This document shows positions 1 to 64,000 of a stretch of DNA of 64,000 bases, one piece after another. Source of the stretch: Flavisolibacter sp. (lineage in GTDB: Bacteria > Bacteroidota > Bacteroidia > Chitinophagales > Chitinophagaceae). The first letter of the stretch is position 1. The number at the start of each line of letters is the position of its first letter. The notes below the pieces were generated by a model that did no database searches, was not told the origin of the DNA, and was given only the letters and a program-made list of their open reading frames with translations. Position numbers and translations under genes: made by a program. The stretch is taken from positions 5,568,123-5,632,122 of the forward strand of contig OZ252037.1 of NCBI GenBank assembly GCA_965247695.1, in the 5' to 3' direction.

Positions 1-1
1 A

Positions 2-358
2 ATGTGGCTTATCGGCAAATATGGTTTGTACCAAAAGTTTTTAAACGAATTAATCTGTGCAGCCAACTGTATTTATCTGGCCTGGATATTCATGTTCATT
101 TTAGAAGGACTCTTGAATGAACAAAAGCTGGTAAACCCAAGGCTTCCTTTGTTCTGGTTTCTTACCGCTATCTTGTTTTATGCACCGTGTAGCATTTTTG
201 TTATTGCGCTGGCACACTACATTAAAAAATCAACCAACCCCCTTATTCACAACATGTGGAGCGTCCATGGCGTCTTTAATATTTTGATGTATGTTTTTTT
301 TGCCGTTGGTTTTTACAAAAGTCACCTTCTCGTGCAAAGAACAAAAGCAGACGGCTGA
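2..358 (+). CDS. Hypothetical multi-pass membrane protein (5'-truncated by window edge), upstream of a two-component pair
   Basis: Three to four hydrophobic segments; same strand, directly before the HK-RR pair. Confidence 0.7.
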   Translation: MWLIGKYGLYQKFLNELICAANCIYLAWIFMFILEGLLNEQKLVNPRLPLFWFLTAILFYAPCSIFVIALAHYIKKSTNPLIHNMWSVHGVFNILMYVFFAVGFYKSHLLVQRTKADG

Positions 359-404
359 GTGAAGGAAGTTTGGCTTTCTTTGTTGCTCTCTCAAAACCAA
401 GCCG

Positions 405-1190
405 GTGTATAAATTTCAATACAGTGAAACCGATATAGCACTTTTGGCAGGAACAATTGTGTTTCTATTGTTTGCTGGTTTCATTACTGCCTACCTTATG
501 ATTTATTGGAAACGAAAACAGAAACACCAACAAGAAATCATACAAATGAAAACCGCTTTTGAAAAAACACTCCTTCAATCCCAGCTCGAAATCCAGGAGC
601 AAACTTTCCACACCATCTCCCAGGAAATTCATGACAACGTGGGCCAAACCCTAAGCCTTGCTAAAGTGCAGGTGAACATCATTGACCAAAGTGATGCTAC
701 AAACAAAGATCTTCTAAACGATGTGCGGCAGAATATCGGAAGGGCCATGAGCGACCTTCGCGACCTTGCCAAAAGCCTCAACAGTGATCACATTCAGTTG
801 GTACCGCTGAAAGACCTGATCATCGCCGAACTGACACGAATGCAGCGCAGCAATATTGTAACCGCCACCATTGAAGAAGAAGGGCCGCCGCAACCGATGG
901 CGCATCAAAAAAAGCTGATCCTGTTTCGCATTGTGCAGGAGAGCCTGCAGAACATTTTAAAGCACGCCGACGCTTCCGTGGTAACCGTACAACTACGTCA
1001 TTCTTCCAATGAAGTGGAGATCAACATCGCCGACAATGGCAAAGGCTTCGATACGAATGCAACGATAAAAAGCGACAGCCTCGGCCTGCAAAACATTACC
1101 AACCGGGCAACGCTTATCGGCGGCAAGGCTTCTATTGAAAGCGGTCTTGGACGAGGCACCGTCATCAACCTAACCATTCCTTATGCCTGA
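405..1190 (+). CDS. Sensor histidine kinase, NarX/HisKA_3 type, single N-terminal TM
   Basis: H-box QEIHDNVGQ, N-box QESLQNILKHA, G1 DNGKGFD, G2 GRGT. Confidence 0.93.
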   Translation: MYKFQYSETDIALLAGTIVFLLFAGFITAYLMIYWKRKQKHQQEIIQMKTAFEKTLLQSQLEIQEQTFHTISQEIHDNVGQTLSLAKVQVNIIDQSDATNKDLLNDVRQNIGRAMSDLRDLAKSLNSDHIQLVPLKDLIIAELTRMQRSNIVTATIEEEGPPQPMAHQKKLILFRIVQESLQNILKHADASVVTVQLRHSSNEVEINIADNGKGFDTNATIKSDSLGLQNITNRATLIGGKASIESGLGRGTVINLTIPYA

Positions 1191-1842
1191 CACCAAATAC
1201 ATCGCCATCGTGGATGATCACACCATGTTCCGCAAGGGACTTGCTTCGCTCATCAATCTTTTTCCAACGTATAAAGTGTTGTTTGACGCAGCGGATGGCA
1301 AGGACTTTATTGCGCAACTTAAACCGCCGCACCTGCCCGACATTGTGCTGCTCGACATCTCCATGCCGGGCATGGACGGCTATGCCACGGCCGATTGGAT
1401 ACGCAGCAATCATCCCGATATAAAAGTGATTGCCTTGAGCACGATGGATTCGGAAACGGCCATCATTAAAATGATCCGCCACGGCGCAAGAGGTTATGTG
1501 CTGAAAGATGCTGACACCACGGAACTTAAAGCGGCCTTTGACGATGTGTTGAGCAAGGGATTTTTTTACAACGAAACAGTTACGCGAAAAATCATGCAGA
1601 GCATTCACCTGCTGGCGGATGAAAAAAGTAGGGTCAGTGCGTTTGTGAAATTGAGCGACCGCGAAGTGGAGTTTTTAAAGTTGGTGTGCAGCGATAAAAC
1701 CTATGCGCAAATTGCCGCCGAAATGTTTTTAAGTGAACGCACCATTGACGGCTATCGCGAAGCCTTGTTTCAAAAACTAAACGTGGGCTCACGAGTTGGA
1801 CTGGTGATGTATGCCATTAAGAATGGAATTGTCAAGATATAA
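1183..1842 (+). CDS. NarL/LuxR-family response regulator
   Basis: IVDDH, LLDISMPGMDG receiver motifs; C-terminal LSDREVE...SERTIDGYR HTH; overlaps the HK stop. Confidence 0.95.
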   Translation: MPDTKYIAIVDDHTMFRKGLASLINLFPTYKVLFDAADGKDFIAQLKPPHLPDIVLLDISMPGMDGYATADWIRSNHPDIKVIALSTMDSETAIIKMIRHGARGYVLKDADTTELKAAFDDVLSKGFFYNETVTRKIMQSIHLLADEKSRVSAFVKLSDREVEFLKLVCSDKTYAQIAAEMFLSERTIDGYREALFQKLNVGSRVGLVMYAIKNGIVKI

Positions 1843-1850
1843 CTTAAGCC

Positions 1851-2013
1851 GGCAAATGTGAGACGTGAAACCGTACAGTTATTAAACCAAAGCCTTTTTA
1901 ACTGTAGCAAAGTGTTTTCAAAGTCTATGAAATAAAACAGCCTATCGTACGATAGGCTGCACTTAAATATTTCTCCGGTTTCCACGTTTGCCATTTCACG
2001 TCTCCACGTCTCA
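1851..2013. repeat. Paired inverted 7-nt-period arrays (GTGAGAC / GTCTCAC type)
   Basis: ggcaaatgtgagacgtgaaaccg (~1851-1873) pairs with cggtttccacgtttgccatttcacgtctccacgtctca (~1976-2013). Confidence 0.6.
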
Positions 2014-3294
2014 AACCACTACCAGTTCATAAAAATTTTCAGGTTGTAAATATTTGTTGGCAAGGGCTTGCAGTTCTTCAGCGCTTACTGTTTTAATGGT
2101 TTCAATCTGCTTGTAAAAAAAGCTTTCATCAAGACCGTTCAAAATTAGATTTTTCCAACGGCTGATGATTTGAAACGGCCCGTCCAAATCACCCAATATG
2201 GAACCGATCATGTAGTTGCGAACGAGCAATAATTCTTCATCGTCAACAGGCTCATTGCGCAGGCGGTCCATCTCTTTATATACTTCGGTTATGGTGGCTT
2301 CGCACACGTCTCTTCCGGCTTCCGTGCTGATGACCCAGGCACTTTGCTGAATGTGGTTTTCGAGATAGCTATGTATCCCATACGTATAGCCTTTGTCTTC
2401 GCGGATGTTGGTCATTAAACGAGAGCCGAAGAAGCCACCGAAGACATTGTTCAACACCTGCGCTTTTGCAAAATCGGGATGGTGCCTGTTTGGAAAGTGA
2501 CATCCCATGCGAACGGCGCCTTGCACGCCTTGCGGATCATTTATCACACGGTACTTCTTTTCCGTTGCGGGTTGCGCTGCCACATCGGCAAGCGGTAAAT
2601 CTTTCAACGGCAAATCGCCAAAATTCTTCTCTAATAAATTAAACAAATTCGCCGGCAGTTTGCCCGCCGCAAACAGCAGCAACTTTCCCTGCTGATAATA
2701 CTCTTTATAAAAGCCGCTGATGTCATCTCTTGTCAGGCCTTCAAAATCTTCAAAGCGGCTGTAACGGCCGTACGGATGAACCTCCCCATAGAGATAGGTA
2801 TCAATCAAACGTCCCGCAACGAAATCGCATTTCTTCAAACTTACCCGCAGGCGTTGTTGCATGTTCTGCTTGTATGTCGCCAGCTCTTCTTCGGGAAAGA
2901 TGGATTCGGTGATCATCTCCCGCACTACCGGCAACAGCACTTCCAAATGCTTGCTTAAACAATGCAGGGTGATGACGGCCGTTTCGTTATGGCAGGCCCG
3001 GTTGAGATAAGAGCCGTAATATTCAAAGTGTTCGTTCAACTGAAAGGCGGTCTTTGATGCGGTGCCGTTTTTTAAAAGATAATTTGCCGTGGCAGCAATC
3101 AGATTTTTCTTTTCGGCCCAATTGCCAGCATAAAAAACCCATTCAATTTGCAGCACGTCTTCAGCGCCGGCATTGATGGCATAGACGTCGGTGCCGTTGG
3201 TCAGCGTGGCCCGTTCAGCGTTCTTTAATCTGACATCAAATTCAATAGCGTCTATAATGCGGGGCGGCGTTTTGCGGTCAAGTACTTCTGTCAT
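2011..3294 (-). CDS. M16 (pitrilysin) family peptidase, non-catalytic partner subunit
   Basis: LLKNGT, FGSRLMTNIREDKGYTYGI motif; no HxxEH. Confidence 0.88.
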   Translation of the reverse strand: MTEVLDRKTPPRIIDAIEFDVRLKNAERATLTNGTDVYAINAGAEDVLQIEWVFYAGNWAEKKNLIAATANYLLKNGTASKTAFQLNEHFEYYGSYLNRACHNETAVITLHCLSKHLEVLLPVVREMITESIFPEEELATYKQNMQQRLRVSLKKCDFVAGRLIDTYLYGEVHPYGRYSRFEDFEGLTRDDISGFYKEYYQQGKLLLFAAGKLPANLFNLLEKNFGDLPLKDLPLADVAAQPATEKKYRVINDPQGVQGAVRMGCHFPNRHHPDFAKAQVLNNVFGGFFGSRLMTNIREDKGYTYGIHSYLENHIQQSAWVISTEAGRDVCEATITEVYKEMDRLRNEPVDDEELLLVRNYMIGSILGDLDGPFQIISRWKNLILNGLDESFFYKQIETIKTVSAEELQALANKYLQPENFYELVVV

Positions 3295-4373
3295 TTTTTA
3301 AATCCTATTTCTTGTTTTTGCGGAAGATAAGTCTCTTCGCCAATGTTGTAGATGTCGGCCAGGGATACCGCTCCGCTGAATGTGGCCGTTATATTTATTT
3401 TTTGCGCCAGCTTATTGGCTACGCCTGGCTGTAATGGTTTGAATTCATACATGCCCAGCAACCGCCCTTTGCGCAATAAAGCCGCATCCAGTTCGGTGTG
3501 CATCATGTTAAAGGTGCAGATGACGGGTATATGAAGGCATTGTCCCAGCAAGCCATCCGACAAGTTTAAAAGATTGGAGATGGCGCTGCTGTCGCTGCCG
3601 GTGCGGCGGCTGATGACGTTGTCGGCATCTTCCAGCACCAGAATGCTTTCTTCCTGATCCATTAAAAAGTTGATCAGCTCCGGCGAGGAAATGTGTGAGG
3701 CCATGTAGGGCGGAAAATAAATCATGCGCTTGGTGAGCCGGCTGGCAAGGTAACGGATGTAGGTTGTTTTGCCCGTGCCCGGCTTGCCGTGCAGCAAAAC
3801 CAGCCCATGACTTTTCGGCTTCTGCAGCTTTTCTATCACGCGGTGACTAAAGGCATAGAAGTCGTCGTTGTAATGATGGTCAATGTCCACGGCGTCGCCG
3901 ATGTGCTTGAACTCTTTTAAATGAAAATGGCCGTGCATGGTGGTGATGAAGGAGAAAGAACCTTTGTGGTCTTCTTCTTTTTCTTTCACCAAGGTTTGCA
4001 AAAGACCTTCAACAGCTTGCAAAATACCGGCTTCAGCCGAAGAAAGAAAATACAGCGTGGCGGCCATGCTTTCATAATCGTTGCGGTAGCGTATCCAGAT
4101 GTCTTGCGCCAGAAACCAAATGCGCAGCTTTTGCTTGTAGCGGTCTTCTTTTTTGAGATATTCCTGTTCGGTATAATCGGGCTTCCAGCGCTGCGGAAAA
4201 GCGGCATCTAATTCTTTTTCAAGGGCCGCGTATTCGATACGGTAAAAAGTTTTCTTATTGGGCACTGCACGGTTGATGTGAAAAAAATAAGCGGCCGCTT
4301 TCAGATCATCGTCGGTATCATAGATGCCCGAAAACTGGCTGCTTAAATCGTCGTCATCGTCGTGGAAGAACAT
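3291..4373 (-). CDS. AAA-family ATPase (BCS1-like C-terminal AAA domain)
   Basis: Walker A GKPGTGKT, Walker B LVLEDAD, LLNLSDGLL, ALLRKGRL; stop overlaps the M16 start by 4 nt. Confidence 0.85.
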   Translation of the reverse strand: MFFHDDDDDLSSQFSGIYDTDDDLKAAAYFFHINRAVPNKKTFYRIEYAALEKELDAAFPQRWKPDYTEQEYLKKEDRYKQKLRIWFLAQDIWIRYRNDYESMAATLYFLSSAEAGILQAVEGLLQTLVKEKEEDHKGSFSFITTMHGHFHLKEFKHIGDAVDIDHHYNDDFYAFSHRVIEKLQKPKSHGLVLLHGKPGTGKTTYIRYLASRLTKRMIYFPPYMASHISSPELINFLMDQEESILVLEDADNVISRRTGSDSSAISNLLNLSDGLLGQCLHIPVICTFNMMHTELDAALLRKGRLLGMYEFKPLQPGVANKLAQKINITATFSGAVSLADIYNIGEETYLPQKQEIGFKK

Positions 4374-4411
4374 GGCGTGTTTGTGGTTAGATGATTAGGC
4401 GATTTTCGCCT

Positions 4412-4723
4412 TCATTTCATCAAGTCGTTCAGGTGCGGGTTGTTGATCAGAAGCCTTGCACTGTGATGCACCGTAATAACTTGTACCTTATCGTCTGTAC
4501 AACGATAAATAATTCTGTAGTGATAAAGCTTAACTTCTCGCAATTGCGGACTGGTTATTTCTTTTACCAAACTTCCTCTTTCAGCAAAGCGTTGCAGCGA
4601 AGCAATCTTTTGGTTTATTTCATCGTAAAATTTTTCGGCGTTTTGTACCGATTTTTTGTGAACGTACTTTACAATGCGTTTTATGTCTTGTACGGCAGTA
4701 GGCATTATAGTGACTTCCACCAT
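4412..4723 (-). CDS. RelE/ParE-family toxin
   Basis: AVQDIKRI...RGSLV...LREVKLYHYRIIYR...VITVHHSAR pattern; start overlaps the antitoxin end. Confidence 0.85.
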   Translation of the reverse strand: MVEVTIMPTAVQDIKRIVKYVHKKSVQNAEKFYDEINQKIASLQRFAERGSLVKEITSPQLREVKLYHYRIIYRCTDDKVQVITVHHSARLLINNPHLNDLMK

Positions 4724-4893
4724 CCTTGCATTTCTTTGTTGTATTCATCCAGCGAAAGTCCCTCACCGTCTTCCGCCTCTTGCAAACCGCGTTGAATTTT
4801 ATACAACAACATCAATTCGTTTAACAACTCTTCCACCGGCTCATCTTCCGGAAAAGCGTTCACCTTATTACGAACATCAACTATGGTCAACAT
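4705..4893 (-). CDS. Putative antitoxin of the ParE pair
   Basis: 62 aa, acidic, KIQRGLQEAEDGE motif typical of ParE-linked antitoxins; upstream of and overlapping the toxin. Confidence 0.75.
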   Translation of the reverse strand: MLTIVDVRNKVNAFPEDEPVEELLNELMLLYKIQRGLQEAEDGEGLSLDEYNKEMQGWWKSL

Positions 4894-4954
4894 AAATTTT
4901 GATTTACAATTTTTGACACCAGCTTACCACAAGTTACAATTTAATTGATGTTTT

Positions 4955-6196
4955 CTATTGCTGTCCCGCATAATAACACAAGGTGCTGCTGTTCTCTTCC
5001 CGAAACATCTCCTTACTCAAAGCCTGTATTTCATCCACCGTCACCACGTTGTATCTGTCTAATTCCGTATTCATCAGCGCCGCATCGCCCAGCAGTTCGT
5101 AATAGGCCAAACTCGCCGCTCGGTTCATCACACTCATGTCTTCAAAAGCCACGGTGCTTTCGGTTTTGTTCTTTACTTTCTGCAGTTCCTCGGCCGTTAC
5201 TTTTTCGGTTTTGAGTCGCAACAGTTCTTCTTCCACGGCTGCTTCAGCGTCCTGCATGGTTACGCCTTTTACCAGTTTGCCTTCAATGGTCAGCAGGCCG
5301 GCATCGGTGGTGCCGAAGTGGTAACATTCGATGTTGCTGAATAATTTCTTTTCTTTTACCAACGCCTGGTACAAACGGGAAGAGCCGCCACCACCAAGAA
5401 TTTCGCCAATCAAATCGGAAACATAATAGCGGTGGTCAGTACGGCCGTACATGTGCCATGTTTTGTAAAAGGCATCCAGCGGCACGGCGGCATGAATGGC
5501 TAAACGCTTGGCTACTTTTTGTTCCGGTTCCGCGGGCAATTGCCGGTTGTATTTTTCGCCGCTTTCGATGGGGCCAAACCATTTCTCTGCAAGCTCTTTC
5601 GCTTTTTCCACGGTTATGTTTCCGGCCACCACCAGGATGGCGTTTACGGGCCGGTAATGTTTAAAAAAAAAGTCTTTGACATCCTGCAGGCTTGCGTGTT
5701 CAATGTGCGAAAGCTCTTTGCCGATGGTCATCCATTTGTAGGGATGCACGTCGTAAGCCAGGTTGCGCAGTTTGAGCCACACATCGCCGTAAGGCTTGTT
5801 GAGATAATGTTCCTTGAATTCTTCCATCACCACTTTACGCTGCACCTCCAGACTGGCCTCGCTAAAACCCAGTGACAACATTCGATCGCTTTCGAGCCAG
5901 AAAGCGGTTTCCAGATTTTCAGCCGGAAGCTGTATGTAATAGTTGGTAAGGTCGCTGGTAGTATAAGCGTTGTTCTCACCGCCGGCCATCTGCAGAGGCT
6001 CATCATAAGCCGGCACGTTGATGGAACCACCGAACATTAAATGCTCAAACAAGTGCGCAAAGCCCGTGCGGTTCGGGTTTTCGTCACGGGCGCCTACATC
6101 GTATAAAACATTCACCACCGCCATGGGCGTTGACGTATCCTGATGCACCAAAACTCGTAATCCGTTTGCTAACGTAAACCGGCTAAAATTGACCAC
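4955..6196 (-). CDS. M16 family zinc peptidase, catalytic subunit
   Basis: GFAHLFEHLMFGGS (HxxEH), NAYTT..TNYY; GTG start. Confidence 0.93.
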   Translation of the reverse strand: MVNFSRFTLANGLRVLVHQDTSTPMAVVNVLYDVGARDENPNRTGFAHLFEHLMFGGSINVPAYDEPLQMAGGENNAYTTSDLTNYYIQLPAENLETAFWLESDRMLSLGFSEASLEVQRKVVMEEFKEHYLNKPYGDVWLKLRNLAYDVHPYKWMTIGKELSHIEHASLQDVKDFFFKHYRPVNAILVVAGNITVEKAKELAEKWFGPIESGEKYNRQLPAEPEQKVAKRLAIHAAVPLDAFYKTWHMYGRTDHRYYVSDLIGEILGGGGSSRLYQALVKEKKLFSNIECYHFGTTDAGLLTIEGKLVKGVTMQDAEAAVEEELLRLKTEKVTAEELQKVKNKTESTVAFEDMSVMNRAASLAYYELLGDAALMNTELDRYNVVTVDEIQALSKEMFREENSSTLCYYAGQQ

Positions 6197-6228
6197 TGAT
6201 TAAAGGATTTTAATTGATTTCACAGATG
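6190..6228. repeat. Degenerate solo copy of the GxxExxY-flanking repeat end
   Basis: TGACCACTGATTAAAGGATTT (6190-6210) resembles TGACCACGGATTATCGGGATTT (56586-56607); overlaps the M16 GTG start. Confidence 0.45.
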
Positions 6229-6250
6229 TTCCCGCTGTTGCGGGAAGGTG

Positions 6251-6258
6251 CAAATGTA
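6251..6258 (-). promoter_or_regulatory. Bacteroidota -7 promoter box (TACATTTG) upstream of the M16 gene
   Basis: Matches TAnnTTTG consensus ~55 nt upstream of the start. Confidence 0.55.
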
Positions 6259-6265
6259 GGGTTGG

Positions 6266-6473
6266 TTTTGTAGGGACATGCCCGCGCTATGTCCGGTGGG
6301 AGAAGCGGCCCGAGGAGCCGCTTGTTATTTGCGCAGTCGAAGATTATGGCGTCGTTGCTTAATCATAAGCGGCATTCGCAAATGGTCGTAGCTTGTTGCT
6401 TATTTGTAGTTATAAGCTTGGGTGCGCCATTGGCGCACTTCTCCGGACATGCCATGGGCATGTCCCTACAAAA
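6266..6473. repeat. GTAG-family REP doublet (REPIN-like)
   Basis: Perfect 18-bp inverted ends TTTTGTAGGGACATGCCC (6266-6283) / GGGCATGTCCCTACAAAA (6456-6473); internal small hairpins. Confidence 0.75.
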
Positions 6474-6526
6474 GCGTCTGCGTAAGCCCATCTTCAAATT
6501 TTTAAATTGGCTAATCACCAAATCGT

Positions 6527-7720
6527 TTATTTATTCTTCAAAATATTCTTCACCCGAAACACAAACTGCAGCAGTTCCCCGCTTCTTTGCACCACTATTT
6601 TTATTTTGTCGCCGGTTTCCTGCAAGGCCGTTTTGTATTGCGTCATGTTTTGCGAAAAATTGGTGTTGATGCCCACAACCACATCACCTTCCAGCAAGCC
6701 AGAAGTTTCAGCCGGAGAACCTTTGGCTACGTCGCCGATGATGATGCGGCCGTTTACATAATACAACTCCACACCTGAATAAGCATAATCGAAATTGTCG
6801 TTGTAGTGACTGTTGGGCAACAGATAAAATTCCCGTTGTTCATAATTGATGACGGCGTTAAAACGGCGCAGCAGATCGTTGCCAATCAAGCCGCCAAGAT
6901 GCGGATATGACGTTACGTTGTAGGTATCTTCAAATACGTTCACCGGTACGTTGCGAAACTTATACGGGCCAAGTTTTACTTCCTTTACCGTCGTTAAATA
7001 CATGTCCACTTTTCCGCCGAGCCCTTCGGCTTCTTTTACATACAGCTTGCGGCCGGTGCGCAGCAAAGTGCTATCTTTTATAAAGTCCTGGCTAAAAAGC
7101 ATGTTTAGCCCGGCGCCCATGTCAATCAGGAACCGGGCATCCACAGGCCGGTCATCTTTTACGTAAGCGTTTTGAACAGCCAGCGTCGTAATCACAGGAC
7201 GGAGCATGTGCCCGCCGCGTGGATACTTCATAGGCCCTTGTGTCCAGAACTCAATCTTGGAACTGTCGTAATCTACTTTAACAATGTAACGGTTGAACAC
7301 AGAGAAGCCGATGATGCCGTCAATCGGCTCGCCGTACACCGCCGTTAAAATGGAATAGTTGTTTACGTGAAAATTGAGGCTGTCCACCGTAAGCCCCGGC
7401 AGGTGCAGCTTGCGGTTGTTGAGAAAGGAAACCGCTCTTTCGCCGGCAATGCCGCGAATGGTTCGTGTAGAAGGCAAGGGCTGAAGGCCGAAGTAATCGG
7501 CTGTGATAGAATCGAGAGAAATGCCGCCGCTTCCCGTGTCCAAAATAAAGCTAAGTGTATCGGGGAAGGCATCGAAGCGGGCCCTAAGCAAAATAACGCC
7601 GCCGGTAAGTTGCACAAAATTAAAACGGGTAAGAAGCCGCGACGGTTCGCGGCCATCTTTCTGCGCGGCGGCGGCGCACAAAAAGCCGAACAACGGTATT
7701 AGAAACAACAGCCTTCTCAC
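6527..7720 (-). CDS. Retropepsin-like aspartyl protease (two lobes) with C-terminal PDZ domain, signal peptide
   Basis: FILDTGSG and FLIDMGAG motifs, GIIG/GLIGND, PDZ GSPAETSGLLEGDVV. Confidence 0.88.
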   Translation of the reverse strand: MRRLLFLIPLFGFLCAAAAQKDGREPSRLLTRFNFVQLTGGVILLRARFDAFPDTLSFILDTGSGGISLDSITADYFGLQPLPSTRTIRGIAGERAVSFLNNRKLHLPGLTVDSLNFHVNNYSILTAVYGEPIDGIIGFSVFNRYIVKVDYDSSKIEFWTQGPMKYPRGGHMLRPVITTLAVQNAYVKDDRPVDARFLIDMGAGLNMLFSQDFIKDSTLLRTGRKLYVKEAEGLGGKVDMYLTTVKEVKLGPYKFRNVPVNVFEDTYNVTSYPHLGGLIGNDLLRRFNAVINYEQREFYLLPNSHYNDNFDYAYSGVELYYVNGRIIIGDVAKGSPAETSGLLEGDVVVGINTNFSQNMTQYKTALQETGDKIKIVVQRSGELLQFVFRVKNILKNK

Positions 7721-7737
7721 TTTGCTTGCAACGGTTA

Positions 7738-7915
7738 GATAATGAGTAATGAATAATCAATAATGAGTGGGTCGCTTAAAGTTTGAAATTCTCTTCTTGT
7801 TTGCTGATTCGTTGAAACAAATTCCATCCTGCTGCGGAGTGAAATGCATTCGTGAAGACTTTGCGCATAACACGAACTCATTACTAATTACTCATTATTC
7901 ATTTCATTACTGATT
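7738..7915. repeat. Paired inverted 7-nt-period arrays (AATGAGT / ACTCATT type), homologous to 39003-39105
   Basis: ataatgagtaatgaataatcaataatgagt ... cattactaattactcattattcatttcattact; shared inner motif gtgaagac...acacgaactca. Confidence 0.65.
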
Positions 7916-7982
7916 ATCTAAAAATAGGCTAAGGTTTGTGTTCTGTAAAACCTTTCCTCAAACTTTCCCTTTGACCCGCCGC

Positions 7983-7990
7983 TACCTTTG
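7983..7990 (+). promoter_or_regulatory. -7 promoter box TACCTTTG of mqnC
   Basis: TAnnTTTG ending 8 nt before ATG 7998 (very short leader). Confidence 0.6.
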
Positions 7991-7997
7991 CGGCGTT

Positions 7998-9119
7998 ATG
8001 AACCTTTCAAGCCTTTACGACAAAGCCCTTCGCTCCGAATTTTTAGAAATTGAAGAAGGCATGTACCTGTTTGAGAACGCACCGCTCACAAACCTGATGT
8101 ATGTGGCGGATGAATTGCGAAAACAACGAGTGCCGCACGGCAAAGTAACCTGGCAGATAGACCGCAACGTAAACACCACCAACGTATGCGTGGCCAACTG
8201 CAAGTTTTGCAATTTTTACCGCATTCCCGGCCATCCCGATGCTTATATCACCGATATGCCGGTGTATCGAAAAAAGATTGAAGAAACCATCAAATACGGC
8301 GGCGACCAATTGCTCCTGCAAGGCGGCCACCACCCCGGATTGGGATTGGAGTTTTACACATCTACTTTTCGGGCCATTAAACAAGAATACCCAAACATTA
8401 AGCTGCATACACTTGGTCCGCCCGAAGTGGCGCACATCTGCAAACTGGAGAAGATGAGCCACCGCGATGTATTGCTGGCCTTGAAAGAAGCGGGCATGGA
8501 TTCCTTGCCCGGCGCCGGTGCGGAGATTTTGGTTGACCGTGTACGGCGACTCATCTCCAAAGGCAAATGCGGTGCGGATGAATGGCTGGCCATTATGCAC
8601 GAAGCGCATAAGCTAAACATCACTACATCGGCCACCATGATGTTTGGACATGTGGAAACAATACGTGAACGTTTTGAACATTTGGTAAAACTTAGAGAGG
8701 TTCAGGCAAAAAAACCCGAAGGAGCAAAAGGCTTTTTGGCCTTTATTCCCTGGACTTTTCAGGACGTGGATACTTTGCTTACGAAGATCAGAGGCGTGCA
8801 CAACCTTACCACGCCGGAAGAATACATTCGCATGATTGCGATAAGCCGGATTATGCTGCCGAACGTGAACAACATTCAGGCTTCGTGGCTAACGGTGGGC
8901 AAGCAAACGGCCCAACTTTGTTTGCATGCCGGTGCCAATGATTTTGGTTCCATTATGATTGAAGAAAACGTGGTAAGCGCTGCGGGTGCGCCGCACCGCT
9001 TTACCTCAAAAACCATTCAGGAAGCCATACGCGAAGGTGGTTTTGAACCGCAGTTGCGCAACCAGCAGTATGAGTGGCGTGAGCTGCCGGTGATGGAAGA
9101 ACAGGTGGTGAATTATTGA
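7998..9119 (+). CDS. mqnC: Cyclic dehypoxanthinyl futalosine synthase (radical SAM, futalosine menaquinone pathway)
   Basis: CxxxCxxC TNVCVANCKFCNF, LLQGGHHP, GAGAEILVD, GANDFGSIMIEENVVSAAG; start set at ATG 7998 rather than 7938. Confidence 0.88.
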   Translation: MNLSSLYDKALRSEFLEIEEGMYLFENAPLTNLMYVADELRKQRVPHGKVTWQIDRNVNTTNVCVANCKFCNFYRIPGHPDAYITDMPVYRKKIEETIKYGGDQLLLQGGHHPGLGLEFYTSTFRAIKQEYPNIKLHTLGPPEVAHICKLEKMSHRDVLLALKEAGMDSLPGAGAEILVDRVRRLISKGKCGADEWLAIMHEAHKLNITTSATMMFGHVETIRERFEHLVKLREVQAKKPEGAKGFLAFIPWTFQDVDTLLTKIRGVHNLTTPEEYIRMIAISRIMLPNVNNIQASWLTVGKQTAQLCLHAGANDFGSIMIEENVVSAAGAPHRFTSKTIQEAIREGGFEPQLRNQQYEWRELPVMEEQVVNY

Positions 9120-9143
9120 GAATGGTTCGATATTTTTGAAGCG

Positions 9144-9593
9144 ATGAATGTTTATGCCGATACGTCAACGATTGGTGGCTGCTTTGATGTGGAGTTCAGC
9201 GAGTGGTCGAATGCTTTATTCGCTGAATTTCAAAGCGGCGCCAAACGCCTTGTAATTTCCGATTTAACCTTGAAGGAACTTGAGTTAGCCCGGCTGGAAA
9301 TAAGGGAAAAGATTGAAGAAGTTCCGGTTGCCAACCGTATATATTTTGGCATCACAGACGAAGCTATTGAACTGGCGGAAACTTATATTAACGAAGGTGC
9401 GCTGACAAACAAAAGCTACAACGATGCTTTGCATATTGCTTTAGCGACGATAAACAACGCTGATGTCTTGGCCAGTTGGAATTTCAAACACATCGTCAAT
9501 TTGCAGCGCATCCGGCTTTACAATTCAATCAATTTGAGACGTGGCTACAAGCTGATTGAAATCAGAACGCCGCGTGAAATTTTAAACCCTTGA
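9144..9593 (+). CDS. PIN-domain protein (VapC-like toxin)
   Basis: VYADTSTIGGCFD, DALHIALAT, DVLASWNFKHIVN, IEIRTPRE. Confidence 0.88.
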   Translation: MNVYADTSTIGGCFDVEFSEWSNALFAEFQSGAKRLVISDLTLKELELARLEIREKIEEVPVANRIYFGITDEAIELAETYINEGALTNKSYNDALHIALATINNADVLASWNFKHIVNLQRIRLYNSINLRRGYKLIEIRTPREILNP

Positions 9594-9596
9594 ACA

Positions 9597-9770
9597 ATGG
9601 AAAAAGACAAAACATTCGACGCCGTTCAAACAATGCGTGCCGTTCGCGAACAATTAAGTGAAAAATATTGGCAACATCCTGATCTCTTAAAAAAGGAAAT
9701 GAACGCGATAAAAGAAAAATACGATTTGCCTATTCCGTCTTTGCAAGAGGCTAAAACAACCGGACTTTGA
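9597..9770 (+). CDS. Small protein downstream of PIN, probable antitoxin (57 aa; not in ORF track)
   Basis: MEKDKTFDAVQTMRAVREQLSEKYWQHPDLLKKEMNAIKEKYDLPIPSLQEAKTTGL*, translated by hand; ATG 3 nt after the PIN stop. Confidence 0.72.
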   Translation: MEKDKTFDAVQTMRAVREQLSEKYWQHPDLLKKEMNAIKEKYDLPIPSLQEAKTTGL

Positions 9771-9844
9771 TCTGTGAGTATGCAAGCCGCGGATATGGAT
9801 TGCCGAAATTTTAAGAGGTAGAATGCTTAAATAAACCAAGTTTC

Positions 9845-10261
9845 ATGTTTACACATTGTTTTATCATGATGGCCATGACTGCAATCTTTATTCTTTCCTG
9901 TAGTTCTTCGGAAAAAGGAAAGGAGTGAAGCCAATTTAAAAGCGGGAACTATATCTATCATTTCCAAGGGCAGGAATTTTAAACCGATTTTTTAATCAGG
10001 CGCCAAGACTTAATACAAATAGAAATAGACAAAAAATCAGGCAAAACTTCTAAATTATCTATCGGATAAACCGGGAGTTGCAGTTATAAATTACGACTTC
10101 TTGAAACGACATTTGATTTTCCTGATTCCATTTAACGGCAACGAAAAGCGATGCCAACAAAAACGCAAATCTTAAGCTGGACGAACCAGTATTATATTTT
10201 TAAAACGACAAGGGACAATTCTGATTTTGTTTTACAACATACACTTTGGGTGATCAAGTAA
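9845..10261 (+). pseudogene. Lipoprotein pseudogene with four in-frame stops and no frameshift
   Basis: One frame: MFTHCFIMMAMTAIFILSCSSSEKGKE*SQFKSGNYIYHFQGQEF*TDFLIRRQDLIQIEIDKKSGKTSKLSIG*TGSCSYKLRLLETT...DSI*RQRK...LWVIK*; stops at 9926, 9980, 10067, 10133. Confidence 0.65.
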
Positions 10262-10460
10262 GATAATTTTCTCCTCTCTTTGCATTGTTTTTTTGAAACG
10301 CACCTTCGAGTCGCTTAAAAATTTTTAGGTTATCCAATACGGACGAACAATAGCTTTAAATTTTTTGGACATTGCCGCTATCTCCCCTCTAAACCGCCTC
10401 AATCACACGCGGTGAAATTCTGCTCATTTAATCAGCTTTGTGGTAACAAAATCAAATGTT

Positions 10461-10889
10461 ATGACACACAAAACCACAAAAGCCATTTACTGGATTACCA
10501 CGGCTATTATCTTTTTATTTGAAGGCCTGATGCCGGCGCTTACTTCCAACACGCAACTTGCCATTGACGGCATCAGGCACCTGGGCTATCCCGATTACTT
10601 CCGCATCATGCTTACGGTTTTTAAAGTGCTGGGTGCAACCGCGCTTATTCTTCCCGTTGTACACAAGCGCATAAAAGAATGGGCCTATGCAGGATTTGCC
10701 TTTAACCTCATCTCCGCCTTTGTCAGCCTTTGTGCAGTGGACGGACTAAGCGGGCAAGCCTTCTTCCCGCTTTTCATTCTTGCTGTTCTCATTGCTTCGT
10801 ATTCAACTTATCACAAGGTGATAAAACTACTTGCTGTAAAGAACGCAACCTTTAAAACTGCCAATCATGTCATTCCACACTTATCCTGA
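10461..10889 (+). CDS. DoxX-like family membrane protein
   Basis: IYWITT, HLGYPDYF, KEWAYAGFAFNLISAFVS; ATG 10461 preferred over GTG 10440. Confidence 0.85.
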   Translation: MTHKTTKAIYWITTAIIFLFEGLMPALTSNTQLAIDGIRHLGYPDYFRIMLTVFKVLGATALILPVVHKRIKEWAYAGFAFNLISAFVSLCAVDGLSGQAFFPLFILAVLIASYSTYHKVIKLLAVKNATFKTANHVIPHLS

Positions 10890-11073
10890 TAGCAGCGAAG
10901 GCAAAAGCCGTGGGGACGTTGAAGAGAAAACCGCACAAAATTTTATTATGGAAAAGCAGGCAAGGACAGAAGAAATTTTAGCCCGGTTGAAAAGGAATTC
11001 GCCCTTGGCCTATGGATACGCAATGCTGATTTATGCCTTGATCAACGAGACTAACTATGAAAAGGATGATTAA
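10867..11073 (+). CDS. Small hypothetical protein (start may be ATG 10948)
   Basis: ORF followed by a terminator; no recognisable motif. Confidence 0.4.
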   Translation: MSFHTYPDSSEGKSRGDVEEKTAQNFIMEKQARTEEILARLKRNSPLAYGYAMLIYALINETNYEKDD

Positions 11074-11076
11074 AAT

Positions 11077-11115
11077 AAAAAAGGGCTTTTACCAGTAAAG
11101 CAAAAGCCCTTTTTT
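11077..11115. terminator. Bidirectional intrinsic terminator
   Basis: AAAAAAGGGCTTTT...AAAAGCCCTTTTTT between convergent ORFs. Confidence 0.8.
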
Positions 11116-11129
11116 GTCGCCAGTGAGGT

Positions 11130-11354
11130 TTAATGCTGGCGCATTAAATATTTTTCAAGCGCATCTACCGCTTCATCTTTTACTGCTTCAGAAGCGGCAT
11201 CTGCGGAATGCCACTCGTCGTGTTCGCGGCGAAAAACAAAAGCCGGTTCCAAACTTCCCTGTTGAAAGAACCGGTATTCATCGTTGTCGAAAACAATGTG
11301 ATAATCGCCGGGAACTCCGTTTGTATTGAGCGTTGTCCAAAATAGATCTTCCAT
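11130..11354 (-). CDS. Small hypothetical protein
   Basis: MEDLFWTTLNTNG...AVDALEKYLMRQH; protein-like composition, ends at the terminator. Confidence 0.6.
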   Translation of the reverse strand: MEDLFWTTLNTNGVPGDYHIVFDNDEYRFFQQGSLEPAFVFRREHDEWHSADAASEAVKDEAVDALEKYLMRQH

Positions 11355-11457
11355 GATGCAGTGTTTATAATTTGAATCATCGGACACGCCAAGAGCGTGT
11401 CCTTACGAAGAAAACAATACCGTCGCAAGCCAATCTTCAAATCATCACATCTTCAAA

Positions 11458-12288
11458 TCAATTGCTGCCGGTTTCACTCACTGCTTTTGTTTGTTGCAAC
11501 AGTTGCAAAATCTGGTCAAGCTTTGGCGCCAGAATAATTTCGGTACGGCGGTTTTTTTGGCGGCCTTCAGGTGTGCTATTGCTCTCTACGGGTTCAAAAT
11601 AGCTGCGGCCGGATGCTGTGACTCTTGTAGGATCAACCGCATACGTGTTCGTCAGTAAACGAACGATTGATGTGGCTCTTGCCACACTTAAAGCCCAGTT
11701 GTCTTCAAAGGCTTTTTTAATGGGAATGGAATCGGTGTGGCCTTCCACCACCACATTAATATCTGGACTGTTGTTTAAGGCTTGCGCCAATGTGCCTAAT
11801 GCTTCTTTGCCTTTTTCATTGACTACCGCACTGCCCGATGGAAACAACAAACTCTCCTGCAGGCTTACATATACGCGGCCATTTTTTGTGAACACAGTTA
11901 ATTCATTGGAGCTAAAACCGGTTAAGGCATCGGCCATTTTCTTGCGCAGGTTTTCTACGGCATCGCCCTGCTCCTGCAACAGTTTGCGTAAATCAAGCAG
12001 GCGTTTTTGTTCGGCCTCTAATTGCTTTTGCGTAAGGTTGGCCTGACCACTGGCCTGCGAATATTTTTGCAGCGCTTCGTCAATTTGCGCTATCAGGCGG
12101 GCATTGTCTTTTTGCATGTTCTCGTTCTGTCCTTTTAGGCGAACAATCTCATCGCCCTGCTGCGATGTTTGGTTCATGAGTGTTTGTTCGCGGCTTATGG
12201 CTTCCCCGTATTTTTTCTGCGACACGCAAGAAGTAAAACAAAGGGCTGCAAGTGCAGCAAGAACGAGGGTGTTGAAAACGGACTTCAT
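11458..12288 (-). CDS. OmpA/MotB-family lipoprotein with coiled coil
   Basis: Lipobox FTSC, LLFPSGSA, VEGHTDSIP, NWALSVARA, NRRTEIIL. Confidence 0.9.
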   Translation of the reverse strand: MKSVFNTLVLAALAALCFTSCVSQKKYGEAISREQTLMNQTSQQGDEIVRLKGQNENMQKDNARLIAQIDEALQKYSQASGQANLTQKQLEAEQKRLLDLRKLLQEQGDAVENLRKKMADALTGFSSNELTVFTKNGRVYVSLQESLLFPSGSAVVNEKGKEALGTLAQALNNSPDINVVVEGHTDSIPIKKAFEDNWALSVARATSIVRLLTNTYAVDPTRVTASGRSYFEPVESNSTPEGRQKNRRTEIILAPKLDQILQLLQQTKAVSETGSN

Positions 12289-12327
12289 CAGTAGGAGTTT
12301 CGGACAAAGTTCCTAAAAATTATGCCA

Positions 12328-12648
12328 CCTCGCCACGGCCCTCTCCATTAAAGATGGAGAGGGGAACAGTGGCTGAAAGCAACAGGGTCGTCTACGAGTA
12401 GTTTTGATAATTAATGCAGTTGAAAAAAGAGTTGAAACAAATGGCGATAATTATACAATGCGGAATAGCGATAAGAACGTACAAGCCCCGATAGCTCCCG
12501 ATAGCTATCGGGACGGGAGCGACGCAACAGGCGATAAATAGATAGATGAACCCTTGGCTCAAAAAGACAGCTGCTAAAAGAATGTCACCGTCTGTTGCCC
12601 TCGTGCGCAAGCACTCCCTCTCCATCTCCGATGGAGAGGGGGTTGAGG
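12328..12648. mobile_element. Composite REP/MITE-like element 1 (CCCTCTCC..GGAGAGGG hairpin ends)
   Basis: Left cctcgccacggccctctccattaaagatggagagggg; right gcgcaagcactccctctccatctccgatggagagggggttgagg abutting the stop of the 12649 ORF; internal CCCGATAGCTATCGGGA and GAGCGACGCAAC motifs. Confidence 0.6.
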
Positions 12649-13083
12649 TCAAAACACCAAATGCTCTTTGTTCTTAATCTTTTCATTGGTTAGTTCCAAT
12701 ACTAACTGTACACCGTTAAGCGACCGGAGGGAATAAACGAGATCGGACAGAAATTCGTTCGCTACATAATCATCTTTTAGCAACCATAAAAAATCAAGGT
12801 GCCGGAGTTCGGGCAAAAGATATTCGCCATCGTGTTGGTTGTTGTACAAATAGTGCATAAGGCAAGTGGAAGGCTGGGCATATTCGTACACCGGAAAATA
12901 GTACATCCGGCTCTTGCGTTTTAAAGGAATCTCAACCACGTTGGTGATGCGAAAATCTATGCCCATCAACTGGTTGATTTGCCAGCAAAAATTATAATCC
13001 TTGATGGGCGCCTGAATGCCGAGTAAACGGGCGTCTTCAAAGAAGCCGTCCACCATTTCTTTGTTATCAAGTACGAATGACAT
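12649..13083 (-). CDS. IPExxxVDY-family protein
   Basis: LLGI...KDYNFCWQIN, YLLPELRHLDFLWLL signature. Confidence 0.8.
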   Translation of the reverse strand: MSFVLDNKEMVDGFFEDARLLGIQAPIKDYNFCWQINQLMGIDFRITNVVEIPLKRKSRMYYFPVYEYAQPSTCLMHYLYNNQHDGEYLLPELRHLDFLWLLKDDYVANEFLSDLVYSLRSLNGVQLVLELTNEKIKNKEHLVF

Positions 13084-13108
13084 GGCTGGTGTTTTGGTTT
13101 GCGGAAAG

Positions 13109-14896
13109 CTACTGAAACTCTACAGTCGCTGCAAGGTTTTGTCCGCCTCTTGTATAATTTACCGTGGTTTTATCGCCCTTTTTAAACTTGCCAAGGGCTT
13201 GCATGTAGCTTTCCATTGATGATACTTTATAGTCGCCAAGCGAGGTAATTACATCGCCTGTTTGCAAGCCTGCTTTTTGTGCGGGACGGCCATCGCTTAC
13301 GCCGTCGGCTCTTACGCCGGCGCCGCTAAACGTGTAGTCGGGCATGATGCCGAGCGACACGCTCCAACGAGCCGTGGTTCCCATTTGCGGGTCTCTTGTT
13401 TTAACAAAGGCAAGTTTCGCATTCATTTTATCCGTTGCCTGCAGCAAACTGTAAATGTGTTTTACGATGCCAGCCTCACCGTTGTAATTAATCTTGTCCG
13501 CATCATCCGATGGCTTGTGGTAATCGGTATGAAGCCCGGTAAAATAAAACAGTACCGGAATGCCTTTGTTGTAAAAAGAGGTGTGGTCGCTTGGTCCCTG
13601 GCCGCTGCTATCAAAGCGGTAAGCCGTTGTGCTGTACACTGCTTCTTTGCCTTGCCGGTTGTACAATTCGCCCCAAGTGGGCGATGTGCCGTAACCGCCA
13701 ACGGTAATGGTTTTGGAAGAATCGTTTAAACGTCCTACCATGTCCATGTTTAGCATAAAGTTTACGCTGCTTAAATCAACGGTGGGATGTTCAACAAAAA
13801 ACTTTGACCCGAACAAGCCGAGTTCTTCGCCGGAGAAAGCAATGAGTAATACGTTGCTATTCTTGAGCGGCGAAGTTTTTAAAAGCCTCGCCAGTTCAAT
13901 CAGTGCCGCCGTGCCGCTGGCGTTGTCGTCGGCGCCGTTGTGAATTTGTTTGTCTGTTCCGGTATAGCGGCTGTTGGCGTCTTCGCCGTAACCCAGGTGA
14001 TCGAAGTGAGCGCCGAGAACCACCGTTCTTGCAGCGCCGTTGTCTAAATAACCGATCACGTTTTCGCCGCTGCGCTTCTTCTCCGCAACTTCTGTTTTTG
14101 CTTTCAGTTTTAATAGCGCCGAAGGATCGCCGAAATATTTTTTAGCCGCTTCCTTTAAAATATAAACCACCGGAATGGGAAGCGGCTCTGTTCTGTCTTT
14201 ACCGTCAAAACTCAATCCGTCGTTCAGCTTTGATGTATTGTAAACAAACAAAGCGGTTGCGCCTTTCTTAGCTGCATCCGTTGCTTTGGCCACCACCGCT
14301 TCCACAACATCAAAGTGCGGATTACCGGCATTCTTATTCACCGTTTCTTCCAAATCAAAAAACCAAGGTTCGCCTTTTTCCATCAAGGCTATGGAAGCCA
14401 GGGCATCCACACCGGCATTGGCGCTAAACACAAGAGGAAAGAAATCGGTGCCGGATTTTAAATCAACGCCGTTAATGGCAAGCGTATTGGCGGCGGTCAG
14501 CTCTTTACCTTCGGCTACGGGAAAGGGTTGATAAAAACCATCGGTACCTTTTGGCTGAAGCCCGATGGACTGAAAGGCGGCGCTGATATAAGCAGCCGCT
14601 TTTCTCTCTCCTTCTGTTCCGGTGCGGCGGCCTTCCAAACTATCGCTGGCAAGGTATTGAACATGGCCTCTTAAGTTCGATGCCAGCGGTTGAAGGTCAG
14701 ACGCCGCTTGCTTTTGCGAAGCGCAGCCCGCAAGTAAAAGAAGGCTTAGACTAAACTGAATATGTGGGAGAGGCCGTGCAAACACTGGAGTTGTTTTAAT
14801 TCGTGAACGTTCGTTGTGTCCTTTGTGCAACCTTTGTATTCTTCGTGGCCTTCCTACGCCAGAGCGCAAGCGGATCATCACGGAAACTAAGGACAT
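13109..14896 (-). CDS. M28 peptidase lipoprotein with PA-like insert and C-terminal PDZ (true start probably GTG 14785)
   Basis: LLLAGC lipobox, GAHFDHLG, GADDNASG, SGEELGL, SDH, DYHKPSD, LGIMPDY PDZ. Confidence 0.9.
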   Translation of the reverse strand: MSLVSVMIRLRSGVGRPRRIQRLHKGHNERSRIKTTPVFARPLPHIQFSLSLLLLAGCASQKQAASDLQPLASNLRGHVQYLASDSLEGRRTGTEGERKAAAYISAAFQSIGLQPKGTDGFYQPFPVAEGKELTAANTLAINGVDLKSGTDFFPLVFSANAGVDALASIALMEKGEPWFFDLEETVNKNAGNPHFDVVEAVVAKATDAAKKGATALFVYNTSKLNDGLSFDGKDRTEPLPIPVVYILKEAAKKYFGDPSALLKLKAKTEVAEKKRSGENVIGYLDNGAARTVVLGAHFDHLGYGEDANSRYTGTDKQIHNGADDNASGTAALIELARLLKTSPLKNSNVLLIAFSGEELGLFGSKFFVEHPTVDLSSVNFMLNMDMVGRLNDSSKTITVGGYGTSPTWGELYNRQGKEAVYSTTAYRFDSSGQGPSDHTSFYNKGIPVLFYFTGLHTDYHKPSDDADKINYNGEAGIVKHIYSLLQATDKMNAKLAFVKTRDPQMGTTARWSVSLGIMPDYTFSGAGVRADGVSDGRPAQKAGLQTGDVITSLGDYKVSSMESYMQALGKFKKGDKTTVNYTRGGQNLAATVEFQ

Positions 14897-15039
14897 GACG
14901 AAAGCAATTAAATGCGGACGGCAAAAATAGTTTTACGGTTGCTACCGCACCGGCAAAAGCGCATTTTTTTCATCCGTCTTTTTTCCTTACCCTTAACACA
15001 AAACTCCGCATCTCGTAAATGGCCGCAGTGGTGGCTGGC

Positions 15040-15047
15040 TACCTTTG
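15040..15047 (+). promoter_or_regulatory. -7 promoter box TACCTTTG of feoB
   Basis: TAnnTTTG 10 nt before GTG 15058. Confidence 0.55.
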
Positions 15048-15057
15048 CAAACCTTCC

Positions 15058-17175
15058 GTGATAAAAAAGACCGTCCATATTGCCCTCGTCGGAAATCCCA
15101 ACAGCGGAAAGACCTCGCTGTTTAATGCGTTGACCGGACTGCATCAAAAAACCGGCAATTTTCCCGGCGTAACGGTGGACAAAAAAACAGGCAGCAGTTC
15201 TCTTTCGTCAACGCTTACCGGTAACATCATTGACTTGCCCGGCACATACAGCCTTTACCCAAAACGATTAGACGAATGGGTAAGCTACCGTGTGTTGCTC
15301 AATCAGGATAAAGACATTCGGGCCGATGTATTTGTAGTGGTAGTAGATGCCAGCAACCTCAAACGCAACCTGCTTTTTTGTTCGCAGATCATGGACCTAA
15401 AAATGCCGGTGGTAGTGGCGCTTACAATGGCGGACATTGCCAAGCGCAAAGGCATTGAGATAGACTTGCCGCAATTGGAACGGGAGCTCGGTGTGCCGGT
15501 CGTTTCCATCAACCCGCGAAAAGAGAAAGGCATTCAGCAGTTAAAAAAGGCTATTGAGTTGACGGCTTCCAATCAATACAAAATTCCCGTTCGGGATTTT
15601 ATTGAAAACAAAGAATTAGCCGCCGCGCCTATCGAAGATTTGCAAGCCGTAATTCCGGAAGCTTCAGACTATTCGGCCATTCATTTTCTTATCAATCACG
15701 AAGAATTTGAATTGGACGACAAAATGCAACACACCATTGAAAGCATTGAAGAAAAGCATGCCTTCAATCCTACTAAAACGCAGGCCGCCGAAATTCTGCA
15801 ACGTTACAATCGCATCCGGCAGATTATGCAGTCGGCAGTGGTTGAACCAGACCCGAACGAGCAAAAACGTTTCACCGCAAAGCTGGATGATGTGTTGCTG
15901 CACCGCACCTGGGGTTACTTGATTTTATTCGCCGTATTGTTCCTGCTTTTTCAGGCGGTGTTTTACATTGCCCAATATCCAATGACCTGGATTGAAGAAG
16001 GCTTTTCTTATGCCAGCATCTGGTTGAACAACCTTTTACCTGCGGGTTGGTTTTCGGACCTGGTGGTGAACGGCCTTTTGGCAGGACTAAGCGGCATCAT
16101 GGTATTTGTGCCGCAGATCATGATTCTCTTTGGCCTCATTACCGTGCTGGAAGATACCGGCTACATGGCCCGCATTTCTTTTCTTACCGATAGGTTGATG
16201 CGCAGTGTTGGCCTGAACGGAAAGAGTGTGATGCCCTTGATCAGCGGCTTTGCCTGCGCTGTGCCGGCCATCATGAGTGCCCGAAACATTGAGAACCGCA
16301 AGGAGCGGCTGCTGACGATTTTGATTACGCCGCTCATGAGTTGTTCGGCGAGGTTGCCGGTTTATACCATCCTGATTGCGCTGGTTATTCCAAACAAATA
16401 TTACCTCCATTTTTTAAGCTTGCAGGCGTTGGTGATGATGGGGCTTTACCTTTTAGGCTTTGCCATGGCCATGCTGGTGTCTTACATCGCCAAGTGGTTT
16501 ATACACATCAAGGAGAAAAGTTTTTTCATTTTAGAATTGCCAACGTACCGTCCGCCGCGGGCCAAAACCGTTGTGCAAACCATGTTGAGCAAGGCCCGCA
16601 TTTTTGTAACCGATGCCGGTAAGATCATCATGGTGATTTCGCTGATTCTTTGGGCCTTGAGTTCCTACGGCCCGCCGGGGCGAATTGGGAAAATTGAGAA
16701 AAGCTATGAACAGCAAATGGCGCTTCATCCTGAAGCAAAAGATTCGTTGCAGATACACCTGAACACCGCCAAGCTGGAGAACTCTTACGCAGGCATTGTG
16801 GGCAAGAGCATGGAGCCGGTGATTAAACCTCTAGGTTATGATTGGCGCATCGGCATTGCGCTGGTTACATCCTTTGCTGCACGTGAAGTTTTTGTGGGCA
16901 CAATGGCAACCTTGTTCAGCGTATCGGACGACGACAAAGGCACCTTGCTGCGTGATAAAATGGCTGCCGCCAAGAAGAGCAACGGCGAGCCGTTGTTCAC
17001 GACAGCTACCGGTGTATCGCTCATGATATTTTATCTCTTTGCCATGCAGTGCATGAGCACACTGGCAATTGTAAAACGTGAAACAAGAACCTGGAAATGG
17101 CCGGTGATACAATTGGTGTACATGACAGGGATAGCGTATGTAATGAGTTGGCTGGCGTATTTGATTTTGAAGTAA
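15058..17175 (+). CDS. feoB: Ferrous iron transporter B
   Basis: GNPNSGKT, NFPGVTVD, DLPGTYSL, GFACAVPAIM, MSCSARLPVY, SFAAREVFV. Confidence 0.96.
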   Translation: MIKKTVHIALVGNPNSGKTSLFNALTGLHQKTGNFPGVTVDKKTGSSSLSSTLTGNIIDLPGTYSLYPKRLDEWVSYRVLLNQDKDIRADVFVVVVDASNLKRNLLFCSQIMDLKMPVVVALTMADIAKRKGIEIDLPQLERELGVPVVSINPRKEKGIQQLKKAIELTASNQYKIPVRDFIENKELAAAPIEDLQAVIPEASDYSAIHFLINHEEFELDDKMQHTIESIEEKHAFNPTKTQAAEILQRYNRIRQIMQSAVVEPDPNEQKRFTAKLDDVLLHRTWGYLILFAVLFLLFQAVFYIAQYPMTWIEEGFSYASIWLNNLLPAGWFSDLVVNGLLAGLSGIMVFVPQIMILFGLITVLEDTGYMARISFLTDRLMRSVGLNGKSVMPLISGFACAVPAIMSARNIENRKERLLTILITPLMSCSARLPVYTILIALVIPNKYYLHFLSLQALVMMGLYLLGFAMAMLVSYIAKWFIHIKEKSFFILELPTYRPPRAKTVVQTMLSKARIFVTDAGKIIMVISLILWALSSYGPPGRIGKIEKSYEQQMALHPEAKDSLQIHLNTAKLENSYAGIVGKSMEPVIKPLGYDWRIGIALVTSFAAREVFVGTMATLFSVSDDDKGTLLRDKMAAAKKSNGEPLFTTATGVSLMIFYLFAMQCMSTLAIVKRETRTWKWPVIQLVYMTGIAYVMSWLAYLILK

Positions 17176-17219
17176 GGGAGATGAGTCTTTATTTTTAAAA
17201 CTCTAAACGCAATCCACTT

Positions 17220-17701
17220 GTGAGGAAGCAAACTCTTTTGATTACGAGCCTCGCCTTACTGGCCACTCTTTGTATTTTTCACTTCCTTACCTGGCGTCAT
17301 CTTGAGATCACCGATTCGCGGCTTTTTGCGATATATAGAAACACATCCTTTATTTTTTTGGCTGTGTACTGTTAACCATGGCGGTGTTTGCGCCACAAGA
17401 TTATGCCGTCCAATTCAGTAGATTACTTGTGATGATTTGTGCATTGTGTGCCGGCTTTTTGTATCTGGCCTTGTCTATCTTTTCACCTTTCCCGAAGGAC
17501 ACTACCGACATCAGGGTTTTGTATGTGGACAAACAGAATCCTGCACGGCAAATTATTGAGCAAGTAACTTATGCCGGCGTCTTTGGCAGTGACCGGTACG
17601 ATACAATAATCATTAAGCAGTTGATGAACAACGTGCGATGGAGGAGTACGATTGATATGTCAAGAGTAGATTTGAATCAGTGGATGCCTTCAAACAAATA
17701 A
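17220..17701 (+). pseudogene. Membrane protein split by a 1-nt deletion in a T7 run (17353-17359); 3' part is the 17378..17701 ORF
   Basis: GTG 17220 frame VRKQTLLITSLALLATLCIFHF...RNTSF joins ...FFGCVLLTMAVFAPQ if one T is added. Confidence 0.5.
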
Positions 17702-17902
17702 CTCCTTTTTGTCTAAACTTTCCATGCGCTAAATTTCCATTTACATAGAAGTGAAATCATTTTCAACTTTTTTACTTTACCAATATTGGTAGTGTTTTTT
17801 AAAGTATAGAATAAATGGCTTTGTAGTGTAACTCGAGCCATGGTAGCTGTTCCTTCATAAAACAAACCTTCAATTCTCTTTCCTTCTTTTCAATACCGTT
17901 AT

Positions 17903-17936
17903 AAAAAAAGCATCCGCCAGTTGGCGGATGCTTTTT
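17903..17936. terminator. Intrinsic terminator (bidirectional)
   Basis: AAAAAAAGCATCCGCC-agtt-GGCGGATGCTTTTT downstream of the T9SS cargo gene. Confidence 0.85.
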
Positions 17937-17955
17937 GATTTTGCTTTTTTATTTC

Positions 17956-20900
17956 TTAAAGCTTCAGAAGCTTGATGACTTCCTTGCGGTCGTCCTGCAC
18001 TACTTCCGCTACGTAGCTGCCACTCTTCAGTTCTGCGCCAAAGTGAATGGATTGATTAGAACCTGTGGTTATTGTTTTCACCACACGGCCCATTACATCC
18101 ACTACTCTTACAGATACAGGGCTTGTGCTTTTCGATGTCAACCGCAGTTCAAACGCATTGGCCGTCGGGTTCGGGAACACATTCACCGCAAAGGCGCCTT
18201 TTGCATTTTCTGCTTTGTCTGCCGCGGTTGCATTGGCCGACAGGGCACTTGCTTCGGCTGACGTTGATAGCGGCTCACCCGTGCGGGCTGTGCTGCAACT
18301 GCTCGAAGAACCGCAAGTAGCCGGAGAGCCAATCAGGATATCGTCCATGAACACGTAGAAGTTATTGCAATCGTTCGTTTCCATTTCGCCGCGGATGCGG
18401 TAGCGGAAGTTTGCATTCTGGTAAGCCGCCGGGATGGCGATACTGATCGCGGTCTTGCCGTTGCAGCCGTAGTAATAATACAACTGCGCGGATGATTTCG
18501 ACCAGACCTCTGTCCATGTTGCACCGTTGTTACAGGAGAAGTCAATGGAGAGGTCGGCTTTGTAATCGTTGCACACTACTTTGTAAGTCCACAGCGTAAA
18601 GCTCATTTTCAATTCCGAAGGGCAGCAAGGCGCTGAAAGATCCACCTTCGGCGACACGGCTTTCGTCCAGCCCGAGGTGCTGCCGCAACCCGATGTGCTG
18701 TAGTTCACCACCTTCAACGCATACGAAGTGGAAGGCGAATAATACGGAGTCGTTACCACCATGGTTGCCTTGGAATTTGAATTCGTCGTCCATGTGCCGG
18801 TGGACCCTGTAAAGGTGCTGTTGTACAAAGACGTGTTGAAGTTTGTATTGAACTTATTGGGGAAGGTTTCCTTGCCATTTACTGTATTGGTGCAAACCGG
18901 AACCTTGAAGCCTGCATCAATATTCAGGTTGTTTTGTCCGGCAGCCAACGGTACGCCAACGCTGCCGTTCACCGGATCGCTGTCAATCGTTTCATCCGTT
19001 CCTACGTTTGAAGCCGTGGGTACATAACCCGAAGGCGTCGTGAACGTAACGGTATAATTACCCGCGGGAAGATTGCTAAACAGGTAGTGGCCAGTGGCGT
19101 CGGTTGTTTTGGTAGCTACCGATCCGTCAGGATATGTGAGTTTCACGGTAACACCAGCAATGCCTTCGGCACCCGGATCTTGTTTGCCGTTGCCATTCTT
19201 ATCGTTCCAAACAAAATCACCAATGGAACCAACCGGAGCGCAAGAGGCCGGCGCATCAATGTTGATGTCGTCAATGAACACGTAGAAGTTGTTGCAGTCG
19301 CCGGCTTCCATTTCGCCGCGGATGCGGTAGCGGAAGTTTGCGTTTTGATACGCGACAGGAACCGGAATGTTGATCATTGCTTTGCCGTTAGCGCCGTAAG
19401 CGGTAAATAGTTGGGCCGATGTTTTCGACCAAACTTCCGTCCAGGTAGAACCGTCGTTGCTCGAAAAATCAATGGACAAACTTGCCTTGGTATCGTTGCA
19501 TACAACAGCATAAGTCCACAAGGTGAAATTAAACTTCACGCCGTTGGGGCAACAGGGTCCTGTAAGATTGAGCTTCGGCGATACTGATTTGGACCATCCG
19601 TCGCCGCAACCGGTGGTTTTGAAGTTGGCAATGGTAAGCGCATAGCTTGACGAAGGCGAATAGCAAGGCGTAACCACGCCAACAGAGGCATGATCATCGG
19701 AGCATACCGTCCACGTACCCGACGAACCAACGAAAGTTTTATTAACAAGTGATGTATAAAAAGAGGTGTTGAACGCATTGGGGAAAGTTTCCGGCAATGG
19801 GTTGAACGTACCCGCACCGGTTCCACTAATGGTTACTGTAATGGAAGCTTCACACAAATTAGCATCCGTGACTTTAAACGTGTAGGTGCCGGGAGCGAGA
19901 TTGCTTTTAACACCAGTGCCGGAATAAGGCGCTGTGCCGCCGGTAGCCGTAATGGTAACCGAACCGCTGGCGCCGTTGCAAGCCGGCGTAGGCGTAGTGG
20001 CGCTTACGGTAATCTTCGTGGGTTGAAGAAGGGTATCTAAAACAAGGTCGGTGCAACCGTTGGCATCCTTAATGACAAACGCATATTCACCAGCCGCCAA
20101 ATTGGTAAGTGTAATGGTGCTTGTAAAAGCGGGTTCGGGCCGGCCAACGATGGTATAAGGTGCTTTGCCACCAGTTGCGGCAATGGTTATCGAACCTGTG
20201 CTGGCGCCGTTGCATTTTACATTTACATCGCTGGTCAATGTAGCATCCAGTGCTGTTGCCGGCTGACTGATAGCAAAGGTGACTTGCTGCGCATTGCCAA
20301 CGTTGTCTTTTACAATAACATTGTGGGTGCCTGCCGTCAAATCAGTAACGGTAAACTCGGTTCCCGTAACGGGCAAAAAATCGCTGCCATCCAAACTATA
20401 CATGTACGGTGCCGTGCCGCCGGCCACGGTAATGGTAGCCGTGCCGTCGTTTTCGCCATAGCAGACTACGTCTTTTTTACTTTTTACGGTTAACGTAAGA
20501 TTGGAGCAGGTGCAGCCGGATGTGCTGGGTGCGGGTTGAAAGCCTACTTGCAGGGGAAGCAAGTCCAAGCCGTTCAACAAATAAGGCTTATACGTAATTA
20601 AACCGTCGAGATGCGCCAGAATATCGGCTTCAGTAATTGTACCCAGCCAGTTGCACACGGCATACATATAAACCTGCGGTTGGTTGTTGTACAAAAGCGT
20701 TTGGGTAATGGTAATGCTATTGCAGTTAACGGTCGCGGTTACCTTGCTTCCGGTCGTATCATTGTCGCGTTCGATAGTAATGCCGAATTCAGCGTTTTTT
20801 ACAATGTTGTTGTGAGCGTTCAATTTTGTGCTCTGGTTGGCTGCGCCGGTGTTGCCATCAATACCAAGGCCGCTGCCCCCGTTATCAATCTCGTTAAAGG

Positions 20901-21900
20901 CAACTTCAGCATCCCCGTTGTTTAAAACGATTCCCCAATAGTAATAGGTACCCGCCAGGTCGGCCGGGTTGTTGGTGATTCTATTGCCAGTGACTTTGGC
21001 CATTGCCGCATTAATAAGATAAACCGACAACTGGCAATTCGTGAATGTGTTATTGGCAACCACGATACCGCTTCCGGCGTCCTGAACCAACACCCCCGAT
21101 GCGGTAAATGTACCGGTGCCTTTGTAAGCGATCTTGCTAATGGTGTTGTTTTTGATGATGCCTTTTGCGTTAAACGAAAGTTGAATGCCGTTCTGCGCTA
21201 TTTGCGCAATGGTACCGGCACCCTCTATGGTATTCCCGTCAATGTTTACCGTAAGATTTGCGCCGTAAAACAACATGGCGCTTTTCTGATAGTTCGTAAA
21301 ATAAGAAGCCGAAACGGTTACGGAGCGGGCCGTTCCTGCACCGGCATAAGCGTAAAGCCCAAGGCCATAATTGCTGCTGTATGGCGGGTTATTGGTGATG
21401 GAAATTACGCGGCAATTGTTAACCGTGCCACCGGCATTTAGGTAACCTACGCCAATGAATTCCTGAAAGCCGTTTCCGTTGGCCGCGCCGTCTACCGTTA
21501 GCTGGTTTACATTGATGTTGTCGGCATCGTGGGCATACACCACCGCATAGTAATCGGAATTGGTAGGCGGGTAAGTGGTGGAAAAAGATTTGGTAAGTGC
21601 GGCTGGTGCTTTAATAATGGTTTGCGCTGCGCCCTGACCGATAAGAGAAAGGGGTTTGCCAACGTTCACTTGTTCAATAAAAGTACCCGCACCGATGCGG
21701 ATTACATCGCCTGCGGCAGCTTTGGTAACTGCATAGCCAATGGTTTTAAAAGGCGCGGCTGGTGTACCGTTTCCGGGTGCATCGGTGCCGGTAGTGCTTA
21801 CGTACCAATCAGCGGCTTTCGTGTACTGTGTAAAAGAGCAAAGAAGGAAGGCGAGTAAAAAATGCAGCGGCCAGCGCATGCGCTTTTGTTCGACACTCAT
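17956..21900 (-). CDS. Large T9SS-secreted protein: beta-helix (pectin-lyase-like) + SprB-type repeats + duplicated Cys-rich domain flanking an SdrD-B/Cna-B domain + type A CTD
   Basis: YVSTTGTD..GNGT..APFKTI, ITVAGGTAPY repeats, GSIGDFVWNDKNGNGKQD, CTD VNVFPNPT...LKSGSYVAEV...KLLKL; start ATG 21900 or 21879. Confidence 0.88.
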   Translation of the reverse strand: MSVEQKRMRWPLHFLLAFLLCSFTQYTKAADWYVSTTGTDAPGNGTPAAPFKTIGYAVTKAAAGDVIRIGAGTFIEQVNVGKPLSLIGQGAAQTIIKAPAALTKSFSTTYPPTNSDYYAVVYAHDADNINVNQLTVDGAANGNGFQEFIGVGYLNAGGTVNNCRVISITNNPPYSSNYGLGLYAYAGAGTARSVTVSASYFTNYQKSAMLFYGANLTVNIDGNTIEGAGTIAQIAQNGIQLSFNAKGIIKNNTISKIAYKGTGTFTASGVLVQDAGSGIVVANNTFTNCQLSVYLINAAMAKVTGNRITNNPADLAGTYYYWGIVLNNGDAEVAFNEIDNGGSGLGIDGNTGAANQSTKLNAHNNIVKNAEFGITIERDNDTTGSKVTATVNCNSITITQTLLYNNQPQVYMYAVCNWLGTITEADILAHLDGLITYKPYLLNGLDLLPLQVGFQPAPSTSGCTCSNLTLTVKSKKDVVCYGENDGTATITVAGGTAPYMYSLDGSDFLPVTGTEFTVTDLTAGTHNVIVKDNVGNAQQVTFAISQPATALDATLTSDVNVKCNGASTGSITIAATGGKAPYTIVGRPEPAFTSTITLTNLAAGEYAFVIKDANGCTDLVLDTLLQPTKITVSATTPTPACNGASGSVTITATGGTAPYSGTGVKSNLAPGTYTFKVTDANLCEASITVTISGTGAGTFNPLPETFPNAFNTSFYTSLVNKTFVGSSGTWTVCSDDHASVGVVTPCYSPSSSYALTIANFKTTGCGDGWSKSVSPKLNLTGPCCPNGVKFNFTLWTYAVVCNDTKASLSIDFSSNDGSTWTEVWSKTSAQLFTAYGANGKAMINIPVPVAYQNANFRYRIRGEMEAGDCNNFYVFIDDINIDAPASCAPVGSIGDFVWNDKNGNGKQDPGAEGIAGVTVKLTYPDGSVATKTTDATGHYLFSNLPAGNYTVTFTTPSGYVPTASNVGTDETIDSDPVNGSVGVPLAAGQNNLNIDAGFKVPVCTNTVNGKETFPNKFNTNFNTSLYNSTFTGSTGTWTTNSNSKATMVVTTPYYSPSTSYALKVVNYSTSGCGSTSGWTKAVSPKVDLSAPCCPSELKMSFTLWTYKVVCNDYKADLSIDFSCNNGATWTEVWSKSSAQLYYYYGCNGKTAISIAIPAAYQNANFRYRIRGEMETNDCNNFYVFMDDILIGSPATCGSSSSCSTARTGEPLSTSAEASALSANATAADKAENAKGAFAVNVFPNPTANAFELRLTSKSTSPVSVRVVDVMGRVVKTITTGSNQSIHFGAELKSGSYVAEVVQDDRKEVIKLLKL

Positions 21901-22105
21901 AGAGTCGGTTTTAGTGGGTAAATAAAAAGCATTCAAGTTTTTTAAACCTTGAAAATTCGTACAGCGTGGAGGGGAATAACTATTCTGCCTGCGCAGCGGC
22001 GCAGACTTTGGCTTTCAGGAATTGAGAAGTGTTGCGGAGGATAATCTCTTTCTATAAATCAATAAAGGAAAAACGCGGTTTTTGTTTCAGCAAGCTGTAG
22101 CTTGA

Positions 22106-22369
22106 TTACAACGCAGCCGCGCCCATTCTTTTTTGAGCCCTATACTTGCGGCTGCCATAGGCAACGCCTGCCACTAACAAGATGCCCAGGCCGCCGTCAA
22201 TAGGGGCATTGGTCGGGCTGCCTGATGGAGGCGTAGGGGGTGGTTTTGGCGCACCCAATGTCTGTGCGTCTTTGTTAGCACTGGACCAAGGGGCCGCTGA
22301 ACTGATTTGAGCGTTTGCAACGCCGGTGAATAAAACAGAGAAAAAGAAGATGGTGTAAAGCCTTCTCAT
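22106..22369 (-). CDS. Small secreted PID-CTERM protein
   Basis: Signal peptide MRRLYTIFFF..ANAQ, Pro-rich linker, PIDGGLGILLVAGVAYGSRKYR (motif + TM + basic tail). Confidence 0.8.
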   Translation of the reverse strand: MRRLYTIFFFSVLFTGVANAQISSAAPWSSANKDAQTLGAPKPPPTPPSGSPTNAPIDGGLGILLVAGVAYGSRKYRAQKRMGAAAL

Positions 22370-22734
22370 AACGTTTGGGTTTAATAAATGACCAATCAGT
22401 GCCAAGTGTTATAAACACATAGCGATAATTCAATTGGAATTTTTCAAAAATTGAGCGTGGCTTTTAGAAGGAGGGGTGGATTTAGGGACGGCGTTTTTGC
22501 AGGAATAGACCGCAAAGAAAACAAAAGAATTAAACTTTCAAAATTAATTTCGGTTCTGCATGAAATTTCCACGGTGAATGAACAGGCAGAATAGTTTTCT
22601 GTCGTGCAAAAGGCAATCAAAAATTTAATAAGGTTGTTTGCTTAACCAGTGCTGTTGTGTTAATCAAAATAATACGCAATAGCAAAGCCTTGTTACGCAA
22701 GAAACAAGTGCTATCGGTTAGAAATTTTTCATCG

Positions 22735-23436
22735 TTATAGATCTCCTAACTGCGGCCGCAGCACAATGTCTTCCACTACGGCTTGCGGCGAAAGTTGCGT
22801 GGCTGTATAAATCATCTTTGCCAAGTCTCCGGTTTCCATGATGCGCTGTTCCGAAACGCCGCTGCCTTTCCACGAATCGGTATAAACCGCACCGGGAATA
22901 ACGGCGGTCACCTTGATGCCATAGTTTTTTAATTCTGCCCGAAGGTTACGGGTAAAGCCAAGCAGCGCATACTTGCTGATGCTATACGCACCGCCACCAG
23001 GATAGGCCGCCAAGCTGGCGATAGAACATGTGGTAAAAATGTGTCCACTCTTCTGCGCTTTCATTTTGGGAAGAATGGCTCTTGTGGTATGATAAGCGCT
23101 GAAAAGATTTACGGCAAGCATCGTCTCCAATGCGCCATCGGCTTCATCAGACACATTGCCTTGAATAAAGGTGCCGGTGTTGTTAATCAGTACATCCACC
23201 GTATTGGCATTGTTCATCACCCATTCGCCAAACAATATTGCTTTTCCCTTCTGGCTGATATCAAGTGCCTTTCCATCAACGGTAATGTTTGGATATTTTG
23301 TTTTCAATTCTTCAATCGTTTCCAGCAAAGTGCTTTCTGTTTTTGCGCAGAGGAATAAATTGTAGCCGTGTAAGGCAAATGTTTCGGCCAATGTTTTTCC
23401 AATGCCACGTGAGGCGCCGGTGATGACTGCGTTCAT
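22735..23436 (-). CDS. SDR family oxidoreductase
   Basis: VITGASRGIG, YSISK (YxxxK), PGAVYT. Confidence 0.92.
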   Translation of the reverse strand: MNAVITGASRGIGKTLAETFALHGYNLFLCAKTESTLLETIEELKTKYPNITVDGKALDISQKGKAILFGEWVMNNANTVDVLINNTGTFIQGNVSDEADGALETMLAVNLFSAYHTTRAILPKMKAQKSGHIFTTCSIASLAAYPGGGAYSISKYALLGFTRNLRAELKNYGIKVTAVIPGAVYTDSWKGSGVSEQRIMETGDLAKMIYTATQLSPQAVVEDIVLRPQLGDL

Positions 23437-23475
23437 ATTCCTTTTTTAAGTTGCCCCAAAGCTACCTTCGGCCCA

Positions 23476-24174
23476 ATGAAATACAAGCATCTCTTCTTCG
23501 ACCTTGACCATACCCTTTGGGATTTTGACGCCAACGCAAGAGCCACGCTGGCCCAATTGCATGTGGATTTAAAGCTGCCCGAACGCGGCATTCACGACTT
23601 TGATCTCTTCTACCGAAACTATCTTGTACACAACGAAAGTTTATGGGCCAAATACAGAGCCGGGCAGATTAAGCAAGATGAGTTGCGCCTTAAACGCATG
23701 TGGCTTGCCTTGCTTGATTTTAAGATAGCGGATGAAGCGCTGGCGCAACAGATGAACGAACTGTTTATGCAACTGCTTCCTACACGAACCCTTCTTTTCC
23801 CCGATACGGTCGATGTATTGAAATACTTACGGGCAAAAGGTTACGGTCTCCACCTAATCACCAATGGCTTTGAAGAAACGCAGCACAGCAAATTAAAGAG
23901 TTCGGGCCTGGCCCAATTTTTCGCTGTGGTGGTTACCTCCGAAGGAAGCAACAGCCTAAAGCCGCAAAGAGAAATTTTTGAATTTGCTTTGAATAAAACC
24001 GGCGCAAAAGTGAACGAGAGTCTGATGATTGGCGATACCTTGGACGTGGACGTAACCGGCGCATTGAACATAGGCATGGACGCCGTGCATGTAAATTATA
24101 GCCGCATTGAACAAACGACAGTAAAGCCGACGTACACCATCCATCACCTGAAAGAGCTGAAGGAATTCTTATAA
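23476..24174 (+). CDS. YjjG-family HAD nucleotidase
   Basis: FFDLDHTLWDF, ITNGF, KP..EIF, MIGDTLDVD. Confidence 0.9.
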   Translation: MKYKHLFFDLDHTLWDFDANARATLAQLHVDLKLPERGIHDFDLFYRNYLVHNESLWAKYRAGQIKQDELRLKRMWLALLDFKIADEALAQQMNELFMQLLPTRTLLFPDTVDVLKYLRAKGYGLHLITNGFEETQHSKLKSSGLAQFFAVVVTSEGSNSLKPQREIFEFALNKTGAKVNESLMIGDTLDVDVTGALNIGMDAVHVNYSRIEQTTVKPTYTIHHLKELKEFL

Positions 24175-24202
24175 AAAGCCCCGCTAAAAAGCGGGGCTTT
24201 TT
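24173..24202. terminator. Bidirectional terminator
   Basis: AAAAAGCCCCGC-taaaaa-GCGGGGCTTTTT. Confidence 0.85.
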
Positions 24203-24204
24203 CT

Positions 24205-24378
24205 CTAATAGCAAGCAACACCGGAGAATGGACAATGTGATCTTTTTGCACTGCATTCTTTTTTTGCATTGCTTTTGCCGGTTTCGTTCTTGACGGTCTT
24301 TTTGGTGTTCAAAACCGTAGCGGTTACAACGGCCGCAGTTAGGAGCAAAGCCATAATCACCAGTAGATATTTTTTCAT
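24205..24378 (-). CDS. Small secreted Cys-tailed peptide (57 aa; not in ORF track)
   Basis: MKKYLLVIMALLLTAAVVTATVLNTKKTVKNETGKSNAKKECSAKRSHCPFSGVACY*; signal-peptide-like N-terminus, ends at the terminator. Confidence 0.6.
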   Translation of the reverse strand: MKKYLLVIMALLLTAAVVTATVLNTKKTVKNETGKSNAKKECSAKRSHCPFSGVACY

Positions 24379-24586
24379 GACGTTGAATTTAGGTAGTTAA
24401 GGTAGGACGAAAATGTGAATGGCCGGTTGTAAAGAGGTGTCCGAAAAGATATTTAAACTTTGCGCTTTACCGCTTCTAAACGATATGCCCTCAATCAGAG
24501 ATAAGAAATCCAAAATTAGAAATCGCAGAAGGAAATGTTGTGCTGTAAGCCATCCATTCACCACTGACCATTCTCCACTCACCTCC

Positions 24587-25243
24587 TCACCATCTCGCCA
24601 GCACCGTTATACCGCCTTTTACTTTTTGGTTCATGCCCACTTCTATTCTGGTGCCGATGGGCAACAACAAATCCACCCGCGAACCGAATTTGATAAAACC
24701 CATTTCCGCTGCTTGTTGCACCATATCGCCGGGCTTGAGGTAATTCACAATGCGCTTGGCCAAGGCGCCGGCAATTTGTTTCACCAGCATTTCTTTGCCG
24801 CTACTTTTATACACCACCGAATGCCGTTCGTTATCGGTAGATGATTTGGGATGCCAGGCCACGAGGTATTTGCCTTTGTGATATTGGCTGTACATCACTT
24901 CGCCACTTACGGGATTGCGATTTACGTGTACATTCAGCGGGCTCATAAAAATGGAGAGTTGCAACCGGCGGTCTTTGAAATATTCATCGGCCTGCACTTC
25001 CTCTATCACCACCACGGTGCCATCGCAAGGCGCAAGAATCACTTCTTCGCCAACGGGGTAGTCGCGGGCCGGTATACGAAAGAAGGAAAGAATAAAAATC
25101 AGCAAACCCAAAATGGCCATCACGGTAATCCAACCGAGGATTGGATAAGCCGGCATCACCAGCAACACGGTAATTAAAACAATGGCCGCGGCAACGATGG
25201 TGCTGATAAGGATGGTTCCGAAACCTTCTTTGTGAATCTTCAT
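24587..25243 (-). CDS. psd: Phosphatidylserine decarboxylase (short type)
   Basis: SIFMSPLNVHVNRNP, GFIKFGSRVD self-cleavage motif. Confidence 0.93.
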   Translation of the reverse strand: MKIHKEGFGTILISTIVAAAIVLITVLLVMPAYPILGWITVMAILGLLIFILSFFRIPARDYPVGEEVILAPCDGTVVVIEEVQADEYFKDRRLQLSIFMSPLNVHVNRNPVSGEVMYSQYHKGKYLVAWHPKSSTDNERHSVVYKSSGKEMLVKQIAGALAKRIVNYLKPGDMVQQAAEMGFIKFGSRVDLLLPIGTRIEVGMNQKVKGGITVLARW

Positions 25244-25313
25244 AATCAAAGGATGACGGCAAAAGTAGGGAAAAGGCGGCGTAGGCGTCAGGCCGCTTGG
25301 CGCGGCCAGACGC

Positions 25314-25961
25314 CTACGTCAACGCCTCCGCCAACTTCTTCGACACCTCTCCCGCTTTTGCCCATACCATAAAATGCGAGCCGTCTTTAATTATACAATC
25401 GGGCTTGGTGTATTTTACCGGAAACATTTTATCCTTGGTTCCGTGAATTTGAAATAGGCCTTCCGGCCTTTCGCAACTCTCCCAATTGACAATGGCATTG
25501 ATAGCCCATTGCATGAACTGCGGATCGGTTTGTGAAATAAAATCTTGAATCAGCGTTTTTTGCCCTCTGCCTTTAGTGCCCATCAGCCTTTGCACAAAGA
25601 ATAAATTTTGGGGGCGGAAAATAAAACCGGGAAGAATTTTATGCGCCTGTGTTTTTAAGGCAAATTTTAATAACGGAGGAAATTCTTTGTTGCAACCAAT
25701 GCTTGAAATCAGCACCGTTTTTTGCGGATGAAGTTTTTGCGAAAGCACCGAAGCAATCATGCCGCCCATGGACAAGCCGACGACCGCAAAAGGCTTGGCT
25801 GTATCAATGCTCTTGCTCAACCGAAGTGCATAATCGTTGAGCGATTCTTTGGCTAAAGGTTTTATCCAATCAAGATAATGAACCAAAAATTTCGGCGGCA
25901 ATTCTAACCGCTCAAAGGCACGTCTATCGGCACCCAAACCGCTGATGAAATAAACATTCAT
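25314..25961 (-). CDS. Alpha/beta hydrolase
   Basis: FISGLGAD, GLSMGG nucleophile elbow, IHGTKD, GSH. Confidence 0.85.
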   Translation of the reverse strand: MNVYFISGLGADRRAFERLELPPKFLVHYLDWIKPLAKESLNDYALRLSKSIDTAKPFAVVGLSMGGMIASVLSQKLHPQKTVLISSIGCNKEFPPLLKFALKTQAHKILPGFIFRPQNLFFVQRLMGTKGRGQKTLIQDFISQTDPQFMQWAINAIVNWESCERPEGLFQIHGTKDKMFPVKYTKPDCIIKDGSHFMVWAKAGEVSKKLAEALT

Positions 25962-26191
25962 GCTTTTGCTTTAATCCAACCGAAGAGCGAGACAATCGTC
26001 CACGTACCTTCTAAAATGCAAAACGGCCAGTAGCGAATGAGATAAGAAGCATAGCAAGTCATGGTAGCACCAATTGTGTTTAAAGCAAAGAATAGCCGGC
26101 CTTGTGAGGACATCCAGCCAAAGGTGCTGCAGAAATAAGCCACTAGGATTAAAAAGACGCCAACCGTTCCTATCCAATCGCTGCTGTTCAT
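25958..26191 (-). CDS. Small membrane protein (CBU_0592-like)
   Basis: DWIGTVGVFLILVAY...LNTIGA...F..LEGTW pattern, 3 TMs. Confidence 0.75.
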   Translation of the reverse strand: MNSSDWIGTVGVFLILVAYFCSTFGWMSSQGRLFFALNTIGATMTCYASYLIRYWPFCILEGTWTIVSLFGWIKAKA

Positions 26192-26201
26192 AATTGCCTT
26201 T

Positions 26202-26801
26202 TTATAACCGAACGGCTTTGGTCAGCTCTTCACTCAACGGCGACACAGCAGGTTCAAAATAATTGACAAGAACGCCTTCTTCGTTAATCAAATACTTGGC
26301 AAAATTCCACGAAGGCGGCGCCTCGTTCCAACCGTTTTTAGCCTTCTGCGTGAGCCATTGATACACCGGATGCTGACTGCTACTTTTTACCACTGAACTT
26401 TTCTTTGACAACGGAAAACTGACGCCGTAATTAACGGAACAAAATGCGGCAATGTCTTTATCACTGCCGCTTTCCTGTTCTCTAAAATCATTGGCCGGAA
26501 AGCCGATGATCTCCAACCCGTCCTTTGATTGTTCGTAAAGTTTTTGCAGCTCGGCGTATTGCGGCGTAAAGCCACAATCGCTGGCGGTGTTTACCAGCAA
26601 AACTTTTTTACCGCGAAGATCTTCAAACGAGAATTGTTTGCCACTGTTCAGCGTGGTGGAAAGGGAATAAAAAGATTCGGGTGGCTTTGCGTTGCTTTCG
26701 TTCGCAGCAATCGCTTCCTTTGCGCTTTTTCCCTTTGCTAAAAGAATCAGCGGGTAGATCAGTTTCATTATTTTTTGTCGTATCGTCATAGCATTAGTCA
26801 A
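26202..26801 (-). CDS. Glutathione peroxidase family (Cys type)
   Basis: LVNTASDCGFTPQY, GFPANDF, WNFAKYLI. Confidence 0.93.
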   Translation of the reverse strand: MTNAMTIRQKIMKLIYPLILLAKGKSAKEAIAANESNAKPPESFYSLSTTLNSGKQFSFEDLRGKKVLLVNTASDCGFTPQYAELQKLYEQSKDGLEIIGFPANDFREQESGSDKDIAAFCSVNYGVSFPLSKKSSVVKSSSQHPVYQWLTQKAKNGWNEAPPSWNFAKYLINEEGVLVNYFEPAVSPLSEELTKAVRL

Positions 26802-26805
26802 TAAA

Positions 26806-26827
26806 AAACCCTGCCGCGGCAGGGTTT
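26806..26827. terminator. Intrinsic terminator / palindrome after the DUF2911 gene
   Basis: AAACCCTGCCGCGGCAGGGTTT with A-run on the left. Confidence 0.65.
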
Positions 26828-26838
26828 GGGTTAAGATA

Positions 26839-27444
26839 TTATTTAAACGTTATCGGCAGCGTTACCATTGCTTCGTCCCAGGCCATTACCATATCCGTAC
26901 CGGCAGTTGATTTGTTGAACATCACGGTAAAAGCTTCGGACGAAGGGCTGTTCTTTTGCACGGGAACATCTACCCGCAACACGTCTTTCTTATCATCATA
27001 CTTAAAAGCGCCCCAGGTATCAAGGTCTTTGTTGAAGATGATGGTCCACTGCGTTTCGGTAGGGATGGCATAAAGCGTATAACGGCCCTTGCTTAATTTT
27101 TTGTCCTTGATTTTTACGTCGCGGTAAAGCTCTATCTCCGTGGCTTCGTTGGCGCCTAAGCGCCACACTTTTCCGTACTCCACCAGGCCGCCGTAGATGA
27201 TGCGTCCTTCTTTTTGCGGACGGCTGTAAATGACTCTTGCTACCAACGGCTCCGTGGCTTTGTCCTGAATCTTCAACACAGGATAGTTGGCGGGATAGTA
27301 AGCCATGTCCATCGGCGACTTGTCGAGCTGCGGCAACTTGGGAGCCGGTGTTACGGCCATTGTTGTGTTGGTGTTAGATCCTGTTGTTTGTGCGAAAGAG
27401 GCTTGCGCAACCGCAAGGCAACCGAGTAGAAAAAGTTTGTTCAT
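26839..27444 (-). CDS. DUF2911-domain secreted protein
   Basis: SPMDMAYYP, VIYSRPQKEGR, YGKVWRLGANEAT. Confidence 0.85.
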   Translation of the reverse strand: MNKLFLLGCLAVAQASFAQTTGSNTNTTMAVTPAPKLPQLDKSPMDMAYYPANYPVLKIQDKATEPLVARVIYSRPQKEGRIIYGGLVEYGKVWRLGANEATEIELYRDVKIKDKKLSKGRYTLYAIPTETQWTIIFNKDLDTWGAFKYDDKKDVLRVDVPVQKNSPSSEAFTVMFNKSTAGTDMVMAWDEAMVTLPITFK

Positions 27445-27491
27445 ACGAAGGATATTTTTAAGGGGACAAATGTAGTGGCGAGCGCCGTTTT

Positions 27492-28097
27492 TTAGAGAAG
27501 AAAAAATGGGGCAAGAAGTTCGGCCGATTTTTGTTTTGCAAATTGTTTAACAGCCGGAAAAAATTCTTCGTAGTAGCTTTTTAATTCATCATAGTTCGTG
27601 TGCAGAAGTTCAACAGCGGGCTTACTGTCGCTGATGAAAGCCGCACGCCGTATCAGGCCACGCAAGCTTTTTTCAATACCATCGAATGTGCGGTAGTTGT
27701 ACAACCAGTTTTCCATTTTCATGTACGTGAGTACGGGCAAGAAGCGTTGCGGCAGATGAACAGTTTCTTCTTCCAATATTTGATAAATGCCGGTTGTAAA
27801 CGGAAGCAGTGAACCATTCGGAAAGGTTGTGTCATCCGTTGCCAGAAAATGATCATACACCACATCCACGATCGGGCCGCTGTATAAGCGGTAAGCCGGA
27901 CGAAAGACCTGTTTTGCTTTTGCGGTGGCGGGATGGGCATCGGTAAAAGCATCAATGGCACGATGAAGCACGATTCCTTGCTGAACGCTTGCCGCATATC
28001 CGTTTTTCTGCCCGCCTTTTATAAAATCTGAAATCATATTTCCTACAAGAAGATGCGGCTGATTAAACGATAGGTATGCATGAGCGAGGTAGTTCAT
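27492..28097 (-). CDS. acpH: Acyl carrier protein phosphodiesterase
   Basis: MNYLAHAYLS, GNMISDFIKG, GIVLHRAIDAFTDAH. Confidence 0.88.
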   Translation of the reverse strand: MNYLAHAYLSFNQPHLLVGNMISDFIKGGQKNGYAASVQQGIVLHRAIDAFTDAHPATAKAKQVFRPAYRLYSGPIVDVVYDHFLATDDTTFPNGSLLPFTTGIYQILEEETVHLPQRFLPVLTYMKMENWLYNYRTFDGIEKSLRGLIRRAAFISDSKPAVELLHTNYDELKSYYEEFFPAVKQFAKQKSAELLAPFFLL

Positions 28098-28270
28098 CCC
28101 GCTAAAAGTACAATTGGTACGGCTTAACGTTTTTACAAGGGCGTGTTAAGGTGCTTAACAGCCTTGTCCATTCCTCACAATTCACTTGACACCCCCTGTA
28201 ACGAAATCTACTTTTGACCCGTCACAATAACCGGCCGAAACGAATTTTAAAACATCAAAAACCAACAATT

Positions 28271-28717
28271 ATGAAACTTATCATTATCGCCTTCACCGCT
28301 TTGTTATCGGTGACCAACATAAAGGCGCATGCAACAGACGACATCAAAGTATCAGCCGCCGTGGTGGCTTCTTTTCAAGCCGCTTTTAAAAATGCCGCCG
28401 ATGTAAAATGGAACGAGGCGGGTACTTATTACAAAGCCGACTTTGTTCTGAACGGCCAATACGTAAATGCTTATTATGATGAAACCGCAAACCTTGTAGC
28501 CGTTACCCGCAACGTTAGCTCGTTTCAGTTGCCCATCACCTTGCAAGCAAAGCTGAAGGCTTCGTATGAAAAATACTGGATTGCCGACCTGTTTGAATTG
28601 AGCGATGAGGCCGGCGTGGCTTATTATGCAACCGTTGAAAACGGCGATGCAAAAATTACGTTGAAGTCAACCGGCAGCAATGAGTGGACGGTGTATCAGA
28701 AGCAAAGCAAATCGTGA
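28271..28717 (+). CDS. Secreted PepSY-like (BLIP-like) domain protein
   Basis: Signal peptide; VVASFQAAFKNAADVKW, YKADF, LPITLQ..LKASY pattern; ATG 28271. Confidence 0.7.
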   Translation: MKLIIIAFTALLSVTNIKAHATDDIKVSAAVVASFQAAFKNAADVKWNEAGTYYKADFVLNGQYVNAYYDETANLVAVTRNVSSFQLPITLQAKLKASYEKYWIADLFELSDEAGVAYYATVENGDAKITLKSTGSNEWTVYQKQSKS

Positions 28718-28810
28718 ATGGTGAGTAGTGAGTGGTGAATAGAAGCCGTTCAAAATAGAAAGTCTTCTTCGTTTAGCACGAATTCACCATTGACCACTCA
28801 CAATTCACTA
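28714..28810. repeat. Paired inverted 7-nt-period arrays (GTGAATG / CATTCAC type)
   Basis: gtgaatggtgagtagtgagtggtgaat ... aattcaccattgaccactcacaattcac. Confidence 0.65.
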
Positions 28811-28881
28811 CCTCGTTTTGGTGTGTAAACCATCCCGTGGAAGTCCGCTCCAGGCGGACGGAAGCGGGATTTTTTTTGGCC

Positions 28882-28889
28882 TACATTTG
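28882..28889 (+). promoter_or_regulatory. -7 promoter box TACATTTG of the DHS-like gene
   Basis: TAnnTTTG 18 nt before ATG 28908. Confidence 0.55.
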
Positions 28890-28907
28890 CGGCCTAAAAA
28901 ACAGGCT

Positions 28908-29882
28908 ATGAACAAAGGACCCATCTCGCAATTTATAGAGCATCATTACCGCCATTTTAATTCGGCGGCGCTGGTGGACGGCGCCAAAGGTTACGAGCAG
29001 CATCTCGCCGAAGGCGGAAAGATGATGGTGACATTGGCCGGTGCCATGAGCACGGCGGAGCTGGGTATTTCGTTGGCGGAAATGATACGGCAGGACAAAA
29101 TTCACATCATCTCCTGTACCGGCGCCAACCTGGAAGAAGACATCATGAACCTGGTGGCGCATAACCATTACGAACGCATCCCCAATTGGCGCGACTTAAC
29201 GCCGCAACAGGAGTGGGAATTATTGGAAAAAGGATTGAACCGCGTAACCGATACCTGCATCCCGGAAGAAGAAGCCTTCAGAAGAATACAAAAGCATATC
29301 CATAAAATCTGGAAAGAGGCAAACGATAGCGGCGAACGTTATTTTCCGCACGAATACATGTACAAACTTTTGTTGAGCGAAGTGATGAAGGCCGATTATC
29401 AGATTGACCCGAAGCACAGTTGGATGATTGCAGCGGCGGAAAAAAACTTACCCATCGTTGTAGGCGGATGGGAAGACAGCACGATGGGAAACATCTTTGC
29501 GTCTTATGTTTATAAGAATGAGATAGCCGCCAGTACCATGAAAAGCGGCATTGAATACATGGTATGGCTTGCTAATTATTACAAAGACAACAGTGCCGGC
29601 AAAGGCATCGGTTTCTTTCAAATCGGCGGTGGCATTGCGGGTGATTTTCCTATTTGTGTAGTGCCCATGATGTACCAGGATCTGGAGATGCACGAGATTC
29701 CGTTCTGGAGTTATTTCTGTCAAATAAGCGACAGCACCACGTCGTACGGTTCGTACTCCGGTGCACATCCCAACGAAAAAATCACCTGGGGCAAGTTGGA
29801 CATTCACACGCCTAAGTACATTATTGAAAGCGATGCAACGATTGTAGCGCCGCTGATGTTTGCGTGGGTGCTGGGATGGTAG
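28908..29882 (+). CDS. Deoxyhypusine synthase-like protein (polyamine/homospermidine synthesis inferred)
   Basis: TLAGAMSTAELG, CTGANLEED, IGGGIAGDF, YSGAHPNEKITWGK, SDATIVAPL. Confidence 0.88.
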   Translation: MNKGPISQFIEHHYRHFNSAALVDGAKGYEQHLAEGGKMMVTLAGAMSTAELGISLAEMIRQDKIHIISCTGANLEEDIMNLVAHNHYERIPNWRDLTPQQEWELLEKGLNRVTDTCIPEEEAFRRIQKHIHKIWKEANDSGERYFPHEYMYKLLLSEVMKADYQIDPKHSWMIAAAEKNLPIVVGGWEDSTMGNIFASYVYKNEIAASTMKSGIEYMVWLANYYKDNSAGKGIGFFQIGGGIAGDFPICVVPMMYQDLEMHEIPFWSYFCQISDSTTSYGSYSGAHPNEKITWGKLDIHTPKYIIESDATIVAPLMFAWVLGW

Positions 29883-29955
29883 GAAGTGAAACATGAGAAG
29901 GGAGAGGTGAGACTGCGCAGCTCAATAGTTTGACTATTCATCATGAATGAACAAT

Positions 29956-29986
29956 AAAAAAACCTTCGTTTGGCGAAGGTTTTTTT
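29956..29986. terminator. Bidirectional terminator
   Basis: AAAAAAACCTTCG-tttgg-CGAAGGTTTTTTT between convergent genes. Confidence 0.85.
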
Positions 29987-30524
29987 ATTTCCAGATTTCG
30001 CTAAAATCGATTGCGGCTTCACACCCTTCATCAAAGTGAAAATTGAATTGAAAGTTTACATCTTTTTGTTTCAAAGCATACTCACCATCCTCTAGCAAAT
30101 AAACTTCTGTCTCTTCTGTTTCGGGTGAGATGATGAGGTAATAAGGGACGTCTTGTTTTCTATATAACGCAGACTTTGTGTGACGGTCTTTTAATGCCGT
30201 GGAAGGCGATAAAATCTCAACAACCAAGGCTGGCGGAAAATCAATAAATTTTTTATTTGCTGGACGGCAAAGTATAACGATGTCAGGTTGAACAATGGTG
30301 TCCTCTGTAATTTTAAAATCCAATGCTTGTGCCACCTTGCAATGCTTGCAATTTTTTAGGGCCAGGAAAAATAACGCACCCAATGTATTTGCAATAATCT
30401 GGTGTTTTGGTGTAGGAGAAGGGCTCATAGCATAAGGTATTCCATCAATTAGTTCCCAACGTCCTTCCCATTGCACGTAATCTTCGTAAGTATAATAGGG
30501 CAATATTTTAACAGCACCTGACAT
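29985..30524 (-). CDS. Uma2-family (PD-(D/E)XK) endonuclease
   Basis: RWELIDGIPYAMSPSP..KHQ, VQPDIV, LVVEILSPST..KD..K..LY. Confidence 0.9.
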   Translation of the reverse strand: MSGAVKILPYYTYEDYVQWEGRWELIDGIPYAMSPSPTPKHQIIANTLGALFFLALKNCKHCKVAQALDFKITEDTIVQPDIVILCRPANKKFIDFPPALVVEILSPSTALKDRHTKSALYRKQDVPYYLIISPETEETEVYLLEDGEYALKQKDVNFQFNFHFDEGCEAAIDFSEIWK

Positions 30525-30709
30525 GATTTCAAAGATAAGCCAACAAAAAACAAACCCCGCCTTGCTTGCCAAGGGCGGGGTCAAAAAAACAAATAAGCAG
30601 TTGTTCTCGCCAGTAAAGACAACCGCTTTTTTAAAAATGCTGCGTAAATTTTAAAAAATAAAAAAGCTTACTTGCGGGAAGCTTTTTCGGTTAGGGTCGG
30701 TGCGTTTTC

Positions 30710-31102
30710 TTAGTGTAGGTCTTGCTTAAGATCTTTTACATCATGGCGGCGTTCGCGTTTGTCTTGTTTAATGTCGCGGGTATCTTGCCGCACGTCTTTT
30801 TTATCGGCTGCCAAATCCTTGGCATCGTGCCGAATGTCCTGCCGGTCATTTTTCAGGTCGGCGGTGTTGCCGGCGGCTTTATCGGCCTTCAGTTCTTTTA
30901 CGTCCTGGTGAATGTCACGCTTGTCGGCCGTTATGTCTTTCACGTCTTGCCTGCGTTCGCGTTTGTCCTGGCGAATGTCTTTGTTGTCGCGATGAATTTC
31001 GCGTGCATCGTGACGAATCTCGTGGCGTTTGGTTTGTGCATTGGCTGCGGTTACAAATACAAGGGCTGCACCCAGTAACATCATTTTCATTGTAGTTTTC
31101 AT
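30710..31102 (-). CDS. Secreted low-complexity charged-repeat protein
   Basis: Signal peptide followed by ~7-residue D/R/K repeats (DIRQDKR, DIHQDVK, DVRQDTR). Confidence 0.75.
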   Translation of the reverse strand: MKTTMKMMLLGAALVFVTAANAQTKRHEIRHDAREIHRDNKDIRQDKRERRQDVKDITADKRDIHQDVKELKADKAAGNTADLKNDRQDIRHDAKDLAADKKDVRQDTRDIKQDKRERRHDVKDLKQDLH

Positions 31103-31180
31103 GACGAAGATTTTTGTTTTATAAAATCGTTTTACGCATCCATAGAACGCAACCAATCGGGAAGGTTTAACGTCAGCGGA

Positions 31181-31220
31181 AAAATAAAAACGCTTCAAAA
31201 TTTTGAAGCGTTTTTATTTT
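31181..31220. terminator. Perfect 40-bp palindrome, probable terminator of the M28 gene
   Basis: AAAATAAAAACGCTTCAAAA/TTTTGAAGCGTTTTTATTTT, immediately after the stop at 31221. Confidence 0.75.
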
Positions 31221-32675
31221 CTAAAATCCTGCCTTTAACGGTACGTCTCGTTTAAGCATGGCATCGCGGTTTGCCATCTCCCATCCGGTATAAAAAACCA
31301 ACTGTGCACGTTTCTGCATCATATCATAATTGATTTTATCCGGCGTGTCGCTGGGCCGGTGATAGTCGGGGCGCAACATGCCGTCGTAATAAAAAATAAT
31401 GGGCACACCGTAGCGGGCAAAGTTGTAATGGTCGCTGCGGTAGTAGATGCGCTCCTTGTCGTTCGGATCGTTGTACTTGTAATCGAGTTGCAGCTTTGTG
31501 TACTTGTTGTTGATGCCTTCGGAGATGGTTTTTAAATCCGTGCTTAATTTATCATCGCCTACTACATAGATATAATTTAGTGTATCGGGCTTTCTATCCG
31601 GATCGCTCCGGCCAATCATGTCAATGTTCAAATCAGCCGTGGTTTTATCCAATGGATAGATGGGATGATCAGTGTAGTATTCGCTTCCCCACAAACCTTT
31701 TTCTTCACCGCTGTTGCACAAGAACAAAACAGAGCGGCGCGGACCTTTGCCTTCCTTCGCAGCCTTTGCAAACGCTTCCGCAATTTCCAACACACCTACC
31801 GTTCCCGACCCGTCATCATCGGCGCCGGGATACAACACACCATTGCGTTTACCCAAATGATCGTAGTGTGCACTTAACACCAGATACTCGTCTTTTAAAT
31901 CAGTGCCGGGTAGCAACGCAACTACGTTACTTGATTGTGCGTTGAGCGATGCTTTTTTTACCTCAAGCATCACTTCGGCAGTTGCCGTTTGTGTGGCGGA
32001 AGGATTGCTTTTTACCGCATTATAAGCGGGACCTGCAATGGCTTTTGCCACTGCTTCCGATATTTGAAATTGCATCGGCGCAAGCGTTTTCCGAAACCCG
32101 TTTATACCGGTACCGCTCTTTCGGTTAGATGGCGTTGTATTTGGAAAGGCCTGGCTGACGGTTAACACTGCAGCCGGTGATTTACGAGCCAATTGCTGGT
32201 TGAACACCCGGTTGCTGCTGCCTACGATCATTACCAGTTTCCCCGCGAGGTCTTTATTTTTTAACGAGTCTGCCGAACCGGTTCCTACCAAAACCACTTC
32301 ACCCAACCGCATCGTTGCCTGAATGTTGGCTCCCGTTGCGCTAAAGTCTTTGTCGTATGTAAAGGCCTTTCCGTTCACTTCCATCGCGGCACTCAACAAG
32401 GTATCCTGATAGATGTTGTAGTACTGTTGATAGCCTTCGCCGTTGCCGGGTTTTAAGCCGAGGCTTTTAAAATAACCTTCGATATAGGCCGCGGCTTTGC
32501 GCTGGCCTTCGGTGCCGGTTTCGCGGCCTTCCATTTCGGGCGAAGCAACAATGTACAAGTGCTTTTTCATGTCGGCGGCGGAGATGGTTTTTGCGTAGGC
32601 GTCGGGCTTTGGGCCGCTTTGCGCCGAAGCAAAAGCAACGCTGCCGGTAAAGAGCAGAACGAAAACTTTCTTCAT
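31221..32675 (-). CDS. M28 family peptidase, secreted
   Basis: LSAHYDHLG, GADDDGSG, SGEEKGLWGS, RSDHYNF, DYHRPSD. Confidence 0.92.
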   Translation of the reverse strand: MKKVFVLLFTGSVAFASAQSGPKPDAYAKTISAADMKKHLYIVASPEMEGRETGTEGQRKAAAYIEGYFKSLGLKPGNGEGYQQYYNIYQDTLLSAAMEVNGKAFTYDKDFSATGANIQATMRLGEVVLVGTGSADSLKNKDLAGKLVMIVGSSNRVFNQQLARKSPAAVLTVSQAFPNTTPSNRKSGTGINGFRKTLAPMQFQISEAVAKAIAGPAYNAVKSNPSATQTATAEVMLEVKKASLNAQSSNVVALLPGTDLKDEYLVLSAHYDHLGKRNGVLYPGADDDGSGTVGVLEIAEAFAKAAKEGKGPRRSVLFLCNSGEEKGLWGSEYYTDHPIYPLDKTTADLNIDMIGRSDPDRKPDTLNYIYVVGDDKLSTDLKTISEGINNKYTKLQLDYKYNDPNDKERIYYRSDHYNFARYGVPIIFYYDGMLRPDYHRPSDTPDKINYDMMQKRAQLVFYTGWEMANRDAMLKRDVPLKAGF

Positions 32676-32891
32676 GTTGTGTGTTTGTTTTAGCGGGTGA
32701 AAATACGAAGACGCGAATCGTGAACCGTCAATAGGTCGTTCATAGCGGTGATCTTAAATTTTGTTCACCTGTTCACGTGTTTGTTCAAATGTTCAAGCGT
32801 TCAAGTGTTTAAAAGTTACTGTTGACATCTTGCTATCGTAAGGCAAACCATAGTTACATGTCTCCTTGATTCACGTTCGACCATTCACGTT

Positions 32892-33347
32892 TCATGCAAC
32901 AGCCATCTTTTCCACTCTTGTTTGGTGGCGGCCGCCTTCAAACGCCGTGGATAGGAAAATGTTTACCATTTCTTCGGCCGCTGGCGGTGATATAAAACGG
33001 GCGGGCAAACAAATAATATTGGCGTTGTTATGTTGGCGAATAAGGCTGGCTACTTCGTTATTCCAGCAAAGGCCGGCGCGAACGTTTTGATGCTTGTTAG
33101 CAGTGATGGCTACGCCGTTGCCGGTGCCGCAAATCAAAATGCCGCAAGCCGCTTCGCCGCTTTCAACAGCGGCGGACACAGGGTGCGCAAAGTCGGGGTA
33201 ATCAACGGAAGCCTTGTCCGCCGTGCCGAAGTCTTTTACCGGCAAACCTTTGCCCTCGAGCATTTCAACAATCATGGATTTGTATTCAAAGCCGGCATGG
33301 TCGGAGCCGATGGCGATGGGTTTGGTAAAGTCGAAGGCGTAATTCAT
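32892..33347 (-). CDS. rpiB: Ribose-5-phosphate isomerase B
   Basis: IGSDHAG, DYPDFA, CGTGNG, HNNAN, FEGGRH. Confidence 0.95.
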   Translation of the reverse strand: MNYAFDFTKPIAIGSDHAGFEYKSMIVEMLEGKGLPVKDFGTADKASVDYPDFAHPVSAAVESGEAACGILICGTGNGVAITANKHQNVRAGLCWNNEVASLIRQHNNANIICLPARFISPPAAEEMVNIFLSTAFEGGRHQTRVEKMAVA

Positions 33348-33373
33348 AAAAGTGGTTTGGACGAAGATAAGAT

Positions 33374-33997
33374 CTCACCCCGGCCCTCTCCATCTTCGAT
33401 GGAGAGGGAGTGCTTGCGCCGGTGTTTACAAGTGGTGATGGTGTTTTAGGTATCATCTTTCTTTGAACCAGAGGTTTGTCTGTCTATTTAGCTTCCGTTG
33501 CGTCGCACTCGTGTACGCTTTATTCGCTATTGAGCGACGATAGCAAGTGGTTTCAAATTATCATCTCAAAGCTCCGAAGGGGCGTCGTCGTATAGCCCAG
33601 CCTGCAAGGGCTGGGTAATAAAAATCGCGACGTATTCATCAAGCCCGGAAAGGGCGAAAGACCTACGCCGTTACAACCGGTAGGTATTGAACCATCCACT
33701 CCGCACACCCGCCCGTTGTTACGCCCTTTCAGGGCTTGATGAACATGTTGCATTTTATGTCCCGGCCTCACAGGCCGGGCTATGCGATGACGCCGCGTTG
33801 CGGCTTCATCGCATTGGACACTCGCTGTAGAATGCTGCTTAGCGAACAAAGCGTACACGAGTGCGACGCAACGGAAGCTAAATCGTTGTTCTGGCTTTTG
33901 GTCCATATAAAGATTATGGTTAAACGATTGTCACCACCTGTAGCCCTCTTGCGCAAGCACTCCCTCTACGGCTTTGCCGGAGAGGGCCGGGGTGAGG
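33374..33997. mobile_element. Composite REP/MITE-like element 2 between divergent rpiB and pdxH
   Basis: Inverted ends ctcaccccggccctctcc..ggagagggagtgcttgcgc / gcgcaagcactccctct..ggagagggccggggtgagg; inner inverted pair atttagcttccgttgcgtcgcactcgtgtacgcttt / aaagcgtacacgagtgcgacgcaacggaagctaaat; central REPIN-like core. Confidence 0.7.
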
Positions 33998-34011
33998 TGT
34001 ATCTTCGCCGC

Positions 34012-34653
34012 ATGAACTCTTCCATCGCCGACATCCGCAAAGACTACACCGCTCAAACCTTACTTGAAAGCGACGTTGATAAAGCCCCGATTGTACAATT
34101 TAAAAAATGGTGGGACGAGGCCATCGCCTCCGAAATTTTAGAACCCAACGCCATGACGCTGGCCACCGCTTCAGCCGATGGTTTACCATCTGCACGAATT
34201 GTGCTGCTGAAAGATTTGGGTGAAGACGGCTTTGTTTTTTACACCAATTATCAGAGCTATAAAGCCGTGCAGTTAGAAGAAAACCCCAAAGCCTGTTTGG
34301 TATTTCATTGGAAGGAACTGGAGCGGCAGGTGCGCATTGTAGGCTTTGTGCAAAAAGTAGCAGCGGCGGAAAGCGATGCTTACTATCATTCGCGGCCGGT
34401 GAAGAGCCAGATCAGCGCCTGGGCATCGCCGCAAAGCCGGGTTGTTGAAGACCGCCAGTGGCTGGAAGAAGCATACAAAAAGAAAGAAGAGGAATTAGGC
34501 GCCGCCGAAATACCACGGCCACCGCATTGGGGCGGCTATGCGGTGAAGCCCGTCATCATTGAGTTTTGGCAAGGCCGGCGCAGCCGCCTTCACGACCGCA
34601 TTCAATATACATTGGAAGAAGGTGCGTGGACCATTGAGCGCCTGGCACCGTAA
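34012..34653 (+). CDS. pdxH: Pyridoxine/pyridoxamine 5'-phosphate oxidase
   Basis: ARIVLLK, FYTNYQSYK, RQVRI, EFWQGRRSRLHDR; start ATG 34012 (ORF-track extension runs through the repeat). Confidence 0.95.
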   Translation: MNSSIADIRKDYTAQTLLESDVDKAPIVQFKKWWDEAIASEILEPNAMTLATASADGLPSARIVLLKDLGEDGFVFYTNYQSYKAVQLEENPKACLVFHWKELERQVRIVGFVQKVAAAESDAYYHSRPVKSQISAWASPQSRVVEDRQWLEEAYKKKEEELGAAEIPRPPHWGGYAVKPVIIEFWQGRRSRLHDRIQYTLEEGAWTIERLAP

Positions 34654-34656
34654 AAA

Positions 34657-34745
34657 CAATTGGCAACATGCAACTGGCAATGAGCAAAAGAGGCAATCAT
34701 TACAAAATGGCCTTGCCTATTGCTTATTGTCTATTGCCAATTGAT
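34657..34745. repeat. Paired inverted 7-nt-period arrays (GCAATAG / CTATTGC type)
   Basis: aattggcaacatgcaactggcaatgagcaa ... ttgcctattgcttattgtctattgccaatt between convergent pdxH and thx. Confidence 0.6.
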
Positions 34746-34870
34746 TAGCTTTCCTTCTTTGGTGCGGCTGGTGTGTTGCCTGTTGTTTTCTTTTCGCTGT
34801 GCGGACGCGATTTACCGAAAGAGCCTTTAAATGTTTTTCCTTTTTTCGTTTTCTTATCACCTCTGCCCAT
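34745..34870 (-). CDS. thx: 30S ribosomal protein THX (41 aa; not in ORF track)
   Basis: MGRGDKKTKKGKTFKGSFGKSRPHSEKK...; matches the THX signature; TACATTTG -7 box at 34888-34895. Confidence 0.88.
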   Translation of the reverse strand: MGRGDKKTKKGKTFKGSFGKSRPHSEKKTTGNTPAAPKKES

Positions 34871-34997
34871 AAAAAATTTTTAGAGCGCAAATGTAAGCGA
34901 AGCGGCAACGGCAAAGCCCTTCTGCAAAGAAAAATTTCATTTCACTTTTGCCGGATACGCTGGCGCTGCCTGAATTTATACATCGGAGATTTAAAAT

Positions 34998-35058
34998 AAT
35001 CCCGACAATCCTCGCCTACCGGCAGGCAGGCGTTTCAAATCCCCCAAATCCGTGGTCA
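34998..35058. repeat. Solo GxxExxY-type repeat end interrupted by the GCCTACCGGCAGGC palindrome
   Basis: aatcccgacaatcct[cgcctaccggcaggcaggcg]tttcaaatcccccaaatccgtggtca vs atcccgacaatcctttaaaaatcccgatcatccgtggtca at 57139-57178. Confidence 0.65.
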
Positions 35059-35108
35059 TAAAAAAAGTCCCGCTTGCGCAGGACTCTTAATCAGTTTCTT
35101 GTTGCGGG

Positions 35109-35378
35109 TTACAACTTAGCAGCCAGTTCTTTGCCGGCTTTGAAGCGGGCCACGGTGCGTTTTTTAATCTTAATGATTTCACCGGTTTGCGGATTGCGGC
35201 CGTTGCGTGCCGCCCGTTCGGAAACGGAGAAAGTGCCAAAACCAACCAGGGTAACTTTGTCTTTTTTCTTCAGTGTTTTGGTGACGGCTTCTACAAAAGA
35301 GTCCAGGGCGCTGTTTGCCTGCGTTTTGGTGATGCCGGCGTCTTCGGCAATTTTGGTAATCAGTTCTGCTTTGTTCAT
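35109..35378 (-). CDS. hup: DNA-binding protein HU
   Basis: [37 protein letters not shown]; TAAATTTG -7 box at 35406-35413. Confidence 0.95.
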
Positions 35379-35537
35379 AGTTGATTTTTTGAGGTTTGAA
35401 GAGGGCAAATTTAGCCGCTTTTCCATCCCGGCAAAATTATTTACTACCTTTTTTAAATTTTATTGTTTGGCTCAAAACCGCTACGGCAAAGGGTTTGCGG
35501 CGATGAGCTTTTGTTTTTTGTGTTTTGTTCTACTTGC

Positions 35538-36190
35538 TTAAGCGGACTGATTTTGCAACGCCATAACGGTAACAAGTGACGGCTCACCTTTGCTTTCATT
35601 CACTGTAAACTCTTCTTGTTGTGTACAGAAAGACAACAGCGGTGCAACAAATTCTTTCGCCATCAATCGCTGTGGTGTAGCCAGTAAAATGAGTTTTGCG
35701 TTTTGAATAAAAGCAGTAAGCAGGCCTTGTAAAATGGCAAAGCTTGCAAGTTCGTAATTTATATCGCTTAACAAAATCACATCGGCTTCTATCTTATCAG
35801 GCAAACAATTCCAGTATCAGGCAAACAATTCCAGTTAAGAACAACAGAAGAAAAATTTTGCAAACGATGATGCGCGGCCGATTGTGCGGCAATCTGTACG
35901 GCTTCCGCCGAAGCATCGGTACACAAAACATTGCTTGCAAAACGGGCGGCTACCAATGAAGGCAAACCTAAGCCAGCACCGGCTTCCAATACAATCTTGT
36001 TCTGAACAAGATGCGGTTGTTGAACAATAAACTCACTCAACGCAATGGCCGCCGGCCATACTTTGCTCCAATACGGAAAGGCAATCTTGCTCTGGTGATA
36101 AGCTTCCTTCACCGTTTGTGCATCGGGCACAAACAGATGAATGTCTTCTTCGCCTATCCTGTATGATCGCAAACGCAACGGAAAATCCAT
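35538..36190 (-). pseudogene. Class I SAM methyltransferase (lysine-MTase-like) frameshifted by a 20-bp tandem duplication
   Basis: PYWSKVWPAA, VLEAGAGLGLPS motif I in the 5' ORF; SDINYE in the 3' ORF; ATCAGGCAAACAATTCCAGT at 35796-35815 and 35816-35835; removing one copy gives LNWNCLPDKIEADVILLSDINYE. Confidence 0.85.
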
Positions 36191-36264
36191 TCGGCAAAAT
36201 TGTGGCAGAAAGCACCGGCGCAACAAACTTGGGTTGTCATTTGACAAAGCCTGCACAGCCGGTC

Positions 36265-36272
36265 TATCTTTG
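36265..36272 (+). promoter_or_regulatory. -7 promoter box TATCTTTG
   Basis: TAnnTTTG 19 nt before ATG 36292. Confidence 0.55.
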
Positions 36273-36291
36273 CGCCTCATAAAAAACTATC

Positions 36292-37431
36292 ATGAACACA
36301 GGAACCAAATACATACATGCCGGCGCCGAACCCGACCCCAGCACAGGCGCCATCATGACGCCCATTTATCAAACCTCAACTTATGTGCAGGAGGCGCCGG
36401 GGCAGAACAAAGGCTATGAATATGCCCGCAGCCAAAACCCTACGAGAACGGCATTGGAGACGGCTTACGCCGAAATTGAAAACGGAAAGTTTGGCCTTGC
36501 GTTCAGCAGCGGCGTGGCAGCTACCGATGCCGTAATTAAATTATTGTCGCCTGGAGATGAAGTCATTTGCGGAGCCGATCTATACGGCGGCACATACCGT
36601 TTGTTTACAAAAGTGTTTCAAAAGTTTGGCATCGTGTTTCACTTCGTGGACATGCAGGATGTAGCGAACGTTCAGCAGCGCATCAACGACAAAACGAAAT
36701 TGATATGGGCCGAAACGCCAACGAATCCGTTGATGAACATCTGCGACATCGCCGCCCTTGCTTCACTTGCCAAAGAGCACAAGGTTTTGTTTTGCGTTGA
36801 CAACACTTTCGCTTCTCCTTACCTGCAAAATCCGCTTGACCTTGGCGTCGACATTGTAATGCACTCGGCCACCAAATACCTCGGCGGCCATAGCGACGTG
36901 ATACAAGGTGCGTTGATGATGAACGATCAAAAGCTTCGCGATGATTTATACTTCATTCAAAAAAGCTGCGGCGCCGTGCCCGGTCCAATGGATTGTTTTT
37001 TGGTGTTGCGCGGCATCAAAACCTTGCACCTGCGGATGCAGCGCCACAGCGAGAACGGCCGCGCCATTGCTCACTGGTTGCGAACACATCCAAAGATTGG
37101 TAGAGTATATTGGTGCGGTTTTGAAGATCATCCAAATTATGCTGTTGCTAAAAAACAAATGCATGACTTTGGCGGCATGATGAGTTTTGAATTAAAAGAT
37201 GATAGTGTGGATGAAGCAAAGCGTGTATTGTCATCTACCAAACTGTTTGCGCTGGCCGAAAGCCTCGGTGGCGTTGAATCCTTAATCAATCATCCGGCTA
37301 CCATGACGCATGCTTCCATACCAAGAGAAGAGCGAATTAAAAACGGTTTAAGCGATTCGTTGATCCGGTTGAGTGTAGGCGTGGAAGATGCGGAAGATTT
37401 GATTGACGATTTAAGGCAAGCCATCGGATAA
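36292..37431 (+). CDS. Cystathionine gamma-synthase/lyase family PLP enzyme
   Basis: [44 protein letters not shown]. Confidence 0.93.
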
Positions 37432-37461
37432 AAAAACAAGAAACAAAAAAGCAAATAGCTT

Positions 37462-38526
37462 ATGCGTAAACTTTTTTTCATCGTTGGTCTTATTGGGCTT
37501 TGCTTTTTTGGCGATGCACAAAAGAAGGATTCGGTTAGTCTTGCAAACTTTATTCAAACAAAAGGCGATAGCCTGTTGAAAGCGGAAAAATGGCCCGGAC
37601 TTTTTGTAGGAGTGTTAAACGGCGGCAAGCGGCAATACTTCAGCTTTGGTTATGCCGTGCCCGATGAAAAGATAGCTTTTGATTCGTCCACTGTTTTTGA
37701 AGCAGGCAGCATCACCAAAACATTCACGGCTTTTATTGTTGAAAGCATCCTGCGTAATAAAGGCATCAGCGACAGTGTTTCCATCATCAACTATTTGCCC
37801 GATTCTGTGCAAAGCAATAAAGCACTTGCGGGCATTACGTTTCTTTCATTACTCAATCATACTTCGGGCTTGCCGCGGCTGCCGGATAACATAGAATTAA
37901 ACAGTAAAACACCATACGATAATTACGCGTTGAATGACTTGTTTTCTTTTTTAAAGCGATGCACACCCAAGCCTGATGGCAAAAGCAATTATTCAAACCT
38001 TGGGGCAGGATTGGCCGGTGTGTTGGCACAACGTATAACAGGCAAGAGCTATCAGCAATTGTTAGATGAGTATATTTTGAAACCGTTTGCTATCACCGCC
38101 TCTGATGGGCGTTCTTCTTACCGAGAAGCACAGGGCTATTTCAACGATGAAAAAATTGCGTTTTGGAAGATGAGTGCGCTGGCACCCGCAGGCGGCTTGC
38201 AATGTACTGCGGATGAAATGCTTTCTTATTTGGATTATATGATGAAGCCTCGCAACGCGAAAGCAAAAGCCGTGATCGAAAAACTTTTGTTGCCCACCGT
38301 AAGCATAACACCTAAGGTAAGCGTGGGCCTTGGCTGGCATACGTTTCAGGAGGTGAACAAGCCGGGTATCTATTGGCACAACGGCGGCACCTATGGCTTC
38401 TCCACTATCGCCGCATTTGAAAAAACATCGGGCAAAGCGGTGGTTGTAGTCGTGAATAAATACAACACTAATGCTGCCAGTGATGGTTTGGGCATTGGCT
38501 TATTGAAAAAGATGCTGGAAGAATAA
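37462..38526 (+). CDS. Serine hydrolase, beta-lactamase/AmpC-like family
   Basis: FEAGSITK (SxxK), LLNHTSGL, YSNLG, WHNGGTYG. Confidence 0.88.
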   Translation: MRKLFFIVGLIGLCFFGDAQKKDSVSLANFIQTKGDSLLKAEKWPGLFVGVLNGGKRQYFSFGYAVPDEKIAFDSSTVFEAGSITKTFTAFIVESILRNKGISDSVSIINYLPDSVQSNKALAGITFLSLLNHTSGLPRLPDNIELNSKTPYDNYALNDLFSFLKRCTPKPDGKSNYSNLGAGLAGVLAQRITGKSYQQLLDEYILKPFAITASDGRSSYREAQGYFNDEKIAFWKMSALAPAGGLQCTADEMLSYLDYMMKPRNAKAKAVIEKLLLPTVSITPKVSVGLGWHTFQEVNKPGIYWHNGGTYGFSTIAAFEKTSGKAVVVVVNKYNTNAASDGLGIGLLKKMLEE

Positions 38527-38555
38527 AGGCTTATCTTGATACTTCATTCATTGCC

Positions 38556-39008
38556 ATGAAGAAAAGTTTGTTGGATAAAGAATGCAGCGAGGCGATTGTA
38601 AGCCGCATTCAAAAATTGTCGCCCGATGCGCAAGCGCTTTGGGGCCGCATGAACGCCACCGAAATGCTGCTGCATTGCAACCGCGTAAACGAGCAATTGC
38701 TCACCGCTACGCCGGCTAAAAAAGGCACACGCATCAAACAATACATTGGCCGCTTGCTGGTGCTTTACCTCTTGCCCAACTTTCCAAAGAATGCCCGCAC
38801 ACCCAAACGCAACGATACCAAAGGACAGATTGATGCATCCGCTTTTGAAGGAGAACGGCAAACGTTTATTGCCTTGATCAAACAGTTTCCTTCGCATCAA
38901 AAACCAATCGAATTACCGCATCCTTATTTTGGCGATTTAAGTACGGCGCAATGGGGACTTGCCGGTTATAAACACGTAAATCATCATCTAAAGCAGTTTG
39001 GGTTATGA
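38556..39008 (+). CDS. DinB-like (DUF1569) protein
   Basis: LWGRMNATEMLLHC, HPYFG.L...QWG...YKHVNHHLKQFG. Confidence 0.85.
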   Translation: MKKSLLDKECSEAIVSRIQKLSPDAQALWGRMNATEMLLHCNRVNEQLLTATPAKKGTRIKQYIGRLLVLYLLPNFPKNARTPKRNDTKGQIDASAFEGERQTFIALIKQFPSHQKPIELPHPYFGDLSTAQWGLAGYKHVNHHLKQFGL

Positions 39009-39105
39009 ATAATGAGTAATGAGTGGCCGTTTAAAATTTTAAAGTCATTTTGTATTGTGAAGACGTTGTGCACAACAGGAACTTATTACTGATTACTCAT
39101 CACAC
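39003..39105. repeat. Paired inverted 7-nt-period arrays, homologous to 7738-7915
   Basis: aataatgagtaatgagtggccgtttaaaa ... gtgaagacgttgtgcacaacaggaacttattactgattactcatc. Confidence 0.6.
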
Positions 39106-39107
39106 AT

Positions 39108-39284
39108 TTAGCCGCCGTCGTTGGTATGTGACTTAGTTTTTGTGCGCTGGCCCACCAACGGCCGAAGCACGAATAACCCATCATGTTTTAAACGGTGCGG
39201 TACTGCCTTCAGTTGTTGGTAGGCAAGTTCACAGACGCAAAGCGACGTACCAACAACGGCGTAAAACAACAACAACGACGTCAT
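39108..39284 (-). CDS. Possible small protein (58 aa; not in ORF track)
   Basis: MTSLLLFYAVVGTSLCVCELAYQQLKAVPHRLKH...GG*; hydrophobic N-terminus, same strand as the upstream SRPBCC gene; no family recognised. Confidence 0.3.
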   Translation of the reverse strand: MTSLLLFYAVVGTSLCVCELAYQQLKAVPHRLKHDGLFVLRPLVGQRTKTKSHTNDGG

Positions 39285-39360
39285 AAAAATTTGAAGAAGA
39301 TTTTTGCAGTTATGTTTTAATGCTTTTCGGCAGTTTCTATTCTTATGAGTATGGCGCGAA

Positions 39361-39891
39361 TTATTTTTCCAAAATCCTTTTCAAATTACCGAGGCTTGTC
39401 TCCATGTCTTTTCCTAACATTCCGGTAACCACCGGTATCATAATGTTCATGGGGTAAGGAAGGCGGCTGGTAGTGCTCCATCCGACTTTTGTCTGCGTAT
39501 CCGTCACCGCGGTCACATCCATTTGCAAGGTGCTTAGTCCGGCAAAAGGCCGTACAAAACGCACGTCGCTTATCACGGTTTCTTCTCCCTTGATGGCCGT
39601 TATTTCCTGCTCGCCTTCACCGGCTTTTTTGTTTCCGTTCCAACCATAAATAAAACCAACCGTGCCGTCTGTGCCGGTAAACGCTTTCTTCATGTCGGGG
39701 TCTGTCATCACCCACTTATTGTAGTAATCTTGGTTTTTAAGAAGCTTCACGTAGTCAAAAACTTTTTGCTTCGGCGCATCAATGACAACCGCCCTATACA
39801 AACGGTATTCCTTTGGCAAAAAGGCGGCTACCAGCAACAGCAATACGACAATGCCAAGAAGAATTAGGATGATGATGAAGACAATGCTCAT
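39361..39891 (-). CDS. SRPBCC (START-like) family protein with N-terminal TM
   Basis: RAVVIDAPKQKVFDYV, DGTVGFIY.WNGNKKAGEGEQEI. Confidence 0.85.
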   Translation of the reverse strand: MSIVFIIILILLGIVVLLLLVAAFLPKEYRLYRAVVIDAPKQKVFDYVKLLKNQDYYNKWVMTDPDMKKAFTGTDGTVGFIYGWNGNKKAGEGEQEITAIKGEETVISDVRFVRPFAGLSTLQMDVTAVTDTQTKVGWSTTSRLPYPMNIMIPVVTGMLGKDMETSLGNLKRILEK

Positions 39892-39922
39892 GATTTTATT
39901 TTTGAGGTGATGACTTTTTCGC

Positions 39923-40120
39923 TTACGGCTTGCTTACTTGTTTCGTAAGCGACCTTACCTGTTCGCCGAATGCAATTGCGTCCGTTACTAGTTCACTATT
40001 GGCACCAAGTTGTCGAAGCATATCAAGAAATAGCTCAAACCTTTCACCAAAACTTTGCACTAATGGCATAGAATGATAGCTAGCACCAGCGCCTAACACA
40101 TATGTTATTGAATTATTCAT
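39923..40120 (-). pseudogene. 3'-truncated SIR2-like gene fragment
   Basis: MNNSITYVLGAGASYHSMPLV: beta1-GAGAS loop of SIR2-like proteins, ORF ends after 65 aa; AT-richer than neighbours by eye. Confidence 0.65.
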
Positions 40121-40156
40121 GTTGGCTGGTGATAATTTACCAAAGAAAGGTTTTTC

Positions 40157-40978
40157 TTAATCCAAAAAAATATCTCTCATCAGCTTCTGCGATACATCCA
40201 CCGCATACTTCTCAAAATCGCTTACGCCTTCGCCCCTCAACACGTCTTCATCAATAAAAAAATTACCCGTGCATTCAGCGGAGGATTTTGATAGAATGGC
40301 GAAGGCCGCATCGGCCACAATACCAGGGGTACGGCTCATGCGCATCAACGCATCACCGCCTAATAAATTTTGCACGGCGGCGGTGGCAATGGTGGTTCGC
40401 GGCCATAAGGCGTTGGCCGCAATTTTGTCCTTCCTTAGTTCTTCGGCAAGGCCAAGAATTATCATGCTCATGCCGTATTTGGCAATGGTGTAAGCAAGAT
40501 GTTGCGCCAGCCATTTTGGATTCAGGTTCAGTGGTGGCGATAGATTCAGGATGTGCGCATTGGATGATTTACGCAGGTGCGGAATGCAGGCCTTGCACAT
40601 GAAAAAGGTACCGCGTATTTCAATGTCGGTCATCAGGTCAAAACGCTTTGGTTCGGTGTGTTCGGTTGGCGTGAGAGAGATGGCGCTGGCGTTGTTGATC
40701 ACCATGTCAATGCCGCCAAAGGTCTTCACTGTTTCATCAACGGCGGCTTGTATCTGCGCTTCGTCGCGGATGTCGCATTGCAAAGGCAAGCATCTTACGC
40801 CAAAGGCTTCAATGTCTTTTGCCGCCGTATAAATGGTGCCTTCGAGCTTTGGATGCGGCTCGGTGGTTTTGGCGGCGATGGCGATGTTGCAGCCTTCTTT
40901 TGCTAATCGTTCGGCAATGGCTTTACCGATGCCGCGACTGCCGCCGGTAATTAAGGCTGTTTTGTTTTCTAACGGCAT
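40157..40978 (-). CDS. SDR oxidoreductase (HSDL2-like)
   Basis: ITGGSRGIG, NNASAI, AYTIAKYGMS, NALWPRT. Confidence 0.9.
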   Translation of the reverse strand: MPLENKTALITGGSRGIGKAIAERLAKEGCNIAIAAKTTEPHPKLEGTIYTAAKDIEAFGVRCLPLQCDIRDEAQIQAAVDETVKTFGGIDMVINNASAISLTPTEHTEPKRFDLMTDIEIRGTFFMCKACIPHLRKSSNAHILNLSPPLNLNPKWLAQHLAYTIAKYGMSMIILGLAEELRKDKIAANALWPRTTIATAAVQNLLGGDALMRMSRTPGIVADAAFAILSKSSAECTGNFFIDEDVLRGEGVSDFEKYAVDVSQKLMRDIFLD

Positions 40979-40993
40979 AAGTATGTTGTGTGT

Positions 40994-41983
40994 TTAATAC
41001 TCGGGTAAAACAGGTTTTGTTCCCATGATGTCATCAATGGTTTGCATCACCTCCGGCGTAAGCTTCGGCAACGCATCCAAAGCTTTTAAGTTTTCGGTAA
41101 GCTGTTCTTTTTTTGTAGCGCCGAGAATAGCTGTGGTTACGTTCGGATTCTTTATCGTCCATGCAATGGACAGAGTAGAAACGGGAAGGTCCAATTCACC
41201 CGCAAAATCCGTCAGTGCTTTTACTTTGGCCAACTTGTCTTCTTCCATCCATTGCTTTACCAGCCAATCAAAACCTTCCAATGAAAAGCGGCTGCCTTCG
41301 GGAATGCCGTTGTTGTATTTGCCGGTTAAAAGGCCGCTGGCCAACGGGCTCCAGATGGTGGTGCCGAGGCCAAGGTTCTTGAAGATTTCGAGGTATTCGT
41401 TCTCCAATTTATCGCGGTGCAAAAGGTTGTATTGCGGTTGTTCCATGGCAGGACCGATTAAGCCGTATTGCGCCGCTACGCGATGCGCTTCCATAATCTC
41501 CACGCCGCTCCATTCGCTTGTGCCCCAGTATAAAATCTTTCCTTGTTGAATCAGGATGTTCATGGTATGCACCACTTCTTCAATGGGCGCCTTCTTATCG
41601 GGACGATGGCAGAAGAATAAATCCAAATAATCCACTTGCAAACGTTGCAATGCTTCGTGGCAGGCTTCGGTTAAGTGCTTGCGGCTAAGCCCTGTTTGAT
41701 TGGGTTTGTTGGCCTTTCCGCGCCAGCCAAAATAAGCTTTGCTGCTCACGCAATACGATGTTCGGTCCCAGGCTTTTTTCTTCAACACGCGGCCCATCAT
41801 TTTTTCGCTTTCGCCGCCGGCATACACTTCGGCATTGTCGAAAAAGTTGATGCCCGCATCGTAAGCGATGCCCATGAGTTCTTCAGAAATTGAATCGTCT
41901 ATTTGTTTGTGAAAGGTGACCCAACTGCCAAAAGAAAGTACGCTCAACTGAAGGCCCGTTTTCCCCATTCGCCGGTATTGCAT
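40994..41983 (-). CDS. Aldo/keto reductase (Kv-beta-like)
   Basis: YRRMGKTGLQLS, FFDNAEVY, GLSRKH, YWGTSEW, WSPLASGLLTGKY. Confidence 0.93.
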   Translation of the reverse strand: MQYRRMGKTGLQLSVLSFGSWVTFHKQIDDSISEELMGIAYDAGINFFDNAEVYAGGESEKMMGRVLKKKAWDRTSYCVSSKAYFGWRGKANKPNQTGLSRKHLTEACHEALQRLQVDYLDLFFCHRPDKKAPIEEVVHTMNILIQQGKILYWGTSEWSGVEIMEAHRVAAQYGLIGPAMEQPQYNLLHRDKLENEYLEIFKNLGLGTTIWSPLASGLLTGKYNNGIPEGSRFSLEGFDWLVKQWMEEDKLAKVKALTDFAGELDLPVSTLSIAWTIKNPNVTTAILGATKKEQLTENLKALDALPKLTPEVMQTIDDIMGTKPVLPEY

Positions 41984-42077
41984 GCTAAAGATTTTTAAGG
42001 GCCGAAGGTATTGCGGGAAGGGGGGAAGTAAGAACGGTTGTGTTTGAATAAAAAGAATGGCTGTTTGTGCTGTCACA

Positions 42078-42911
42078 TCAGCTTTTTTTCTTCCCTGGCA
42101 AAAGGTTGACGGAGATGCCCATGCTGCCGGTGCAGTTCTCCTGTAAACTGCCGGTCCAATAAAGCGAACGCTTTCTAAAATTGGAATAGGAAATACCGCA
42201 TTGAATTTTTACGCCGCTGGTGCCAAAGCGAAATAAGAAGGCCGGCTCAAAGGCCATGAACGCAGGCTGTTCATTAATGGCTTTCAGTTCGTCAAATACC
42301 GGCCAAACAAAATCGTTGCTGATGGCAGCTTCTTTTACCCTCCAGGTTACCCAACTTAGTTTGGGAACAAACGCGGCTTCAACGTTTCTTGTTTTGAAGC
42401 CGATGGCCGGTTGAAAAAAGTATTTGCCAACGGATACCCGCGAATGATTTTCGTAGCCGTAATCATTTGCCGTTGTACCAAAACCGCAACCCGCGTAGAG
42501 TTCAGCAATCCATTTCTTCTTTGCATCAAGGCCCTTGAAATAACCACCGGCTATTTCGAGGTAAGTGCCGCGGCCTTTTTCTGTGTGCGACGAAGCATTG
42601 TAAAGACCATCACTCATCGTTTCTGTATTATCTGCCGAAAAATAATTCACCATCATGCCGATGTTGTTGCTTACCGCTCGGGCACACTGTAATTCTTCGC
42701 CGGTAAAGTCGGACAACGCCCCGGTTGAATACAAAGCATTCAAACGGGTTTCGCCTTTCGCCGACAGCAGTGGTGCATTTGCGGAGTTAGGCGCATAATA
42801 AACATGGGTGCAGCCGCAGCAAACCGTTGCTGCAATGGCGGCCGTTATCACGCTAAAAACGATAGAGTGTTTTGTACATGCGGACGGCAGTAAGCGTATG
42901 TGTGTGTTCAT
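42078..42911 (-). CDS. Hypothetical lipoprotein / outer-membrane protein
   Basis: Cys-containing lipobox-like region (VCCGC) followed by YYAPNSAN and alternating beta-strand-like segments. Confidence 0.65.
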   Translation of the reverse strand: MNTHIRLLPSACTKHSIVFSVITAAIAATVCCGCTHVYYAPNSANAPLLSAKGETRLNALYSTGALSDFTGEELQCARAVSNNIGMMVNYFSADNTETMSDGLYNASSHTEKGRGTYLEIAGGYFKGLDAKKKWIAELYAGCGFGTTANDYGYENHSRVSVGKYFFQPAIGFKTRNVEAAFVPKLSWVTWRVKEAAISNDFVWPVFDELKAINEQPAFMAFEPAFLFRFGTSGVKIQCGISYSNFRKRSLYWTGSLQENCTGSMGISVNLLPGKKKS

Positions 42912-43064
42912 AAAAAATCGTTTGGTGATTGCAGCAATGAAGGTGGGTAAAGCCTTCCTCTTTCTTCTTGACAAATGTCATTTTCCGTTGAAACGGATTA
43001 GGAATGAAAGGAAAATGCGGCAGCCGTTTTGCACCTGCGACAAAAGCGGTTTATCTTGTTTATC

Positions 43065-43646
43065 ATGCTGGAAAAAATGTTTGCCGCCCTTGGCCGCCTT
43101 CATCCGTTGAGCGATGAAATGAAGCAACGGCTGCAAGCCATTGCGGCAATACAGAGCTTTCCCAAAAACCATCTTCTTTTGAAAGAAGGCGACGTTGCCA
43201 ACGATGCCTGCTTTGTATTGAAAGGATTGGCCAGAGCTTATTACGTAACCGAAGGCAGGGCCGTCACTTCCCGCTTTATGGACGAAGGGTTTATGATCAC
43301 ATCCTGGGTTTCGTTTTATACCCGCCAGCCGGGTTACGAGTACATTGAACTGTTGGAGGAAAGTGAGGTAGCCTGCATGCACTACAACGATGTACAACGG
43401 TTGTATCACGATCTGCCGGACTTCAATACCGTAGGCCGAAAACTTACCGAGCACTATTTTTATCTGGCCGAGCAGCGCACCCAAATGCTGCGCAAGCACA
43501 CAGCGGAACAGAAGTATCGGTTCTTTCTGCAACAGCATCCCGACTTGCTTCAACGGGTACCGCTTAAATACATTGCTACGTATCTGGGCATGAGCGAGGA
43601 AACCTTAAGCCGTGTGCGGGGTAAGCTCGCAAGAAGGAAGGGTTGA
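43065..43646 (+). CDS. Crp/Fnr-family transcriptional regulator
   Basis: LLKEGDVAN..CFVLKGLARAYY, AEQKY..F...PDLLQRVPLKYIATYLGMSEETLSR. Confidence 0.92.
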   Translation: MLEKMFAALGRLHPLSDEMKQRLQAIAAIQSFPKNHLLLKEGDVANDACFVLKGLARAYYVTEGRAVTSRFMDEGFMITSWVSFYTRQPGYEYIELLEESEVACMHYNDVQRLYHDLPDFNTVGRKLTEHYFYLAEQRTQMLRKHTAEQKYRFFLQQHPDLLQRVPLKYIATYLGMSEETLSRVRGKLARRKG

Positions 43647-43883
43647 TGATGTGAGGAAGTTTTTTATCGGGGGGTGAAATTTGGTTTTGTAAAATGGCTA
43701 AATGAGTAAGCGATGAACAAGCAGGAGGAGCAGAAGTAACCGCTGTGACTAACGGCATCTACTTTTTAAAGACGCAAACAAAATAAGGGTTGATAACCCA
43801 AAAAGTTTTTGTAAACAAATAGATTTTGTTGAGAAGGGCCATGCACTCACAAACGTCTCATCTCTATTCGCACAACTGTTCAT

Positions 43884-44537
43884 CTACCCCACAAAAATAA
43901 AAGCAATCATTTGCGATACCGCACCCAAAAGCAAGCCGGCATACACTTCAAACGGACGGTGATCGGCATTCATCAATCGTGCAGTGCAAACGAGTCCGGC
44001 TATGAGTAAAGCAATGGACAGCCAGGGACCAAAATTAGCGCCGCTGCGCAGCGATAAAATAAAGAACAATGTCACTACTACGCCCATAGAAAGGGCGTGC
44101 ATGCTTACCTTAAAATAGGTGTTGAAAAAGACCCCGAAGCAGATGGTTAAGAACACCGCAAGGCTGAACATGATGGACTCTTTGGGGAAGCCGAGATTTT
44201 TGGAAACGTACCACATCCAGAAATAAAAGATCATGGTGGCCATGTAGGGAATGATGCGGTCTCTTTGGGTTTTGAGCTGAACGGTTTTTACAAAGCCTAA
44301 TGCTTTTGCAATGAGCACCGTGGCTAACGGCAATAAAGTATAGCTGACAAAGAATTGAACGATAAGTATCTTTTGCCGAAAAGGTTCAAGCGCCGGAAAA
44401 AGCCGCAGCACATAAACAAAAAACAAGGCCACATAAATCGGTACGAACAAAGGATGAAAAACGTAAGAAATGATTTTAGCCAAGGTGCGCAGGGCTGGAT
44501 GAAAGGAAGGTTGTTCAATAGCCGGGCTGGAGTTCAT
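43884..44537 (-). CDS. Conserved integral membrane protein (PAP2-like C-terminus)
   Basis: ISYVFHPLF, KVSMHALSMG, ARL...H...EVYAG motifs; about six TMs; start ATG 44537. Confidence 0.75.
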   Translation of the reverse strand: MNSSPAIEQPSFHPALRTLAKIISYVFHPLFVPIYVALFFVYVLRLFPALEPFRQKILIVQFFVSYTLLPLATVLIAKALGFVKTVQLKTQRDRIIPYMATMIFYFWMWYVSKNLGFPKESIMFSLAVFLTICFGVFFNTYFKVSMHALSMGVVVTLFFILSLRSGANFGPWLSIALLIAGLVCTARLMNADHRPFEVYAGLLLGAVSQMIAFIFVG

Positions 44538-44552
44538 GCGGCGAAGATAAGA

Positions 44553-45124
44553 CCTCACCCCGGCCCTCTCCATCGAAGATGCCTGCCTGTCCGGTAGGCA
44601 GGGAGAGGGAGGCCGTGCGGCGGTGTTTACAGCGCAGTCTTTTTTTCACTACTGGAGCCTCTCTATTGTCGTAAAGACTTTTACCTGTCATTCCGAAATT
44701 CGATTCATTTCCATTTTCCTTCTCTCATTGGAGAAGGTTCCGCTTCAGGCGGAGGATGAGGCCGGGGGATCTGTGGAGGGTGCTTAAAGAACAGTTGTGA
44801 GATATAAACCTGTTTGCTTTCTTTTCTCAAAGTACAACGCACAGATGCTTCGTTCCTCGGCATGACAAGCAAAAGGCGTTATTATAACAGAGAGATTGAA
44901 AGTTTAAGGAGTGCTTGTGGAATGCCGAATAGTCCCGATAGCTATCGGGATACCGAGCGTAGAAGAGTGCGACGCAACAGACACTTAATAGATAGACAAA
45001 CCTTTGGCCGATAAAAAGATAATGATTGAAAGAATGTCACCGCCTGTAACCCTCTTGCGCAAGCACTCCCTCTCCTTGCCTACCGGACAGGCAGGCATCT
45101 TCGATGGAGAGGGCCGGGGTGAGG
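44553..45124. mobile_element. Composite REP/MITE-like element 3 with ~58-bp near-perfect terminal inverted repeats
   Basis: 44553 cctcaccccggccctctccatcgaagatgcctgcctgtccggtaggcagggagaggga matches the reverse complement of 45067-45124 with 1 mismatch; internal TGTCATTCCG..CGGCATGACA and CCCGATAGCTATCGGGA units. Confidence 0.75.
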
Positions 45125-45125
45125 T

Positions 45126-46625
45126 TCACAGTTCCTTCCTTAACCTTGCCACCGGTATATTCAATTGCTCTCTGTACTTGGCTACGGTGCGGCGGGCAAT
45201 GTTGTAGCCTTTCTCCTGCAAAAGTTCGGTGAGGCGTTCGTCGCTTAAAGGCTTTTTCTTTTGCTCGGCTTCAATCAAATCGCTCAATATCTTTTTCACT
45301 TCGCGGGTGGAAACTTCTTCGCCGCTGTCGGTGGTGAGGGATTCGCTAAAGAAGAATTTCAGTCGGTAAGTGCCGAACTCTGTTTGCACGAATTTAGAAT
45401 TGGCCACGCGGCTCACGGTGGAAATATCAAGGTCTGTTTTTTCGGCGATGTCTTTTAAAATCATTGGCCGCAGGGCCGTTTCATCGCCGGTTAAAAAGAA
45501 ATTGTATTGGTGGTTCATGATGGCCGTCATGGTGCTGAACAAGGTGTGCTGCCGTTGCTTAATCGCATCTATAAACCATTTAGCCGAGTCTATCTTTTGC
45601 TTGATGAACAACACCGCTTCTTTTTGGCGGCGGTCTTTTTTAGTGCCGCGATCATACTCCTTCAGCATGTCGCGATAGCCTTCGGAGATGCGCAGTTCCG
45701 GTGCGTTTTTGGAGTTGAGCGTTAGCTCCAGTTTGCTGGCGTTGTTGTAAATAAAAAAGTCGGGCACCACATAGCTTTCGGCCTTGTTAATTTCGCCCAC
45801 ATTGCCGCCGGGTTTTGGATTGAGCTTGGTGATTTGTATCATCACTTCCCGCAACTGGTCATCATCGAGGTTCAGGCCGCGCTGAATTTTTTCGTAGTGC
45901 TTTTTGGTAAACTCATCAAAGTATTTGGTAAGTGCCTGCATGGCAAGGTTCACGTCTTTGCCTTCGAGCCTTTGCCGTTCCAGTTGCAGCAATAAACATT
46001 CCTGCAGGTTGCGGGCACAAACGCCCGGTGGGTCAAAACGCTGGATGCGGTCAATGAGTTCTTCAACCTCCTGTTCAGCGGTTTCTACATTTTGCCGAAA
46101 GGCCAGGTCATCCACAATGGCCGATGTATCGCGGCGCAGGTAGCCGTCTTCATCAATGGAACCAATAATTTGCTCGGTTATTTTATGCTGGCGTTCGTCT
46201 AAGTTCAACATGCCCAACTGCGCTTCCAGCACTTCGTAAAAAGACGTCTCGACTTTATACGGCATGGTTGTCTTTTCCTCTTGCTCACCGTAGTTTTCGT
46301 CGCGTAGTTTGTAATCGGCAATGTCGTCGTCGCCTTCCTGCACGTAATCGGAGATGTCTATGTTTTCGTAAAGGTCATCCTTATCGCGGTCGTCCTCGGC
46401 TTCGTATTCTTCTTCGGCCGGCGTGCTGTCGGCAAATTCATCTTTCTCGTCGTAGGCCTCGGCGCCTTCCTCATCGGTTACTTCAAGGGCCGGATTTTCT
46501 TCGAGTTCCTCTTTGATGCGTTCTTCCAGGTTAGCGGTGGGCACTTGCAACAGCTTCATTAACTGAATCTGTTGCGGCGATAGTTTTTGTAGAAGCTTTT
46601 GTTGTAAACTCTGGCTAAGGCTCAT
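45126..46625 (-). CDS. rpoN: RNA polymerase sigma-54 factor
   Basis: LSPQQIQLMKLLQ, ENPALE, ISTVSR, RpoN box ARRTVAKYRE. Confidence 0.97.
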   Translation of the reverse strand: MSLSQSLQQKLLQKLSPQQIQLMKLLQVPTANLEERIKEELEENPALEVTDEEGAEAYDEKDEFADSTPAEEEYEAEDDRDKDDLYENIDISDYVQEGDDDIADYKLRDENYGEQEEKTTMPYKVETSFYEVLEAQLGMLNLDERQHKITEQIIGSIDEDGYLRRDTSAIVDDLAFRQNVETAEQEVEELIDRIQRFDPPGVCARNLQECLLLQLERQRLEGKDVNLAMQALTKYFDEFTKKHYEKIQRGLNLDDDQLREVMIQITKLNPKPGGNVGEINKAESYVVPDFFIYNNASKLELTLNSKNAPELRISEGYRDMLKEYDRGTKKDRRQKEAVLFIKQKIDSAKWFIDAIKQRQHTLFSTMTAIMNHQYNFFLTGDETALRPMILKDIAEKTDLDISTVSRVANSKFVQTEFGTYRLKFFFSESLTTDSGEEVSTREVKKILSDLIEAEQKKKPLSDERLTELLQEKGYNIARRTVAKYREQLNIPVARLRKEL

Positions 46626-46739
46626 GGTTTGTTCTCCTCATTGTCGGTGGCAAAGTCCTTTCTATTGGTGACAAAAAAGTTTGCCGGTTTCGCAAAAATC
46701 AAGCCGTAAATTTACAGCAAATCCCACTCCATGCAAATG

Positions 46740-47009
46740 GCAAGTTTTCTTCTGGCGGCATCGTTTTTCATCGGTTCGCTCAAAGCCGCGTCGCAACAAC
46801 GTTTGCCGCCTTTATCCGATTCTTCCGTCGCAAAAGTTTCACTAAAAGTTCTGCCGCAAAATTTCTACAAACAAGGTTTGCCTTTGTCTTGCAAAACCGA
46901 ATTGCAATTGCAAAAACTTACATCACTGCCACTCTACTTTCGCCTTGGCTCCAAGGACTATGTTGATTATTTGGAAAAGAAGCCGAACGCAATGCTCAAT
47001 AAGCAATAG
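46740..47009 (+). CDS. Small hypothetical secreted protein
   Basis: Hydrophobic N-terminus; conserved-looking C-terminus CKTELQLQK..LPLYFRLGS.DYVDYLEKK; exact start uncertain. Confidence 0.6.
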   Translation, partial: ASFLLAASFFIGSLKAASQQRLPPLSDSSVAKVSLKVLPQNFYKQGLPLSCKTELQLQKLTSLPLYFRLGSKDYVDYLEKKPNAMLNKQ

Positions 47010-47089
47010 GCAGTAAGCAATGTGCAAAGCACAGACATTCCCTTTTTCTATCTTCTTACTTCCGTCCTTCGCATTCTTATCTTTAAAGA

Positions 47090-47596
47090 ATGAAAACATT
47101 GATACTTGTTCGTCATGCTAAAAGCGATTGGAGTCATGACGGCTTGGAAGATTGGGAGCGGCCACTGAACGACCGCGGCAAAAAGGATGCGCCGGAAATG
47201 GCGAAGCGCACCAAAGAACGCATTTCCAAAATTGACTTGATGGTAGCCTCTCATGCCAAGCGGGCCAAGAAAACAGCCAGGGCTTTTGCCGAGGAATACG
47301 GTTATGATAAAGAGGACATTCGCATTGAGTCGAAGCTTTACGAGGATGTGACAACAGCTTATGATGAAGTCATTCTTACGCTTCCCGATGATGCTGATGT
47401 GGTGGCTTTTTTTGCGCACAGTCCAACCATAGGCGACTTCGCAAACAGCCTGACGAATGTGCGTATTGACAGCATTCCAACTTGCGGGGTATTTGCTGTG
47501 CAGGCCGATGTGAAAAGTTGGAAAGCGTTTAAAGAAGCGGAAAAGGCTTTTTTGTTTTACGATTATCCAAAGAACCCGTTGGGAACAGCCGAATAA
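47090..47596 (+). CDS. sixA: SixA-like phosphohistidine phosphatase
   Basis: LVRHAKS, RPLNDRG, SHAKRA, AHSPT. Confidence 0.85.
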   Translation: MKTLILVRHAKSDWSHDGLEDWERPLNDRGKKDAPEMAKRTKERISKIDLMVASHAKRAKKTARAFAEEYGYDKEDIRIESKLYEDVTTAYDEVILTLPDDADVVAFFAHSPTIGDFANSLTNVRIDSIPTCGVFAVQADVKSWKAFKEAEKAFLFYDYPKNPLGTAE

Positions 47597-47722
47597 CGAA
47601 CAAGAAAGAATGAACATCGAACAGATGAACAAGGAATGATGAATGTCGAAGAGGACATCCGATGGCAGGGCATTTCCTTCATCATTCCCTGTTCTTTATT
47701 CGTCTGTTCGATGTTCATTTTC
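47597..47722. repeat. Paired inverted 7-nt-period arrays (GATGAAC / GTTCATC type)
   Basis: aatgaacatcgaacaga in the left arm has an exact 17-nt reverse complement (tctgttcgatgttcatt) in the right arm. Confidence 0.65.
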
Positions 47723-47743
47723 TCTTCGCCTTACATTCATGCT

Positions 47744-48181
47744 ATGAACGACGAAGACTTTATGCGGCAAGCCTTGCGGCAGGCGCAAACCGCTTTTGAT
47801 AAAGACGAAGTGCCGGTAGGTGCTGTGATTGTAATGAATGATAAAATCATTTCACGCGGCTATAATCAGGTAGAGCAGTTAGCTGATCCAACAGCCCATG
47901 CAGAGATCATTGCGTTGACATCGGCTTTCAATTATCTCGGCAGCAAATATCTTCCCGATGCCACCATCTACATTACCGTTGAACCTTGCCTTATGTGCGC
48001 CGGCGCTTTGTATTGGAGCAAGATCGGCCGCGTGGTGTATGGCGCCTCCGACCCTAAGAACGGCTATCTTCATATAACGAAAGATGTTTCTCCTTTTCAT
48101 CCAAAAACAGGCTTGGCGAACGGCGTTTTGCACGATGAATGTGCACAGTTGATGAAATCTTTCTTTCAACAAAAACGATAG
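47744..48181 (+). CDS. tadA: tRNA adenosine deaminase family
   Basis: EVPVGAVIV, TAHAEI, TVEPCLMCAGA; ATG 47744. Confidence 0.88.
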   Translation: MNDEDFMRQALRQAQTAFDKDEVPVGAVIVMNDKIISRGYNQVEQLADPTAHAEIIALTSAFNYLGSKYLPDATIYITVEPCLMCAGALYWSKIGRVVYGASDPKNGYLHITKDVSPFHPKTGLANGVLHDECAQLMKSFFQQKR

Positions 48182-48183
48182 TT

Positions 48184-48486
48184 ATGGCAGCAATCAAACC
48201 GCAAAAAGCCGAATGCCTGAACCCGAATACGGGCGGCCGCAAAAACATTGACAAAAACACATACGACCTATTCTCTAAAACCATTTACCACGTATTAAAA
48301 AAGGAAGGTGCCGTTACGTTCGCGCAATTAGTGGAAGGCATTGAAGATTGCTTTAGCCAACAGCACACAACCTTTGACGGTTCCATTGGTTGGTATGCCG
48401 TTACCGTGAAAAAAGACATGGAGGCAAGGGGCGTGGTAAATGCGTACATGGAAAAAGGAAAGAAGCTTCACCGGCTGAAAAAGTGA
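48184..48486 (+). CDS. Small conserved hypothetical protein (DUF6958-like)
   Basis: FDGSIGWYAVTVKKDMEARG motif. Confidence 0.7.
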   Translation: MAAIKPQKAECLNPNTGGRKNIDKNTYDLFSKTIYHVLKKEGAVTFAQLVEGIEDCFSQQHTTFDGSIGWYAVTVKKDMEARGVVNAYMEKGKKLHRLKK

Positions 48487-48525
48487 GGTGTTTATCTTAA
48501 ACCGGAGGCTGTCTTTACCCGGATG

Positions 48526-48533
48526 TAAATTTG
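48526..48533 (+). promoter_or_regulatory. -7 promoter box TAAATTTG of sodA
   Basis: TAnnTTTG ~45 nt before ATG 48579. Confidence 0.55.
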
Positions 48534-48578
48534 CAGCCAGGACGAATCATAATCTTCAACTTAAAATCTTCAACAGTT

Positions 48579-49181
48579 ATGGCCTTTACACTTCCCCCAT
48601 TACCGTATGCACCCGATGCATTAGAACCGCACATTGATGCGCAAACCATGACCATCCATCACGACAAGCACCACCAGGCTTACGTGGACAATTTAAACAA
48701 AGCCATTGCCGGTACCGAACACGAGAATAAATCCATCGAAGAATTGGTAAAGAACGCCGGAGCTATTTCTCCCGCTGTGCGCAACAATGGCGGCGGCCAT
48801 TGGAATCATACTTTCTTTTGGGAAATTCTTGGCGCCAACGGAGGACAACCGACCGGAAAGTTGGCCGATGCCATCAACAGCACCTTTGGTTCGCTGGATG
48901 CGCTGAAAGAAAAAGTAAATGCTGCCGGTACTACCCGTTTTGGTAGCGGATGGGCATGGCTGATTGTAAAAGACGGCAAGCTGGAAGTAAGCTCCACGCC
49001 CAACCAGGACAATCCCTTGATGGACGTAGCCGAAGTAAAAGGCACGCCCATCCTCGGCATTGACGTGTGGGAACACGCTTATTACCTCAAGTATCAAAAC
49101 AAACGCCCCGATTATTTAAAAGCCGTTTGGAGTGTGATTAACTGGAACAAGGTGGCGGAGCATTTTGACAAAGCGAAATAA
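48579..49181 (+). CDS. sodA: Fe/Mn superoxide dismutase (Mn-type signature residues)
   Basis: [36 protein letters not shown]. Confidence 0.92.
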
Positions 49182-49429
49182 GTCACGACACGGTATTCCT
49201 TTTAAACTCAATCACAACGTGTGATTGAGTTTTTCTTTTTGAAGCAAGGGCCGGGGCTACTCTGCAGCGACCCTTGCGTTCGCCAGCCGGCGAACCATTG
49301 TTCTTGCCGCTTTGGAGCAATGAGAAAAGCAAAGCAACAACCAACCATACCAGTAACAGAAGCGTCCTTTGCTATGATACCCGCAAAACTTTTTGCAAGC
49401 CTTTATATTTACACCACAAATTATTTTTT

Positions 49430-50104
49430 ATGAAAGCTCTTCTTTCCTTCCTCCTTCTTACAATCTGCGTTGCCGCATCGGCGCAATCGGTGGGCACTAC
49501 GGTAAAGTTTAATAAGATAGACCGTCCGGCCCTGATGCTTTATTTACCTTACAATGAAACAGTGGCAGAAGGCACCATTGTGAGCAAGCTGAAAGAAATC
49601 GGTTTTCAACCCGAAACCAAAGGCTCCCTGTTTTGGAAGCAGGACAAAACCGATGGCTTTTACATTTACAAGGGCGTGGTGTTGAAAGACACAACCAGCC
49701 AGAACCAGTTGGTGGACCTGTATTTTAAAATAGACCGCCGCGGCAACAAGCGCGACAACCAATCGGTGATTTACATGCTTACCAGTAAAGGCTCCGAAAA
49801 CTTTGTTACCTCTTTATCTGAACCGGCTACGTATGCATCCGCACAAAATTTTTTAAACGGTTTTGTAGCGCAAACGGCTACCTACAAACATGGCCTTGAC
49901 GTAACCGCACAAGAGGAAGTAGTAAAGAAAGCCGAGAAGAAATTGACTGACTTAATGAACGACGAACAAGACCTGAATAAAAAGATTGCCAAGCTGCAGG
50001 ATGACCTTGCGAAGAACAAACAGGCGCAGGCCAACCAGCAGGCGACGATTGAGGGAGAACGCAAAAGGCTGGAAGAATTAAAGGTGGCAAAGCCGGCGAT
50101 GTGA
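49430..50104 (+). CDS. Secreted hypothetical protein with C-terminal coiled coil
   Basis: Signal peptide MKALLSFLLLTICVAASAQ; heptad-rich C-terminus. Confidence 0.75.
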   Translation: MKALLSFLLLTICVAASAQSVGTTVKFNKIDRPALMLYLPYNETVAEGTIVSKLKEIGFQPETKGSLFWKQDKTDGFYIYKGVVLKDTTSQNQLVDLYFKIDRRGNKRDNQSVIYMLTSKGSENFVTSLSEPATYASAQNFLNGFVAQTATYKHGLDVTAQEEVVKKAEKKLTDLMNDEQDLNKKIAKLQDDLAKNKQAQANQQATIEGERKRLEELKVAKPAM

Positions 50105-50191
50105 TGGTAAAATTCACGTGGTCTTCGTTACTATTTCTATTTGAAAAATGGATTGCTTAAAACAAAAAGGCCATGCCAATTTGGATTAACT

Positions 50192-50794
50192 ATGAACTAT
50201 TGGAAGCATAGTTTGCTGTCAAAGAAAAAATTTGGTGGCATACCTGAAGACTATTTGACTCTTCATAAATTTCTTGATTCAAGCAAGCTATTCTATTACC
50301 ACACCAAGCATCGGTTGCTTTTGCATAATACATACGGTATCGATCTCTGTGTTCAAAAATTTGGAGTGACCTTATTGAACAGCGATAGCAAAACAATCTT
50401 GGTAAGAGATATAGCGGCCGAACATTGCAAAGAAGATTTATGTGGCGTGGTGCCCACGCTAAACAACTGGTTTAAATTCACTGACGCATCGCTTACGGAA
50501 CGCCTTCAACCCTTTCGATCTTGTAACATGGTTTTGGAAGAATTTGTTTTGAGGCCCTATGTCTTCTCCGGATTGTCCGCATCGTTATTGATTACTCAAA
50601 GCAATTTTGGAATTTATCTGGTAAAAGAATTTTTAGGGATAGATGCTGCAATGGAATTAGCTGAACACCTTGAGGGAAATAGTGTGAGCGAACTGCTACA
50701 GGCCGTATCGCTTCGCGAACGTTGGCAATATGCACCGTCGCCACAGCAATTGAAAGAATTAAAAGATGATGAGTTTTCTAACGAAGTTGCTTAA
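50192..50794 (+). CDS. DUF6915-like protein (His-rich, putative metal-dependent hydrolase)
   Basis: KHSLLSKKKFGG..EDY..LHKFLDSSK...KHRLLLHN..GI....KFG....NSD......R..A.EH..EDL matches the DUF6915 pattern as recalled. Confidence 0.7.
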   Translation: MNYWKHSLLSKKKFGGIPEDYLTLHKFLDSSKLFYYHTKHRLLLHNTYGIDLCVQKFGVTLLNSDSKTILVRDIAAEHCKEDLCGVVPTLNNWFKFTDASLTERLQPFRSCNMVLEEFVLRPYVFSGLSASLLITQSNFGIYLVKEFLGIDAAMELAEHLEGNSVSELLQAVSLRERWQYAPSPQQLKELKDDEFSNEVA

Positions 50795-50817
50795 CGTTTT
50801 AAAAAAAGAAAAAAACC

Positions 50818-51228
50818 ATGAACAACGACAACGACAACGACTGGCGCAAGCAAGAAGAAGATCGCAACAAACAATTTCTGGCAGAGGTGGAAAAATGGTT
50901 GGGCGAAATTGTAAGCAAACAAGTGGTCTTAAATTTTCACTGGGAAAGTGGCGGCGATGAAGCTTTTTTAACCTTAGAAAAATTTGATGAGAACGATGAA
51001 GGAAAAAAGCAAGATTTGGAAGAATATCTGATTTTAAAATTGGACATTCCAGATGCCGGTGAATTTGAAATGAAAGGTGAAGGAAAACTTTATTTTAAAG
51101 ACAGCGCAATATGGGCTGCCTATCAATCTGTGATTCGAATGGTCGAAGATTACGATGAAGAAAAAGAAGAAGAGATTTATGGTGAAGCCGAAGTAGAAAG
51201 TACCGATAAAAAACTTTTTGCGATTTAA
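50818..51228 (+). CDS. Acidic partner protein (DUF6878-like)
   Basis: Very acidic; WESGGDE motif resembles the GxGDSG motif recalled for DUF6878; 23 nt after the DUF6915-like gene. Confidence 0.5.
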   Translation: MNNDNDNDWRKQEEDRNKQFLAEVEKWLGEIVSKQVVLNFHWESGGDEAFLTLEKFDENDEGKKQDLEEYLILKLDIPDAGEFEMKGEGKLYFKDSAIWAAYQSVIRMVEDYDEEKEEEIYGEAEVESTDKKLFAI

Positions 51229-51249
51229 TCGGAAAGCATTTTAAATCCT

Positions 51250-52113
51250 TCACTCAAAATATTCCCACAACAGTTTCGACAACTTTCTCGTCAGCACCCA
51301 CGCTTCATTATTTGTTTCCCAACTTTGGTCTTTGTTGTTCTTAGTGCAGATGCAAAAGATGTAGCGGGCACCGCGGCCGTTTGCAAAAATTACTTCGCTG
51401 CGGCTGGCGTCCACCGCGCCGTTTTTGCTGGCTACAAAAACATCCGATGGTATTTGCAATACGCCTTCTTCGTCCCAATAATTACGGCCCAGCAAGCGAA
51501 GCATGTGTGAGCTACGTTCTTTATTGATAATGTCGCCGTTCACAATTCTTTCCATAATCGTCGCCATCTCCCGTGGCGAGGTTTGTCCCCAACCGTAAAT
51601 ACCACGGATGGCTTCGCGGCCCGGCGTTCTTGAATTGACTCTTGTTGCCGTAAAGCCCATGCTGTCCAATAACTGATTGATGCGCAAACCGCCACCGGCA
51701 AGGCTTTGCAGCCAAAGGCTGGCGGTATTGTCGCTGGTAGAAAGCATCAGCAGCAGAACTTTGCTCAATTCAATCTTCTCCTCATTCTTGAACGAACCGA
51801 GAATGTCCACACCGGCATAGAGCAAGGAATCTTTATAAACAAGAGGCTGATGATAGCTTAACTCGCCGCGGTTCATTTTGTGTTCAATGCCGATGAGGAT
51901 CGGAATCTTTACCATGCTGGCCGTCGGGAAAATCGTGTCGGCGTTTACGGCAACGGTCTTGCCGTTCTTGAGGTTCTTTACATAAACACCAACATCGCCG
52001 TTGAAGCCTTGCAGCAGTGCCTCTACTTCGCGTTGCAGCTTCTTGTCTCTCTTCTGCGCAGAGGCATTGGCGGCCAAAACAAAAAATGTCAACAGAACGA
52101 TTAACTTTCTCAT
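51250..52113 (-). CDS. Class A beta-lactamase-like serine hydrolase
   Basis: FPTASMVK (SxxK), STSDNTA (SDN), KNG; signal peptide. Antibiotic activity not established. Confidence 0.85.
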   Translation of the reverse strand: MRKLIVLLTFFVLAANASAQKRDKKLQREVEALLQGFNGDVGVYVKNLKNGKTVAVNADTIFPTASMVKIPILIGIEHKMNRGELSYHQPLVYKDSLLYAGVDILGSFKNEEKIELSKVLLLMLSTSDNTASLWLQSLAGGGLRINQLLDSMGFTATRVNSRTPGREAIRGIYGWGQTSPREMATIMERIVNGDIINKERSSHMLRLLGRNYWDEEGVLQIPSDVFVASKNGAVDASRSEVIFANGRGARYIFCICTKNNKDQSWETNNEAWVLTRKLSKLLWEYFE

Positions 52114-52214
52114 TGTGCTTTTTTCAATTGATTCTGCATTGCCGTAGATTGAAAATTTTATCCAGCCAACTTTTGCAGCCTTGCCTATTGCTCATTGCCC
52201 ATTGCCTATTGATC

Positions 52215-53552
52215 TCACACTCCTTTCGCTTTTGTTTTGCTGCTTGCCTTTGCGTTGTTCATCTGCATATAATCCGTCACCAGAAACAAAAAAGCTTTGA
52301 TGCCGGTTTTCAGTCCGCTTTCATCTATAAAAAAATCAGCCGTGTGGTGCGAAGGCGCTGTTTTGGGATCGCCGCCTTTAGGCATGCCACCAAGATTAAA
52401 AAACAAGGCCGGCACCTTCTCACCAAAGAACGAAAAATCTTCGGCGCCCATCTTGGCCGGAATCACTTTCACGTTAACCTCACCCGCCGCTTTTTGCAGC
52501 GATGGTAGCATCGTTGCCGTCAGTGTTTCGTTGTTAAACGTAACGGGATAGTGCGAAGAGTAAGGCGCTTCCACGGTAGCAGTCGCACCGGCCGCTTCTG
52601 CTGTTTTGGTGACGATGGTTTTAATGCGGCTGATTTGAAAATCTTCCTGCGCTTTGGAAAGCGAACGAATGGTGCCGAGCATGGTTACGTCTTCGGGAAT
52701 GATGTTGCTCCGCACACCGCCGTTGATGGCGCCGATGGTAACCACGCCGGCGTTTTCAGTAACGTCAAGGTTGCGGCTGATGATGGTTTGCAAGGCATTG
52801 ATGATTTGCGCCGAGGTTACAATCGGGTCCACAGAATCCCAGGGATAAGCGCCGTGTGCACCGCGGCCTTTTACCGTAATCTTCATGTCGGCTACGCCGG
52901 CATAAAAACCACCGGGGCGATAGGTTATTTTTCCGACTTCGGTTTGAGAGCTGATGTGCAAACCAAACATCACATCAACCTTTGGATTGTCGAGCACGCC
53001 TTCTTTAATCATCAGTTCCGCGCCGCCTTCTTCGCCTTTGGGCGAACCTTCTTCCGCCGGTTGAAAGACAAATTTTATCGTGCCGCTTAAATCGGCTTTC
53101 ATACCCGATAAAATTTCAGCTACGCTTAGCAACATGGCTACGTGTGTATCGTGGCCACAGGCATGCATCACGCCTACTTGCTGTCCGTTGTAATCAGCTT
53201 TTACGGCCGACTTAAAGGGTAAAGAATTTCGTTCCGTAACGGGCAGTGCATCCATGTCGGCACGAAGGCCAATAACAGGACCGGGCTTGCCGCCTTTTAA
53301 TATCCCAACCACGCCGGTATGCGCTACGCCTTCTTTTACCTCAATGCCTAAGGAACGAAGATGATCGGCAATGAGCTTTGCTGTTTTGAATTCGCGGTTG
53401 CCGAGTTCGGGGTTCTCGTGAAGCTGTCGTCGCCAGGCAATGCACTTGGGCTCCAGTTTGGAAGCGGCGGCTTCAATGGCCGCGCTGTAATCTTTTTGTG
53501 CCGATGCGTTAATGGCTATAAATGATAAAAACGGAAGCAAGGTTTTTCTCAC
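52215..53552 (-). CDS. M20D amidohydrolase/peptidase, secreted
   Basis: HENPELG, LRADMDALP, MHACGHD, FQPAEEG, AEDFSF, HHT; GTG 53552 preferred. Confidence 0.92.
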   Translation of the reverse strand: MRKTLLPFLSFIAINASAQKDYSAAIEAAASKLEPKCIAWRRQLHENPELGNREFKTAKLIADHLRSLGIEVKEGVAHTGVVGILKGGKPGPVIGLRADMDALPVTERNSLPFKSAVKADYNGQQVGVMHACGHDTHVAMLLSVAEILSGMKADLSGTIKFVFQPAEEGSPKGEEGGAELMIKEGVLDNPKVDVMFGLHISSQTEVGKITYRPGGFYAGVADMKITVKGRGAHGAYPWDSVDPIVTSAQIINALQTIISRNLDVTENAGVVTIGAINGGVRSNIIPEDVTMLGTIRSLSKAQEDFQISRIKTIVTKTAEAAGATATVEAPYSSHYPVTFNNETLTATMLPSLQKAAGEVNVKVIPAKMGAEDFSFFGEKVPALFFNLGGMPKGGDPKTAPSHHTADFFIDESGLKTGIKAFLFLVTDYMQMNNAKASSKTKAKGV

Positions 53553-53677
53553 GGCGAAATGTTTTTTGGAAGATAGCAAAGGCTTTGTGAACAGGGCGAA
53601 AGTTCTTTGCGAACAATGCAACGACACATCATACGTATTTTTTAAAAGACTACGTATATTTGTTGAAAACGAGTTTT

Positions 53678-53923
53678 ATGAAAACAAAGTTCACCTTGAG
53701 TATAGACCCGGATGTAATTGAGAAGGCAAAAGATTTTGGACGCAAACGCGGAAAAAGCGTAAGCCATATTGTGGAAGAACAACTAAAGTCACTCGTGGCC
53801 GGTGAAGAAAATGGTCACTCGCTGGTAAAGGCAATGAGCGGTGCGCTTAAAGGTAAAATATCTTCAGGCGTTACTGTAAAAGATGCAAAAGGGAAATACT
53901 TAAAGGCAAAGTATGGCCTATAA
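53678..53923 (+). CDS. DUF6364-like RHH antitoxin
   Basis: KTKFTLSID.DVIEKAK...K..GKSVSHIVE; TATATTTG -7 box at 53655-53662. Confidence 0.8.
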   Translation: MKTKFTLSIDPDVIEKAKDFGRKRGKSVSHIVEEQLKSLVAGEENGHSLVKAMSGALKGKISSGVTVKDAKGKYLKAKYGL

Positions 53924-54353
53924 AATTTTTATTGATACCAATGTATTCCTTGACGTGCTGATGCACCGCGGCGCTGATTGGCCCGATGCCGAATCATTGC
54001 TTCTGTTAGCCGAACAAAAACGATTGCATGCGTACACCTCTGCTTCCAATCTGCTAAACCTGATTTACGTACTCGGAACTGAAAAAACAACAAAGGCGGA
54101 AATCATCCGGCACAGCACGTCTATCCTTCGTTTTTGCACCTTGTCTAATCCTGATAATACCGCTTTTGAAATGGCACTCGGTTCTTCTTTCTCCGACCTT
54201 GAAGATGCCGTTCAGTATTTCACCGCGTTAGGCATTTCAGGCATTGATTATTTCATTACGTCCAACACAAAGGATTTTAAAAAGGCAGTAACCACTCTTC
54301 CTGTTATTACGCCAAAAGCGTTCATGCAGCTTTGGTCTTCAAGAAAACAATAG
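53913..54353 (+). CDS. PIN-domain toxin
   Basis: IFIDTNVFLD, FSDLEDAVQYFTA, ITSNTKDF; overlaps the antitoxin end. Confidence 0.9.
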   Translation: MAYKIFIDTNVFLDVLMHRGADWPDAESLLLLAEQKRLHAYTSASNLLNLIYVLGTEKTTKAEIIRHSTSILRFCTLSNPDNTAFEMALGSSFSDLEDAVQYFTALGISGIDYFITSNTKDFKKAVTTLPVITPKAFMQLWSSRKQ

Positions 54354-54453
54354 TCTTCCCTTGACTTTTATTCTTTACAAATTCTTTAACCACGCCTATT
54401 TGGAAACCGCATTCCGGCCATGATATATTCATAGCAAAATCCCCTCAAAATTT

Positions 54454-55323
54454 ATGGACTCCTCTGCTGACGGCGACAGTGATACTGCCACCGCCGTTGT
54501 AACTAAATCCTTGATGCTTTGCCTCCTCATTCTTCCTTTTTCTGTTTACAAAAGCCACCCAAGAACAACCAACATCTCCGCTGCGTTCGTAACGCAGAAA
54601 GCAGCGCCTGTTGCTTTAACCAAAAAAGCAGCGAAGAGCAGCGGCCGCAAAAAACTTTACGTAACGTTTGACGATGGCCCCAACCGCGGCACCCGCAATG
54701 TGTTTCGCATTGTGCAGGACGAAGGCGTGCCGGTTTCGTTTTTTATTGTGGGCGAACACGTGTTTGCTTCGCCATCGCAAAGCCGGATGTGGGACAGCCT
54801 GAAAATGGCGCAGCAGATTGAACTCTGCAACCACAGCTACAGCCATGCGCACTCACATTACGAACGCTATTATACAGAACCGGATTCAGTGGTGGCGGAC
54901 TTTAAACGAACGGCTGACAGCCTTAACTTCACTAACAACATCGGCCGTACGCCGGGCCGAAACATCTGGCGCATTGATACACTACAATTCACCGACTTAA
55001 AGAAAAGTGCCGCTGCGGCTGACTCTCTGCAAAAGGCCGGCTTTACATTAATGGGTTGGGACCTCGAATGGAGCTTCAACCACAAAAGCATGAGCGTGGA
55101 AACAACGGCCGAAGGCATGATCGCCCAAATTGATTCGGTGTTCAAGCACAACCGGACAAAGCGCAAAGACAACCTTGTTTTATTGGCCCACGATCAGGCG
55201 TATGTAAAGAGTGAAGACTCGTTTCAGTTGCGGCAATTTTTTCAATTGCTGAAGAAGAGCGATTATGAGTTGTCGCTGGCAAGTGATTATTTGGAAGAGG
55301 CGGATACAGCGAGACTGCAATAA
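54454..55323 (+). CDS. Polysaccharide deacetylase (NodB/CE4) family
   Basis: YVTFDDGP, NHSYSH, RTPG, LLAHD. Confidence 0.88.
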   Translation: MDSSADGDSDTATAVVTKSLMLCLLILPFSVYKSHPRTTNISAAFVTQKAAPVALTKKAAKSSGRKKLYVTFDDGPNRGTRNVFRIVQDEGVPVSFFIVGEHVFASPSQSRMWDSLKMAQQIELCNHSYSHAHSHYERYYTEPDSVVADFKRTADSLNFTNNIGRTPGRNIWRIDTLQFTDLKKSAAAADSLQKAGFTLMGWDLEWSFNHKSMSVETTAEGMIAQIDSVFKHNRTKRKDNLVLLAHDQAYVKSEDSFQLRQFFQLLKKSDYELSLASDYLEEADTARLQ

Positions 55324-55353
55324 ATAGTTGGCGGTTTACAGTTAACAACGAAG

Positions 55354-55475
55354 AACCACTAAGACACGAACCTGCCTGCCGGCAGGGACACGAAGATGCA
55401 CAAAGAGACGCCGTGCCTTTGTGTTCTAATTGCTCAATAGCAATAAGAATGTACTTGCCTACCGGCAGGCTTTAG
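55354..55475. repeat. ACACGAAG/CACAAAG array carrying the CCTGCCTGCCGGCAGG palindrome, plus a second GCCTACCGGCAGGC
   Basis: aaGACACGAA-cctgcctgccggcagg-GACACGAAg (55361-55395); ttgcctaccggcaggc at ~55456. Confidence 0.6.
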
Positions 55476-55485
55476 CAACAGGATA

Positions 55486-56586
55486 TTATTCCTCCAGCAA
55501 CTCCTGGCAACCGTACTCTTTCTCTAACAAGGTATCGTAGTAATCGGCTTTTTGAAACAAGTCGCGGAACATTTCGATGCCGGCGTCTTTGGTCATGTCC
55601 AGGTCGTACATGATGCAAGACAGCACGATGTTTTGCTTGAGGCAACTTAACACAAGGCCGTCGAGGGTAAAGTTTTCCTGCAATAAAAATTGATAGAGCG
55701 GTTTTATTTGTGTGGTGTCGGTAGGCAGGCCGCAGAGGTAGGCATCGCCGGCCACGAAAAAGTTTTCGGGATTATAGTTGATTTTGATTTTGGCGCCGCC
55801 TTCCTTTACGCTCCAATTGTTGTTGCCGTCACGGGCCAGCTTTACATCTTTGCCCAGTTCAGTTAAAATTTCTTCTACTGTTTTAGATACGCCTACCGGT
55901 TTTGCTTCTTTCTCCGGCGGCTGCGGAAGCTTTACTTCGGTGCCGCAATACGGACAGTACTTGGTGGCTTCAATGTTTGTGGCCAACACTAGATTGTTGC
56001 AACTGTGGCAGCGTGTGGAAGGCTGGCCTTTGTAAGGCAAATAGAGTTGCAAGGCTTCGCGAATGTAGCTCACCGGCAAGGCAAAACCCAAGTTATCGCC
56101 GCCCTTAATGATGAAGGAATTGATGCCAATGATTTCGCCTTTCTTATTCACCAGCGGTCCGCCGCTGTTACCGGGGTTGATGGCCGCGTCAATCTGAATG
56201 TATTTCACGCCGTCGCGTATCCGGTCCACTTTGGAAATAACGCCTTGCGTGGCGGTGTAGTTCAGGCCAAAAGGATGGCCGATGGCAACCACCACTTCGC
56301 CATCATTCACATCTTCGTACACACCCAGCCTTACTTCGGGCAACACCACATCGGTTGGCGCCTGCAAAAAAGCAAGGTCGTGTTTGCGGTCGGTGTACCA
56401 AACGCGGGCAATGCGTTTTTCAAACAGGCGTCCGGCAATGGTGACTTCGGCGTTCTTGCTCACCACGTGTTCGTTGGTTACAATGAGGTCGAATTCTTTT
56501 ATGTAAAAGCCGGTGCCGGTACTGCCTTGCGTGGCAAGCTGAATAATGGCGGGGCGGTAGAGTTCTATGATTTGTTGCGTTGTCAT
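55486..56586 (-). CDS. Trypsin-like serine protease + zinc ribbon + YbjN-like C-terminal domain
   Basis: TNEHV (H), HDLA (D), GNSGGP (S); CHSC...CPYC; C-terminal domain ending ADYYDTLL...YG; no signal peptide or PDZ. Confidence 0.85.
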   Translation of the reverse strand: MTTQQIIELYRPAIIQLATQGSTGTGFYIKEFDLIVTNEHVVSKNAEVTIAGRLFEKRIARVWYTDRKHDLAFLQAPTDVVLPEVRLGVYEDVNDGEVVVAIGHPFGLNYTATQGVISKVDRIRDGVKYIQIDAAINPGNSGGPLVNKKGEIIGINSFIIKGGDNLGFALPVSYIREALQLYLPYKGQPSTRCHSCNNLVLATNIEATKYCPYCGTEVKLPQPPEKEAKPVGVSKTVEEILTELGKDVKLARDGNNNWSVKEGGAKIKINYNPENFFVAGDAYLCGLPTDTTQIKPLYQFLLQENFTLDGLVLSCLKQNIVLSCIMYDLDMTKDAGIEMFRDLFQKADYYDTLLEKEYGCQELLEE

Positions 56587-57077
56587 GACCACGGATTATC
56601 GGGATTTAACCACGGATTGTCGGGATTTTTTAAAGGATTATTGAGATTGTATAAGGCTTTGGGTTCGTTCAATAGGTTGATAGGATTTTCCGGCGGCGTG
56701 ATGCTTTTGTTATTGGCAATTCTTTTGAATTGTAAGCTTTTTGCGCCAAAGTTGATGAGCAAAGCAATTTCCTCCCGATGGCTTTCGAGATAGTTTAAGG
56801 CTTGCACAAAGTCCTTATCAGTAAAAGTGGCAAGTGCTTTCAATTCGACTACTATTTTTTCTTCCACCATAAAATCCACTCTTCTTCCGCCCACAATAAA
56901 CTCATCGTAATAAACATTTAAGTTCTTCTCTTTCTCATACCGCAAACTAATCCGCTTAAACTCAATTGCCAGACAACGGCCGTAAATGATTTCAGGATAA
57001 CCCGGCCCCATCTTACTATGAACCTTCATAGCACAGCCAATTATTTTCTCTGTTATGTCGGCATGTTTAAGTTCCAT
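56583..57077 (-). CDS. GxxExxY-family PD-(D/E)XK-like protein
   Basis: ITEKIIGCAMKVHSKMGPGYPEIIY, RVDFMVEEKIVVELKA, QALNYL, LINFG; C-terminus runs into repeat-encoded NP-rich tail. Confidence 0.9.
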   Translation of the reverse strand: MELKHADITEKIIGCAMKVHSKMGPGYPEIIYGRCLAIEFKRISLRYEKEKNLNVYYDEFIVGGRRVDFMVEEKIVVELKALATFTDKDFVQALNYLESHREEIALLINFGAKSLQFKRIANNKSITPPENPINLLNEPKALYNLNNPLKNPDNPWLNPDNPWS

Positions 57078-57178
57078 CTACAAAAATTTTTTGACGCGAA
57101 GAATGTTTATAAACAAAAACAATCCTTTCTATCTAACCATCCCGACAATCCTTTAAAAATCCCGATCATCCGTGGTCA
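56586..57178. mobile_element. 593-bp GxxExxY unit with 22-bp terminal inverted repeats
   Basis: Left TGACCACGGATTATCGGGATTT (56586-56607); right (57157-57178) reverse complement TGACCACGGATGATCGGGATTT; 21/22 identical. Confidence 0.7.
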
Positions 57179-58513
57179 ACGACTTTCAAGATTTAGGTAC
57201 TCCACTTCCGTGGTGAAGGACTGATTAAACGCCACCGCATTATCGTACTTCAGCTTCTCCACGTCAAACTTTAGTTCGGGATATTTCTCCTTCCAGCGTT
57301 CGATGACAACATCAACGTACTCCCTGATTTTTTCTTTATTGTATTCGTTCTTCTCTATAATGTAGAAAGCATCAGTATAACCAAGCGCGGCAAAATAATC
57401 GGCGTAGTTGATCATCATAAACAAGTGAAACAATTCCGTTACCGGCCGGGGCAAACTGTACGAATACTGGCAATAGGAAAAACCGTATTCGCTGATGCGG
57501 GCCGCTACCTCCGGCATCTTGTGTTCGCGGTACCAACCCACGTTTTGATTGGCGTTGTAAATGGCATCGGCCACGGTTTTGTAAGCTTGCGGGGTTACAA
57601 TGGAGAACGTATGTTTGGCGCGAAAGAGATAAGGATAAAATTCCGTGCGGTCTTTTGTAGCCAGCTTTTGAAAGCAGTCCAGCATCTCGCCGTTCTTTTC
57701 GGTAACGGGCCGGTTGTCCTTACGGAAATAAATTTCCACTACCTTCTCCAGCTCCGATTGCAGCTTGCCTTCGGGGGTAATGAGGTAATCTATCCGGTAA
57801 GCCAAGGCCAATAAAAGATAGGCAATGCCGCCCGAATATTTATCGTTGTCAATGGTGCCGACGAGGGCAATGGTTTCCTCAATCCATTTTTTAAAGAACT
57901 GCAGCTTGATGGCTTTTTCTTCATCGGATATTGGCGTGATGTGGTCAACATCCACCGGCAGCAGCGTAGTAAAATCCTGCACCAACAAATCGTCCTGCTT
58001 ATCGGCTTTTGTCGCCAACTCTTTCAAGCCATAATACAGTTTGCTTGGATTGGCGGTTTCAATGTCGCTGTCGAAGAACATGTAAATAATTCCTTCGTGC
58101 AAGGCATAGCGGCTGTAGTATAAATTAAAGTTCATCTCCAGCAAGCGGCGCATCACCGGCACACTTGGCTGCGGCATTTGTGCGATGGATATTTCGGCTT
58201 CCAACCTTTCAGCGTTAAAGTAGCCCCGAATGATTTTTGACCCTTGGTAAAACAGAAACTTTTGCTGCGCCGCTTCGGGCACAAGCTTTACGTTGTCCTC
58301 GTCCTCGTCGCGCAGGTAATCAAAAAAAGCAGTCACGCTTTCGGTATACTTCTTTTCTTTAAACAAGCTTTCGGCCTCGTTCCATTTTTCCACTTTGGAC
58401 ACGGGCTTGTTGTTGTCGGAGTAGCGGCCAAACCGTATGAAAGGAACGCTTGCGGGCACGGCTTCTTCTTCACCTTCTTTCTTCTTCGACCAGCTAAAAA
58501 TTTTTTCCAGCAT
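57176..58513 (-). CDS. Hypothetical protein with YbjN/T3SS-chaperone-like central domain
   Basis: VMRRLLEMNFNLYYSRYAL...LKELATKADKQDDLL resembles the YbjN fold; helical C-terminus; ATG 58513. Confidence 0.65.
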   Translation of the reverse strand: MLEKIFSWSKKKEGEEEAVPASVPFIRFGRYSDNNKPVSKVEKWNEAESLFKEKKYTESVTAFFDYLRDEDEDNVKLVPEAAQQKFLFYQGSKIIRGYFNAERLEAEISIAQMPQPSVPVMRRLLEMNFNLYYSRYALHEGIIYMFFDSDIETANPSKLYYGLKELATKADKQDDLLVQDFTTLLPVDVDHITPISDEEKAIKLQFFKKWIEETIALVGTIDNDKYSGGIAYLLLALAYRIDYLITPEGKLQSELEKVVEIYFRKDNRPVTEKNGEMLDCFQKLATKDRTEFYPYLFRAKHTFSIVTPQAYKTVADAIYNANQNVGWYREHKMPEVAARISEYGFSYCQYSYSLPRPVTELFHLFMMINYADYFAALGYTDAFYIIEKNEYNKEKIREYVDVVIERWKEKYPELKFDVEKLKYDNAVAFNQSFTTEVEYLNLESR

Positions 58514-58766
58514 ACGTGATTTTATTCGCAACAAGCTTTCTCCGAGTTCAGGTGTCAATTTGCAGTTAGCGGTTTGCACCGCTGCTTAAATCAATTTTTA
58601 CAACCCGAAAGCCTCTTCGGTATTTTTTGCCAATTGCCAACTCTTCAAAATACGGGCCGACAAAGCGTTTGCAAAACCGGCAAGTTAAGCGAAATGAGGG
58701 TTGATAAACAGCGTAAAACTTTGCACCAAAAATCCTTAGTTTCGCCTCTATTGAAATCGTACGAAC

Positions 58767-59882
58767 ATGAAGTTTATTGTTTCCTCGTCGGGCCTGCTTA
58801 AACAACTGCAACACATCAACGGCGTCATTAACGCAAACACCGTTTTGCCCATTCTTGAAGACTTTTTATTCGAAATAGAAAAGAATAAATTGAGTGTGGT
58901 GGCTACCGATTTGGAAACCGTGATGCGGATACAATTAGAAATTGAATCCAAGGAGCCCGGCAAGGTTTGCATTCCCGCCAAAATTTTGATGGACTCTTTG
59001 AAGAACATCCCCGACCAGCCGCTGACGTTCAACATTGATAAAAATTTTTCGGTAGAGATTACGTCCGATAACGGCAAGTACAAAGTGATGGGCGAGAACC
59101 CCGATAACTTTCCGAAGGAGCCAGCCGCCGATGATACCACGAACTTTACGATGACCGCAGCCGGCCTGGTTACGGCCATCAATAAAACCTTGTTTGCCGT
59201 AAGCAACGATGACCTGCGCCCCGCCATGACCGGCGTTTTCTTTGAACTCAATAAAGAGTACATTCAGTTTGTAGCCACCGATGCGCACCGCCTCGTTCGC
59301 TACAAACGCACCGACGTAAGCTGCCCCAAGAACGATTCTTTTATTGTTCCCAAAAAACCGTTGACGCTTTTAAAAGCGGCGCTGCCGGCGAACAGCGACG
59401 AAATAACGGTTAGCTACAACAGCAATCATTTGTTTGTAAAGCACGGCACCACGCAAATGAGTTGCCGCCTGATAGATGCCCGGTTCCCGGATTATAAAGT
59501 GGTCATCCCCGCCGACAACCCGTACAAGATGACCGTGGGCAAAAGCGAATTTCAAAGCGCCTTGCGCCGCGTAAGCATCTTCTCCAACAAAAGCACCAAC
59601 CAGGTAGCACTGCAAATCACCGGCAGCGAATTAGGTCTGGCCGCACAGGATGTGGACTTTTCTTTTGAGGGCAACGAACGCATGAAATGCCAGTACGACG
59701 GCGAAGACCTGACCATTGCTTTTAATGCCCGTTTTTTAATTGAAATGCTGAATGCTGCCGACAGCGAGGAAGTGCGCATGGAACTGTCAACGCCTACAAA
59801 AGCCGGTTTGATTAAACCCACCGAAAAAGATGATGACGAAGAGTTGCTGATGCTGGTGATGCCACTGATGTTAAATCAGTGA
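58767..59882 (+). CDS. dnaN: DNA polymerase III beta clamp
   Basis: LPILEDFLFE, ATDLE, ATDAHRL, RLIDARFPDY, IAFNARFL, LMLVMP. Confidence 0.97.
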   Translation: MKFIVSSSGLLKQLQHINGVINANTVLPILEDFLFEIEKNKLSVVATDLETVMRIQLEIESKEPGKVCIPAKILMDSLKNIPDQPLTFNIDKNFSVEITSDNGKYKVMGENPDNFPKEPAADDTTNFTMTAAGLVTAINKTLFAVSNDDLRPAMTGVFFELNKEYIQFVATDAHRLVRYKRTDVSCPKNDSFIVPKKPLTLLKAALPANSDEITVSYNSNHLFVKHGTTQMSCRLIDARFPDYKVVIPADNPYKMTVGKSEFQSALRRVSIFSNKSTNQVALQITGSELGLAAQDVDFSFEGNERMKCQYDGEDLTIAFNARFLIEMLNAADSEEVRMELSTPTKAGLIKPTEKDDDEELLMLVMPLMLNQ

Positions 59883-59884
59883 CA

Positions 59885-59925
59885 TCACCCCGGCCCCTCT
59901 CCATCAGAGATGAGGAGGAGAGCTG
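59885..59925. repeat. Partial CCCTCTCC-type REP end directly after the dnaN stop
   Basis: tcaccccggcccctctccatcagagatgaggaggagag. Confidence 0.6.
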
Positions 59926-60147
59926 CTGACACACGAAGCCCACTTTGCAATGATACTTTTTAAACGCAATCATGTTTTATGGTTGCGTTTTTCTTTTGAG
60001 AACAGGGGCCGGAATATCTATTGAGCATGCGTTGCGACGCTCCATTCATCGTTCTTATCGCTGCGGAGCAACAACTCCACTTTCTTCGTTCTCACAAAAA
60101 AAATTTCAAAACAAAGTCCGTGCTTTGCTTCATAAAATTTCAGGAAC

Positions 60148-60369
60148 ATGACTAAAAGAGAGTTTTACCGTTGGGCTTTAAATCACGGCTGTAGTCAAAA
60201 GCCATTGCCGGATACAAACACAACAGCCTTTTGTGTGATTTTGGAGAACCCAAAAACGGGTGGATATGCTACGCTGAATACGCCGATTGACGACCGGCTA
60301 ATGAACCCAGAAACAGTAATGCGAATGGCGGTTGCTTTAAACATCGAAATTCCTTCCAATCTGAAGTGA
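60148..60369 (+). CDS. HicA-like small protein (divergent)
   Basis: KREFYRWALNHGC...NPKTG.......IDDRL......LNI resembles HicA; no His at the usual G-x-H position. Confidence 0.5.
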   Translation: MTKREFYRWALNHGCSQKPLPDTNTTAFCVILENPKTGGYATLNTPIDDRLMNPETVMRMAVALNIEIPSNLK

Positions 60370-60585
60370 TTAAGCCAGCGCAAACGATTCAACTTCGGCG
60401 TTGGGATAGGTTTCGAACGCCTGCTTTCTCTTGTATTCCAAAACAAGCTGCAGATTTTTTTCCAAGATTCTTCTGGCTTCATCTTTCGTTTCCGCTTCGG
60501 CAATAACGCCGGGGTATTCAGCCACAATAGCCGTGTAGCCTCTGCCGCTTTCGCTTTTAATTAGTATGCCGGTGAAGTGTTCCAT
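60370..60585 (-). CDS. HicB-like antitoxin (short, no DNA-binding domain)
   Basis: GYTAIVAEYPGVIAEAETKDEARRILEKNLQLVLE matches the HicB N-terminal partial RNase H fold. Confidence 0.8.
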   Translation of the reverse strand: MEHFTGILIKSESGRGYTAIVAEYPGVIAEAETKDEARRILEKNLQLVLEYKRKQAFETYPNAEVESFALA

Positions 60586-60683
60586 AGTAAAGGTTTAAAT
60601 GAAGTTTACTCCGCTAAGATAAGATTAGCCCGCAATGAAAGAAACATCCCGTTCATGTGAGGTCTCAAGTAAGCAAGGTGTAA

Positions 60684-60935
60684 GCTAACTTTAATGCACA
60701 AAACGCACTGATTCAACTGCATGCCAACGGTTTTGTACACCGCGATTTGAAATGGTCATCGTGCCAAGGCGGTTTTTATTTCGATAACATCCTCCTCACC
60801 GAAAGCGGCTTGCGGCTAATAGACGTCGGCATCTTTTACTTAAAAACACAAGTCGGTGAAACCATTTTTACCAAAGCCGTGGAAATAGAAACCGCAGAAC
60901 TTATAGAGTTTAAAGAGTTTTTTCTGAACTGTTGA
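60684..60935 (+). pseudogene. 5'-truncated protein-kinase-like fold remnant
   Basis: In frame after TAA 60681: NAQNALIQLHANGFVHRDLK-WSSCQGGFY-FDNILLTESGLRLIDVG; HRD loop and DFG-like DVG present, no start or N-lobe. Confidence 0.7.
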
Positions 60936-61006
60936 AACTGCCTTTCGGGAATGCTGTAAATTAGATTGCCCAGTAACCCAATTCCTAATGAACTAATTCG
61001 CAATTT

Positions 61007-61834
61007 ATGTGGCAAACGATGCTTGACTATTTCAAAACCCTCGACCAGCACCCGGTGCAGCGCATGGCCTTTTTGGTGGGCGGCTTGCTTTTCTTCTGGA
61101 TGCTCGAAGGCGCCATTCCCCTTTTTCAATCAACCTACAAAAAGAACAAAGGCCGTCACGCGGCGGTAAATTTTTCGTTCACCGTTATGCATTTAATTAT
61201 TCACACCGGCCTTGCGGTGGCTGTGGTGCTGTTGGCCGATTGGTGCAGCCGAACCGGTTTTGGTCTGGTGCATTGGCTGAACCTGAATGTAGTCGGTACC
61301 ATCATCCTTTCCTTTTTTGTGTTTGATTTTTTTATCGGCTGGCTGGTGCATTTTGTAGAGCACAAAACCTTCGTGCTGTGGCGCTTTCACATCGTACACC
61401 ACGCCGATAACAACGTGGATGCCACAACGGGTTTGCGCCATCATCCGGTGGAAAGTGTGTTGCGTGGTTTGTTCTTTTTTATGGCGCTTATTGTGTCCGG
61501 TGCGCCCATGTATGCGGTGATGATTTACCAAACGTTCTTGATCCTGTTCACTGCTTTCACTCATGCCAACATCAGTTTGCCCAAGAAGATTGATCACGCC
61601 ATTTCTTACTTGTTCATTTCGCCCAACATGCACAAGGTGCATCACCATTGGCAGCAACCTTACACCGACAGTAACTACGGCGCGGTGTTTTCTATTTGGG
61701 ACAGACTCTTCGGAACGTATCAGGAATTAGAGCCATCAAAAATCCGCTACGGCCTCGACCGATATTATCCCAATGAGCACGACGAAAATTTTTGGCTCTT
61801 GCTGAAGCGGCCGTTCGGAAAGCTAAAGCCGTGA
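61007..61834 (+). CDS. Sterol desaturase / fatty-acid hydroxylase family
   Basis: His boxes VHFVEH, HIVHH, FTHAN, HKVHHH; NYGAVFSIWDRLFGT. Confidence 0.92.
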   Translation: MWQTMLDYFKTLDQHPVQRMAFLVGGLLFFWMLEGAIPLFQSTYKKNKGRHAAVNFSFTVMHLIIHTGLAVAVVLLADWCSRTGFGLVHWLNLNVVGTIILSFFVFDFFIGWLVHFVEHKTFVLWRFHIVHHADNNVDATTGLRHHPVESVLRGLFFFMALIVSGAPMYAVMIYQTFLILFTAFTHANISLPKKIDHAISYLFISPNMHKVHHHWQQPYTDSNYGAVFSIWDRLFGTYQELEPSKIRYGLDRYYPNEHDENFWLLLKRPFGKLKP

Positions 61835-62010
61835 ATGGTGAATGGTAAGTGGTGAATGGGTCGTTTACAACACTGTTTTCCTTTACGTCATTTCTCATTT
61901 TCGATTTTGAGTGAGGCATACATCTCTTCATAAAAAATATTGGAAGTTTTCTTTCAGACAAGTTGTGCTTTCAGACACCCATTCACCACTTACCATTCAC
62001 CACTCACTAC
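61830..62010. repeat. Paired inverted 7-nt-period arrays (GTGAATG / CATTCAC type)
   Basis: gtgaatggtgaatggtaagtggtgaatgg ... ccattcaccacttaccattcaccactcac (ccattcaccacttaccattcacc is an exact reverse complement). Confidence 0.7.
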
Positions 62011-62020
62011 TTTCGCTTGC

Positions 62021-62737
62021 ATGAAAGCCATCGCCCTCATTCCCGCACGATATGCCGCTACCCGTTTCCCCGCAAAATTGATGCAGCCGCTCAAAGGCAA
62101 AACCGTCATTCGGCATACGTACGACAACACCGTTGCCACAGGCTTGTTTGATGAAGTGATTGTAGCCACCGACAGCGATATCATCTTTCAGGAAATTACA
62201 GCAAACGGTGGCAAAGCCGTGATGACGTCAGGCCATCACCAAAGCGGCACCGACCGCATTGCCGAAGCGGCGCAGGCCCTGCAAGCCGATGTGATGGTAA
62301 ACGTGCAGGGCGATGAACCTTTTGTAAAACGAGAGCCTCTGCAAAAGTTGCTCGAACAGTTTAGCCATCCATCAGTGCAAGTTGGTTCGCTGATGCAAGT
62401 GTTGAAAGAAGAAAGGTTGATAGCCGATCCGAACTACGTAAAGGTTTGCGTGGATAAAAAGATGAATGCCTTGTTCTTCAGCCGCAGTGTGATTCCGTAT
62501 TCACGAAACAAGGCCATTCCCATTATTTATTACGAACACATCGGCGTGTATGCTTTTCGCAAACAAGCCTTGATTGACTTTACGTCCTGGCCCGTTTCTC
62601 CTTTGGAAGATGCAGAGAAAGTAGAGTGCCTTCGCTACTTGGAAAACGGCGTTTCCATACGGATGGTGGTAACAGATTACATGGGCGTGGAGATTGATAC
62701 GCCGGAGGATTTGGCGAGGGCGGAGAAACTGATATAG
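62021..62737 (+). CDS. kdsB: 3-deoxy-manno-octulosonate cytidylyltransferase
   Basis: IPARYAATRFPAK, HQSGTDR, NVQGDEP, LFFSRS, EHIGVYAFR, EKVECLR. Confidence 0.95.
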   Translation: MKAIALIPARYAATRFPAKLMQPLKGKTVIRHTYDNTVATGLFDEVIVATDSDIIFQEITANGGKAVMTSGHHQSGTDRIAEAAQALQADVMVNVQGDEPFVKREPLQKLLEQFSHPSVQVGSLMQVLKEERLIADPNYVKVCVDKKMNALFFSRSVIPYSRNKAIPIIYYEHIGVYAFRKQALIDFTSWPVSPLEDAEKVECLRYLENGVSIRMVVTDYMGVEIDTPEDLARAEKLI

Positions 62738-62789
62738 ACATTCCATTTCTTGAAGAAATGGAATGTCTGTTCATGCACTCATTCCTCAT

Positions 62790-62797
62790 TAAGTTTG
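62790..62797 (+). promoter_or_regulatory. -7 promoter box TAAGTTTG of the S46 peptidase gene
   Basis: TAnnTTTG 19 nt before ATG 62817. Confidence 0.5.
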
Positions 62798-62816
62798 CTC
62801 ACACAAAAAATCATCT

Positions 62817-64000
62817 ATGAAGAAAGCAACGATTGCCTTTATTCTCACCCTCACTTTTGCTTTACGAGCTGCGGCCGACGAGGGCATGTGGCTTCCTTTG
62901 TTACTCGGTCAGCAAGTGTATGCCGACATGGTGAAGAAGGGCCTCAAGCTTACCGCTGCACAACTGTACTCCATCAATCAACCATCGGTGAAAGACGCCG
63001 TCATCATCTTTGGCGGCGGCTGCACCGGCGAAATTGTAAGCAACCAAGGCCTCATCTTTACCAACCACCACTGCGGCTACGATGCCATTGCCAAAGCCAG
63101 CACGGTGGAACACAACTATCTGCGCGACGGCTTCTATGCAAAAAGCATGGGTGAAGAGATTCCTTCAACATTATCCGTGCAATTTCTGTTGCGCATTGAT
63201 GATGTGACGGCTATTGTGAATGATTCACTGAAGAACCTCACCGGCGCGGAAAGAGCGCAACGGCAAGCACAAATTCTAACAGCTATCAACGGCCGCATGA
63301 GCGATGCCGACAAAAGCATTGAAACCAGAGTAAGCCCTTTGTTCAAAGGCAATCAGTTTCTGGCTTTTGTTTACCAGCGTTACAGCGACATTCGTTTAGT
63401 AGGCGCACCGCCCGAAGCTTTTGGCAAATTCGGCGGCGATACCGACAACTGGGAATGGCCGCGCCATACCTGCGACTTTTCGGTGTTTCGCGTTTATGGC
63501 ACAAGGGACGGCAAGCCCGCAAAGTATGCGGCCGACAACGTGCCGCTGAAACCGAAGTGGTATTTGCCGGTATCATTAAAAGGCGTGAAGGAAGGCGACT
63601 TTGCGATGATCTTCGGCTATCCCGGAAGCACCAACCGTTACGAATCATCATTGGGCATTCAACTATCAACCGACATCAACAATCCAACGCTGGTAAAGCT
63701 TCGCGACATGCGCCTGAAGTATATGTTTGAGGAGATGAAGAAAGATCCGGCCACAAAGCTGCAACTGGCGAGTGATTATGCCGGCATCGCCAATTACTGG
63801 AAGTTTTACAAAGGCGAAACCGAGGAGCTTTACAAATACGATGTGTTCGGGCAAAAGCGTAAAGAGGAAGATGCTTTTCAAAAATGGGCCGCCACCAAAC
63901 CGGAATACGCGAACATTTTTCGCGATTTAAAAACAACGTATGATGCATGGCGGCCTTACGCGATGCACCGTATGTACATAAACGAAGGCATCGCCGGTTC
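62817..64000 (+). CDS. S46 family dipeptidyl peptidase (3'-truncated by window edge; absent from ORF track)
   Basis: MKKATIAFILTLTFALRAAADEGMWLP...FGGGCTGEIVSNQGLIFTNHHCGY...GGDTDNWEWPRHT..GYPGST, translated by hand. Confidence 0.93.
   Translation, partial: MKKATIAFILTLTFALRAAADEGMWLPLLLGQQVYADMVKKGLKLTAAQLYSINQPSVKDAVIIFGGGCTGEIVSNQGLIFTNHHCGYDAIAKASTVEHNYLRDGFYAKSMGEEIPSTLSVQFLLRIDDVTAIVNDSLKNLTGAERAQRQAQILTAINGRMSDADKSIETRVSPLFKGNQFLAFVYQRYSDIRLVGAPPEAFGKFGGDTDNWEWPRHTCDFSVFRVYGTRDGKPAKYAADNVPLKPKWYLPVSLKGVKEGDFAMIFGYPGSTNRYESSLGIQLSTDINNPTLVKLRDMRLKYMFEEMKKDPATKLQLASDYAGIANYWKFYKGETEELYKYDVFGQKRKEEDAFQKWAATKPEYANIFRDLKTTYDAWRPYAMHRMYINEGIAG

Follow-up and report, generated by a model that had tools for sequence, protein, structure and literature searches.

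A small gene set in a frame of repeats is already in print for several systems: the REP and REPIN sequences with their REP-associated tyrosine transposases (RAYT) (Bertels and Rainey 2011, PMC3116915); the Ssn GIY-YIG single-strand nucleases with their NTS/SRM repeats (Chenal et al. 2025, PMC11893778); and the S23p gene of the intervening sequences (IVS) of 23S rRNA, whose Coxiella example encloses the S23p open reading frame in tandem heptamers and a terminal stem of 28 bp (PMC4990558). The NTS is present in hundreds of copies around genes, and its association with the nuclease extends across phyla, with species variants (PMC11893778). The IVS is regarded as selfish, its mode of movement being unknown (PMC4990558).

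The window considered here (the whole stretch of 64,000 nucleotides that was analysed) holds a cassette that looks like a system of a nuclease plus its own repeat, such as has not previously been described for the GxxExxY family (PF13366/TIGR04256). Bacteria and archaea alike carry many copies of this family, to which no function has been assigned. The literature searched on PF13366/TIGR04256 yielded only a catalogue entry, ‘Unknown’ (PMC3424549), and passing annotations.

Structure of the cassette

The GxxExxY cassette is a unit of 593 bp (56586-57178) between two genes of an operon; the local genes are all on the minus strand, and the site lies between protein-coding genes and not in a 23S rRNA helix. 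Its features are the following:

55486-56586, minus strand: downstream operon gene, a trypsin-like serine peptidase
56583-57077, minus strand: GxxExxY (PDDEXK_3) gene, 164 aa, the sole gene between the arms
56586-56650, plus strand: downstream arm, three 21-nt units (56588-56650) reading tip-inward on the plus strand, TGACCACGGATTATCGGGATT / TAACCACGGATTGTCGGGATT / TTTTAAAGGATTATTGAGATT
57078-57117, minus strand: short non-coding leader separating the upstream arm from the start codon of GxxExxY
57118-57178, minus strand: upstream arm, two to three units reading tip-inward on the minus strand, TGACCACGGATGATCGGGATT / TTTAAAGGATTGTCGGGATGG ...
57176-58579, minus strand: upstream operon gene, 467 aa, conserved in adjoining the protease gene in congeners too

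An earlier note on this DNA had described terminal inverted repeats of 22 bp, backed by subrepeats and enclosing only the GxxExxY gene. The repeats are as described: the outer pair, 56586-56607 (TGACCACGGATTATCGGGATTT) and 57157-57178, is 95% complementary over 22 nt (21/22), and further inverted pairs are co-linear with it (56606-56633/57152-57179, 28 nt, 86%; 56627-56650/57136-57159, 24 nt, 83%; and another of 13/13). GxxExxY is indeed the only gene enclosed, but the arms do not both lie outside it: the downstream arm, read on the minus strand, encodes the last ~20 residues of the protein (..NPLKNPDNPWLNPDNPWS). The same note had the operon junction intact, as it is. The tip of the upstream arm forms the TGA (57176-57178) of the 467-aa gene, and the ATG of the protease gene (56586-56584) overlaps both the tip of the downstream arm and the GxxExxY stop codon (ATGA).

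The arms are composed of GATT blocks phased 9+12 nt (spacing 9, 12, 9, 12, 9) with variable spacers, so phased that the 21-nt period comes close to two helical turns, and they end in a tip, CC[AG]C[AG]G. In the predicted RNA fold the two arms of the cassette pair into a long stem (z = -6.2). Their similarity is 0.74 within the cassette and 0.63 between species, a modest difference that we do not use as support. PADLOC and Rfam searches gave no match at the cassette, and the 467-aa upstream gene matched nothing in Pfam, NCBIfam or PADLOC.

The GxxExxY protein

The 164-aa protein matches PF13366 (E 1.7e-32, 112.7 bits, cut-off 22) and TIGR04256 (E 4.5e-35, 120.5 bits, cut-off 35). In the profile search PF13366 was the sole domain match, with neither a Y1_Tnp nor a GIY-YIG domain. 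The conserved residues are G26xxE29xxY32, D68, E78xK80 and QxxxY96; over 28 sequences G26, Y32 and K80 are invariant, and E29, D68, E78 and Y96 are conserved in at least 90%. Judged by sequence, the protein keeps the predicted catalytic motifs of the RecB/Cas4-type PD-(D/E)XK nucleases. The nearest folds to its AF2 model (pLDDT 83.6) are Cas4 SSO0001 and the lambda-type exonucleases; residues 121-164 form a tail of low confidence in the model and are partly encoded by the arm. A sequence search of the PDB gave no match. The exact protein had no record in other assemblies, its best metagenome relative being 69% identical. The homing endonuclease I-Bth0305I was also among the matches of the fold search.

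Each of the five PF13366 paralogs in the genome has inverted arrays of short units on its flanks, in a sequence family of its own, which bears out the expectation of the earlier note that other GxxExxY copies would have inverted flanks. The genome holds no recent duplicate of the GxxExxY gene. When 1383 small genes were scored for flanking inverted repeats, three of the five PF13366 genes fell in the top 1.1% and the other two at about the 95th percentile; the high-scoring small genes (~1%) are nearly all RAYT, GIY-YIG, DUF559, 23S_rRNA_IVP or PDDEXK_3 genes. Among relatives, 14 of 27 loci beat every shuffle on the same score. The type of arm goes with the type of protein: GATT-type arms track the GNGFQE/NYLEA clade and CAC/CGC-type arms the GPGLLE/TYLKL clade. 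Elsewhere in the genome sit true Y1_Tnp genes and hairpin-framed GIY-YIG genes, as well as four to five 23S_rRNA_IVP genes, which encode four-helix-bundle, non-nuclease proteins and have inverted arrays of the same style with a period of 7-8 nt. A nuclease in the frame is thus unnecessary for such a design.

Dispersed arms and their target sites

The core of the arm (GGATTRTCGGGATT) occurs nine times in the window with at most two mismatches, against 0.61 expected, and none of 100 shuffles reaches nine. Genome-wide, with at most one mismatch, 99 copies are found versus 0 for the reversed-pattern control. The repeat of this cassette amounts to about 95 gene-less arrays, far above the few solo ends seen at first. 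The two that the earlier note had pointed out in the window both proved to be arms, one of them diverged:

34998-35058, minus strand: solo arm of the same family, AATCCCGACAATCC ... AAATCCGTGGTCA, tip CCGTGGTCA at 35050-35058
6190-6229, plus strand: diverged solo arm, TGACCACTGATTAAAGGATTTTAATTGATT..., with 6190-6209 being TGACCACTGATTAAAGGATT

In the former a nested 20-nt palindrome (about 35012-35032) replaces one unit; the tip of the latter overlaps the GTG start of the minus-strand ORF 4955-6196. Two arrays lie together at 17 loci, and in 17/17 the tips point outward (2^-17 if orientation were random), while the remaining arrays are solo. A second arm family (CACAAAG), to which the arms of the paralog at genome position 2993903 belong, is dispersed too, in about 20 hairpins, and has hairpins with their tips inward. 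The interiors of 16 gene-less pairs are unrelated to one another. We considered whether such pairs are decayed cassettes and rejected the idea, since no remnant of the gene was found in them: an HMM search of six-frame translations returned nothing below E = 3.

The tip of an array adjoins either a stop codon or the 5' edge of a gene. Seventeen arrays are within 4 nt of a called stop codon, 51 of the 95 have TAA, TGA or TAG directly before the CC of the tip, and arm tips serve as TGA stops and GTG starts. The claim that the unit inserts at stop and start codons therefore stands as to base-precise placement; that the T[GA]A is always supplied by the element does not, because in several cases it is the native stop codon, which points to a target preference. 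Two solo arms present only in the genome studied are clean insertions, each directly behind a T[GA]A or TTA that is itself native. The first, 66 nt long, immediately follows the original TGA of a SufT-like gene and has left the native spacer in place; the second adjoins the promoter-like box of an ABC ATPase gene at its 5' edge. We rejected the flank CAAANNTAA as an outward promoter borne by the arm: the box (CTACTTTTAC) is present in G004 as well, where no arm adjoins it, and is therefore native. Armed inserts of about 150 nt occupy the FKBP|DinB junction in four species; in three species this junction measures 0-13 nt.

Single arms have spread as well as paired arms. The cassette of one congener (G001) is flanked by a 9-bp direct repeat (ATGAATACA), with nothing comparable at the cassettes of the genome studied and G004 or at the 16 gene-less pairs. 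Across the cassettes in congeners and these pairs there was no consistent length of a target-site duplication, and a classical transposon model was accordingly set aside.

Distribution among relatives

The 99 copies of the core motif in the genome studied compare with 2-11 in each of 20 relatives. A generic pattern of tip plus blocks occurs 52 times in this genome, 2-13 times in five congeners and not at all in 15 other relatives; its controls gave 0 in all six genomes holding the pattern and at most 1 elsewhere. A pure burst in the genome studied was considered and holds only in part, the generic pattern finding related arms in the five congeners. Among the sites surveyed, three were armed in several species and two were unique to this genome. 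L25|pth, FKBP|DinB and the cassette itself are armed in several species, with an arm sequence specific to each species.

The cassette is present at the protease junction in four of 12 congeners and absent in eight; the gene is thus not fixed at its site, in keeping with the mobility supposed earlier. One junction spacer (G009, AAATCCGCCATT|ATG) resembles the remnant of a tip. Metagenome relatives with the cassette at the same junction have only 52-69% protein identity, and its presence in such diverged relatives marks it as old and not as a recent insertion. GxxExxY evolves faster than its surroundings (52-69% identity to relatives, versus 78-87% for the flanking genes), and orthologous cassettes of other species have kept their arms. 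As to the polarity of gain and loss, the protein tree of the protease and a 2.5-kb nucleotide tree both gave no resolution. Arrays of the two tested types were found neither in three relatives lacking PF13366 nor in G012 (fragment only), except for two GATT-type arms in G009, and the co-occurrence of arrays and PF13366 across 21 genomes is only suggestive.

Proposed mechanism and alternatives

The GxxExxY gene and its arms are, as the comparisons indicate, one unit whose parts travel together. We propose, at slightly less than even confidence, that the cassette consists of a nuclease gene and its cognate repeat and spreads arms at gene boundaries, with the nuclease as the putative mover. Its assignment by analogy to a class of ‘small nuclease plus its dispersed repeat’, as in REP/RAYT and Ssn/NTS, we likewise hold tentatively, just short of an even chance. 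The GxxExxY protein would bind the phased blocks and cut at or near the tip; repair of the breaks by copying other copies of the arm would plant and homogenise arms at T[GA]A sites and gene boundaries; and the same copying could move the gene between arm-bearing sites over evolutionary time. In the operon transcript the paired arms might be cut by RNase III, as in the intervening sequences of 23S rRNA, and the cassette could then sit harmlessly between translationally coupled genes. We know of no case in which a PD-(D/E)XK nuclease alone carries out insertion. A further-reaching reading, which we think improbable, sees in GxxExxY nucleases and their phased-block arms a class of its own among self-propagating DNAs: the nuclease would read the array and, by break and copy, plant oriented arms next to T[GA]A, precisely at stop codons and the 5' edges of genes, and the arms, through pairing and removal from the RNA, would allow the cassette to live inside operons.

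That a generic extragenic repeat merely happens to lie beside an unrelated gene we take to be extremely improbable. So abundant a repeat is expected to have copies near some genes, but all five paralogs are framed, each by another family; only about 1% of small genes score so high, nearly all of them from five families; and orthologous cassettes elsewhere keep their arms. The framing of the 23S_rRNA_IVP genes in the same genome by arrays of the same style leads to another explanation, which we regard as unlikely while giving it real weight: the arrays would themselves be the mobile or self-maintaining entity, and GxxExxY would ride in the loop as cargo or an addiction gene and not as the driver. 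The mover would be a host or trans-acting factor, or else hairpin-driven replication slippage with gene conversion. About 95 gene-less arrays to one gene, the insertion of solo arms alone, and the S23p open reading frame of the Coxiella IVS, probably unexpressed (PMC4990558), agree with a gene that is a passenger. One arm family per GxxExxY paralog, and an arm type that follows the protein subclade, do not; both are expected if the protein reads the arms. The near-absence of the tested arrays from the relatives lacking PF13366 and from G012 (save the two arms in G009) also speaks for a role of the protein, and no candidate trans factor was identified.

The confinement of arms to gene boundaries, with genes never broken, would also suit a function for the host. 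GxxExxY might have been domesticated as a DNA-binding protein or site-specific nuclease, comparable to SsnA and its NTS, and the arms would be gene-boundary signals kept by selection and gene conversion and not by selfish transposition; they could, for example, limit recombination or transformation, or act as terminators, RNase III processing sites or operators. The sites common to several species with species-specific arms resemble concerted evolution, the cassette has been kept at one junction across diverged relatives, the paired arms give a long stem, and Ssn provides a precedent (PMC11893778). We nevertheless find this explanation rather improbable. Both gene and arms are patchy among congeners (8/12 without the cassette at the junction, 8/12 without GATT-type arms), a pattern better suited to dispensable, selfish DNA; the copy number of arms differs at least 4-fold between congeners (52 vs 0-13); a stem is impossible for solo arms; and PADLOC had no match.

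Significance

Under the proposal of a nuclease with its cognate repeat, the locus offers a concrete candidate substrate for PF13366/TIGR04256, namely the 21-nt unit, in which the GATT blocks are phased 9+12 nt, with its CC[AG]C[AG]G tip. The cognate repeat family has expanded in the genome studied, to 99 near-identical cores, and two insertions are its own, so that the organism is well suited to a search for activity. If the element is the cause of the placement to the base at stop codons and promoter edges, this would be an unusual targeting rule that reshapes the ends of genes. That small genes of five families (RAYT, GIY-YIG, DUF559, 23S_rRNA_IVP and PDDEXK_3) have inverted-repeat frames in one genome suggests a common life-style, worked out experimentally only for RAYT and GIY-YIG. 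Should the reading as a distinct class be true, it would give a function to a prokaryotic protein family that is among the commonest without characterisation, and would by extension account for the cassettes of 23S-IVS proteins.

Comparison with known systems

Free-standing homing endonucleases include PD-(D/E)XK examples such as I-Ssp6803I. Like their genes, the small nuclease gene described here sits at one conserved junction in some relatives only and evolves faster than its flanks; to our knowledge, however, repeat arrays do not frame the genes of homing endonucleases, nor do these have gene-less ends scattered through the genome. With insertion sequences and MITEs the cassette shares terminal inverted repeats made of several phased units resembling protein-binding sites, and gene-less derivatives in the same genome. 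It differs from them in having no DDE, HUH or serine/tyrosine recombinase, its sole ORF being PF13366, and in the lack of a consistent target-site duplication, the unrelated interiors of the gene-less pairs and the insertion of single arms alone.

The IVS of 23S rRNA is alike in that terminal inverted repeats, containing short tandem repeats, form a stem whose loop holds a small ORF, all inside a transcribed unit; 23S_rRNA_IVP genes bearing arrays of this kind are found in this very genome. The cassette, by contrast, is in an mRNA operon and not in rRNA, its ORF has a nuclease fold, and its arms are also dispersed without the gene; excision by RNase III, known for the IVS, would here be a presumed step. 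The Ssn/NTS system likewise has a small nuclease gene framed on both sides by its repeat, which has been shown to be the substrate of Ssn and would be so here. The nucleases belong to different superfamilies, GIY-YIG there and PD-(D/E)XK here, and the NTS forms a compact hairpin. Of the genomes rich in the SRM, 81% have Ssn. Experiments have demonstrated both cleavage by Ssn and its role in transformation, whereas the activity of GxxExxY is a predicted one.

In the REP/RAYT system, too, inverted copies of a repeat stand on either side of a small single-copy gene, and this repeat recurs as extragenic doublets and singlets; a genome may have several pairs of gene and repeat, each with its own repeat family, and copy number is lineage-specific. 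RAYT-like Y1_Tnp genes are framed in this manner in the genome studied. The differences are in the parts: an HUH/Y1 (IS200-like) transposase there and a PD-(D/E)XK fold here; an imperfect palindrome as the unit there and a direct array of phased GATT blocks here; doublets with a conserved short spacer there and long, unrelated interiors in the gene-less pairs here. Moreover, arms of the cassette family sit exactly on stop and start codons. With these differences, the analogy to RAYT/REP drawn in the earlier note is an apt one.

Anatomy of the GxxExxY cassette

All genes between 55.4 and 58.6 kb of the window are encoded on the minus strand, and three of them make up the cassette and its surroundings:

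57176-58579, minus strand: 467-aa gene without family match, upstream neighbour
56583-57077, minus strand: GxxExxY gene, 164 aa, matching PF13366 and TIGR04256
ATG at 56586, minus strand: trypsin-like peptidase gene, downstream neighbour

The 164-aa protein matches PF13366 (PDDEXK_3) with E 1.7e-32 and TIGR04256 (GxxExxY) with E 4.5e-35. The earlier note had described a terminal inverted repeat around its gene, backed by further subrepeats; indeed, 56586-56607 and 57157-57178 pair at 21 of 22 bases and form the outermost piece of longer co-linear arms with a 21-nt unit, of which one arm has three and the other two to three. Inside the arms the GATT blocks are spaced by 9, 12, 9, 12, and 9 nt; their period of 21 nt corresponds to about two helical turns. 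Both outer ends, or tips, read TGACCACGG. As also claimed, one tip provides the 467-aa gene with its TGA stop, and the other overlaps the peptidase ATG; the latter tip overlaps the GxxExxY stop as well (ATGA). The downstream arm lies within the GxxExxY reading frame and codes for the protein tail NPLKNPDNPWLNPDNPWS, modelled with low confidence; NP-rich tails encoded by the arm recur in relatives. The predicted RNA fold of the cassette joins the two arms in a long, interrupted stem (MFE -174.8 kcal/mol, z -6.2), and an Rfam search over the cassette region found no family.

In an alignment of 28 sequences, G26, Y32, and K80 are invariant, and E29, D68, E78, and Y96 nearly so. We take the E, D, ExK, and QxxxY residues to be the set of the RecB-, Cas4-, and lambda-exonuclease-type nucleases. 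A PDB sequence search with the 164-aa protein gave no solved relative; its AF2 model (pLDDT 83.6) had as best, albeit weak, fold matches Cas4 SSO0001, alkaline and lambda exonucleases, and a small restriction-endonuclease-like protein from Spirosoma. A PADLOC search for defence systems at the locus returned no match.

Dispersed arms in the source genome

The 14-nt core motif of the arms occurs 9 times in the window versus 0.61 expected, and in the 5.68-Mb genome it has 35 exact matches, and 99 when one mismatch is allowed (reversed control, 0). Grouping these matches yields about 95 arrays, among them 17 loci with arrays in both orientations, whose tips point outward in every case; the remainder are solo arms. 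The two solo ends named in the earlier note (34998-35058 and 6190-6210) are both confirmed. Between the arms of the 16 gene-less pairs the sequences are unrelated to one another, and a search of them found no GxxExxY remnant. TAA, TGA, or TAG immediately precedes the tip CC in 51 of the 95 arrays; 17 arrays adjoin a called gene's stop codon (at most 4 nt away), and 43 point at the 5' end of a gene, whose called start is mostly no more than 31 nt away.

The flank CAAANNTAA stands in fixed register in 16 of the arrays. At 16-19 arm sites (e.g., genome 59961, 705860, and 5520173) the flank CAAA(A/G)NTAA directly precedes the tip, at a distance of only 3-10 nt from the start ATG of the gene facing outward. 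Its reverse complement is a TAnnTTTG box, and it is native, being present without an arm in the congener G004. Arm insertion seems to favour this promoter-like box at its upstream edge; among called genes, only 7.6% have a strict box no more than 60 nt from their start. At genome 892699 the tip CCGTGGTCA provides the GTG start codon of pth: the start reads GTGGTCAAGTTT here, ATGAAGTTT or ATGAAATTT in six of eight congeners examined, and TTG and ATGAAGTAT in the other two. The ORF at window 4955-6196 may likewise owe its GTG start to an arm tip (6194-6196).

A 20-nt palindrome, CCTGCCTRCCGGYAGGCAGG (window 35012-35032), has 48 genome copies (reversed control, 0), always within the stem or apex of another repeat family: GGATT arms, CACAAAG hairpins, and REP-like and DUF559-type hairpins. 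It has the look of a tiny insertion aimed at hairpin repeats already in place.

Arm sites and the cassette junction in relatives

In all 20 relatives the exact core stays close to background, and the generic tip-plus-block pattern occurs 52 times in the source genome, 13 times in G008, 2-5 times in four other congeners, and not at all in the other 15 genomes. After the SufT-like gene, only the source genome carries a 66-nt, three-unit arm directly behind the native TGA, followed by the native spacer. Likewise, it alone has an arm upstream of the ABC ATPase gene, adjoining a native promoter-like box that G004 keeps without an arm. Between L25 and pth it has an arm at each gene edge, with the L25 stop native and the pth start now the tip GTG; arm-like sequence is also present there in G001, G004, and G008. 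The FKBP-DinB junction measures 0-13 nt in three species, and four others have about 150 nt inserted there, with inverted arms. These arms belong to related families in the source genome and G002; G004 and G007 have other families. Judged from these aligned sites, the arms are inserted DNA, and single arms can insert alone. The proposal of insertion at stop and start codons stands in that arms lie at gene ends, but not in that the element always supplies the stop: the tip's T[GA]A is often a native codon, which points to target preference and selection against gene disruption.

In 12 congeners the 467-aa gene lies next to the peptidase gene. Empty orthologous sites do exist: the cassette is present in four (the source genome, G001, G004, and G007, all with GATT-type arms) and absent from eight, whose junctions are overlapping stop/start, TAAATG, or spacers of 5-37 nt. 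In G009 the spacer, 16 nt long (..AAATCCGCCATT|ATG), is similar to the G001 arm tip. Since metagenome relatives of 52-69% identity share this junction, the cassette is old here. Trees built on the flanking genes gave no resolved branching, so that gain and loss of the cassette cannot be ordered. The GxxExxY protein diverges faster than its neighbours (the peptidase is 78-87% identical), and the arms of the G001 and G004 cassettes differ in their spacers while keeping CCGCGGATT and GGATT. The G001 copy is enclosed by a 9-bp direct repeat (ATGAATACA) that duplicates the peptidase gene start; nothing like it is seen at the source-genome or G004 cassettes.

Paralogs and other framed gene families

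Inverted short-unit arrays bracket all five PF13366 genes of the source genome, with a sequence family of its own for each gene (GGATT type; CACAAAG/CACGAAG; GGCGGAGC; CACAAAG-like; GTAAGAC). When a flanking-inverted-repeat score was computed for all 1383 genes of 300-700 nt, 15 (1.1%) reached 40, among them three of the five GxxExxY genes; the other two lie at about the 95th percentile. The remaining top scorers are mostly Y1_Tnp (RAYT-like), GIY-YIG, DUF559, and 23S_rRNA_IVP genes.

Framed small genes of other families (genome positions)
Y1_Tnp, high-scoring: 416497, 1581445, 444244, 3658732
GIY-YIG, high-scoring: 1332442, 3034478
23S_rRNA_IVP: 5020243, 4909714, 4506214, 3428422, 652517

The frames of GIY-YIG, DUF559, and RAYT genes are hairpin-type repeats; 7-8-nt periodic arrays surround the 23S_rRNA_IVP genes, in a style that matches the GxxExxY arrays. 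That GxxExxY genes of relatives should have inverted flanks too was borne out in part: with a crude aligner, about half of 27 PF13366 loci exceed every shuffle and the rest do not; on visual inspection, most of the latter have arrays or complete hairpins of such units adjoining the gene. GATT-type arms go with a GNGFQE...NYLEA protein clade, and CAC/CGC-type arms with a GPGLLE...TYLKL clade.

The CACAAAG family forms about 20 dispersed compact hairpins in the source genome. In one at window about 14780-14880 (genome 5582936-5582969), as at some 20 other sites, the tips (GGAAC, preceded by GCGTAGG) face one another over a short loop, the inverse of their arrangement at the cognate GxxExxY gene (genome 2993903), and resemble a joined right-end/left-end junction. 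At a metagenome-contig locus (L077), AATCCTG/CAGGATT arrays have their tips toward the GxxExxY gene, opposite to the usual frame. Window 44552-45125 (genome 5612674-5613247) holds an inverted pair of a ACCTCACCCC..CTCTCCATC..GATGGAGAGGG repeat separated by 455 nt; it has no intact ORF, and one of its arms contains the nested palindrome. The genome has at least 12 such pairs. Because intact ones enclose DUF559 (Vsr-like PD-(D/E)XK) genes (e.g., genome 3072587-3073063, flanking-repeat score 172), the empty ones look like decayed cassettes.

Proposed mechanism and comparison with known systems

The conserved, 21-nt-phased blocks with variable spacers look like a protein-binding array rather than a continuous RNA stem. 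In the simplest model, GxxExxY would read the GATT blocks of the arms and cut at the tip or nearby, and repair copying from other arm copies would spread and homogenise the arms. At the RNA level, RNase III might process the paired-arm stem, by analogy with the Coxiella 23S IVS, which it excises at a 28-bp stem whose tandem heptamers surround a small ORF (PMC4990558); such removal would explain how a cassette is tolerated between two coupled genes.

Possibly, the activity resides in the arrays themselves, with the small genes as passengers, as the common array style of the non-nuclease 23S_rRNA_IVP genes would suggest. The strict placement at gene boundaries and the arm sites common to several species would also be compatible with a host function, in the manner of Ssn/NTS. 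The anatomy, a GxxExxY gene framed by a dispersed repeat, is well supported; the mechanism proposed for the cassette is unproven.

In the literature searched, GxxExxY receives passing mentions only, and PDDEXK_3 is listed only as 'Unknown' in a 2012 superfamily catalogue (PMC3424549). A heptamer-built frame around a gene has already been published for the S23p IVS (PMC4990558). Systems of this kind, a small nuclease gene with its own dispersed repeat, are already in print for RAYT/REP (PMC3116915) and Ssn/NTS (PMC11893778).
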